NCBI RefSeq assembly: GCF_042656125.1
Contig: NZ_JBHSOC010000006.1
DNA length: 24,000 nucleotides
Origin: Kitasatospora cinereorecta
GTDB taxonomy: Bacteria > Actinomycetota > Actinomycetes > Streptomycetales > Streptomycetaceae
Reading direction: 5' to 3' (one strand)
In this document: positions 1-24,000 of the stretch, piece after piece
Layout of the letters: each line of letters begins with the position of its first letter
How positions within the stretch are numbered: position 1 is the stretch's first letter
The notes under the pieces: generated by a model
Database searches by the model: none
What the model was told of the DNA's origin: nothing
Seen by the model: only the letters and a program-made list of their open reading frames with translations
Position numbers and translations under genes: made by a program

Positions 1-2034
1 CAGCAGGGCCAGCAGCACCGAGTAGACCGTCTTGACCAGGAACAGGCTCGCCACCCGTTCGATGTTGCCGATCACCCGGCGGCCCTCGGCCACCACCGAG
101 GGCAGGGTGGCGAACCGGTCGTCCAGCAGCACGATCTGGGCGACCGCCTTGGTGGCGTCCGACCCGGTGCCCATCGCCACCCCGATGTCGGCGTCCTTGA
201 GCGCCAGCACGTCGTTGACGCCGTCCCCGGTCATCGCCACGGTGTGCCCGCGGGCCTGCAGCGCGCCGACCAGCTCCCGCTTCTGCTGCGGGGTGACCCG
301 GCCGAACACCGCCGTCCGGTCGGCCACCTCGGCCAGCTCCGCCGGGTCCTCGGGCAGCGTCCGGGCGTCGAGTGCGGTGTCCGCCCCGGGCAGCCCCAGG
401 TGTGCGGCCACCGCCCCGACCGACACCGCCGCGTCACCGGAGATCACCTTGGCCCGCACCCGCTGGCTCTCGAAGTAGCGCAGCGTGGCGGCGGCGTCGT
501 CGCGCAGCCGCTGCTGGAGCACCACCAGGGCGAGCGGCCGGAGCCCGGCGGCCGGGTCGGGCGAGTCCAGCGGGGCCGGGGTGCGGCCGAGCAGCAGCAC
601 CCGCAGGCCCTTGGCGCCCAGCTCGTCCACCTCGGCCAGCTGCGGGTCGCCGGCCGGCAGCAGCACGTCCGGCGCGCCGAGCAGCCAGCTGGCCTCGGTG
701 CCCTGCGGCTCCAGCAGCTGCACCCCGCTCCACTTGCGGGCCGAGGAGAACGGCATCGCCGCCACCACCCGCCAGGCGCCGTCGTCCGGAGTCCTGTCCT
801 CCGAGGTGCCGTCCTCCGAGGTGCCGTCGTCCGGGGTGCCGTGGTCCGGGGTGCGGTCGTCCGGGGTGCCGAAGGCGTCGATCACCGCCCGCATGCTGGG
901 GTTGGGCCGGGCGTCGGCGGCGCCCATCGCGCCGAGCGCCCGCTGCAGCACCGCGCGGTCGGCGAACAGGTGCTCGGCCACCGGGGTGCCCGACCGCAGG
1001 TGCCCGTCGGCCTGCGGCAGCGGCCGCAGCTCGACCAGGTCCATGCCGCCCTCGGTCAGCGTCCCGGTCTTGTCCAGGCAGACGGTGTCCACCCGGGCCA
1101 GGCCCTCGATCGCCGGCAGCTCCTGGACCAGGCACTTCTTGCGCCCCAGCCGGACCACCCCGATCGCGAACGCCACCGAGGTCAGCAGCACCAGCCCCTC
1201 CGGCACCATCGGCACGATCCCGGCCACCATCCGGCGGACCGCCTCCCGCCAGTCGTGCCCCTCCACCGCCAGCTGGCTGATCACCAGCCCCAGCGCGGTC
1301 GGGATCAGCAGATAGGTGATGAAGCGCAGGATGTCGTCGATGCCGCTGCGCAGCTCGGAGCGGACCAGGGTGAACCGGCTCGCCTCCTCGGCCAGCTGCG
1401 CCGCGTACGCCTCCCGGCCGACCCGGGTCGCGGTGAAGGCGCCCGCGCCGGCCACCACGAAGGAGCCGGACATCACCTGGTCGCCGGGGTGCTTCAGCAC
1501 CGGGTCGGGCTCGCCGGTGAGCAGCGACTCGTCGATCTCCAGCCCGTCCGCCTCGGCGACCCGGCCGTCGACCACCACCTTGTCGCCGATGCCCAGCAGC
1601 ACGGTGTCGTCCAGCACGATCCCGGCGGTCGGCACCCGGACGGCCGCCCCGTCCCGGCGGACCTGGGGCTTGGCCTCGCCGATCAGCGCCAGGCCGTCCA
1701 GGGTCCGCTTGGCGCGCAGCTCCTGCACGATGCCGATCGCCGTGTTGGCGACGATGACCAGGCCGAACAGGCCGTCCTGGATCGGGCCGACCACCAGGAT
1801 GATCGCGAACATCACGCCGATGATCGCGTTGAACCGGGTGAAGACGTTGGCCCGGACGATCTCCTTGGCGGAGCGGCTGGAGCGGACCGGGACGTCGTTC
1901 ACCTCGCCGCGGGCGACCCGTTCGGCGACCTCGGCGGCGGTCAGTCCGGTGCTCCGCCCGCCGCGCCCGGGGCCCGACCCGGTGGCGTGGGCGCCGGAGC
2001 CGGTGGGGGCCGTGCCGTCCGCTGGGTGCGTCAT
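1..2034 (-). CDS. Cation-translocating P-type ATPase, partial (678 N-terminal codons; C-terminus beyond the left window edge)
   Basis: Absent from the ORF track because it has no stop in the window. My reverse-complement translation from the ATG at 2034..2032 reads MTHPADG...[20 protein letters not shown]. It then shows the actuator motif LLTGEPDPV, the phosphorylation motif [12 protein letters not shown] (about 1050-1090) and the hinge motif [23 protein letters not shown] (about 170-240), and stays open to position 1. The ATG is the first in-frame start after the in-frame stop at 2145..2143. Confidence 0.92.
781..870 (-). repeat. Six tandem 15-nt units inside the ATPase gene, encoding (G/R)T(P/S)(D/E)(D/H) pentapeptides
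   Basis: The + strand units are gtcgtccggagtcct / gtcctccgaggtgcc x2 / gtcgtccggggtgcc / gtggtccggggtgcg / gtcgtccggggtgcc. They are in frame on the minus strand and read [30 protein letters not shown]. Confidence 0.9.
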
Positions 2035-2142
2035 GGCACCGACTCTATGAGGGCGATATGTCCGATGCGCCCTACTTCGGTGCGATTCGGTCCAACCGAG
2101 TGGCGGGGGCGCGCGCCCCGGACCCGGCCCCGGTCGGCGGAC

Positions 2143-2424
2143 TCAGCCCTGGTCGGCGGGCCCGGCGACGGCCGCGGACTCGGCGGCCCGGGCGCGCCGG
2201 ATGGCGTCCCGGCGGGCGCGGCAGTACCAGAGGCCGATCAGGCCGAGCAGCCCGCCGGAGAGGCAGATCCACGGCCAGCTGCCGTGCCCGTGGTCGGAGA
2301 GCGCGCTCTGGAAGGGGAGCAGCACCACGAAGGCGGCGAACCACAGCGCCGTCCCGGCGCCGACGATCGCGACGTCGTTCGCCTCCAGCGGCGGGGGAGC
2401 GGGGCGCAGCGGGGTCTTGGGCAT
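2143..2424 (-). CDS. Small two-TM membrane protein, DUF2530-like
   Basis: 93-aa ORF with two hydrophobic helices (VAIVGAGTALWFAAFVVLLPF and WICLSGGLLGLIGLWYC) and a basic tail RARRDAIRRAR. Size and pattern recall actinobacterial DUF2530 proteins; this is from memory of the family, not a search. Confidence 0.6.
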   Translation of the reverse strand: MPKTPLRPAPPPLEANDVAIVGAGTALWFAAFVVLLPFQSALSDHGHGSWPWICLSGGLLGLIGLWYCRARRDAIRRARAAESAAVAGPADQG

Positions 2425-2622
2425 GGGCCCTAGGGTACGGGGGCGGCCGCGGCGTACGGCAGTGGCCGGGTGATTTCCCGGCGGGCGCGGTGCGGGGCCG
2501 CTGTTCTAGGTCAGGGGCCGCCGCCGAGCGGTAAGGGGCTTCCTCTACGCGCGAAGATGGCGTGCGTACGATCCGAAATTCATACTTGTGCTTCCTCTGC
2601 CCCCACCCGACGAGGACCCCGC

Positions 2623-4086
2623 ATGTCTCCGCTGGCCCAGCCGACGGCCGCCACCCCCGAGTCCGACCGGATCGCCCCGCGGCCCCCGGCGAGCCCCCTG
2701 GACCGCTTCTTCCGCATCTCCGAGCGCGGCTCCACGCTGCCCCGCGAGATCCGCGGCGGTGTCGCCACCTTCTTCACGATGGCGTACATCCTGGTGCTCA
2801 ACCCGATCATCCTCGCCTCCGCCACCGACGCCACCGGCGCCCACCTGGACAGCGCCCAGCTGGTCACCGCCACCGCGCTCACCGCCGGGCTCACCACCCT
2901 GCTGATGGGCGTCATCGGCAACGTCCCGATCGGCCTGGCGGCCGGCCTCGGCGTCAACACCATCGTGGCCCTCCAGCTCGCGCCCCGGATGAGCTGGCCG
3001 GACGCCATGGGCATGGTGGTGCTGGCCGGCTTCGCGATCATGGTCCTGGTCGCCACCGGCCTGCGCGAGCGGGTGATGAACGCCGTCCCGCTCGGCCTGC
3101 GCAAGGCCATCGCCATCGGCATCGGCCTCTTCATCGCCCTGGTCGGCCTGGTCGACTCCGGCTTCGTCAGCCGCATCCCGGACGCCGCCCACACCACCGT
3201 CCCGCTCCAGCTCGGCGGCACCGGCCACCTGCTCGGCTGGCCGGTCCTGGTCTTCGTCATCGGCCTGCTGCTCACCCTGGCGCTGGTGGTCCGCAAGGTG
3301 CCCGGCGCGATCCTGATCTCCATCGCGGTGACCACCGGCATCGCCGTCCTGGTCCAGCAGCTCGCCCACCTGACCGGGCAGTCCTGGGGCCTCACCGTCC
3401 CCGCCTGGCCGGGCAACCCGGTGGCCGCCCCCGACTTCGGCCTGGTCGGTCACGTCAGCCTGTTCGGCGGCTTCTCCAAGGTCGGCGCGGTGACCGGAAG
3501 TCTGTTCGTTTTCACCGTGCTGATGTCCTGCTTCTTCGACGCGATGGGCACCATCCTCGGCGTCGCCGACGAGGCCCGGCTGCTCGACGCCAAGGGCGAC
3601 CTGCCCGGCATCAACAAGATCCTGATGGTGGACGGCATCGCCACCGCCGCCGGCGGCGCCACCTCCTCCTCCGCCAACACCTGCTTCGTCGAGTCCACCG
3701 CCGGCGTCGGCGAGGGCGCCCGCACCGGCTTCGCCTCGATCGTCACCGGCGCCCTCTTCCTGGTCGCCCTCTTCCTCACCCCGCTCGCCACCATGGTCCC
3801 GGCCCAGGCCGCCACCCCCGCGCTGGTCACCGTCGGCTTCCTGATCCTGGCCAACTCGGTCAAGGAGATCGACTGGTCCGACCACACCATCGCGATGCCG
3901 GCCTTCCTGACCATCGTGATGATGCCGTTCACGTACTCGATCACCAATGGCATCGGCGTCGGCTTCATCGCCTTCTGCGTGCTGCGCCTGGCCGCCGGCC
4001 GGGGCCGCGAGGTGCCCGTCGCGATGTACGCGGTCGCGGCGGTGTTCACCTTCTACTACCTGATGCCGGCGCTCGGCCTCGGCTGA
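2623..4086 (+). CDS. NCS2-family nucleobase permease (adenine/guanine/hypoxanthine type, AzgA/PbuG-like)
   Basis: Same frame as track ORF 2470..4086. I prefer ATG 2623 (MSPLAQP...) because the 51 upstream codons do not look protein-like. It carries the N-terminal signature FFRISERGSTLPREIRGGVATFFTMAYILVLNPIIL, many hydrophobic segments, and FLTIVMMPFTYSITNGIGVGFI near the C-terminus. Confidence 0.9.
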   Translation: MSPLAQPTAATPESDRIAPRPPASPLDRFFRISERGSTLPREIRGGVATFFTMAYILVLNPIILASATDATGAHLDSAQLVTATALTAGLTTLLMGVIGNVPIGLAAGLGVNTIVALQLAPRMSWPDAMGMVVLAGFAIMVLVATGLRERVMNAVPLGLRKAIAIGIGLFIALVGLVDSGFVSRIPDAAHTTVPLQLGGTGHLLGWPVLVFVIGLLLTLALVVRKVPGAILISIAVTTGIAVLVQQLAHLTGQSWGLTVPAWPGNPVAAPDFGLVGHVSLFGGFSKVGAVTGSLFVFTVLMSCFFDAMGTILGVADEARLLDAKGDLPGINKILMVDGIATAAGGATSSSANTCFVESTAGVGEGARTGFASIVTGALFLVALFLTPLATMVPAQAATPALVTVGFLILANSVKEIDWSDHTIAMPAFLTIVMMPFTYSITNGIGVGFIAFCVLRLAAGRGREVPVAMYAVAAVFTFYYLMPALGLG

Positions 4087-4112
4087 CGGCCGCGCCGCCG
4101 GGAGCACTGCGA

Positions 4113-4140
4113 GCCCCTTCCCCTGTGTGGGGGGAGGGGC
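4113..4140. terminator. Hairpin between the convergent permease and HxlR genes
   Basis: GCCCCTTCCCC (4113-4123) pairs with GGGGGAGGGGC (4130-4140): 11 bp including one G-T wobble, with a 6-nt loop. It lies between the stops at 4086 (+) and 4157 (-). There is no U-tract, which is usual in high-GC actinobacteria. Confidence 0.5.
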
Positions 4141-4156
4141 CCGTCGGCGTTCCGGG

Positions 4157-4615
4157 TCAGGTGGCGAGGGTGCCCGGGCCGGGCTCCACGGCGACCTGGT
4201 CGGCGGTGAGTTCGGCGCCGCAGTCCTCGCAGATCGAGAGCTGGCGCAGCGCGCCGCCGCAGCCCTCGTGCCGGTAGAGGATCGGCGGGCCCTGCGGGGC
4301 CGCCCAGCGGTCGCCCCAGACGGTCAGGGCGACCAGGACGGGCTGAAGGTCGAGCCCCTTCTCGGTGAGTATGTACTCGTGGGTCGCCTGCTCGCCGCCG
4401 ATCGGCCGGGTGGACATCAGTCCGGCTTCGACGAAGCGCTCCAGCCGGCTGGAGAGGATGTTCGGCGCGACCCCGAGCCCGCGCTGGAACTCGGTGAACC
4501 GGGTCGACCCCGCGAACATCGCGTCCCGCAGGATCAGCAGGCTCCACCGCTCACCGACCACCTCCAGCGTGCGGGCGGCCGAGCAGTTCTCCCGTTCGTA
4601 GGTCCGGCCCAGCAT
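4157..4615 (-). CDS. HxlR-family winged-helix transcriptional regulator
   Basis: CSAARTLEVVGERWSLLILRDAMFAGSTRFTEFQRGLGVAPNILSSRLERFVEAGL is the canonical HxlR HTH core. GGAGG lies 6 nt upstream of the ATG. There is an extra Cys-containing C-terminal tail (CGGALRQLSICEDCG). Confidence 0.88.
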   Translation of the reverse strand: MLGRTYERENCSAARTLEVVGERWSLLILRDAMFAGSTRFTEFQRGLGVAPNILSSRLERFVEAGLMSTRPIGGEQATHEYILTEKGLDLQPVLVALTVWGDRWAAPQGPPILYRHEGCGGALRQLSICEDCGAELTADQVAVEPGPGTLAT

Positions 4616-4636
4616 CGAGCACCTCCATCCCGATCA

Positions 4637-4700
4637 ACTTGCGTCACGATAGTGACCACCGGTATGTTACCCGCATCACGCTACTTGCATCACGATAGCG
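4637..4700. promoter_or_regulatory. Repeated candidate operator in the HxlR / hydrolase divergent intergenic region
   Basis: An 18-bp direct repeat, ACTTGCGTCACGATAGTG (4637-4654) and ACTTGCATCACGATAGCG (4683-4700), with 2 mismatches. The first copy contains the palindrome GTCAC-GATA-GTGAC (4643-4656). A partial third copy GCATCACG lies at 4673-4680. Confidence 0.4.
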
Positions 4701-4835
4701 GAATGGTGTGAACCTCCAGCCTGTCCGGCTCCCGGGTTTTAAACCCGCCAGATGGGCACGCAGGGAGAAACGCGCTCCGGCCCCAACCGGAAGGCTTGAC
4801 GCACCACTTCATGTGACGGACGAGGAGGGTGCACC

Positions 4836-5834
4836 ATGAGCGACGTTCAGTCGGCGGGCAAGAGCGTGATCGACGGCATCGGCCACCGGTTCGTGGAGGC
4901 CAACGGCATCCGGACCCACATCGCGGAGCAGGGCGAGGGACCCCTGGTGGTCCTGCTGCACGGCTTCCCGGAGACCTGGTACTCCTGGCGCCACCAGATA
5001 CCCGCCCTCGCGGCGGCCGGGTACCACGTGGTCGCCCCGGACCTGCGCGGCTACGGGCAGACCGACGCCCCGGCGGAGGCGGACACGTACTCCCAGCTCC
5101 ACCTGGTCGGCGACCTGATCGGACTGCTCGACGCGCTCGGCGAGCAGCAGGCGGTGGTGGTCGGCCACGACTTCGGCACCGCGGTGGCGTGGAACGCGGC
5201 GCTGCTGCGCCCCGACCGCATCCGCGGTGTGGTCGCGCTGAGCGTCCCGTACCTGCCGCGCGGCCCGATCAGTGCCCTGGCCGGCCTGCGCCAGGCGCTC
5301 GGCGACGGCTTCTACATGCAGTACCTCCAGGAGCCCGGCGTGGCCGACACCGAGCTGGCCGCGGACGTGCGCGCGACCCTGCTGCGCTTCTACCACTGGG
5401 GCTTCGGCGACTCGCCGCAGGCCGCGGCGGCGAGCCTGCCGGTGGTGCCCGAGGGCAGCGGTCTGCTGGACATCATGCCGGCGACGACCGAGCTCCCGGG
5501 CTGGCTGACCGAGGCGGACCTCGACGTCCACACGGCCGAGTTCACCCGTACCGGGTTCACCGGCGGCCTGAACTGGTGGCGGACGATCGACCTGAGCTGG
5601 GAGCTGACGGCGGCCTGGCAGGGCGCGCCGCTGACGACGCCGGCGCTGTACGTGCACGGCGACCGGGACGGGAGCGTGGGGCTCCCCGGCATGGACCAGC
5701 TGATCGCCAACCTGCAGATGTTCGTGCCGAACCTGACCCGCACCGTGGTGCTGCCCGGGACCGGCCACTGGACGCAGCAGGAGCGTCCCGAGGAGGTCAC
5801 CACGGAACTCCTGAAATTCCTCGCCGGCCTGTAG
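4836..5834 (+). CDS. Alpha/beta hydrolase, epoxide-hydrolase-like
   Basis: Contains VVLLHGFPETWYSWRHQIPALAAAGYHVVAPDLRGYGQTD (the HGFPE-WYSWR motif of EH-type alpha/beta hydrolases), the nucleophile elbow VVGHDFG, and a C-terminal GTGHWTQQERPEEV with the presumptive catalytic His. A GAGGAGGG RBS lies 6 nt upstream of the ATG. Confidence 0.88.
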   Translation: MSDVQSAGKSVIDGIGHRFVEANGIRTHIAEQGEGPLVVLLHGFPETWYSWRHQIPALAAAGYHVVAPDLRGYGQTDAPAEADTYSQLHLVGDLIGLLDALGEQQAVVVGHDFGTAVAWNAALLRPDRIRGVVALSVPYLPRGPISALAGLRQALGDGFYMQYLQEPGVADTELAADVRATLLRFYHWGFGDSPQAAAASLPVVPEGSGLLDIMPATTELPGWLTEADLDVHTAEFTRTGFTGGLNWWRTIDLSWELTAAWQGAPLTTPALYVHGDRDGSVGLPGMDQLIANLQMFVPNLTRTVVLPGTGHWTQQERPEEVTTELLKFLAGL

Positions 5835-5883
5835 AAAACCCGATCGCCGACACCGTCGGATCCTTCGAGAAAGGGATCTCACC

Positions 5884-7311
5884 TTGACCACCGACACAGC
5901 CACTCCGCCACGTTTCAGCGGCAGGCAGCGGTTGATTCTGCTCCTCCTGCTCGGCTCCGGCTTTCTGTTCGCCGCCGACTACTCGATCCTGAATGTCGCG
6001 TTGCCGAAGGTCGGGGCGGGCGTCGGGTTAGGCCTGACCGGGCTTCCCTGGATCGGTTCCGCGTACACGCTGCCCGCCGCCGGCTTCATGCTGATGTTCG
6101 GCCGCCTCGCCGACCTGTACGGCCGGCGCCGGATGTTCCTGGCCGGCATGGTCCTGCTGGCCGCCGCCTCGCTGCTCGGCGGCTTCGCCACCAACCCGAC
6201 GATGCTGCTGACCGCCCGCGCGCTGCAGGGCACCTCCACCGCGATGGCGCTGCCCGCGGCGCTGTCGCTGATCACCACCACCTTCAGCGAGGGCGGCCTG
6301 CGCGACCGCGCCCTCGGCCTGAACGGTGCCATCCTGTCCGGCGGGTTCACCGCCGGTGCGCTGGTCGGCGGCGCCCTGGTCAGCCTGCTGAGCTGGCGGG
6401 CCGGGTTCTTCATCAACGTCCCGTTCGCAGTCCTCATCCTGCTGATCGCCCCCGCGCTGGTCGGTGAGAGCCGGATCCCCGAGCGGGTGAAGGTCGACCT
6501 GCCGGGTGCGGTGACGGTGACCGGCGGTCTGCTGGCCGTGGTGTACGCCGTGGTCCAGAAGAACCTGATCGCGGCCGCCATCGGCGTGGTGCTGCTGGCC
6601 GCCTTCTGGCTGATCGAGGTGCGCTCGCCCGCGCCGCTCGCGCCGGTGCGCTTCCTCAAGCGGTCCACGGTCAAGTGGGGCAACTTCGCGGGGCTCGTGA
6701 CGTTCTCCATGGAGACCGGCATGATCTTCCTGATGACGCTCTACCTCCAGGACGTCCTTAAGTTCGCCCCGGTGGTCACCGGCCTCATCTTCGGTGTCCC
6801 CGGCCTCGCCGCGGTGTTCGCAGGACCGATCGCCGGACGCATCCTCGGCCGCTTCGACAGCCGGAAGGTCGTCACCCTGGGCCTGATCCTGCAGGCCCTG
6901 ATGATCCTGCCGCTGGTGTTCCTCGGGGACAGCAGGATGGCGCTCGCGGTGCTGATCCCGGCGCTGTTCCTGGGCTTCTTCGTGCACGTCACCGTCATCG
7001 TCTCGTACATGGTGATCGGCACCTCCGGCCTGCCGGACGAGGAGCAGGGCCTGGCGACCGGCCTGACCTCGCTGACCCAGCAGGTCGCCCTCACCGTCGG
7101 CGCCCCGATCATGGTCTCGATCGCCGCCACCCAGAGCTCCCAGCTCACCGGCACCCACCTCGCGCTGACCGTGAACGTGGCCGTGATCGTGGCCGGCGCC
7201 GTCCTCATCTGGTTTGGCCTCCGCCCGCGCGGGCAGGCCGCCACTGCGGGCGCGGCCACCGTTCCGGCGGCCAAGGGAAGTGCCGAAGACCTTGCCCCGT
7301 CGCTGGATTGA
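5884..7311 (+). CDS. MFS transporter (DHA2/EmrB-like drug:H+ antiporter type)
   Basis: TTG start with AAGGGA upstream. About 14 hydrophobic segments. MFS motif-A-like GRLADLYGRRRMFLAG follows the second helix. The gene starts 50 nt after the hydrolase stop, so the two are probably an operon. Confidence 0.85.
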   Translation: MTTDTATPPRFSGRQRLILLLLLGSGFLFAADYSILNVALPKVGAGVGLGLTGLPWIGSAYTLPAAGFMLMFGRLADLYGRRRMFLAGMVLLAAASLLGGFATNPTMLLTARALQGTSTAMALPAALSLITTTFSEGGLRDRALGLNGAILSGGFTAGALVGGALVSLLSWRAGFFINVPFAVLILLIAPALVGESRIPERVKVDLPGAVTVTGGLLAVVYAVVQKNLIAAAIGVVLLAAFWLIEVRSPAPLAPVRFLKRSTVKWGNFAGLVTFSMETGMIFLMTLYLQDVLKFAPVVTGLIFGVPGLAAVFAGPIAGRILGRFDSRKVVTLGLILQALMILPLVFLGDSRMALAVLIPALFLGFFVHVTVIVSYMVIGTSGLPDEEQGLATGLTSLTQQVALTVGAPIMVSIAATQSSQLTGTHLALTVNVAVIVAGAVLIWFGLRPRGQAATAGAATVPAAKGSAEDLAPSLD

Positions 7312-7386
7312 CCGATCGTCAGATCATCTGATCGTCTCTCACGGCCCCCTGTACAGCACAGAACAGAACGATTGAGGAGAACCGTC

Positions 7387-7734
7387 ATGATCACGCCGAA
7401 GCTCAGCAGCATGCTCCTTGGCACCACCAAGCCCGAGGAACTGCGCGAGTGGTACCGCAAGGCGCTCGCCCCCGAGTACCAGGGCGAGGGGCCGATCGAC
7501 CTCGGCGGCTTCCTGCTGGTCATCGAGAAGCGCGACGACGTCGAGGCGAAGAACAACGAGCCTGGCCGCATGATCATCAACTTCCACGTCGACGACTTCG
7601 ACGCCGTGGAGGCGCAGCTCAAGGCGGCCGGCGTCGAGTGGCTGCTCCCGGTGGCCGACCGCCCCTCCGGCCGCTTCGGCACCTTCGCCGACCCGGACGG
7701 CAACTACCTGCAGATCATCCAGTTCAACAAGTAG
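7387..7734 (+). CDS. VOC-family protein (glyoxalase/bleomycin-resistance/dioxygenase fold)
   Basis: Same frame as track ORF 7372..7734. I prefer ATG 7387 because GAGGAG (7374-7379) sits 7 nt upstream. FHVDDFDAVEAQLKAAGVEW and GRFGTFADPDGNYLQIIQ are typical of the VOC beta-alpha-beta-beta-beta module. Confidence 0.72.
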   Translation: MITPKLSSMLLGTTKPEELREWYRKALAPEYQGEGPIDLGGFLLVIEKRDDVEAKNNEPGRMIINFHVDDFDAVEAQLKAAGVEWLLPVADRPSGRFGTFADPDGNYLQIIQFNK

Positions 7735-7750
7735 GACGTTCGCACCGTCG

Positions 7751-7804
7751 AACGCCTCCCGTGCCCGGCCCGCCGCACCCGCGGCGCGCCGGGCACGAGG
7801 CGTT
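7751..7804. terminator. Imperfect hairpin downstream of the VOC gene
   Basis: AACGCCTC(CC)GTGCCCGG (7751-7768) pairs with CCGGGCACGAGGCGTT (7789-7804): 16 bp with a 2-nt bulge and a 20-nt GC-rich loop. It starts 17 nt after the stop codon. Confidence 0.45.
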
Positions 7805-7840
7805 GGGGCACGAGGCGTTGGGGCACGAGGCGTTGGGGCC
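7791..7840. repeat. 15-bp tandem repeat GGGCACGAGGCGTTG x3 plus a partial fourth copy
   Basis: Perfect copies at 7791-7805, 7806-7820 and 7821-7835, followed by GGGCC. Copy 1 is the 3' arm of the hairpin above. Confidence 0.9.
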
Positions 7841-8036
7841 CTGTGGGGCGGCTCCCGGGGCCGGGGGCGGGCCGCCCACCCGGTCGGGTGTGCCGGACGC
7901 CGCAGACCACTGCCCGGGCCCGCCCGCCCGCCCGTACCGTCTGCCGGCCCCGGCCGCACGTACTGCCCGTGCGGTGCCCAGGAGGCCGGTCCGGGCGGCC
8001 GTACGCCGTCGAGCCGGGGCGGGTGCCCGGGAACGC

Positions 8037-8072
8037 GGAGAGCCGCCGCGCCGGGTGGCGCGGCGGCTCTCC
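8037..8072. terminator. Perfect 16-bp stem / 4-nt loop hairpin just downstream of the monooxygenase gene
   Basis: GGAGAGCCGCCGCGCC (8037-8052), GGGT, GGCGCGGCGGCTCTCC (8057-8072). It lies 15 nt beyond the minus-strand stop at 8087-8089. Confidence 0.6.
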
Positions 8073-8086
8073 GTGCGGGGTGCCGG

Positions 8087-9280
8087 TCAGATGAACATCG
8101 TGTTGGGCTCCAGGCCGCACAGGACCCGGCCGTAGGTCTCGGTGTTGGAGTCCGGGCTGAACATCGGGTGCACGCTGATGGCGTGGAGGTCGCGGTGGAT
8201 GCGCTGGATCGGCTCGTGCTTGTAGATGGACGAGCCCCCGCTGGCCGAGGCGAAGATCTCCACGGCCTCCTTGGCCAGCTTGGTGGCCCAGCCCTCGTCG
8301 GCGCGGACCCGGGCCCGCTCCTCGATCGTCCAGGGCTCGCCGCTGGCCGCCTTGGCGTCCACCAGCGCCGCGGCGTGGTACGCGTGGTACTCCGCCTGCT
8401 CGGTCTTCATCACGGCGGTGCCGACCTGGATGTGGGTGACCGGCGCCTCGGCCTGGTGCTCGTAGTCGGTGTACCGGATCGGCCGTCCGGGCATCTTCTC
8501 GAAGAACGCCTCGCGGGCAGCCTTGGCCATGCCGACCAGGATGCCGACGGTGGCGGCGGAGCCGGCCAGGATGGTCGGGCTGCGCCAGATGGTGCCGTCC
8601 GCGTTCAGCTTCGACATGCTGTTCGGCCGGATCGCCGAGGCCAGCGGGATCATGTGGCTCTCCGGGACGAAGACGTCCTTGGCCACGGTGGTGACGCTAC
8701 CGCTGGCGGCCATGCCGGAGGTGTGCCAGTCGTCCACGATCTCCAGGCTCGACATCGGCACGGCCAGGATGACCGGCTCGGGCTCGGCGCCCGGCCGGAG
8801 CAGGATGGTGGCCAGCTCCTGCCAGTTGGAGTGCAGGGCGCCACTGACGAAGTGCCAGGAGCCGTTGAGCAGGTAGCCGCCCTCCACCGGTACGCACGCC
8901 CCGCTCGGGCTGACGGCGCCGCAGATCCGGACGTCCTCGGTGGTGAACACCTCCTCCTGGGCCTCGTCGGGGAACAGGCCGACGATCCACGAGGCGATCC
9001 AGTAGGTCGACATCGTCCAGGCCAGGGCGCCGTCCGCCCGGCCGAGATCGATGGCGACGTCCACCAGGGTCTTGGTGTCGGCCTCGTAGCCGCCGAACCG
9101 GGTCGGCATCCGCAGCTTGAAGATCCCCGCGTCGCGGAGGGCCCGGATGGAGTCCTCGTGGATGCGCCGGTTCTCCTCCGACCATGCCGCCTTCTCCCTG
9201 AGCACTGGCACCAACTCGGCCAGGGAGCTCTTCAGTTCTTCAATTGTCGGCTGATTCTGCGACGTTCCGGTGATCGACAC
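8087..9280 (-). CDS. Acyl-CoA-dehydrogenase-fold flavin-dependent monooxygenase (HsaA/HpaH-like oxygenase component)
   Basis: Track ORF 8087..9463 trimmed to the GTG at 9280 (VSITGTSQNQ...), which has AGGAGG 5 nt upstream. The layout LRDAGIFKLRMPTRFGGYE ... GGYLLNGSWHFVSGALHSNW ... PIQRIHRDLHAISVHPMF matches group-D ACAD-fold monooxygenases as I remember them (e.g. HsaA). No flavin reductase partner is present in the window. Confidence 0.8.
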   Translation of the reverse strand: MSITGTSQNQPTIEELKSSLAELVPVLREKAAWSEENRRIHEDSIRALRDAGIFKLRMPTRFGGYEADTKTLVDVAIDLGRADGALAWTMSTYWIASWIVGLFPDEAQEEVFTTEDVRICGAVSPSGACVPVEGGYLLNGSWHFVSGALHSNWQELATILLRPGAEPEPVILAVPMSSLEIVDDWHTSGMAASGSVTTVAKDVFVPESHMIPLASAIRPNSMSKLNADGTIWRSPTILAGSAATVGILVGMAKAAREAFFEKMPGRPIRYTDYEHQAEAPVTHIQVGTAVMKTEQAEYHAYHAAALVDAKAASGEPWTIEERARVRADEGWATKLAKEAVEIFASASGGSSIYKHEPIQRIHRDLHAISVHPMFSPDSNTETYGRVLCGLEPNTMFI

Positions 9281-9412
9281 CCTAGCCTCCTGAGGAAGAG
9301 CCGTGACGTGGATCGACAATCCCATTCGCGACCCGTGCGGGGCTTCTCCCGGATTGCCGGAGACGGGACGGCAGTGACGGGCCGGACCGGGGTATCCTCG
9401 CGCGATTCGTGC

Positions 9413-9463
9413 GCAACTCTTCGGTTGCTCTTCGGGCCTCCATGTGCAACCATGAAGTTGCAC
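9413..9463. promoter_or_regulatory. Two inverted repeats sharing GCAAC-N6-GTTGC half-sites upstream of the SRPBCC gene
   Basis: Site 1 is GCAAC-tcttcg-GTTGC (9413-9428). Site 2 is GTGCAAC-catgaa-GTTGCAC (9444-9463, perfect 7-bp arms). The centres are 33 bp apart. Site 2 ends 30 bp before ATG 9493. Confidence 0.5.
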
Positions 9464-9492
9464 CCCAAAACGGCGGCAACGAAAGAGGCATC

Positions 9493-9930
9493 ATGAGCGA
9501 GGAACTGATCGAGCGTGAGACCCTGATCGAGGCGTCCCTGGAGCGGGTCTGGTCCCTGGTGGCCGAGCCGGGCTTCTGGGTGGCCGACGAGGCGAGCCTG
9601 ACCGGCGCCGAGGCCAAGGAGGGCGACTCGATCATCGCGAAGAACGCCGAGTACGGCGACTTCCCGGTGCGGGTGGAGAAGGTCACCCCGCCGACCTACG
9701 TCGCGTACCGCTGGGTCACCGCCTTCCCGGGCGAGGAGCTGCGCGAGGACAACAGCACCCTCATCGAGTTCACCCTGACCGCCGAGGGCGACAAGACCCG
9801 CCTGCGCGTCGTCGAGAGCGGCTTCGCGGCCCTCCCGACCACCGAGGAGCGGCGCACCAAGACCCTGAGCGACAACGCCAGCGGCTGGCCGCAGGTGCTC
9901 GCGGCGCTCAAGACGCGCGCCGAGAAGTAG
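9493..9930 (+). CDS. SRPBCC-superfamily protein (Aha1/START-like)
   Basis: Track ORF 9409..9930 trimmed to ATG 9493 (AAGAGG upstream). LIEASLERVWSLVAEPGFW ... VAYRW ... STLIEFTL...GDKTRLRVVESGF ... GWPQVLAALK is the typical Aha1-like SRPBCC pattern. Confidence 0.75.
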   Translation: MSEELIERETLIEASLERVWSLVAEPGFWVADEASLTGAEAKEGDSIIAKNAEYGDFPVRVEKVTPPTYVAYRWVTAFPGEELREDNSTLIEFTLTAEGDKTRLRVVESGFAALPTTEERRTKTLSDNASGWPQVLAALKTRAEK

Positions 9931-9972
9931 TCCGTCCGGCCGGGATGCCTCTCGGGCGGACGGCCGGGCGGT

Positions 9973-10011
9973 GGTGCGGGCCCTCCCCCTGCCCCGGGGA
10001 GGGCCCGCACC
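9973..10011. terminator. Perfect 16-bp hairpin between the convergent SRPBCC and methyltransferase genes
   Basis: GGTGCGGGCCCTCCCC (9973-9988) and GGGGAGGGCCCGCACC (9996-10011) with a 7-nt loop. It lies between the stops at 9930 (+) and 10028 (-). Confidence 0.6.
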
Positions 10012-10027
10012 GCCACCCGGCCGGGGT

Positions 10028-10975
10028 TCAGCGCTTGCGGGCGATGGTGACGCCGTCCCGGACGGGCAGCATGACGGCCTCCACCCGGGGGTCGGTGGCG
10101 ATCAGTTCGTTGAGGCCGCGCATCGCCAGGTGGCTGGGGCCGGTGAAGGCCGGGTCGAGGACGCGGCCGCCGAGGAACACGTTGTCCAGGACGACCAGGC
10201 CGCCCGGCCGCAGCCGGGGGACGATCTCCTCGTAGTACGCCGGGTAGGAGGCCTTGTCGGCGTCGATGAAGGCGATGTCCAGTTCGGGTTCGGTCGGCAG
10301 GGCGCGCAGCGTCTCCAGTGCGGGGGCGAGGGCCAGTTCGACGCGGTCGGCGACGCCGGCCCGCTCCCAGTAGCGGCGGGCCACGGCGGTCCACTCCTCG
10401 CTGACGTCGCAGGCCAGCAGCCGGCCGCCGTCGGCCAGGCCGCGGGCGATGCAGATCGAGGAGTAGCCGGTGAAGACGCCCACCTCGACCGCCTTGCGGG
10501 CGCCCACCAGGCGGGTCAGCAGGGTGAGCAGGGCGCCCTCGTCGTGCGAGATCTGCATCCCGGCCGCGCCGCCGGTGGCCTCCCGGGTTTCGGCGACCAG
10601 TTCGCGCAGCAGCTCGTCGGGCTGGGTGCTGTGGGCGAGCACGTAGTCGGCGACCAGCGGGTGGGTGGGTTCCACGGTGTTCCCGTCGACCGGCTCGCTC
10701 CAGTCGACCGCCAGGTCCTCGCGGGCGGCGAACCGGACGAGGTGGCGGGCGACCACGTCCTGCACGCCGGCCAGCGCCTCGGTGTCCGCGGCGGTGGCGG
10801 TCAGCTCCAGGCCGTCCGGCCCGGGGACGAGCACGCAGCTGCCCGCGCTCAGGGTGACGGTGCCGCGTCCGTCCAGGGTGAGTTCGGTGGTGACCTTGCG
10901 GCCCAGGTGCGAGACCAACTGCTTGATGTAGCGCTCGGGGCGGTCGGTGTCGACCAGTGCCGTCGAGACGGGCAT
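10028..10975 (-). CDS. DUF2218-like N-terminal domain fused to a class I SAM-dependent O-methyltransferase (caffeoyl-CoA OMT-like)
   Basis: The N-terminal ~95 aa (VDTDRPERYIKQLVSHLGRK...VARHLVRFA) resemble DUF2218. The C-terminal ~210 aa carry OMT motifs: AVEVGVFTGYSSICIARGL (SAM motif I) and FIDADKASYPAYYEEIVPRLRPGGLVVLDNVFLGGRV. GGAGGA lies 5 nt upstream of the ATG. Confidence 0.85.
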   Translation of the reverse strand: MPVSTALVDTDRPERYIKQLVSHLGRKVTTELTLDGRGTVTLSAGSCVLVPGPDGLELTATAADTEALAGVQDVVARHLVRFAAREDLAVDWSEPVDGNTVEPTHPLVADYVLAHSTQPDELLRELVAETREATGGAAGMQISHDEGALLTLLTRLVGARKAVEVGVFTGYSSICIARGLADGGRLLACDVSEEWTAVARRYWERAGVADRVELALAPALETLRALPTEPELDIAFIDADKASYPAYYEEIVPRLRPGGLVVLDNVFLGGRVLDPAFTGPSHLAMRGLNELIATDPRVEAVMLPVRDGVTIARKR

Positions 10976-11114
10976 CGGGTTCCTCCGGCGAGTCGTGGGG
11001 CAGGGTGCCCGGCAGGTGGTAAGCGTCGAGGATTGCCGACGCTTGCCGGGAACGAGTCTGGGCTCAGTGGTGATCGTTTGTCAAAGCGTCGAGAGTTATG
11101 GACACTTTTCGGTC

Positions 11115-11651
11115 ATGGACCCGATCGACGACGAGCCCGTGGTGCTGCGCTCCCCCGCGCAGTTCAAGGCGCTCGGCCACCCCGTACGCCACCGCCTGGT
11201 CAACGTATTGCGCCAACGCCCGGCGACGCTGCGGCAGTTGGCGGAGGCGATGGGCGCCGCCAAGGGGACGATCGGCTACCACGTCCGGGTCCTCCAGGAC
11301 GCCGGCCTGGTCCGCGTCGCCGAGAGCAGACAGGTCCGCGGCGGCACCGAGCAGTACTTCGCCCTGGTCAGCCGCAGCTTCCAGTTCCACGAGGACGCCC
11401 GGGGCGGCGCCGAGTTCATGATCAACGCGGCCCTCGCCGAGATGCTCCCGGAAGGCGAGGAGAAGACCGGGACCACCGTCCTGCGCCACCTCTGGCTCAC
11501 GCCCGATGAGGTCCGCGCCCTCGCCGAGCGCCTGGAGACCCGCGACGCCGAACTCGCCACCGGCACCCCCGCCGCCGGCGCCGAGGCCTACGGCCTGCTG
11601 GTCAGCCTCTACCGCGCCGACATCCCGGCACTCACCCCCGACGAGGGCTGA
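11115..11651 (+). CDS. ArsR/SmtB-type winged-helix transcriptional regulator with a C-terminal extension
   Basis: Track ORF 10947..11651 trimmed to ATG 11115, since the upstream part overlaps the divergent gene. FKALGHPVRHRLVNVLRQRPATLRQLAEAMGAAKGTIGYHVRVLQDAGLV is a canonical ArsR HTH. There is no SD. TTGTCA (11078-11083), 17 bp, then GACACT would place a start site at about the ATG, so the mRNA may be leaderless (low confidence). Confidence 0.8.
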   Translation: MDPIDDEPVVLRSPAQFKALGHPVRHRLVNVLRQRPATLRQLAEAMGAAKGTIGYHVRVLQDAGLVRVAESRQVRGGTEQYFALVSRSFQFHEDARGGAEFMINAALAEMLPEGEEKTGTTVLRHLWLTPDEVRALAERLETRDAELATGTPAAGAEAYGLLVSLYRADIPALTPDEG

Positions 11652-11784
11652 CCGGCCGGCGCGATGACATCTGTCATGCCGGAGCGGTGACGGGCGGTCC
11701 TGCCGTGCGCGACCTGCCGGGGTCGAGAATCGTGGTGTCGGCGGGGCGAAGGGCGCGGGGCCGGCAAGGCGGACGGGGGAGAAC

Positions 11785-12243
11785 ATGAACGGCACCGTGG
11801 AGACCGCGGAACAGGTCGAGGCAGAGGCCGCGGCCGGGGACCTGCCCAAGGTCGCCGAGCTGCGACTGCCCGGCTGGTACTTCGCCTTCGAGGGGACCGT
11901 CGCCGGCATCTTCGACCTGCTGCGGGCCTTCCCGTCCGCCTGGCCCGCCGTGGTCGTCCTGGTGGCGGCGAACATCGCCGTCTCGCTGACCGTGATGCGG
12001 GGGCGCCTCAGGCTCGCCAAGCTGCTCTGGCGCGGCAAGGGCACCCGCACGATCATGCTCACCCTGGTCGGCATCCGGATCGGCGCCCACCTGCTGCTCG
12101 CCGCGATCGGCCTGGCGGCCGGCTCGGCCACCACGCACGTGCTGTTCGCCCTGGCGATGAGCGCACTGAGCGTCGGCCTGATGCTCCACACCCAGCGGAC
12201 CTCGCTCGCCGCCCTGGTGGCGAGCGGCAAGGCCACCGCCTGA
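11785..12243 (+). CDS. Hypothetical membrane protein (3-4 predicted TM helices)
   Basis: GGGGGAG RBS 4 nt upstream. Hydrophobic segments include WPAVVVLVAANIAVSLTV, IMLTLVGIRIGAHLLLAAIGLAA and HVLFALAMSALSVGLML. I recognise no family. It lies downstream of the ArsR-type regulator. Confidence 0.55.
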   Translation: MNGTVETAEQVEAEAAAGDLPKVAELRLPGWYFAFEGTVAGIFDLLRAFPSAWPAVVVLVAANIAVSLTVMRGRLRLAKLLWRGKGTRTIMLTLVGIRIGAHLLLAAIGLAAGSATTHVLFALAMSALSVGLMLHTQRTSLAALVASGKATA

Positions 12244-12282
12244 ACCGCTGGAACGACCACCGCCGGTGCGGCCCGTGCCGGT

Positions 12283-12780
12283 TCAGCCGGTCCGGGCCGC
12301 GCCCGGGGGCCAGACCCGGTGGACGGGCACACCGGCGGCCCGCGCCGCCGCGACCATGTGGGCGGTACCGCCCGGACCGTTGCCCGGGCCGCCGTCCCAG
12401 ACCGCGACCAGCCGGTCCGCCCGGCGCAGCAGTTCGGCGTTGGCGGCGACGTACGCGGCACTGTCCGGCTCCGGGGCGGGCAGCACCAGCACCTCGGCGG
12501 CGGCCCGGCACAGCCGGTCGAACTCCTCCGCGTAGGCCGTGTACCCCGCCGCCACCGCCGCCGCCCGGTAGCGGGCCGAGGGCAGCACCACCTCCAGCCG
12601 GCCGCCCAGTTCCAGCACCACGTCCGCGAACAGCGCGTCCGCGCCCGGGGCGATGCACGAGAGGCCGGTGAGAGTGCCGCCCCGCGCGTACGGGCCCAGG
12701 AGTGCGAGGAGTTCGGCGCGGATCGACGGGAGGCCCGCCCCGGCCAGGTCGAGGTGGCCGGTCACGGCGATCACGGTCAT
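12283..12780 (-). CDS. Stand-alone SLOG (DprA/LOG-like) Rossmannoid domain protein, hypothetical
   Basis: 165 aa with AGGGAG 5 nt upstream of the ATG. The pattern IAVTGH...GLSCIAPGADALFADVVLELGGRLEVVLPS...NAELLRRADRLVAVWDGGPGNGPGGTAHMVAAARAAGVPV matches the SLOG signature as I recall it: a G-x-GAD loop after strand 2 and a late GGT loop before a final helix-strand. Confidence 0.55.
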   Translation of the reverse strand: MTVIAVTGHLDLAGAGLPSIRAELLALLGPYARGGTLTGLSCIAPGADALFADVVLELGGRLEVVLPSARYRAAAVAAGYTAYAEEFDRLCRAAAEVLVLPAPEPDSAAYVAANAELLRRADRLVAVWDGGPGNGPGGTAHMVAAARAAGVPVHRVWPPGAARTG

Positions 12781-12956
12781 ACGACTCCCTGCGGCTCCCG
12801 GCCCGGCACCTCGCGCCCGTACCGCCGCCCGCGGACCGGCTGCGTCCGGTCTGCCCGCTGCGGCCGCACTTCACTCCCGACGCCCGGCACTCCACGCCCG
12901 GCGCCCGGCGGCAGCCTCCTGGACAGGGCTGACCTGGGAACCCGACAATCGCTGTC

Positions 12957-13502
12957 ATGACGTCACTCGAGTTGCGCACCGCGCTCGCCCGGCCGTCCCA
13001 GGCCGAGCGGGACCAGGCGCTGGACGTGCTGCGCGACGGCGTCGGCAACGGCCGGCTCTCGCACGACACCTTCATCCGCCGGATGGAGCTCGTCCTCACC
13101 GCCCGCAGCCGCGCCGAACTCGCCGACGTCGTCTCCGACCTCCACACCTACGGCCGGGTCTCCCGGCTGCTGCTGCGCACCGTCGCCAGGGTGTCCGCGC
13201 TGAACGTCCGGCTGCGGCACACCTGGCAGGCCGAGCAGGTGCCGCGGCTGCGCCTGCCCGGACCGGGCGTCACCCGGCTGACCATCGGCCGGATGACCGG
13301 ATCCGACCTGCGGCTGGGCGACAGCACCGTCTCCCGCAACCACGCCGAACTGCGGTGGGAGAGCGGCGACTGGGTGCTGCACGACCTCGGCTCCAGCAAC
13401 GGCACCTACGTCAACGACCTGCGGGTGGCCGGCGCCGTGGTGGTCCGCCCCGGCGACCTCGTCCGCTTCGGCCGCCAGGCCTTCCACCTCACCGTCGACT
13501 GA
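12957..13502 (+). CDS. DUF1707-like N-terminal domain plus C-terminal FHA domain protein
   Basis: The N-terminus RPSQAERDQALDVLRDGVGNGRLSHDTFIRRMELVLTARSRAEL is DUF1707/SHOCT-like. The C-terminus LTIGRMTGSDLRLGDSTVSRNHAELRWESGDWVLHDLGSSNGTYVNDLRV has the FHA core residues G-R...S-R-x-H...S-x-N-G-T. Confidence 0.85.
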   Translation: MTSLELRTALARPSQAERDQALDVLRDGVGNGRLSHDTFIRRMELVLTARSRAELADVVSDLHTYGRVSRLLLRTVARVSALNVRLRHTWQAEQVPRLRLPGPGVTRLTIGRMTGSDLRLGDSTVSRNHAELRWESGDWVLHDLGSSNGTYVNDLRVAGAVVVRPGDLVRFGRQAFHLTVD

Positions 13503-13529
13503 CCGACGCCCGCTGCGGTACCACCGGCG

Positions 13530-14162
13530 TCAGTACGTCCGGCAGAGCCCGGCCGCGCCCGCGCCGGTGGCCGCCGCGAGCCGGAGCATCCGCAGCGGCC
13601 CGTCCAGCAGCTCGGCCGGATCGTAGCCGGGTGCGTCACCGGTCGCGGCGATCCAGTCGGTGATCCCGGCCAGCACCTCGGCCCGGCGCCGACCGGAGAG
13701 GTCGAGCACCCGCTCGGCGGCGGGCAGCGAGTCCCGTACCTCCTGCGCCGTCAGCAGGAAGTCGCCCAGCATCCCCGGCAGCTGCAGCGCGGCGTCGTGG
13801 CCGAGCGCGTAGCAGAGCGCGGTGGCCGGGTCGGCCTTGCGCAGCACGGCGGCGAAGTGGGTGCCGGCCTGCTCGACGAGGTTCAGGCACGCCTCGCGCA
13901 GGGCCTCGGCAGCCGGTGTCTCCGGGTGGGCGGAGCGGACGAGCGCGGCGAAGCGCTCCGCGGCGCGCGTGGCGTGGACCCGGCCCCCGGAGTCGTGTTC
14001 GAGCATGGGTTCGCCACCCTCCGCCCACCACCGCAGGGAGTCGCCGAGATCACGCGAGGGCCCTCCGGTGCCCGGTTCCCACAGGTGGAGGAAGCGGAAC
14101 GGCAGGTCACGCGCCTCGGCGTCGGGAATCGGGCCGATCAGCCACAGTCCGGTCCAGCTCAT
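13530..14162 (-). CDS. Hypothetical protein (no recognisable family)
   Basis: Track ORF 13530..14198 starts at a TTG. I prefer the in-frame ATG at 14162 (MSWTGLWLIG...), but both starts have weak RBS. GC3-rich coding-like composition. Divergent from the toxin operon. Confidence 0.45.
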   Translation of the reverse strand: MSWTGLWLIGPIPDAEARDLPFRFLHLWEPGTGGPSRDLGDSLRWWAEGGEPMLEHDSGGRVHATRAAERFAALVRSAHPETPAAEALREACLNLVEQAGTHFAAVLRKADPATALCYALGHDAALQLPGMLGDFLLTAQEVRDSLPAAERVLDLSGRRRAEVLAGITDWIAATGDAPGYDPAELLDGPLRMLRLAAATGAGAAGLCRTY

Positions 14163-14280
14163 GGTCCCGAGTCTGGGACTGGTGGCGGACGACGGCAACC
14201 GCGTACCGTCATGAGGCGTCGTTAGCTTGTACTACCGATCCGTATTCTGGCGGTACGTCTGTGCGCGAGGGGGCACACTC

Positions 14281-15006
14281 ATGGCGATCGAACTGCCCGA
14301 CGAAGTGGTGTCGTTCCTCTCCGTCATCGGCATCAACTGGCCGACCGTGAACGAGGACAGCGTGCGGGAGTTCGCCTCCCACGTCCGGGAGTTCGCCGAG
14401 AACGTCGAGTCGGCGCACCAGGACTCCACCGCCACGATCCAGAAGCTGGGCGAGGCGTACGAGGGCGCGTCCTACGAGGCGCTGCTCGCCAAGTGGGCCC
14501 AGCTCTCCGACTCGCACATGAACGAGCTGGTCCAGGCCTGCCACGTGGTGGCCACCGCGCTGGACGTGGCCGCCGACGTGATCGTCGCCATGAAGGTCGA
14601 GACGATCGCCGAGCTGGTCGCGCTGGCCGCCGCGTTCATCGCCGACCAGGCGGCCGCCGTGGCCACCCTCGGCGCCGCCGAGGCGGCCGTCATCCTCATC
14701 GAGGAGGCGGCGAAGCGGTTGATCAACTACCTGGAGCAGCAGCTGGAGCAGTACATCATCGGCCAGGTGGTGACGGCCGCGATCGACCCGCTGGTGGAGG
14801 TCGTGGCGAACGCCGTCTCCGGGCTGGTGTTCCAGGCCGCCGAGGCCGCCCTCGGGGTGGACGGCGGCGGGGGCGGCGGCACCGGATTCCGGATCGACCC
14901 GGAGGCGCTGGAGGCCCACGCGCAGATGATGCACGACCACGCGGAGACCGTGGCCGGCCACGCGCAGACGTTCCAGGCCAAGGCGGCGGGGGTGAGCTTC
15001 GAATGA
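14281..15006 (+). CDS. WXG100-like / putative T7SS-signal-type helical protein (toxin trafficking module encoded as a separate ORF)
   Basis: Track ORF 14227..15006 trimmed to ATG 14281 (GAGGGGG upstream). The N-terminus MAIELPDEVVSFLSVIGINWPTVNEDSVREFASHVREFAENVE...LGEAYEGASYEALLAKW resembles the N-terminal helix-turn-helix domain of actinobacterial polymorphic toxins, with YEG in the WxG position. It is followed by Ala-rich amphipathic/hydrophobic helices, a G6 linker and a second helical segment FRIDPEALEAHAQMMHDHAETVAGHAQTF. Confidence 0.65.
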   Translation: MAIELPDEVVSFLSVIGINWPTVNEDSVREFASHVREFAENVESAHQDSTATIQKLGEAYEGASYEALLAKWAQLSDSHMNELVQACHVVATALDVAADVIVAMKVETIAELVALAAAFIADQAAAVATLGAAEAAVILIEEAAKRLINYLEQQLEQYIIGQVVTAAIDPLVEVVANAVSGLVFQAAEAALGVDGGGGGGTGFRIDPEALEAHAQMMHDHAETVAGHAQTFQAKAAGVSFE

Positions 15007-15995
15007 CCAACCAGATCGTGAAGGCGCTGGAAGAGGGCGCCCAGAAGATCGGCAAGACCCTCGCCGAGGACGCCGGCAAGGCCGTCAAGGACCTCTACCA
15101 CTCGGCCGGCGACAACCTGAAGAAGGTCGCCCACAACACCCGCGAGGCCGACCGCCACCACGAGGGCGAACTCAAGCGGATCCTCGGCGGCGGCTCCAAG
15201 AACGGCCCGCACGGCCCCGGCACCCCGCGCAGCCCGCACGGCCCGGCGGGCGAGGGCGGCAAGAAGAAGTACTTCATCCACGACGACGGCCGCGTCCAGG
15301 AGCTGCGCAACGGCAAGCTCCACGACCTGGACCCCAAGGACGGGTCCGGCATCCACACGCTGCTCGACTCCTCGAAGAAGGACCACGTCAAGGACCCGAC
15401 CGAGAAGGACATGCGGTCGACCTACCACGCCCGCAAGAACAAGAAGAACCCGAGCGAGAAGGTCTCCAGCGAGAAGATCGACTCGCCGACCGAGCTGTCC
15501 CACGCGGTCGAGGAGGCCCGCCGCGCCAAGGGCGACTACGGCGGCACCAACTACGCCTCCCTGCACTACAAGGACGCCGACGGCAAGGAGTTCGTGCTGG
15601 TCGGGCAGAGCGGCGACCTGCGCAGCCACTCCGAACGCTCGATCGGCAAGCCGCTGCTCGGCGGGCGCGAGGGCAACGTCCAGGAGCTGTACACCGAACG
15701 GGCGCCCTGCCAGAAGGACGCCAACTGCGAACGCTGGCTGGCCAGGCACTTCGAACCGCACAACGACGACATGAAGGTCAGCCACGGCGTCGACTACAAC
15801 AGCAGCCTCCCCAAGGAGGAGCGCGACTGGGGCCACAAGGCCTACCTCGACCAGCTCAAGCAGGACCACGCGGCCGGCAGCCACGGCGGCACCATGGGCT
15901 CCCACGACTTCGACGCGAAGGGGCAGGAGAACATGGAAGCCGCCGAGGCCAGGCGGCAGGAACGGGCCGCCAAGCGGGCCCGCAAGGGTCTGTAG
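15003..15995 (+). CDS. Polymorphic-toxin-type protein with a C-terminal zinc-dependent nucleic-acid deaminase domain (SCP1.201/DddA-like or YwqJ-like clade)
   Basis: ATG 15003 overlaps the upstream stop (ATGA, 15003-15006). The first 170 codons of track ORF 14493..15995 are an out-of-frame overlap with the previous gene. The protein has a helical N-terminus, a Gly/Pro linker, and a Lys-rich middle. The C-terminus reads YASLHYKDADGKEFVLVGQSGDLRSHSERSIGK...ELYTERAPCQKDANCERWLARHF, i.e. HxE (15627-15635) and PCx5C (15705-15728), the deaminase zinc/catalytic signature. Confidence 0.65.
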   Translation: MTNQIVKALEEGAQKIGKTLAEDAGKAVKDLYHSAGDNLKKVAHNTREADRHHEGELKRILGGGSKNGPHGPGTPRSPHGPAGEGGKKKYFIHDDGRVQELRNGKLHDLDPKDGSGIHTLLDSSKKDHVKDPTEKDMRSTYHARKNKKNPSEKVSSEKIDSPTELSHAVEEARRAKGDYGGTNYASLHYKDADGKEFVLVGQSGDLRSHSERSIGKPLLGGREGNVQELYTERAPCQKDANCERWLARHFEPHNDDMKVSHGVDYNSSLPKEERDWGHKAYLDQLKQDHAAGSHGGTMGSHDFDAKGQENMEAAEARRQERAAKRARKGL

Positions 15996-16027
15996 AGTCC
16001 ATGGCGCCGGAAGCGGAGGAGTGACGG

Positions 16028-16591
16028 ATGCTGGTGCAGATCGACTGGAGCGTGGTCTCCGGGGAACACGTCCCGGCGGGCGGGATGCTGCGGCTCCGCA
16101 AGGAGGCGGCGGCCCGGATCTGGTCCGACGAGGACGCGGCGCGGTTCGCCGTCGAGGTCGGCGTGCCGCACTCGAACGGCCTCTTCCGGATCGTCGCCGA
16201 ACTGGCCGAACGCGACCCGGCGAGCCCCGACTGGGCCTTCGTCGAGCCGTACGAGGGCGGCCGGGTCGACACCCCGCACGGACCGCTCCAGCAACTCGGC
16301 GAGGTCTACCAGTCGCTGGTGTACGTCCACCACGGCGACGGCACGGTCTGGATCTCCGACCCGGACTCCGAGGTCGAGTACGAGCTGGTCCACCGGGACC
16401 TGTCCTCGTTCGCGTACCTGGTCTACAAGATCGCCGCGGAGAAGCCCCGCCCCGAGGAGGACCCCGACCCGTTCGACTGGGCCGACGCCGAGGAGATCAT
16501 CCGCGAGGACACCACCGCCTGGGACCCGCTGCCCTTCGAGAGCGGCGCCCACTTCTGGGAGATGTACCTGGAGTCCTACCCGATGCTCTGA
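16028..16591 (+). CDS. SUKH-4-like immunity protein candidate
   Basis: GGAGGAG RBS, starting 32 nt after the toxin stop. An acidic 187-aa protein. The core DGTVWISDPDSEVEYELVHRDLSSFAYLVYKI ... AWDPLPFESGAHFWEMYLESY aligns by eye with the N-terminal domain of the next gene (GAEFYLAPDRTVRAVLLGVDVPEMPVSSGLDRFAAGLLLL ... LDPWAFEEREAWWPRVLDDL) and with my recollection of SUKH-4 proteins. Confidence 0.55.
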   Translation: MLVQIDWSVVSGEHVPAGGMLRLRKEAAARIWSDEDAARFAVEVGVPHSNGLFRIVAELAERDPASPDWAFVEPYEGGRVDTPHGPLQQLGEVYQSLVYVHHGDGTVWISDPDSEVEYELVHRDLSSFAYLVYKIAAEKPRPEEDPDPFDWADAEEIIREDTTAWDPLPFESGAHFWEMYLESYPML

Positions 16592-16724
16592 GCCGCGGCG
16601 CGGACCTGGTCGGACGCGAGGGCACGGCGGCCCGGGACCCGCTGCCCCGCGGCGGTGGGGGCGGTTCCGGGCGGGGTACCTTGAGGACAATCCGATGCTC
16701 TGGTGAAGGGACGAGTGCGCGCTG

Positions 16725-17558
16725 ATGAGTGATGACCTTTCCGCCGCGCTGGTGGCGCACTTCGGCGAGCGCGGCCTGCGAAGCCTGGAGTTCGCGCCCG
16801 AGGGGCCGCTGCGCAGCCCCGGGCTGCCGCTGCAGGTGGGGCCGTACTTCTTCGCGGCCGAGGCGTCGGATCCGCTGTCGCTCGGCCAGTACGCGGCCGG
16901 GCTCGGGACCGACGCCGGGCCGATGGCCGGTCAGCTGCGGATCGGGACGGACCGGGGCGCGGAGTTCTACCTGGCGCCGGACCGTACGGTGCGGGCCGTG
17001 CTGCTGGGGGTGGACGTCCCCGAGATGCCGGTCAGCTCCGGCCTGGACAGGTTCGCCGCCGGGCTGCTGCTGCTCGACCGGAACCTGCCCGCGCTGGCCT
17101 CGGCCGACGCTGACGACGCGTTCGCCGCGTACCTGCGGCTGCGGCAGGGGCTGCTGGAGCTGGACCCGTGGGCGTTCGAGGAGCGGGAGGCGTGGTGGCC
17201 GCGGGTGCTGGACGACCTGCGGCGGCCGCTGAACGTGGCGTCCTCGGCGGCGTTCGAGTACCTCGACGCGCAGGGGGCCAAGCAGATCGCGACCGAGTTC
17301 GGCGGGCCGGGCCTGCCGCACCCGGAGGAGCTGCTGTGGCACCGCCTGCGCGCGGAGGGCGTTGAACCCGAGCAGGTCACCGCGGTGTACTGCGAGCTGG
17401 AGCCGTGCCTGATGCCGGGTCACTACTGCGCGCTGTGGCTGGCGCAGACCTTCCCGGAGGCCGCGTTCACCCACCGCTTCGACTACGGCGAGAGCGCGGA
17501 GTCCCGGGAGGACGGGATCAAGGCGCTCATGATCAGCTTGGCCGAGCAGCAGAGCTGA
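16725..17558 (+). CDS. SUKH-4-like domain fused to a deaminase domain paralogous to the upstream toxin
   Basis: Residues 1-165 are SUKH-4-like (see previous entry). Residues ~170-260 read AFEYLDAQGAKQIATEFGGPGLPHPEELLWHRL...AVYCELEPCLMPGHYCALWLAQTF...HRFDYG. They align position-for-position with the toxin's SLHYKDADGKEFVLVGQSGDLRSHSERSIG...ELYTERAPCQKDANCERWLARHF...HGVDYN. HxE is at 17319-17327 and PCx6C at 17403-17429. Confidence 0.65.
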   Translation: MSDDLSAALVAHFGERGLRSLEFAPEGPLRSPGLPLQVGPYFFAAEASDPLSLGQYAAGLGTDAGPMAGQLRIGTDRGAEFYLAPDRTVRAVLLGVDVPEMPVSSGLDRFAAGLLLLDRNLPALASADADDAFAAYLRLRQGLLELDPWAFEEREAWWPRVLDDLRRPLNVASSAAFEYLDAQGAKQIATEFGGPGLPHPEELLWHRLRAEGVEPEQVTAVYCELEPCLMPGHYCALWLAQTFPEAAFTHRFDYGESAESREDGIKALMISLAEQQS

Positions 17559-17645
17559 GCGGTCGGGGCCGAGCGGCCGGGCCGAGCAGGCAGACGAGAA
17601 CGACGAGCGCGGCGGGACGGCCGTACGGCGGGGGAGGGCGTGAGC

Positions 17646-19436
17646 ATGACTGAGGGCGGGTGGCGGATTCCGGCGCTGGGAGCCGGGCGGCGACCGGCGG
17701 GTCTGGCGCTCTTCGGATGGCTGGACGACCCACGGGCACCCCGGCTGTGCCGGGTGGCGGGCTCCGCGGGGTCGGGCAAGTCGCACCTGCTGGCGTGGCT
17801 GGTGCAGGCCGGGACGACCGAGGAGACTCCGGGCGACCGGCGGGTGCACGCGGTGCTGCCGGCGGCCGGGGCGAGCCTGCGGGCCGTGGTCTGGTCGCTG
17901 GGGCAGCAGTTGGGCGTGGTGGCGCACCGGCCCGGGCCGCTGCTGGAGGTGCTGGCCGCCGACGAGCGGCGCACCGTGCTGTGCGTGCCCGAGCTCGACC
18001 TCGCCGCCGAACCGCAGCGGCTGGTCGAGGAACTGCTCGACCCGATGCTGCGCCTGCCGCACGTCCGGCTGGTGGTGGAGGCCGCCACCGGCGGCGCTGC
18101 CGCGTCGGCGTTCACGGCGGTCGCGGACCCGGCCGTGCTCGACCTGGACGAGCCGCAGTGGACCGACCGGGAGCGCTTCGCCGCCTGGGCCGCCACCGCG
18201 GGCGCCGACCCGGAGGGCTTCCCGCACCCCGGCCGGTCGCTCGGCCGGGCCGCGCCGCCGCCCCCGGCGAGCGCACCGGAGCTGATCGCCCTGGTCGCCC
18301 GCACCCCCGAGGGCAAGCTCGACCTGCGTGCGGCCGGCGAGGACCTGCTCACCGAACTGTGGACCGCCGCCGCCCGGATCGGCGACCTCGGCCCGCTGGC
18401 CGCCGACCCGCTGCTCTGGGCGCTGGCCCGGCCGGTCGCCGTGACGGCCGCCGTCGAGGGCCGCGACGACGCCCTGGCCCGGCCGTGGGACGCGGTCGGC
18501 CCCGCCCTGGCCGAGGAGCCCGACCCGGCGGTGCGCGCCGCCGTGCTGCGCACCCGGCTGCTGGGCACCGACCCCGCCGCGGCGGCCGCACTGCCCACCA
18601 CCGGCGGCCGCTGGGTCGCCCGCTGGGCGCAGTGGTCGGACGGCCGGACGGACCCGGTGGCCGCGGTCGGCGCACTCACCGTCGGCGCCGGCGAGTACGT
18701 CGCGCAGCTGCTGGTGACCGACCCGACCGGTGCGGTGCGCACCCTGGACGCCGCCACCGGCCGCCGGCTCGGCACCGTGGTGCTGCCCGCGCCGCGGCCG
18801 TGGCGCGGGCTCGCGGTCACCTCGGCCGGCGCCGTGGTGCTGCTCGACGGGTACGGCGGCGCCGAACTGGTGGCGCCGACCGAGCAGCGGCCCGGACTGG
18901 AGCCGTACGCGCTCCAGGAGGCGCTGGACGAGATCGCCGCCGAGGCGGCCGAACTCACCGCGGTGGCCGCCGTCGGCCGGCTCCCGAAGGCCGCGCCGGC
19001 CTTCGGCGACGCGGCCGGGGTGGTGCACTGGTACCAGGACGGCCTGGTGGAGAGCGAGCGGCTGCACCGCGGCGCGGTCACCGCCCTCGCCGGTACGGCG
19101 CTGGCCGCCGAGGGCCGGGCCGACCCGGAGATCCCGCTGCTGGCCAGCGGTGGCCTGGACGGCGCGGTGCGCCTGTGGGGCCCCGGCACCGTGCCCATGA
19201 ACCAGCCGATCGACCTGCACCCCCACCCGGTCACCGCGGTGGCGGTCGGCACCACGGCGGCCGGGCCGGTGGTGGCCGCCGCCTGGGCCGACGGGCTGGT
19301 CCGGCTGCGCCACCTGAACGGCGACACCGACGTCCTCGACCTGCGGGTCGGCCCGGAGGTGCACGCCCTGGCGATGGTCGGCAACCTGCTGGTGGTCGGC
19401 ACCCCGGACGGCGTCGCCGCGATCGACACCCACTGA
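17646..19436 (+). CDS. P-loop NTPase (STAND/NACHT-like) with C-terminal WD40-type beta-propeller repeats
   Basis: I prefer ATG 17646 (GGAGG 8 nt upstream) over GTG 17640. Walker A is GSAGSGKS (17760-17783) and a Walker-B-like RTVLCVPELD follows. An Ala/Pro-rich helical middle comes next. The C-terminal repeats include a canonical WD unit HRGAVTALAG...PLLASGGLDGAVRLWGP, then HPHPVTAVAV...AAAWADGLVRLRHL and VHALAMVGNLLVVGTPDGVAAIDTH. Confidence 0.7.
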   Translation: MTEGGWRIPALGAGRRPAGLALFGWLDDPRAPRLCRVAGSAGSGKSHLLAWLVQAGTTEETPGDRRVHAVLPAAGASLRAVVWSLGQQLGVVAHRPGPLLEVLAADERRTVLCVPELDLAAEPQRLVEELLDPMLRLPHVRLVVEAATGGAAASAFTAVADPAVLDLDEPQWTDRERFAAWAATAGADPEGFPHPGRSLGRAAPPPPASAPELIALVARTPEGKLDLRAAGEDLLTELWTAAARIGDLGPLAADPLLWALARPVAVTAAVEGRDDALARPWDAVGPALAEEPDPAVRAAVLRTRLLGTDPAAAAALPTTGGRWVARWAQWSDGRTDPVAAVGALTVGAGEYVAQLLVTDPTGAVRTLDAATGRRLGTVVLPAPRPWRGLAVTSAGAVVLLDGYGGAELVAPTEQRPGLEPYALQEALDEIAAEAAELTAVAAVGRLPKAAPAFGDAAGVVHWYQDGLVESERLHRGAVTALAGTALAAEGRADPEIPLLASGGLDGAVRLWGPGTVPMNQPIDLHPHPVTAVAVGTTAAGPVVAAAWADGLVRLRHLNGDTDVLDLRVGPEVHALAMVGNLLVVGTPDGVAAIDTH

Positions 19437-19492
19437 CGCCCCCGGACGGGAGGCTCCGACCGGCGTGGTCCGCCGATCCGTGCGATGATCGA

Positions 19493-19506
19493 AAAGAATT
19501 TTCTTT
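19493..19506. promoter_or_regulatory. AT-rich inverted repeat AAAGAA-TT-TTCTTT upstream of marR (candidate operator/promoter element)
   Basis: This is the lowest-GC stretch of the window (19485-19535: gatgatcgaaaagaattttctttagcgagagtaatgacataggctaaggacc). 6-bp arms with a 2-bp spacer. A TAGGCT -10-like hexamer and an AAGGA RBS follow before ATG 19536. Confidence 0.35.
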
Positions 19507-19535
19507 AGCGAGAGTAATGACATAGGCTAAGGACC

Positions 19536-19970
19536 ATGCCCGAGATGTCCGAGGACGACCTGGCGGCCATCAGCCAGCTCAGATCGTCCGCGATGCGCCT
19601 CGCCCGCCGGTTGCGACACCAGCGGGTCGAGGAGTCGCTGAGCCCCACCGAAATGGGGGTGCTCGGCACGCTTGCCCGCTGCGGCAGAGCCACGCCTGGC
19701 GAACTCGCCAGGAAGGAGCACGTCCAGCCGCCGTCGATGACCAGAATCATCGCGATGCTGGAGGAGAAGGGACTGGTACGGCGCGAGCCGCACCCCGAGG
19801 ACCGCCGACAGGTGGTCGTCAGCAGTACCGAGCAGGCGGAGACGATCCTCAACGAGAGTCGCCGCCGACGGAACGCCTGGCTGGCCGAACTGGCCGAAGG
19901 GCTCACCGACGAGGAGTGGGCCGTCCTGCGCGACGCCGCCCCCGTGCTCTACAAGCTCGCCCACCTCTGA
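19536..19970 (+). CDS. MarR-family transcriptional regulator
   Basis: LSPTEMGVLGTLARCGRATPGELARKEHVQPPSMTRIIAMLEEKGLVRREPHPEDRRQVVVSST is the canonical MarR winged-helix with the DRR wing motif. Confidence 0.9.
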   Translation: MPEMSEDDLAAISQLRSSAMRLARRLRHQRVEESLSPTEMGVLGTLARCGRATPGELARKEHVQPPSMTRIIAMLEEKGLVRREPHPEDRRQVVVSSTEQAETILNESRRRRNAWLAELAEGLTDEEWAVLRDAAPVLYKLAHL

Positions 19971-20113
19971 GCCCGCCCCACCGGCGGGCTCGCCTCCGGC
20001 CAGGACAGTTTCGGGAACGTCAGAAGGAGTACCGCATCACCGCAGGCCCGACAGCAGAAACACGCAGCGCGGCGGCAGCACGGAGTGCCGCCGCGCGCCG
20101 AGGGGAGACCACC

Positions 20114-21604
20114 GTGACACCGCCGGCCGCAGCCGTTGCCGCCGCCAACCGCACCTACGACTCCACCACCGAGCCGGCAGCATCCACCGCTGCCACCGCC
20201 GAGAGCCAGGCGCCCGCCCCCGTGGGCCTGCCCGGCACCGGCGACGACGACCCCGACGAACGCACCGCGGCGGCCCGACCCGCCGCTCCGACGGGTGGCA
20301 GGTTCACCCGCCCCGGAGGAATGTTCTCCTCCCTCCGGATCCGCAACTACCGCTACTACTTCGCCGGCCAGGTGGTCTCCAACACCGGCACCTGGATGCA
20401 GCGCATCGCCCAGGACTGGCTGGTCCTGAGCCTGACCGGCAGCCCCTTCGCCGTCGGCGTCACCACCGCCATGCAGTTCCTCCCGATGCTGCTGCTCGGC
20501 CTGTGGGGCGGCGTCCTCGCCGACCGCCTGCCCAAGCGGCGCCTGCTGGTCGCCACCCAGGGCGCCATGGGCCTGCTCGCCGCCGGACTCGCCGTACTGA
20601 CCGTCACCGGCCTGGTCACCGCCGGCCACGTGTACGTCTTCGCCCTGTTGCTCGGCCTGGTCACGGTGGTCGACAACCCGACCCGGCAGGCCTTCGTCAG
20701 CGAGATGGTGCCCGGCAAGGACCTGGCCAACGCCGTCAGCCTGAACGCCGCCAACTTCCAGACCGCCCGGCTCGTCGGCCCCGCCGTCGCCGGCCTGCTG
20801 ATCGCCGCCGTCGGCAGCGGCTGGGCCTTCGCCGTCAACGCGCTGTCCTTCGCCGCCGTCATCGGCGGACTGCTCGCCATGCGGGAGAGCGAACTGCGGC
20901 CTACTGCGCCGATCGCGCGCAGCAAGGGCCAGCTGCGCGACGGCCTGCGGTACGTCAAGGAACGCCCCGAACTGCTCTGGCCGATGGTCCTGGCCGGCTT
21001 CATCGGCACCTTCGGGTTCAACTTCCCCACCCTGCTCGCCGGCTTCGCCCACGACACCTTCAAGGTCGGCGCGGGCGAGTACGGGCTGCTCAACACCGCG
21101 ATGGCGGTCGGCTCGCTGGCCGGCGCCCTGCTCGCCGCCCGGCGCGGGGCCCCGCGCATGCGGGGACTGGTCGGCGCCGCGATCGCCTTCGGCGCGCTGG
21201 AGGTGCTCGCCGCGTTCGCGCCCGGGTACTGGACCTTCGCGATCCTGCTCACCCTGATCGGCGTGTTCGGGCTGACCTTCAACACCTCCGTCAACTCGGC
21301 GCTGCAACTCGCCACCGACCCCGAGATGCGGGGACGGGTGATGGGACTGCTGGTACTCGTCTTCACCGGCGGCACCCCGATCGGCGCCCCCGTCGTCGGC
21401 TGGGTCACCGCCACCTACGGACCCCGCTTCGGCCTGCTCGCCTGCGGCCTCGTCTCCGCCGCGGCCGCCGGTACCGTCGCGCTCGTCCTCGCCCGCGCGG
21501 CCGACCTGCGACTCGCCTTCGACCGCCACCCGGCACGCCGCGGACGGGTCTTCGCCGTCGTCCCGCGCCACGCCAACCCGAGCGCGCTGGCCCAGGCCTG
21601 CTAG
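20114..21604 (+). CDS. MFS transporter (EntS/MFS_3-like)
   Basis: Track ORF 19916..21604 overlaps marR. I prefer GTG 20114 (GGGGAG 6 nt upstream); ATG 20321 (MFSSLRIRNYRYYFAGQ...) is the alternative. LRIRNYRYYFAGQVVSNTGTWMQRIAQDWLVL is the typical N-terminus of this MFS subfamily, and there are about 12 hydrophobic segments. The Ala/Pro/Thr-rich leader is low complexity if translated. Confidence 0.85.
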   Translation: MTPPAAAVAAANRTYDSTTEPAASTAATAESQAPAPVGLPGTGDDDPDERTAAARPAAPTGGRFTRPGGMFSSLRIRNYRYYFAGQVVSNTGTWMQRIAQDWLVLSLTGSPFAVGVTTAMQFLPMLLLGLWGGVLADRLPKRRLLVATQGAMGLLAAGLAVLTVTGLVTAGHVYVFALLLGLVTVVDNPTRQAFVSEMVPGKDLANAVSLNAANFQTARLVGPAVAGLLIAAVGSGWAFAVNALSFAAVIGGLLAMRESELRPTAPIARSKGQLRDGLRYVKERPELLWPMVLAGFIGTFGFNFPTLLAGFAHDTFKVGAGEYGLLNTAMAVGSLAGALLAARRGAPRMRGLVGAAIAFGALEVLAAFAPGYWTFAILLTLIGVFGLTFNTSVNSALQLATDPEMRGRVMGLLVLVFTGGTPIGAPVVGWVTATYGPRFGLLACGLVSAAAAGTVALVLARAADLRLAFDRHPARRGRVFAVVPRHANPSALAQAC

Positions 21605-21619
21605 TCCTGGTTCCTCCAC

Positions 21620-21766
21620 CAGGGGCTCGGGGAACTGCGAGGCCGACCACGGGTCCGGCGAGACCGACGAGGTCGGCCAACCCTTGTTCAGGGGCGCGAG
21701 GAACTGCGCGCCAGACCATCCCTCTACGTGAGCGGGTGGCTGGTCGCGCAGTTCCTCGCGCCCCTG
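21620..21766. repeat. Cluster of three copies of a 22-bp GC-rich motif, two forming a perfect inverted repeat (REP/MITE-like intergenic element)
   Basis: CAGGGGCGCGAGGAACTGCGCG (21689-21710) and its exact reverse complement (21745-21766) flank a 34-nt spacer. A third, direct copy CAGGGGCTCGGGGAACTGCGAG (21620-21641) has 3 mismatches. A small 8-bp hairpin GGCCGACC/GGTCGGCC (21641-21648 / 21671-21678) lies between them. Confidence 0.85.
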
Positions 21767-21779
21767 CTTTGATGGGCGC

Positions 21780-22370
21780 ATGAGGCTGTTCGTGGCGGTC
21801 AACCCGCCGGTCGAGGCGTTGCAGGAGCTGTCCGACGCCGCAGCGCCGTTGCACGGCCTGTCCGGCGCGGACCGGCTGCGCTGGAGCGACCCGGACGGGT
21901 GGCACCTGACGCTCGCGTTCCTCGGCGAGGTCCCGGCCGCCGACGTACCGGCGCTGGAGGAGCGGCTGGGCCGGGTCGCCGGCGAGCACGGGGTGCACCG
22001 GCTGCGCCTGGCCGGCGCGGGCTGTTTCGGCGACCGGGTGCTGTGGGTCGGGTTCGACGGCGAGACGTGGGCGCTGCGGCGGCTGGCGGAGGGGGTGCGG
22101 ACGGTGGTCGAGGAGGCGGGGATCGAGTCCGACCAGCATGGGTTCCACCCGCATCTGACGCTGGCCAGGGCGGGCTCCACGCACGGGCAGCGGAGGGCGA
22201 CGCGACGGCTGGCGGCGGGGGAGCTGCAGCTGATGGCGGCCGCGCTGGAGGGGTGGCGGGGAAGCGAGTGGGAGGCGTCCGAGCTGCACCTGATGCGCAG
22301 CGAGCTGGGGTACGGGCCGGCCCGCTACACCTCGGTCCGTGCCTGGCCGCTGGCCAGGTGGGAGGCGTAG
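21780..22370 (+). CDS. thpR: RNA 2',3'-cyclic phosphodiesterase (2H phosphoesterase superfamily, ThpR/LigT)
   Basis: MRLFVAV start. It has the two H-x-T-x motifs of the 2H fold, WHLTLAFLG and HPHLTLAR, at the expected spacing (~90 aa). Confidence 0.85.
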   Translation: MRLFVAVNPPVEALQELSDAAAPLHGLSGADRLRWSDPDGWHLTLAFLGEVPAADVPALEERLGRVAGEHGVHRLRLAGAGCFGDRVLWVGFDGETWALRRLAEGVRTVVEEAGIESDQHGFHPHLTLARAGSTHGQRRATRRLAAGELQLMAAALEGWRGSEWEASELHLMRSELGYGPARYTSVRAWPLARWEA

Positions 22371-22407
22371 CGGACTGCGGCCGTACCCCGGCTCGGCTCG
22401 GCCCGGC

Positions 22408-24000
22408 TCAGCCCAGGTCGGGGCCGGCGCGCAGCTCGACCGCGGCCGGGGCGGCATCGCCGAGTTCCAGGAGCGTGATCTCGTTGGCGCCCGTGCGCAG
22501 CAGCGGCTGGGGGCAGTAGAGGGTGATCTGCGGGCCCCGGGCGTCGTAGCGGCCGAGCAGGAAGCCGTTGACCCAGAGGTAGCCGTGGTGCCCGCCGGGG
22601 ACGGCGAGGAAGGCGTCGCCGGTCTCGGCCAGCCGCAGCTCGCCGCGGGCGAGCGTCTCCGGGCCGGGGCCGCCGGGGCGGTACTCGGTGACGGGGAGCG
22701 GGTCGAGGCGGCCGACCTCGGCGCGGCAGCCGTGCAGGTACTGGCGCTCGTGCCGGATGCCGCCGGTGACGCCCTTGGTCTCGCCGACCTGCGGGCCGTA
22801 GTTCACCCGGCCCAGCGACTCCACCAGCAGCCGCACCTCGGTGCCGCCGGAGGCGGTGACCGGCTCGTGCGGGACACCGCGTTCGAGTTCGGCGGTCCGC
22901 TTGCCGTCCAGCCACAGGGTGGCCCGGTCGCGCAGGCCCTCGACGGCGAGCGGGTGCTCGCCGCTGAGGTCGGGCACCCGCACGGTGTAGCGGACCAGGC
23001 CGTGCTCCAGCCCGAGTTCCTCGAAGGTGGGCGGCACCGGGGAGGTGACCGCCGGCTCGAACGGGAACGGCGCGAAGGCGGTCAGCTCGACCGTGGCGGC
23101 GGGCAGCACCGGCGCGGGCTCGGGGAGTTCGGGGGTCCGACCGTCGGCGTAGCGGGCCTCCTCCGGGTGCGCCGCGGCGAACTCCGCGATCACCTGCCGG
23201 AACGGCTCGTACTTGGCGGCGGGCGCGCCGCGCTCGTCCAGCGGGGCGTCGTAGTCGTAGGAGGTGGTCACCGGCTGGTACGGCGAGTGCGTCCAGTCGG
23301 TGGAGTTGAACGGCGGGTCGGCGTGGTTGGCGCCGGCGGTGGTGCCGAAGTTGGTGCCGCCGTGCGCCATGTAGATGTTGAACGAGCCGCCGGCGGCGAG
23401 GATCCGGCGCAGCGTGTCGGCGGCGTCCCCGGCGTCCCGGCCGTGGTGCGGCTTGCCCCAGTGGTCGAACCAGCCGTTCCAGTACTCCATGCAGAACGGC
23501 GGGTCGTCCGGACGGTGGCGCCGCAGCAGGGCGAACGCCTCCTCCGGGTCGGAGCCGAAGTTCACCGTGGCGAGCACCCCGGGCACGGTGCCGGCCGCCA
23601 GCATGTGGTCCTCGGGGCCGTCCGAGGTGAACAGCGGTACGGTGACGCCCCGCTCCCGCAGGCCCCGGGCGAGGTGCGCCAGGTACTCGGCGTCGCCGCC
23701 GAACGAGCCGTACTCGTTCTCCACCTGGACCATCAGCACGCTGCCGCCCGGACGGCCGAGCTGGCGCTCGACCACCTGGGGAAGCAGCGCGTCGAAGAAG
23801 GCGTCCACCGCGGCCAGGTACTCGGGGTCGGCGGTGCGCGCCCGGCGGCCCACCCGGGCGGTCAGCCAGCCGGGCAGCCCGCCGTTGTCCCACTCGGCGC
23901 AGATGTACGGGCCCGGGCGGACGATCGTCCACAGGCCCTGCCGGTGGGCCTCGTCGAGGAAGTCGCCGAGCTCGCCGAGCCGCTCGTACCGGCCGGGACC
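22408..24000 (-). CDS. Glycoside hydrolase family 35 beta-galactosidase, partial (N-terminus beyond the right window edge)
   Basis: Track ORF 22408..23853 continues open in frame to 24000. The upstream translation GPGRYERLGELGDFLDEAHRQGLWTIVRPGPYICAEWDNGGLPGWL is the GH35 signature, and MVQVENEYGSFG contains the acid/base Glu. Confidence 0.9.
   Translation of the reverse strand, partial: GPGRYERLGELGDFLDEAHRQGLWTIVRPGPYICAEWDNGGLPGWLTARVGRRARTADPEYLAAVDAFFDALLPQVVERQLGRPGGSVLMVQVENEYGSFGGDAEYLAHLARGLRERGVTVPLFTSDGPEDHMLAAGTVPGVLATVNFGSDPEEAFALLRRHRPDDPPFCMEYWNGWFDHWGKPHHGRDAGDAADTLRRILAAGGSFNIYMAHGGTNFGTTAGANHADPPFNSTDWTHSPYQPVTTSYDYDAPLDERGAPAAKYEPFRQVIAEFAAAHPEEARYADGRTPELPEPAPVLPAATVELTAFAPFPFEPAVTSPVPPTFEELGLEHGLVRYTVRVPDLSGEHPLAVEGLRDRATLWLDGKRTAELERGVPHEPVTASGGTEVRLLVESLGRVNYGPQVGETKGVTGGIRHERQYLHGCRAEVGRLDPLPVTEYRPGGPGPETLARGELRLAETGDAFLAVPGGHHGYLWVNGFLLGRYDARGPQITLYCPQPLLRTGANEITLLELGDAAPAAVELRAGPDLG

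Follow-up and report, generated by a model that had tools for sequence, protein, structure and literature searches.

A predicted XOO_2897-type deaminase toxin of Kitasatospora cinereorecta, encoded in a conserved cassette with a second deaminase and a P-loop/WD40 protein

In the 24,000-nucleotide stretch of Kitasatospora cinereorecta contig NZ_JBHSOC010000006.1 analyzed here (the window), the gene at 15003-15995 probably specifies an effector of the polymorphic-toxin type, in which killing would be carried out by a zinc-dependent nucleic-acid deaminase module from the XOO_2897 clade. We assign this reading, in which toxicity, secretion, immunity and substrate are predicted, a probability of roughly 0.78. 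The protein (hereafter, the toxin) adds to a known toxin family; more deserving of further study is a conserved accessory pair encoded in the same cassette. The toxin gene and its parts are as follows.

15003-15995, plus strand: toxin gene, 330 aa (pI 8.6, 35 lysines)
15003-15185, plus strand: toxin residues 1-61, a lone long N-terminal helix and putative modular delivery adaptor (AlphaFold2 helix 3-61, pLDDT about 55)
15186-15254, plus strand: residues 62-84, Gly/Pro-rich disordered linker (pLDDT below 50 at residues 62-83)
15255-15479, plus strand: residues 85-159, beta-rich subdomain (pLDDT 84-96; strands 88-92, 97-102, 105-108 and 125-129)
15480-15902, plus strand: residues 160-300, XOO_2897-type deaminase core (PF14440, E = 1.2e-11)
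15627-15635, plus strand: H209-S-E211, zinc ligand and catalytic glutamate (from the sequence and homolog alignment)
15705-15728, plus strand: P235-C236...C242 (PCx5C), two cysteine zinc ligands (P235-C236 at 15705-15710, C242 at 15726-15728)
15909-15983, plus strand: residues 303-327, basic C-terminal helix (AlphaFold2, pLDDT 94-97)

The toxin is 100% identical to the NCBI entry [quoted passage not shown] The linker varies in length between aligned homologs. The beta-rich subdomain contains conserved residues (Y90, D94, G96, G104 and D113) that are also present in the fused toxins of Streptomyces, and is covered by no Pfam model, the Pfam match of the toxin starting only at residue 180. AlphaFold2 modeling of the core revealed, in order, helix 164-176, strands 184-190 and 196-202, helix 210-218, strand 226-233, helix 242-249, strand 258-263 and helix 271-290. 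The basic C-terminal helix, part of a tail (residues 301-330) with a pI of 9.7, is specific to the Kitasatospora branch and is missing from the aligned Streptomyces homologs. A preliminary description of this DNA had confined the toxin domain to the last ~150 residues; the confident AlphaFold2 fold is larger, spanning residues 85-330.

The presence in the toxin of a deaminase-superfamily toxin domain with an intact zinc-binding and catalytic set was confirmed. The HSE and PCx5C motifs occupy the positions originally reported within the 330-aa protein, and the FVLVGQSG segment (residues 197-204), previously proposed to form a beta-strand, coincides with AlphaFold2 strand 196-202, which directly precedes the HSE helix. 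The zinc-binding and catalytic residues lie where predicted helices 210-218 and 242-249 begin. The pattern [HC]xE-x15-40-PC-x2-8-C was recovered in 34 of 200,000 composition-preserving shuffles of the toxin and occurs only twice in the 124 six-frame open reading frames (ORFs) of at least 100 aa in the window, once in the toxin and once at 17319-17429, in a downstream gene encoding a second deaminase. Across 22 toxin homologs, S210, E211, P235, C236, C242, W245 and the T231-E232-R233 stretch do not vary, and at least 90% of the homologs retain H209. This rarity and conservation, together with the PF14440 match, indicate that the motif did not arise by chance.

A search against deaminase toxin profiles, the check suggested in the preliminary description, matched PF14440 (XOO_2897-deam) to toxin residues 180-266 over profile positions 1-85 of 101, with a score of 45 bits against a cut-off of 27. 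PF14440 was found in 37 of 37 full-length toxin homologs, and hmmscan returned no other Pfam family for the toxin at E ≤ 1; PADLOC and NCBIfam gave nothing for the toxin or for the SUKH-4 and fusion proteins described below. By sequence criteria, the domain is a member of the XOO_2897 family and lies outside the DddA family. E232, within TER-A-PC, is invariant, aligns with the invariant E224 of the second deaminase and, on our reading of Table 1 in Iyer 2011, is the glutamate conserved in XOO_2897 between strand 3 and helix 3. Y265, located between strand 258-263 and helix 271-290, is invariant as well. A fifth strand after helix 4 is present in neither of the AlphaFold2 models, and in these predicted structures the absence of strand 5 and the truncation after helix 4 fit the published description of the XOO_2897 clade.

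The domain had initially been placed, as a possibility, among the SCP1.201/DddA-like deaminases, which might act on dsDNA, or among the YwqJ-like ones. Like members of these clades, the toxin has the HxE...PC...C signature common to zinc deaminases and a toxin/immunity gene layout, and the DddA structure is among the weak fold matches of the toxin model (6u08, E = 0.094), but neither PF14428 (SCP1.201) nor PF14431 (YwqJ) matched at E ≤ 1, and a profile of the 22 toxin homologs retrieved no deaminase chain, DddA included, from the PDB by sequence at E ≤ 10. The signatures of both clades are absent: the toxin reads H-S-E-R-S rather than [HD]xEx[KQ] of SCP1.201, its strand 3 ends in ...YTER without a terminal N, it has R-S-H-S-E rather than Gx[CH]xE of YwqJ, and in the AlphaFold2 model strand 4 is followed by helix 4 instead of a C-terminal hairpin. 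XOO_2897 belongs with AID/APOBEC to the helix-4 division of the superfamily, whereas SCP1.201 and YwqJ belong to the C-terminal-hairpin division; the immunity partners also differ, being SUKH-4 for XOO_2897, Imm1/Imm4 for SCP1.201 and SUKH3/Imm6 for YwqJ (PMC3239186), and the partner found here is SUKH-4. Membership in the DddA-like or YwqJ-like clade thus appears very improbable and, with both clades unsupported, the expectation of a DddA-like dsDNA deaminase has no basis here.

Searches of the PDB by sequence and profile, using the toxin and fusion alignments, detected no solved relative. The best PDB fold matches of the toxin model are all deaminases, although weak, and APOBECs rank first (APOBEC3C, E = 0.019). 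In PMC3239186, XOO_2897 is grouped with AID/APOBEC and cytosine is the predicted substrate, and XOO_2897-clade domains showed ssDNA cytidine deamination, with C-to-T conversion, in a base-editor reporter (bioRxiv 10.1101/2023.05.21.541555). Alternatively, an XOO_2897 toxin could act on RNA (for example, tRNA or rRNA), on free nucleotides or on adenine or guanine instead of ssDNA cytosine. RNA, nucleotide and base deaminases all occur in the superfamily, the substrate is not dictated by sequence, the beta-rich subdomain and the basic tail could impose a particular specificity, and the statement available for the clade is at the level of a reporter; nevertheless, the published cytosine prediction, the editing of ssDNA by clade members and the APOBEC3 proteins as nearest solved folds make a different substrate unlikely.

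Upstream of the toxin lies the following gene.

14281-15006, plus strand: WXG100-like helper/export gene, 241 aa (Pfam WXG100_2, E = 6e-14; WXG100, E = 1.2e-12)

This gene, which TIGR03930 matched below its cut-off, and the N-terminal helix of the toxin itself account for the trafficking module anticipated upstream of the deaminase. The helper stop codon and the toxin start share 4 bp (ATGA). In Streptomyces, the WXG100-like part and the toxin form one fused protein, and the helper is 26% identical to the N-terminus of one such protein (P0033). Among the related loci, the WXG100 domain is fused to the toxin in 50 and is encoded by a separate gene in 23, always with an ATGA or GTGA overlap; given the consistent 4-bp overlap in these 23 loci, a frameshift artifact was rejected. 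It is also highly improbable that the split pair is a frameshifted pseudogene or the deaminase domain a catalytically dead remnant. The single ORF in Streptomyces and a metagenomic homolog with N in place of the zinc-binding His (P0037) would be compatible with such decay, but the catalytic set is intact here and (nearly) invariant across homologs, the toxin GC3 of 0.97 is like that of the adjoining genes, the overlap is precise in every split locus, and two genes are annotated in several genera.

A common delivery module with differing payloads is the hallmark of polymorphic toxins. The N-terminus of Streptomyces DUF6531/RHS toxins shares 64% identity with toxin residues 1-88, and upstream of the RHS genes, overlapping them by 4 bp, is a WXG100-like gene with 75% identity to 14281-15006; the RHS locus that shares the helper and the N-terminal helix carries its own Imm53 immunity gene. 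The combination of a shared N-terminal module and alternative C-terminal toxins by which polymorphic toxins are defined (Zhang et al. 2012) is therefore observed. Upstream targeting-factor genes have a precedent among actinobacterial type VII secretion system (T7SS) toxins (PMC12691689), and XOO_2897 domains have been tied to T7SS export and SUKH-4 immunity (PMC3239186).

Downstream of the toxin lies the candidate immunity gene.

16028-16591, plus strand: putative SUKH-4 immunity gene, 187 aa, pI 4.4 (PF14435, E = 1.8e-21)

Starting 32 bp past the toxin stop, this gene bears out the earlier report of a SUKH-type gene immediately downstream and specifies the family as SUKH-4. Its product is acidic, in contrast to the basic toxin. 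In related loci, SUKH-4 follows the toxin in one to three copies, and the XOO_2897 gene context, with WXG upstream and SUKH-4 downstream, is conserved. Compared with the SUKH-4 protein of the window, homologs have a median identity of 59% in Kitasatospora and 27% in Streptomyces. Divergence of the toxin and SUKH-4 is faster than that of their surroundings, with 55-59% identity within Kitasatospora compared to 92% for the flanking MarR gene; SUKH-4 thus behaves as the tightly linked, diversifying immunity gene described by Zhang et al. (2012).

The cassette continues with two further genes.

16725-17558, plus strand: SUKH-4::XOO_2897 deaminase fusion, 277 aa (PF14435 at residues 28-164; PF14440 at residues 173-269, E = 2.9e-24)
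17640-19436, plus strand: P-loop NTPase and WD40 beta-propeller protein, 598 aa (invariant Walker A GSAGSGKS; NCBI start 17646)

The fusion contains no export module. In its 21 homologs HPEE, CELEPC and C235 are invariant, as is Y254, and the fusion is more conserved than the toxin, to which it is linked in 72 of the 80 related loci. It occurs alone in five of the 80 loci; its neighbors in one of these (L055), a SWIM zinc-finger ORF and a pentapeptide-repeat protein, are unrelated and so provide no functional clue. The P-loop/WD40 protein has weak P-loop matches to NACHT, AAA_16 and DpdH, its only PADLOC/NCBIfam hits being sub-threshold P-loop ones (DpdH, mad8), and its C-terminal half matches WD40 propellers (profile E = 1e-23; PkwA, 4e-17). 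Its gene adjoins the fusion in 75 of 80 loci, and the two overlap by 4 bp in three of eight annotated loci. All five parts (WXG100-like part, toxin, SUKH-4, fusion and P-loop/WD40 protein) occur together in 69 of the 80 loci, in three different gene orders, and the cassette is conserved across Streptomyces relatives in the Streptomycetaceae. Unlike in classic polymorphic toxins, the C-terminal domain in the cassette is always XOO_2897. Two other genes were rejected as members: an unannotated 222-aa ORF (13530-14198, minus strand), with homologs in a single related locus, and an FHA/DUF1707 gene, with homologs in none. A promoter/terminator scan of 13400-19800 returned no sites and is uninformative at 72% G+C.

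With two extra genes inherited with the whole unit, a simple toxin-immunity model is insufficient. Literature searches on SUKH/deaminase/STAND/WD40 combinations, PF14440 and Streptomyces T7SS deaminase toxins yielded only comparative papers from 2011-2012 and the 2023 base-editor preprint, and the literature searched contained no description of a fusion and P-loop/WD40 protein combined with a toxin. Considering this, the co-occurrence of the five parts, the invariant catalytic residues and conservation of the fusion, and the 4-bp overlaps, we tentatively suggest that the fusion and the P-loop/WD40 protein could constitute an intracellular deaminase module, regulated and not previously described, that is obligatorily tied to the exported toxin, which would make this a five-component system. 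Such a module may be an NTPase-gated, self-inhibited editor or mutator, or it may be a machine that strips the immunity protein off the toxin and loads the toxin for export.

A more radical possibility is that the whole cassette is an intracellular conflict, defense or developmental system, with both deaminases acting in the producer under P-loop/WD40 control and the WXG100-like part serving in assembly or regulation. The co-inheritance of the five components would fit, as would an unexported second deaminase with invariant catalytic residues, the lack of T7SS core genes within 8-10 kb in any annotated locus, which also counts against the exported-toxin reading, and the defense-type neighbors of some loci (TIR-NACHT-WD40 in L004, a WYL regulator in L009). 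Yet in comparative studies the WXG100 domain strictly marks T7SS substrates, the same helper and helix serve to deliver an RHS toxin that has an Imm53 gene of its own, SUKH-4 is duplicated as in immunity arrays, and, the weak P-loop noise aside, none of the five proteins matched a PADLOC defense model. We therefore consider a purely intracellular role quite unlikely and retain the exported toxin as the preferred reading.

The exported toxin would function as follows. The WXG100-like protein, presumably translationally coupled to the toxin through the ATGA overlap, would pair with the 61-residue N-terminal helix of the toxin to form a helical signal recognized by ESX/type VII secretion. In the predicted structure, the flexible Gly/Pro linker joins this helix to the toxin module (residues 85-330), which comprises the beta-rich subdomain, the deaminase core and the basic tail. 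In the recipient cell, by analogy with the superfamily, H209, C236 and C242 would hold a zinc-bound water, E211 would shuttle a proton, and the amino group of the base would be hydrolyzed. Published assays of the clade suggest that the substrate is most likely cytosine in ssDNA, its conversion to uracil leading to mutation and repair-dependent damage. In the producer and its kin, the acidic SUKH-4 protein could bind and block the toxin, as the family association implies. The fusion, probably cytoplasmic, and the P-loop/WD40 protein would be two more co-conserved members of the same unit.

The toxin domain adds a branch to a deaminase clade for which no solved structure is detectable in the PDB and for which functional evidence comes solely from a screen at the reporter level; among 1.84 billion representative proteins, the domain is matched by just 64 clusters at 50% identity. 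Its catalytic core is small, at ~140 residues or perhaps as many as ~245 when the flanking subdomains are counted, which, together with kinship to AID/APOBEC rather than to DddA, makes it a reasonable, not exceptional, candidate for ssDNA base editing and a poor one for dsDNA editing. The cassette keeps a predicted exported deaminase and its SUKH-4 immunity protein together with another deaminase, apparently active and cytoplasmic, that is joined to an immunity-type domain, and with a P-loop/WD40 protein. An explanation of this accessory pair could show how a mutagenic toxin is handled, licensed or exploited by its producers.

Among known systems, DddA (SCP1.201 clade, a Burkholderia cenocepacia T6SS effector, PDB 6U08) is likewise an interbacterial deaminase toxin with an adjacent immunity protein, and has the fold and zinc chemistry of the superfamily. 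It falls in the other superfamily division, however, has no sequence match to the toxin, and uses another secretion system and immunity family; nothing in the toxin points to dsDNA specificity. In Bacillus subtilis YwqJ/YwqK, a deaminase toxin of the T7SS likewise has an immunity protein from the SUKH family, but YwqJ represents another deaminase clade, with a SUKH-3 partner. The AID/APOBEC proteins provide the best, although weak, solved-structure matches (APOBEC3C, 3F, 3H, APOBEC2 and AID), but are eukaryotic, contain strand 5 and two extra C-terminal helices, have PCxxC spacing and show no detectable sequence similarity. OTT_1508-like toxins, the sister clade of XOO_2897, offer a published example of a toxin-type deaminase joined to an immunity-type domain in one polypeptide (PMC3239186), as in 16725-17558; there, the immunity-type domain is SUFU rather than SUKH-4, whereas the fusion described here lacks a trafficking domain and has a P-loop/WD40 gene as its partner. 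For LXG toxins with Lap targeting factors (T7SSb; Klein et al. 2022 and 2024, cited in PMC12691689), small upstream helical helpers are similarly required if the helical N-terminal domain of the toxin is to be presented to the T7SS, and the immunity gene lies downstream; those systems are from Firmicutes and involve the LXG and DUF3130/DUF3958 families, whereas in the Kitasatospora pair most of the module comes from the helper (241 aa, WXG100_2), with just ~60 residues supplied by the toxin. The closest counterparts are XOO_2897-like toxins (PF14440; Iyer, Zhang, Rogozin and Aravind 2011, PMC3239186), which share the profile, the HxE and PC...C zinc site, the Glu before PC, the aromatic residue after strand 4, the truncation after helix 4, the T7SS (WXG) association and the SUKH-4 partner. 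The family prototype itself, unlike the toxin, is a T6SS-associated Xanthomonas protein with no immunity gene. Compared to these toxins, the Kitasatospora system is distinguished by the WXG100 domain encoded in a separate, coupled gene, by the extra beta-rich subdomain (residues 85-159) and basic C-terminal helix, and by its companions, the fusion and the P-loop/WD40 protein.

The 330-aa protein is probably (we estimate about 80%) a deaminase toxin of the XOO_2897 clade, paired with SUKH-4 as its immunity protein and with a delivery module of the WXG100 type. It is encoded in high-G+C actinobacterial DNA (~72% in the window), as one of five components of a cassette with the following features:

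14281-15006, + strand: helper gene, WXG100-like, 241 aa
15003-15995, + strand: toxin gene, 330 aa
15255-15479, in the toxin gene: beta-rich subdomain, aa 85-159
15627-15635, in the toxin gene: H209-S-E211
15705-15710, in the toxin gene: P235-C236
15726-15728, in the toxin gene: C242
15909-15983, in the toxin gene: predicted basic C-terminal helix, aa 303-327
16028-16591, + strand: SUKH-4 gene, 187 aa, pI 4.4
16725-17558, + strand: fusion gene, 277 aa, N-terminal SUKH-4 and C-terminal XOO_2897 deaminase
17640-19436, + strand: P-loop/WD40 gene, 598 aa, Walker A motif GSAGSGKS and C-terminal WD40 propeller
19536-19970, + strand: MarR gene, just 3' of the cassette

The HSE and PC...C motifs lie exactly where the preliminary description had placed them, and its reading of the protein as a deaminase toxin was right: the HMM search against deaminase families that it had suggested gave a significant match of aa 180-266 to the Pfam family PF14440 (XOO_2897-like deaminase; E=1.2e-11, 45 bits, cut-off 27). 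The zinc-site residues are conserved in 22 homologues, with S210, E211, T231-E232-R233, P235, C236, C242 and W245 invariant and H209 almost invariant; by analogy with the deaminase superfamily, the toxin would employ zinc chemistry. The pattern [HC]xE-x15-40-PC-x2-8-C appeared in only 34 of 200,000 shuffles of the toxin protein, and a six-frame search of the window's 124 ORFs with 100 aa or more found it just in the toxin and, at 17319-17429, in the fusion gene. With a pI of 8.6, the toxin is basic; it contains 35 lysines (10.6%), compared with 2-5 in each of the other four cassette proteins. This lysine richness accounts for the strong AT skew (0.47) of 15001-16000, and the gene nevertheless keeps a GC3 of 0.97. 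It is an uncharacterised addition to a known toxin family and already carries a generic annotation: a Kitasatospora cinereorecta entry (GCA_039533705.1, contig BAAAUA010000006.1), to which it is 100% identical, is named "nucleic acid/nucleotide deaminase domain-containing protein" by NCBI. Among 1.84 billion representatives, only 64 clusters (at 50% identity) belong to the subfamily. One member, P0167 (1555 aa), has annexin repeats and, at its C-terminus, a deaminase domain that shares 43% identity with the toxin core; it is a further delivery context for this subfamily.

The assignment to an SCP1.201/DddA-like or YwqJ-like clade proposed earlier proved wrong. XOO_2897 has been classed in the helix-4 division of deaminases, alongside AID/APOBEC and OTT_1508, and SCP1.201 and YwqJ in the C-terminal-hairpin division (PMC3239186). 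The toxin displays all four XOO_2897 clade features, namely a Glu before the PC motif (E232), an aromatic residue after strand 4 (Y265), truncation after helix 4 in the predicted structure, and T7SS/SUKH-4 context among the gene neighbors. The SCP1.201/YwqJ signatures, that is, [HD]xEx[KQ], an N ending strand 3, Gx[CH]xE, and Imm1/Imm4 or SUKH3/Imm6 partners (PMC3239186), are absent from the toxin locus, and no Pfam deaminase family besides PF14440, SCP1.201 (DddA) and YwqJ included, matched the toxin at E<=1. The missing signatures, the sole Pfam match and the different immunity family all argue against membership in the DddA-like clade, and with it the implied DddA-like dsDNA specificity falls too. 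XOO_2897-clade domains have been reported to deaminate cytidine in ssDNA in a base-editor reporter (2023 preprint, bioRxiv 10.1101/2023.05.21.541555), and no other functional data on this family were found in the literature searched; ssDNA cytosine is most likely the substrate of the toxin, and action on a different one appears improbable.

AlphaFold2 modeling of the toxin (mean pLDDT 81.9, pTM 0.72; confident region, residues 85-330) predicted a long, isolated N-terminal helix (aa 3-61), a disordered Gly/Pro linker (aa 62-83), the beta-rich subdomain, and a deaminase core that runs from helix 1 through strands 1-2, helix 2 (beginning at HSE), strand 3, helix 3 (beginning at C242) and strand 4 to helix 4, without strand 5. 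The beta-rich subdomain, confidently predicted and outside all Pfam models, is conserved, including in fused Streptomyces toxins; the C-terminal helix, likewise confident, is confined to the Kitasatospora branch. Either element could help to bind the substrate, enter cells or contact the immunity protein. Profile searches found no solved relative by sequence. Foldseek comparison with the PDB yielded weak matches only, the highest-ranked all being deaminases: APOBEC3C (E=0.019), followed by APOBEC3F, APOBEC2, DddA (E=0.094) and AID.

The export-type module and SUKH-type gene noted previously on either side of the toxin were both borne out. The helper hits both WXG100_2 (E=6e-14) and WXG100 (E=1.2e-12), and the ATGA at its end holds its stop codon together with the start codon of the toxin. 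Related loci comprise 50 with the WXG100 part and the toxin in one fused protein, as in Streptomyces, where this protein has 508-587 aa, and 23 with the two split. An ATGA or GTGA overlap is present in 23/23 split loci, which excludes a frameshift origin and marks the split as a conserved arrangement with translational coupling. Over residues 1-88, the toxin shares 64% identity with the N-terminus of Streptomyces DUF6531/RHS toxins; the RHS gene follows, with a 4-bp overlap, a WXG100-like gene that has 75% identity to the helper, and RHS repeats and an Imm53 gene lie downstream. A two-part delivery adaptor common to alternative payloads is a polymorphic-toxin signature, and a separate upstream targeting factor has a precedent in an actinobacterial T7SS toxin (PMC12691689). 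None of the annotated loci has a T7SS core gene within 8-10 kb; we therefore infer T7SS export of the toxin from the domain associations. The SUKH-4 gene (E=1.8e-21) starts 32 bp past the toxin stop, and SUKH-4 genes follow the toxin across related loci in one to three copies, with tandems of two or three in L016 and several other loci.

All cassette components recur in nine annotated loci from Kitasatospora, Streptacidiphilus, Streptomyces and Embleya. A search with the fusion alignment against one genome per species retrieved 155 relatives, and the best 80 loci were examined with HMMs built here. In 69 of these, the five components all occur within 10 kb; of the 11 incomplete cassettes, at least six are interrupted by contig ends. 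Three genus-specific gene orders were found: helper-toxin-SUKH4-fusion-NTPase in Kitasatospora (NTPase being the P-loop/WD40 gene), fusion-NTPase-helper::toxin-SUKH4 in Streptomyces, and toxin-SUKH4-fusion-NTPase-helper in Embleya. Across 15 Kitasatospora loci (L014-L031), MarR is ~92% identical, compared with 55-75% for the cassette proteins, so that the whole cassette evolves rapidly in a chromosomal position that is itself stable. The upstream flank (FHA/DUF1707 gene, 12957-13502; 222-aa ORF, 13530-14198, - strand) is not conserved. At longer range, the toxin core (43% identity to Streptomyces) and SUKH-4 (27%) diverge more than the deaminase of the fusion (63%).

The fusion and P-loop/WD40 genes, which lay outside the original observation, turn out to be inseparable from it. 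The fusion matches the XOO_2897 model more strongly than the toxin does (E=2.9e-24), its AlphaFold2 model (pLDDT 80.9, pTM 0.70) reproduces the deaminase topology of the toxin, and its HPEE, CELEPC and C235 residues do not vary among 21 homologues; identity averages 61% per alignment column, versus 31% for the toxin. The fusion protein contains no export module, and the homologous clusters found for it, at least 184, are all from Streptomycetaceae. The P-loop/WD40 gene, with its Walker A motif invariant among homologues, adjoins the fusion in 75/80 loci and overlaps it by 4 bp in three of eight annotated loci; its product matches none of the known defence-system models. In five loci (L055, L058, L061, L073 and L090), the fusion has no toxin, SUKH-4 or P-loop/WD40 gene within 10 kb, the contig of L061 ending just downstream; in L055 it is flanked by a pentapeptide-repeat protein on one side and, on the other, by a 1365-aa ORF that carries a SWIM zinc finger. 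Other proteins encoded near single cassettes include an 805-aa protein with both XOO_2897 deaminase and SUKH-4 domains (L005, 16108-16831, - strand) and a 2024-aa TIR/NACHT/WD40 protein (L004, 12819-16882, - strand). The pair could, for instance, constitute an intracellular deaminase that is gated, a device that strips the immunity protein or loads the toxin for export, or a second immunity layer. The toxin domain is of modest interest, and this conserved accessory pair is the part meriting follow-up. No description of the combination was found in the searchable literature, and the nearest precedent for the fusion is OTT_1508, a sister clade with a fused SUFU immunity domain.

Follow-up and report, generated by a model that had tools for sequence, protein, structure and literature searches.

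A SUKH-4-deaminase fusion gene and an effector-less STAND-like NTPase-WD40 gene as a probable constant part of a type VII-type polymorphic toxin cassette

Two neighbouring genes, here called A and B, lie at the distal end of a toxin island of Kitasatospora cinereorecta and raise the question whether they form a defence system of their own or belong to the adjacent toxin. The window is a stretch of 24,000 nucleotides from contig NZ_JBHSOC010000006.1 (assembly GCF_042656125.1), and Table 1 gives an overview of the features considered. A first-pass annotation made from the sequence alone had placed the two genes on the same strand, 87 nt apart, at the end of the island. This arrangement was confirmed: a WXG100-like gene, a toxin gene (T) and its immunity gene (I) lie upstream on the same strand, and the gap amounts to 87 nt with the ATG at 17646 or 81 nt with the alternative GTG at 17640 as start of B. 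The ATG corresponds to the start of a 100% identical database protein of the same length. GC3 frame analysis supported both open reading frames as real genes (GC3 0.96 each).

Table 1. Genes, domains and motifs of the toxin locus; positions count from the first letter of the window
Feature	Position	Strand	Description
WXG100-like gene	14278..15006	+	Split-off N-terminal trafficking part of toxin; Pfam WXG100_2 E 8.3e-14, WXG100 E 1.2e-12
Toxin T	15003..15995	+	C-terminal XOO_2897-type deaminase (HSE...PCx5C); Pfam XOO_2897-deam E 1.2e-11, aa 180-266
Immunity gene I	16028..16591	+	SUKH-4, cognate to T; Pfam SUKH-4 E 1.8e-21, 77.5 bits
Decayed 3' end copy of second SUKH-4 immunity gene	16592..16705	+	Direct repeats D4 and D8
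Gene A	16725..17558	+	SUKH-4::XOO_2897 deaminase fusion, 277 aa
Gene A, SUKH-4 domain	16806..17216	+	aa 28-164; Pfam SUKH-4 (PF14435)
Gene A, deaminase domain	17241..17531	+	aa 173-269; Pfam XOO_2897-deam (PF14440)
Gene A, deaminase motifs	H-P-E 17319-17327; PCx6C 17403-17429	+	H199-P-E201, P227-C228...C235
Gene B	17646..19436	+	STAND-like NTPase with WD40 propeller and no effector domain; 596 aa; GTG at 17640 as alternative start
Gene B, Walker A GSAGSGKS	17760..17783	+	aa 39-46 counted from ATG 17646
Gene B, WD40 beta-propeller	18603..19433	+	About aa 320-596; profile, AlphaFold2, Foldseek

In a Pfam profile search the SUKH-4 domain of gene A scored 49.2 bits (cut-off 25.5) and the XOO_2897 deaminase domain 85.5 bits (cut-off 27). 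Membership in the XOO_2897 clade was assigned by a score above the threshold together with the motif [HC]xE...PCxxC. These scores bear out the proposed fusion of a SUKH-4-like domain to a zinc deaminase with an intact active site, as do the zinc/catalytic residues H-x-E and (P/A)C-x6-C, which are intact in all of the about 190 gene A homologues. The deaminase assignment of the first-pass annotation stood, whereas the families it had suggested (SCP1.201/DddA or YwqJ) were replaced by the XOO_2897 clade in the Pfam search.

Both domains of A form clades of their own. The SUKH-4 domains share a mean identity of 53% among A proteins and of 18% with immunity proteins; the deaminase domains share 70% among A proteins, which is the highest conservation in the whole cassette, and 26% with toxin deaminases. 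Relatives of A are present in at least 275 species-level genomes, and dN/dS values of 0.17-0.35 indicate purifying selection. Judged by sequence, A is an old, separate monophyletic lineage under purifying selection and no orphan module. A recent local fusion of I with the toxin tip was ruled out by the monophyly of both domains and by identities of 26% and 18% to the partners in the same locus. Neither a trafficking domain nor a hydrophobic segment of transmembrane strength was found in A or B by Pfam search and hydrophobicity check; the lack of a trafficking domain agrees with the first-pass annotation. The WXG100-type helical N-terminal domain, a feature of T7SS substrates, is predicted for the toxin partner gene and not for A or B. 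With no trafficking domain and a constant toxin-type domain, A does not appear to be a polymorphic toxin itself.

The layout of B as a Walker A/B NTPase with a WD40 propeller, resembling STAND proteins, was likewise supported. In the B family the Walker A motif GxxGxGKS and an hhhhP[DE] Walker B motif are conserved; G39, G42 and G44 of the Walker A motif are invariant and K45 is nearly so (alignment A2). The NACHT score of B (21.4 bits) lies below the Pfam cut-off of 26.7, and a family profile aligned the NTPase to proteins passing the NACHT and nSTAND1 thresholds (caspase-NACHT/nSTAND1-WD40). Searched against PDB sequences, the family profile matched solved WD40 propellers with E-values from 1e-24 to 8e-14. 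The AlphaFold2 model is confident (pLDDT 89.3, pTM 0.86) and all-beta between aa 324 and 594; its best Foldseek match was full-length Apaf-1 (E 5.5e-13), and WD40 proteins were matched as well. The NTPase starts at about residue 10-30, so that there is no fused effector or adaptor domain. On its predicted domains, B is best classed as a probable STAND NTPase that carries a WD40 sensor but lacks an effector.

In longer relatives of B the region N-terminal of the NTPase is occupied by a caspase, giving caspase-NACHT-WD40 proteins, or by an extra domain that contains a T7SS-associated motif. The latter arrangement is seen in B-like proteins of about 900 aa, which adjoin a T7SS_signal::ADP-ribosyltransferase toxin; a further B-like protein contains a fusion to NCBIfam NF033532 ('T7SS-associated protein'). 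The extra domain of the 900-aa proteins gave only a partial match to the NF033532 motif, and phmmer detected no similarity to other proteins of their locus. B-like genes also occur solitary in housekeeping contexts with no toxin nearby (loci L081, L085 and L087).

Upstream of A, the stop codon of the WXG100-like gene overlaps the start of T (ATGA). The WXG100-like gene reached 38 bits with TIGR03930, which is below the cut-off, and T has a GC3 of 0.97. The split into a WXG gene and a toxin gene is conserved across Kitasatospora loci, while both parts are fused in Streptomyces; I follows T in every locus compared. T and I show all three features of polymorphic toxins after Zhang et al. 2012, namely N-terminal trafficking, a variable C-terminal toxin domain and an adjacent immunity gene. 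The segment between I and A matches positions 16483-16591 at 74 of 109 nt, a score reached by 0 of 500 shuffles. Its translation ends with FRAGYLEDNPMLW before the stop codon, that of the intact immunity gene with FWEMYLESYPML, and in related species a pair of immunity genes occupies this site. The segment is probably the deletion scar of a second immunity gene.

Comparison of loci separates a constant from an exchanged part of the cassette. Between loci L026 and L029 identity is 94% for A, 85% for B and 80% for the toxin N-terminus, compared to 42% for the toxin deaminase and 32% for I. Correlations between identity matrices amount to 0.88-0.95 within the group formed by the A domains and B, and the matrix of the toxin deaminase correlates with that of I at 0.91. 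By these identities, the constant part comprises A, B and the toxin N-terminus, while the deaminase tip of the toxin is replaced jointly with I. Such replacements leave the SUKH-4 domain of A unaffected (94% identity in A against 42% in the toxin tip), and A as cognate immunity protein of T was ruled out by its constancy. All toxin tips of this cassette are XOO_2897 deaminases, which suggests a deaminase-specific role for A and not generic trafficking. Constant components of polymorphic toxin loci are those linked to trafficking (PMC3482391; PMC7159879). As a further candidate role, A-B as a targeted mutator diversifying toxin tip and I was rejected: ten closely related locus pairs showed no excess of substitutions or transitions in these parts compared to A, B and the toxin N-terminus. 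The pattern of divergence of tip and I is that of cassette replacement.

The conservation of A and B as neighbours proved strong. Of 80 species-level loci, 75 have B as the next gene downstream of A, and the two reading frames share 4 bp at 15 of the 48 junctions that were called; spacing this tight suggests a complex between the gene products. A scan of 13400-20000 revealed no promoters or terminators, and operon structure is therefore deduced only from the short gaps and overlaps. Directly upstream of B, gene A occupies the place that the caspase or the T7SS-associated domain holds in longer B relatives.

Independence of the pair from the T7SS-type toxin, considered in the first-pass annotation, was contradicted. 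Of 76 informative loci, 72 have the toxin gene beside A and B, and no case of A-B lacking a toxin was seen where the sequence extended far enough to tell. Look-ups starting from the toxin found A and B in 4 of 4 loci; in one of them the orientations are scrambled and all five genes are still present. The plasmid copies (4 of 4) have the order A-B-T-I and adjoin an integrase and a resolvase. Gene order differs by genus, being WXG/T-I-A-B in Kitasatospora, A-B-T-I in Streptomyces and T-I-A-B-WXG in Embleya. The five-gene group recurs in at least five genera as well as on plasmids, and the cassette is distributed over hundreds of species of the Streptomyces family.

In four loci a clean gene A stands alone and has kept purifying selection (dN/dS about 0.3), with B absent together with T and I. 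No separate SUKH-4 gene is located nearby in these A-only loci and the enzyme motif is intact, which makes it plausible that the deaminase is held inactive in cis, as had been suggested before. The A-only loci and the solitary B-like genes imply that, in cis at least, neither gene strictly requires its partner.

These data are best read as a split STAND module in which A takes the place of the effector and which would serve a T7SS-type polymorphic toxin cassette. That A-B is an integral, constant part of this cassette we regard as very likely. According to the mechanism proposed here, T would be exported via an ESX/type VII system while I shields the producer. A would remain cytoplasmic, its own SUKH-4 domain keeping its deaminase inactive. 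The propeller of B would bind a constant feature, most likely A and perhaps the toxin N-terminal region, B acting as a nucleotide-driven switch and A as its output module. It would follow from such a switch that A-B works for the toxin system within the producing cell, as a control, a hand-over factor or a fail-safe, and is no free-standing phage sensor. Taken as a whole, the statement that A-B is the conserved non-secreted half of a mobile five-gene cassette working by this mechanism has even chances in our judgement. Somewhat more tentative, with chances falling just short of even, is the part in which A is the output module of B and is masked in cis; the masking is based on logic and on the pTM of 0.77 for the predicted two-domain A chain and not on observed contacts. 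Any one downstream purpose of A-B, taken singly, is at best rather unlikely to be the right one. A pure adaptor role of A would not need the invariant catalytic glutamate. Counted against the split STAND module are the restriction of the toxin tip to XOO_2897 deaminases, the lone A loci, the lone B-like genes and the lack of T7SS core genes, none of which were found in the window or in recurrent flanking clusters.

Among the alternatives, a division into two separate jobs survives best, and we consider it possible but doubtful. B would then be a producer-side, EccA-like cytosolic NTPase that handles the toxin for type VII export and A a broad-spectrum immunity-type protein for which catalysis is irrelevant; through its conserved SUKH-4 domain, and perhaps with deaminase-deaminase pairing as an aid, A would neutralise the XOO_2897 toxins of neighbours. 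This would agree with the four A-only loci, which lost B with T and I while A is still under purifying selection, and with the unchanged A across T-I swaps, as expected of a generalist binder. Furthermore, B-type NTPases adjoin or are fused with T7SS-linked elements, and many A proteins bear the NCBI product name 'SUKH-4 family immunity protein'. Nevertheless, none of about 190 sequences departs from H-x-E or from the two cysteines, the deaminase is the most conserved domain, the tight junctions speak for a protein complex of A and B, and B-like genes are also found where no toxin is nearby.

The first-pass annotation had modelled A-B as a phage-sensing pair. As an autonomous antiphage or abortive-infection system, B would sense a phage cue via its WD40 domain and unmask A, and nucleic acid would be mutated or damaged; the location beside the toxin would reflect clustering of conflict genes. 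The STAND layout of B with its Apaf-1-like fold, the intact active site of A, the translational coupling with A in the effector position and the mobility of the module, which is also plasmid-borne, are in line with such a system, and one locus adjoins a gene for a 2024-aa TIR-NACHT-WD40 protein. However, A-B was never encountered without the toxin in the 76 informative loci, A and B co-vary with the trafficking region at the toxin N-terminus, and the NTPase clade of B is tied to T7SS toxin elements elsewhere. No phage homologues of A were found. A PADLOC search gave no significant match for either protein (none for A, marginal P-loop hits to DpdH and mad8 for B, E 0.003-0.01). On the question of an enrichment near known defence genes, the recurrent flanks of A-B loci are housekeeping genes and not defence islands. 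An autonomous antiphage system is thus unlikely, and less likely than a split STAND module serving the toxin cassette.

We regard it as improbable that A-B is a toxin-sensing innate immune module, a bacterial guard of NLR type at the toxin-immunity interface. A generalist SUKH-4 domain of A would capture any free cytoplasmic XOO_2897-type toxin, be it the own one after loss of immunity or a non-kin one from a neighbour, and the capture would release the deaminase domain of A. B would read the capture via its propeller, and nucleotide-driven assembly would lead to death of the hyphal compartment or to retaliation. The guard would thereby be built from a paralogue of the toxin-immunity pair that it monitors.

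Finally, it is hardly conceivable, and at the sequence level already contradicted by the conservation data, that A is an orphan or fossil from an immunity gene fused to a following orphan toxin tip and only incidentally adjacent to B: the domain order immunity-then-toxin is expected of read-through between array members, orphan tip-plus-immunity cassettes exist and an immunity-gene deletion scar lies just upstream of A, but the monophyly of both domains with their low identity to the same-locus partners, the number of genomes with a relative of A, the dN/dS values and the invariant motifs all oppose it. A fusion confined to polymorphic toxin arrays had been taken beforehand as an argument for an orphan module; the confinement was largely observed, whereas the orphan status was not, A being a conserved monophyletic lineage.

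Several known systems share single traits with A-B. STAND NTPases such as Apaf-1/NACHT proteins, bacterial caspase-NACHT-WD40 proteins and antiviral Avs have the P-loop NTPase, the helical region and the WD40 sensor in common with B. Unlike these, B has no effector, stays below the Pfam NACHT threshold and shows no Avs/PADLOC match; a separate protein presumably acts as its output, and it is encoded within a secreted-toxin locus. RADAR consists of the RdrA ATPase and the adenosine deaminase RdrB, which has an amidohydrolase fold, and AvcD of the dCTP-deaminase defences is of the dCMP-deaminase type and acts on nucleotides. In these systems too an NTPase is paired or fused with a deaminase to give an intracellular effector, but neither is known to be attached to a secreted toxin, and no PADLOC model matched A or B. 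In Staphylococcus aureus, EsaE and EsaG serve the EsaD nuclease as cytosolic helpers encoded beside a type VII toxin/substrate, and mycobacterial EccA is an AAA+ ATPase with TPR repeats. By description, A-B resembles these cytosolic helpers adjoining a type VII toxin or substrate, one of which is an ATPase with a repeat domain. EccA differs from B as an AAA+ protein with TPR repeats and not a STAND NTPase with WD40, and none of these helpers is known to include an enzyme paralogous to the toxin.

T and I themselves fit exactly the description of T7SS-type polymorphic toxins with XOO_2897 and SUKH-4 in the parts of the surveys used here (PMC3239186, PMC3113570, PMC3482391): a WXG100-type N-terminus, a variable XOO_2897 tip, a SUKH-4 gene next to it, swapping of tip and immunity gene, and the existence of orphan cassettes. 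The same parts of these surveys make no mention of a SUKH-4::deaminase fusion or a STAND NTPase-WD40 protein as constant members, and in contrast to the toxins they cover, the tip studied here stays in one deaminase clade with no fold switching. A single polypeptide that joins a toxin-clade deaminase to an immunity-type domain has a precedent in the OTT_1508 deaminase toxins, to which a SUFU immunity domain is fused (Iyer et al. 2011, Table 1, PMC3239186); compared to A, both the deaminase clade and the immunity fold differ, and no NTPase partner is described for them. A literature search found no paper describing the present module, and a search on ARPP-2 found none either.

Polymorphic toxin loci are usually read as toxin, immunity gene and trafficking parts. 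To these, a widespread cassette, found also on plasmids, adds a putative, effector-less STAND switch and a catalytically intact toxin paralogue joined to an immunity paralogue. A role of the pair in controlling toxin hand-over would make it the first described NTPase-WD40 accessory of actinomycete type VII toxins; if it is a fail-safe or a sensor, NLR-like signalling would be linked to interbacterial toxins.

Members of the XOO_2897 clade deaminate cytidine in single-strand DNA in a base-editor assay (bioRxiv 10.1101/2023.05.21.541555), and by analogy the A deaminase is probably a single-strand DNA cytidine deaminase as well. Foldseek searches with this domain gave weak matches only, to cytidine deaminases, blasticidin-S deaminases and APOBEC3H. 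As a compact, highly conserved deaminase of the XOO_2897 clade with a built-in candidate inhibitor domain, A may be of interest for switchable base editors.

Comparison of gene neighbourhoods establishes, at the level of sequence, that gene A (a SUKH-4 domain fused to an XOO_2897 deaminase domain) and the P-loop NTPase-WD40 gene B directly downstream make up the constant half of a mobile cassette of five genes. The other members are a WXG100-like gene, the XOO_2897 deaminase toxin gene T and the SUKH-4 immunity gene I. Since the genome has a G+C content of about 72–80%, genes were called by third-position G+C (GC3). In database searches A matched a Kitasatospora paracochleata protein with 99% identity, and B and toxin T each matched Kitasatospora cinereorecta proteins with 100% identity. 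Ordinary transport and metabolic genes precede the WXG100-like gene, and no type VII secretion (T7SS) core genes were found among them.

Cassette genes, downstream genes and local sequence features
Feature	Coordinates	Strand	Remarks
WXG100-like gene	14278-15006	+	GC3 call
Tandem 21-nt units	14916-14986		three units, 3′ end of WXG100-like gene
Toxin gene region	15001-16000		AT skew
Deaminase toxin T	15003-15995	+	GC3 call; start overlaps WXG100-like stop as ATGA
SUKH-4 immunity gene I	16028-16591	+	GC3 call
Decayed repeat	16592-16705		in 133-bp I–A spacer
Gene A	16725-17558	+	GC3 call
Gene B	17646-19436, or from 17640 with GTG start	+	GC3 call
MarR, MFS, LigT genes	19536-22370		downstream of B

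A total of 80 species-level loci was surveyed, 76 of which held enough sequence to judge the presence of a toxin. B lies directly 3′ of A in 75 of the 80, and the two genes overlap by 4 bp at 15 of the 48 junctions called. In 72 of the 76 loci A and B are accompanied by an XOO_2897 toxin whose N-terminus is WXG100-like, and four loci have A alone; A–B without the toxin was found in none of the 76, and all four look-ups starting from the toxin returned loci containing A and B. The first-pass annotation had proposed an intracellular sensor-effector pair responding to infection or stress. Its domains, the conserved co-occurrence of the pair and the intact active site hold, but independence from the T7SS-type toxin and the defence reading are not supported.

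The gene order is WXG/T–I–A–B in Kitasatospora and Streptacidiphilus, A–B–T–I with WXG fused to the toxin in Streptomyces, and T–I–A–B–WXG in Embleya. In Kitasatospora phosalacinea (L094), a second cassette lineage between DUF3152 and DUF3151 near purSQL, the five genes remain clustered, but their orientations are scrambled (A< T> I> WXG< B>). Most Streptomyces encode the WXG100-like and deaminase parts as one protein of 510–610 aa; in Kitasatospora, Streptacidiphilus and some Streptomyces (L001–L019, L091–L093) they are separate proteins with genes overlapping by ATGA, a split kept across many species and thus not a sequencing error. A–B–T–I is present on four large Streptomyces plasmids, one with an adjoining integrase and resolvase. 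On plasmid NZ_CP054921.1 (L088) the genes bordering the cassette encode a resolvase, a tyrosine recombinase and a MazE/Doc pair, and a PT-HINT gene and a transposase lie near one chromosomal Streptomyces cassette (L093). The chromosomal copies lie among differing sets of housekeeping genes (argS/lysS; ubiD-ubiA/ubiX; MarR-MFS-LigT; purSQL/DUF3152). MarR-MFS-LigT 3′ of B is 85–92% conserved across 15 Kitasatospora loci (within L001–L018) and absent from the Streptomyces and Embleya cassette loci; it is the chromosomal context of this Kitasatospora cassette lineage.

The loci L026 and L029 share 94% identity in A, 85% in B and 80% in the toxin N-terminus (94% in the first 150 aa), and 42% in the toxin deaminase and 32% in I. 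Near-identical A and B with exchanged toxin tips were also seen in L039/L047 and L033/L049, and the exchanged tip was an XOO_2897 deaminase in every case. Identity matrices of the two A domains and B correlate with one another at 0.88–0.95, and those of toxin tip and I at 0.91, but correlations between these two groups are only 0.66–0.82. Constant parts with exchanged tip and immunity are the classic polymorphic-toxin pattern (PMC3482391). Exchange pattern and correlations thus put A and B, like the trafficking region, in the constant part of the locus. Another plasmid carries an orphan cassette of toxin tip and immunity gene that lacks A–B. Deaminase-type hypermutation of the variable genes by A–B was rejected, as these genes had no surplus of substitutions or transitions in a comparison of ten close locus pairs.

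A matches Pfam SUKH-4 (aa 28–164, 49 bits) and XOO_2897-deam (aa 173–269, 85.5 bits), both well over threshold. Its deaminase is of the XOO_2897 clade, as in the upstream toxin, and not of the SCP1.201/DddA or YwqJ type considered previously. Relatives exist in at least 275 genomes (scan of one genome per species), and 120 of 120 homologues among the matches listed share the two-domain architecture (259–322 aa). The zinc ligands and catalytic glutamate (H-P-E ... (P/A)C-x6-C) are kept in every one of approximately 190 A-type sequences, and pairwise dN/dS is 0.17–0.35; A is evidently a working gene and not a fossil. A recent local fusion was ruled out by the separate clades formed by its deaminase (mean identity 70% within, 26% to toxin deaminases including those of the same locus) and SUKH-4 domains (53% vs. 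18%). A is also no cognate immunity protein for T, being unchanged where T tip and I are exchanged. In an AlphaFold2 model (pLDDT 82, pTM 0.77) the deaminase fold weakly matches blasticidin-S deaminase, cytidine deaminase and APOBEC3H. A base-editor assay showed cytidine deamination on single-strand DNA by enzymes of the XOO_2897 clade (bioRxiv 10.1101/2023.05.21.541555).

In four Streptomyces species (L042, L045, L060, L077) only A is left at chromosomal sites, downstream of argS or between ubiA and ubiX, that hold the whole cassette in relatives. B, T and I have left no traces at these four loci, and no SUKH-4 gene lies nearby; the lone copies have an intact active site and a dN/dS of about 0.3 among themselves.

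B carries a conserved Walker A (GSAGSGKS) and a Walker B of the form hhhhP[DE]. Its NACHT match (21.4 bits) is below the threshold of 26.7. The family profile retrieves solved WD40 propellers (E 1e-24), and the confident AlphaFold2 model (pLDDT 89, pTM 0.86) matches full-length Apaf-1 best in Foldseek (E 5.5e-13), together strong evidence for a P-loop NTPase with WD40. When the profile was searched against 1.8 billion representative proteins, the NTPase aligned to residues ~280–510 of 1300–1800-aa proteins combining Peptidase_C14 (caspase), NACHT/nSTAND1 and WD40; the NTPase models passed threshold in one of three such proteins scanned. According to this alignment, B is predicted to belong to a STAND clade but to lack an effector domain.

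B-like proteins of about 900 aa add an N-terminal domain (~215 aa) to a complete B-like NTPase and propeller; in four proteins this domain partially matches NCBIfam NF033532, 'type VII secretion system-associated protein' (E 1e-9 to 1e-5). Their genes lie directly 3′ of a T7SS_signal::ADP-ribosyltransferase toxin with EspC/WXG-like and SseB-like partners. Such a locus, separate from the cassette, occurs in Kitasatospora spp. (L083, L084) and comprises SseB-like, EspC/WXG-like, T7SS_signal::ADP-ribosyltransferase, two ADP-ribosylglycohydrolase, ARPP-2 and ~900-aa B-like genes. Another B relative, in the orthologous toxin locus, has a full C-terminal NF033532 domain (102.8 bits, cut-off 85). The link is not exclusive: lone B-like genes are also found close to purL/DUF3152, next to a GntR regulator gene and in the vicinity of the ram cluster. 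In Kitasatospora atroaurantiaca (L081) the site of the L094 cassette is occupied by just two B paralogues (598 and 603 aa), and the remaining four cassette genes are absent.

As B lacks the N-terminal effector of its relatives and the A gene occupies precisely that position, frequently with translational coupling to B, we infer that A–B may be a STAND module split over two genes, in which A would be the output. A lacks its own cognate immunity gene. Left unchecked, a DNA deaminase would be harmful, and A-only loci without a SUKH-4 gene keep an intact enzyme under purifying selection; masking in cis by the fused SUKH-4 domain would be the simplest explanation. The pTM of the two-domain A chain (0.77) would agree with domains fixed relative to each other, but no contacts were seen. 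The strict association with XOO_2897 toxins, together with the ties of the B clade to T7SS, suggests a purpose bound to the toxin system within the producer cell; this may be to control how the toxin is passed to the secretion machine, or to act as a fail-safe responding to free toxin. Lone A copies, lone B copies and the invariant catalytic glutamate are the main points that do not fit neatly with this reading. They leave room for two separate jobs, in which A may be a generalist immunity-type protein and B an export helper, and also for A–B as a possible toxin-sensing guard. Antiphage defence is disfavoured, since PADLOC gave no match for A and marginal P-loop matches only for B, no phage homologues of A were found, and the cassette flanks are housekeeping genes. 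The only defence-like neighbour among the loci viewed is a 2024-aa TIR-nuclease-NACHT-pentapeptide-WD40 gene adjoining the cassette on the opposite strand in Streptacidiphilus fuscans (L091, 12819-16882).

The Aravind-group surveys (PMC3239186, PMC3113570, PMC3482391) describe T7SS-delivered XOO_2897 toxins with SUKH-4 as immunity protein, occasional SUKH-toxin fusions, and OTT_1508 deaminases whose own fused immunity domain is SUFU, unlike the SUKH-4 of A. A literature search gave no account of the SUKH-4::deaminase family paired with a STAND NTPase-WD40 as constant members of a cassette; the toxin-immunity pair is known already, and A and B as constant members are apparently undescribed.

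The repeat in the I–A spacer is a decayed copy of the last ~36 codons of I (74 of 109 nt identical, a score reached by 0 of 500 shuffles). It is probably a remnant left by deletion of a second immunity gene; two such genes occupy this position in related species. The tandem units (CCACGCGSAGA...) encode a His/Ala-rich stretch with 7-residue periodicity (HAQMMHD HAETVAG HAQTFQA). In the toxin gene AT skew reaches 0.47 and G+C falls to 0.68, but GC3 is 0.97, so the anomaly stems from a Lys/Asp/Glu/His-rich protein and not from foreign codon usage.

Follow-up and report, generated by a model that had tools for sequence, protein, structure and literature searches.

Why should a bacterium make a single polypeptide in which an immunity-type domain is followed by an apparently intact toxin deaminase, and what might such a protein do in the cell that makes it? 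The question is raised by one open reading frame, here termed F, in a window of 24,000 nucleotides from Kitasatospora cinereorecta (the window being the whole stretch of DNA that was analysed), where it lies between a toxin gene with its stand-alone immunity gene and a gene for a large NTPase (Table 1). A preliminary description, made by eye from the letters of the DNA, had proposed that F joins an immunity-like domain to a paralogue of the deaminase of the neighbouring toxin, and that the order of the two domains departs from the toxin-tip-then-immunity layout of orphan cassettes.

Table 1. Genes of the cassette and the two domains of F, with their positions in the window
Feature	Position	Strand	Description
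W	14281..15006	+	WXG100-like (T7SS-type) helical protein
T	15003..15995	+	Secreted-type toxin, 330 aa; helical N-terminal region and C-terminal XOO_2897 deaminase
S	16028..16591	+	Stand-alone SUKH-4 immunity protein, 187 aa; directly 3' of T
F	16725..17558	+	Two-domain fusion, 277 aa; ATG at 16725, stop at 17558
F residues 1-170	16725..17234	+	SUKH-4 immunity-type domain
F residues 171-277	17235..17558	+	XOO_2897-type deaminase domain
N	17640..19436	+	Apaf-1-like STAND P-loop NTPase, then helical domain, then WD40 beta-propeller

The coding properties of F are unremarkable. Its G+C content at third codon positions (0.96) is typical of real genes in the K. cinereorecta genome, the G+C of the window as a whole varies between 0.68 and 0.80, as befits a high-GC actinobacterial chromosome, and the top database match is a Kitasatospora paracochleata protein (P0001) with 99% identity. 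Upstream, W contains domains of the WXG100 type (Pfam WXG100_2, E 6e-14, and WXG100, E 1.2e-12; NCBIfam TIGR03930, E 1.1e-9), and its gene overlaps that of T by 4 nt (ATGA). Elsewhere in the window the genes are ordinary, and none encodes T7SS machinery. A scan of positions 13400-19700 for promoters and terminators, which is unreliable for high-GC actinobacteria, found none. PADLOC returned no match for F, and PADLOC together with NCBIfam assigned no family to F, T, S or W. The domain architecture of F is already annotated in databases; in the literature that was searched, there was no description of the F family, of its coupling to an Apaf-1-like NTPase, of a mobile four- to five-gene cassette or of the two domain orders discussed below.

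The C-terminal half of F has been matched to the deaminase family PF14440 (XOO_2897-deam) over residues 173-269, with an E-value of 2.9e-24 and a score of 85.5 bits against a gathering threshold of 27 bits. The residues expected of the active site are all present: H199-P-E201 (nt 17319-17327), C228 (nt 17406-17408) and C235 (nt 17427-17429), the two cysteines lying in a zinc-site motif P227-C228-x6-C235. None of the 120 best homologues lacks H199, E201, C228 or C235, and the fuller pattern HxE...PC-x6-C is present in 116 of them, the other four having a P to A change before the first Cys and nothing else; in alignments of the F family, the segments C-E-L-E-(P/A)-C-x6-C and HPE(E) are invariant or nearly so. 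The XOO_2897 clade falls in the Helix-4 division of Iyer et al. 2011, with HxE in helix 2 and PCx(n)C at helix 3, and its members have been described as carrying a conserved Glu in an insert between strand 3 and helix 3 and as ending after helix 4, without a strand 5 (PMC3239186, Table 1). The Glu of this insert is present in F within the sequence C-E224-L-E226-P-C. The earlier view that the zinc ligands and the catalytic Glu are retained, and that this is no obviously dead decoy, stands up well against these 120 homologues, in which the residues are invariant, and the domain is complete, its zinc-binding and catalytic residues intact.

Structure prediction gave a consistent picture. An AlphaFold2 (AF2) model of F built from 111 homologues has a pLDDT of 94.7 and a pTM of 0.91; the linker between the SUKH-4 and deaminase domains is 3 residues long, and the high pTM indicates that the two domains are probably packed in a defined mutual orientation. 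In the model the deaminase follows the layout β1-β2-α-β3-α-β4-α, with four strands, three helices and no fifth strand (β1 174-180, β2 186-192, α 200-210, β3 218-225, α 235-242, β4 247-252 and α 258-275). When the C-terminal half was compared with the PDB using Foldseek, the top match was APOBEC3H (E 2.4e-3, probability 1.00), followed by APOBEC1, AID, APOBEC3A, APOBEC2 and DddA, so that the deaminase fold anticipated for this half, DddA included, was recovered. Alignment covers no more than about 100 of the 277 residues, which accounts for the modest E-values. No protein of solved structure proved to be related when PDB sequences were searched with a profile. By score, motif, insert Glu, truncated layout and fold, the C-terminal domain of F is an XOO_2897-like deaminase.

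How this domain relates to the toxin next door can be judged at several levels. PF14440 also matches T, at residues 180-266 (about nt 15540-15800; E 1.2e-11), where the motif takes the form HSE...PC-x5-C, HSE starting at nt 15627. Residues ~170-260 of F had been aligned by eye with the C-terminus of T, and BLASTP recovers this similarity (F 175-277 versus T 185-290; 28% identity over 109 columns, E 2e-5) with the three pairs of quoted segments in the same register; a profile comparison of the two families using hhalign strengthens it (probability 98.5%, E 3.9e-15, 83 columns). The two deaminases belong to the same Pfam family and may be called paralogues, as had been suggested, with the proviso that the relationship is an old one and not that of a recent copy. 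Deaminases of both the F type and the T type, with motifs intact, were found in 68 of 80 loci. Mean identity between F deaminases is 70%, and between T orthologues 50%; between F and T it is 25% and never above 35%, F-T pairs within one locus are no closer than pairs taken across loci, and homogenisation was not seen. With deaminases that form the C-termini of toxins other than T, the F deaminase shares more identity (40-45%) than it does with T. It is an old, family-level paralogue of the T deaminase and evolves more slowly. The possibility that F is a recent duplicate of T was ruled out, the two deaminases forming two old clades.

The N-terminal half required more sensitive methods. Pfam detects SUKH-4 (PF14435) at residues 28-164 of F with an E-value of 8.6e-13 and 49.2 bits (gathering threshold 25.5 bits), and S itself matches the same family with an E-value of 1.8e-21. 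Both domains of F are above their Pfam cut-offs, in line with the claim that one open reading frame encodes an immunity-like domain and a deaminase. The further claim that the N-terminus of F resembles S was borne out at the level of profiles: pairwise BLASTP was unconvincing, giving an E-value of 0.004 with the register wrong, whereas hhalign aligned the F SUKH-4 family with the S family end to end over 159 columns (probability 98.1%, E 6.9e-14). A jackhmmer search seeded with S also retrieves F open reading frames. The domain closes with an invariant or near-invariant junction helix, RE(S/A)WWPRVLDD, and the invariant residues that are particular to F in this half include Y41-F42, R72, D76 and W157-W158. 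By score and by homology to the bona fide neighbouring immunity genes, the N-terminal half of F is a putative SUKH-4 domain, the family that Iyer et al. (2011, PMC3239186) predicted to supply immunity against toxins of the XOO_2897 clade. As the preliminary description had noted, the arrangement differs from that of an orphan tip: the SUKH-4 domain is N-terminal and fused. F also departs from an orphan cassette in that its orthologues are conserved and it has no trafficking domain. Pfam detected no WXG, LXG, T7SS-signal or helical secretion domain in F, which on its domain content is predicted to be a cytoplasmic two-domain protein.

F is an old, conserved family limited to Streptomycetaceae. 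A protein search returned 184 clusters, with both Pfam domains present in all of the best 120, and relatives were found in 275 genomes of Kitasatospora, Streptomyces, Embleya and related genera when one genome per species was scanned. Identity across genera is 48-77%. An exhaustive search of representatives gave 21 clusters at 50% identity (E ≤ 1e-30), the majority of which are full-length and of the F type; past these, only the deaminase domain is matched, as the C-terminal part of toxins that vary in length. There were no F homologues among 50,697 phage records. Purifying selection acts on both domains, and more tightly on the deaminase half, with Nei-Gojobori (NG86) dN/dS values of 0.30 for the deaminase versus 0.52 for SUKH-4, which are approximate because dS is near 0.8.

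The neighbourhood of F is also conserved. In 75 of 80 loci the next gene 3' of F, and co-oriented with it, is N, at a median estimated distance of ~21 nt, and in two Streptomyces loci (L075 and L088) the two genes overlap by 4 nt. T, with its immunity gene, accompanies F in the same orientation in 72 of the 80 loci, in permuted order, and W is linked in 70. In Kitasatospora and Embleya the order is W-T-S-F-N, with T upstream of F; in Streptomyces it is F-N-(W+T)-S, with T downstream. W and T, which are two overlapping open reading frames in Kitasatospora, are fused in Streptomyces as one polypeptide (520 aa in L075) of which the W domain forms the toxin N-terminus. S follows immediately after T in nearly all loci, in one to three tandem copies as detected by jackhmmer. 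K. paracochleata carries a second, strongly diverged cassette, W2-T2-S2-F2, with N2 divergently transcribed; its proteins are 31% (W), 43% (T), 43% (F) and 59% (N) identical to those of the window, and S2 had no BLASTP match to S at E 1e-3. In an independent plasmid collection, F was found on four large Streptomyces plasmids, with N and T within a few kb on all four, and on one of these (NZ_CP054921) the four genes of the cassette have a resolvase on one side and a tyrosine integrase on the other. F belongs to a recurrent, mobile cassette of W/T, S, F and N.

In the last member of this cassette, N, the Walker A sequence GSAGSGKS falls near residues 41-48, some 35-40 residues from the start of the protein; the orthologue P0121 begins two codons later, at the position corresponding to nt 17646. 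Pfam gave weak matches to NACHT, AAA_22 and WD40. An AF2 model (pLDDT 92.9, pTM 0.90) was matched by Foldseek first to full-length Apaf-1 (3shf, E 1.5e-12) and then to WD40 propellers, and N is predicted from this model to be a STAND NTPase with a C-terminal repeat sensor. No N-terminal effector or adaptor domain was found in N, and PADLOC gave matches at the level of the P-loop alone, with no defence model beyond it. Since N has no effector domain, a separately encoded effector would be expected. Relatives of N also adjoin other T7SS toxin loci, where a toxin combines a T7SS-signal with an ADP-ribosyltransferase and no F-like gene is present, and in certain of these relatives one terminus bears a 'type VII secretion system-associated' domain (NF033532); the occurrence of N-like NTPases at T7SS loci that lack F means that N may serve the toxin or its secretion and not F. 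By eye, the C-terminus of F and the N-terminus of N share no amyloid-type signalling motif.

The reading that we tentatively prefer, and which we hold to be somewhat short of probable, is that F is a cytoplasmic deaminase inhibited in cis by its own SUKH-4 domain, that in the pair formed with N it is F that provides the latent effector, and that the trigger is tied to toxin traffic. Within one chain, the SUKH-4 domain would bind the deaminase and hold it inactive (immunity in cis), which would let the cell tolerate an ssDNA cytidine deaminase that, if unrestrained, would be toxic or mutagenic. The WD40 propeller of N would sense a signal, upon which N may oligomerise in the manner of other STAND NTPases and then recruit or unlock F. 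The signal could be the passage of T7SS toxins, either an incoming toxin from non-kin or the cell's own toxin whose export had failed; a trigger of this kind is suggested because F and N are constantly linked to a T7SS deaminase toxin and its immunity gene. A reporter assay has shown that members of the XOO_2897 clade can deaminate cytidine in ssDNA (bioRxiv 10.1101/2023.05.21.541555), so that the deaminase of F, once freed, would be expected to mutate or kill the cell. The outcome would be DNA deamination, leading to killing or to hypermutation, in the affected hyphal compartment. Counting against this reading are the 5 of 80 loci in which F has neither N nor T beside it, the N-like NTPases at T7SS loci that lack F, the failure of N to match any defence model past its P-loop, and the catalytic losses in some relatives that are described below.

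The main rival explanation, which is unlikely but has several observations on its side, holds that F is chiefly an immunity factor against T and T-like toxins, with the deaminase serving as a pseudo-ligand, bait or stabiliser and N monitoring or recycling that bait. NCBI labels many members of the family 'SUKH-4 family immunity protein', F is co-oriented with T and S, and the extra tandem copies of S speak of selection for more immunity. Catalysis has also been lost in some relatives that kept the fusion: two divergent F-type representatives (P0255 and P0266) lack the catalytic Glu, and among ten fusions with the reverse domain order, the motif is kept in six, the Glu is replaced by Ala in one, and His and Cys residues are lost in three. 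These active-site losses imply that catalysis is dispensable in the wider group. Within the F family proper, however, the Glu and the zinc ligands are invariant, where a bait should tolerate their loss, and it is the deaminase half, not the SUKH-4 half, that is the more constrained. Moreover, a SUKH-4 domain that is already occupied in cis would make a poor immunity protein in trans.

A variant of the cis-inhibition model, which we consider decidedly unlikely, makes F itself the bait. Here, the SUKH-4 domain would attract T7SS deaminase toxins, whether incoming or the cell's own when export is blocked, capture of a toxin would free the deaminase of F, and N would read this state and assemble the effector. 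Were this true, toxins would trigger F-N, and the pair would give filamentous actinobacteria an NLR-like module for self-destruction or hypermutation, and a form of innate immunity directed at interbacterial toxins, not phages, that had arisen from a domesticated toxin-immunity pair.

It has also to be considered whether F acts outside the cell, as a second secreted toxin that rides on W/T and whose SUKH-4 domain, a chaperone or immunity domain, is stripped off at export, possibly by N. F shares an operon-like cassette with a T7SS toxin, and the N-like NTPases that are fused to a T7SS-associated domain or present in other T7SS toxin loci would fit such a role. Yet F has none of the WXG100, LXG, T7SS-signal or helical secretion domains that this route would call for, it is conserved and not polymorphic, and in some genomes it occurs alone; a covalently attached immunity domain would in any case travel into the target and keep the toxin off. 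Export of F as a toxin is very unlikely.

There is a still slighter chance that F is a housekeeping or regulatory nucleic-acid editor (of tRNA or DNA, for example) that has co-opted a SUKH-4 domain to bind its substrate or a partner and whose linkage to the toxin is historical. F has been kept across genera, and in 5 of the 80 loci it stands among housekeeping genes with neither N nor T nearby. Its distribution is nevertheless patchy; it is found on plasmids and in duplicated cassettes, moves with integrase and resolvase genes and co-occurs tightly with N and T, and its dN/dS of 0.3-0.5 exceeds what a housekeeping gene would be expected to show.

Orphan cassettes do build up in polymorphic toxin loci, and the occasional fusion of SUKH to a toxin has been mentioned with no interpretation offered (PMC3482391), but it is scarcely credible that F lacks a function and arose by accidental fusion, by decay or as an artefact of assembly or frameshift, given a full-length architecture in 275 species genomes and 184 protein clusters, an invariant domain junction, purifying selection and a confident two-domain model. 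As an assembly or frameshift artefact in particular F has been ruled out, the architecture being conserved in 275 genomes.

The preferred reading, a cis-inhibited deaminase coupled to N, can be set beside several known systems. The first are the XOO_2897/SUKH-4 polymorphic toxin systems (Iyer et al. 2011, PMC3239186; Zhang et al. 2011/2012, PMC3113570, PMC3482391), which use the same domain families in the same predicted pairing; their canonical T7SS-type example is W/T with S, which adjoins F in the window. F differs from them in having no trafficking domain, in that its immunity domain is N-terminal and covalently attached, and in being a conserved orthologous family coupled to an Apaf-1-like NTPase. 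In CapRel(SJ46), as in F, a toxin and a neutralising domain share one polypeptide, an analogy that suggests autoinhibition relieved by a trigger. There is no homology between the two, the RelA-SpoT and pseudo-ZFD folds of CapRel(SJ46) contrasting with the deaminase and SUKH folds of F, and F has a dedicated NTPase partner. With Avs, bNACHT and Apaf-1, N shares a STAND NTPase and a C-terminal repeat sensor, its best structural match being Apaf-1. Unlike these systems, N has no effector or adaptor domain fused at its N-terminus; the candidate effector, F, is encoded by a separate, upstream and translationally coupled gene, and the cassette keeps company with a T7SS toxin locus and not with known defence islands. 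Finally, DddA/DddI and SsdA resemble F in their zinc-dependent cytidine deaminase fold, which in those systems belongs to an antibacterial toxin with a cognate immunity protein. They belong to the SCP1.201/BaDTF clade, as opposed to the XOO_2897 clade of F, are delivered by a T6SS and are paired with a separate, non-SUKH immunity protein.

If the preferred reading is correct, F would illustrate how a toxin and its immunity partner can be domesticated to serve the cell as a latent effector within it. The constant pairing of F with an effector-less, Apaf-1-like NTPase and with a T7SS toxin locus points to a connection, so far undescribed, by which multicellular bacteria would couple NLR-type sensing to the traffic of interbacterial toxins. 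Should the deaminase prove to be active and inhibited in cis, F would also provide a natural switchable cytidine deaminase of ~100 residues, related to AID and APOBEC, which would be of direct interest for base-editor engineering.

F further serves as a 'Rosetta stone' for the pairing of SUKH-4 with XOO_2897, which has so far been based on gene neighbourhood alone. SUKH domains have been reported to be fused to toxins 'on occasions' (Zhang et al. 2012, PMC3482391). Other Streptomycetaceae proteins join the same deaminase subfamily to SUKH-4 in the opposite order (X-deaminase-SUKH-4), some of them with N-terminal Mrr/NACHT-associated REase-like or collagen-repeat regions. Fusion in both chain orders is what would be expected if SUKH-4 and the deaminase form a physical complex. 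At one locus of such fusions, a fusion of a WHH-nuclease to SMI1/KNR4 is also encoded.

The cassette that encodes W (WXG100-like protein), T (deaminase toxin), S (stand-alone SUKH-4 immunity protein), F (SUKH-4–XOO_2897-type deaminase fusion) and N (Apaf-1-like P-loop NTPase-WD40 protein) is followed by MarR and MFS transporter genes that are conserved in 15 Kitasatospora loci and thus mark the cassette boundaries. Neither of the two genes upstream, one for a DUF1707-FHA protein and the other for a protein of 222 aa, is kept beside the cassette in other genomes. W and T are separate ORFs joined by an ATGA overlap, both in the window and at further Kitasatospora loci. In Streptomyces a single polypeptide of 520 aa comprises both the deaminase toxin and the WXG100-like domain. 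The T7SS toxin has undergone splitting, or fusion, between the two genera. The T gene is also atypical within the genome (G+C about 0.68, AT skew up to +0.47) because its sequence is Lys/Glu/Asp-rich, and this composition suggests an evolutionary history unlike that of its neighbours. An imperfect, GC-rich inverted repeat (ccgctgccccgcggcggtgggggcgg) lies in the spacer between S and F; it lacks a T tract and may act as an attenuator or terminator between T-S and F-N transcription units.

Features of the window and of loci compared from other genomes and plasmids (L), with homologous proteins from the database search (P)
Feature	Location	Strand	Remark
DUF1707-FHA protein	window 12957-13502	+	upstream of cassette
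222-aa protein	window 13530-14198	-	upstream of cassette; no family match
W	window 14281-15006
T	window 15003-15995
S-F spacer	window 16592-16724		133 nt
MarR and MFS transporter genes	window 19536-21604		downstream of cassette
WXG100-like-deaminase toxin	L075 8594-10156		Streptomyces
Second cassette	L081 4383-9776		K. paracochleata
Plasmid cassette	L088, NZ_CP054921.1 100121-105176		Streptomyces
Solitary F genes	L042, L045, L060, L077, around 6001-6850
Reverse-order fusions			P0262, P0269, P0275, P0280, P0283, P0284, P0305, P0340, P0363, P0375
WHH/colicin-DNase nuclease with SMI1_KNR4 (SUKH-1) immunity domain	L087 6003-6998		single ORF
YwqJ-deaminase/SUKH-3	L087 4553-5657		gene pair
Uracil-DNA glycosylase gene	L086 8960-9751
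N-like NTPase loci	L084 8001-13490; L085 2263-11885

The whole cassette is duplicated, in strongly diverged form, at a second locus of K. paracochleata, where it sits between purL/DUF3152 and DUF3151/fba; the counterparts of W, T, S and F share one strand there and that of N is divergent. The equivalent site in K. atroaurantiaca (L082) holds two N paralogues without W, T, S or F. A full F-N-toxin-SUKH-4 cassette is carried by a 137-kb circular plasmid, where a resolvase precedes the cassette and a tyrosine recombinase follows it directly; F, N and T are found together on three further large plasmids. Solitary F genes have neither N nor a toxin gene within 6 kb, and their neighbours are housekeeping genes, ubiD/ubiA/ubiX-like ones among them. 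The H-E-C-C active-site signature of these F genes is intact, and the replacement of Cys223 by Thr in the L077 protein affects a position that is not a zinc ligand.

Fusions with the domains in the reverse order (X-XOO_2897 deaminase-SUKH-4) were found in Streptomyces, Kitasatospora and Mangrovactinospora; in some, the N-terminus bears collagen repeats or an inactive Mrr_cat/NACHT-associated REase. The catalytic motif is intact in six of the ten members; a seventh carries Ala in place of Glu, and the remaining three have lost both His and the Cys residues. One such fusion is adjoined by the nuclease-SUKH-1 ORF and the YwqJ-deaminase/SUKH-3 pair of L087, and toxin–immunity fusions appear to be a broader theme in Streptomyces. 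In L086, upstream genes encode a 1778-aa protein without a Pfam match and a SUKH-4 domain protein of 907 aa, and a gene for uracil-DNA glycosylase follows two genes downstream of the deaminase-SUKH-4 fusion; the glycosylase may be a chance neighbour or a repair partner against C-to-U damage.

N-like NTPases of 875-909 aa, which carry an NF033532 'T7SS-associated' domain at one end (C- or N-terminal), are encoded next to toxins that combine a T7SS signal with an ADP-ribosyltransferase; an ARPP-2 gene and two genes for ADP-ribosylglycohydrolases are also present at these loci. NTPases of this family seem generally to accompany T7SS toxin loci in actinobacteria.
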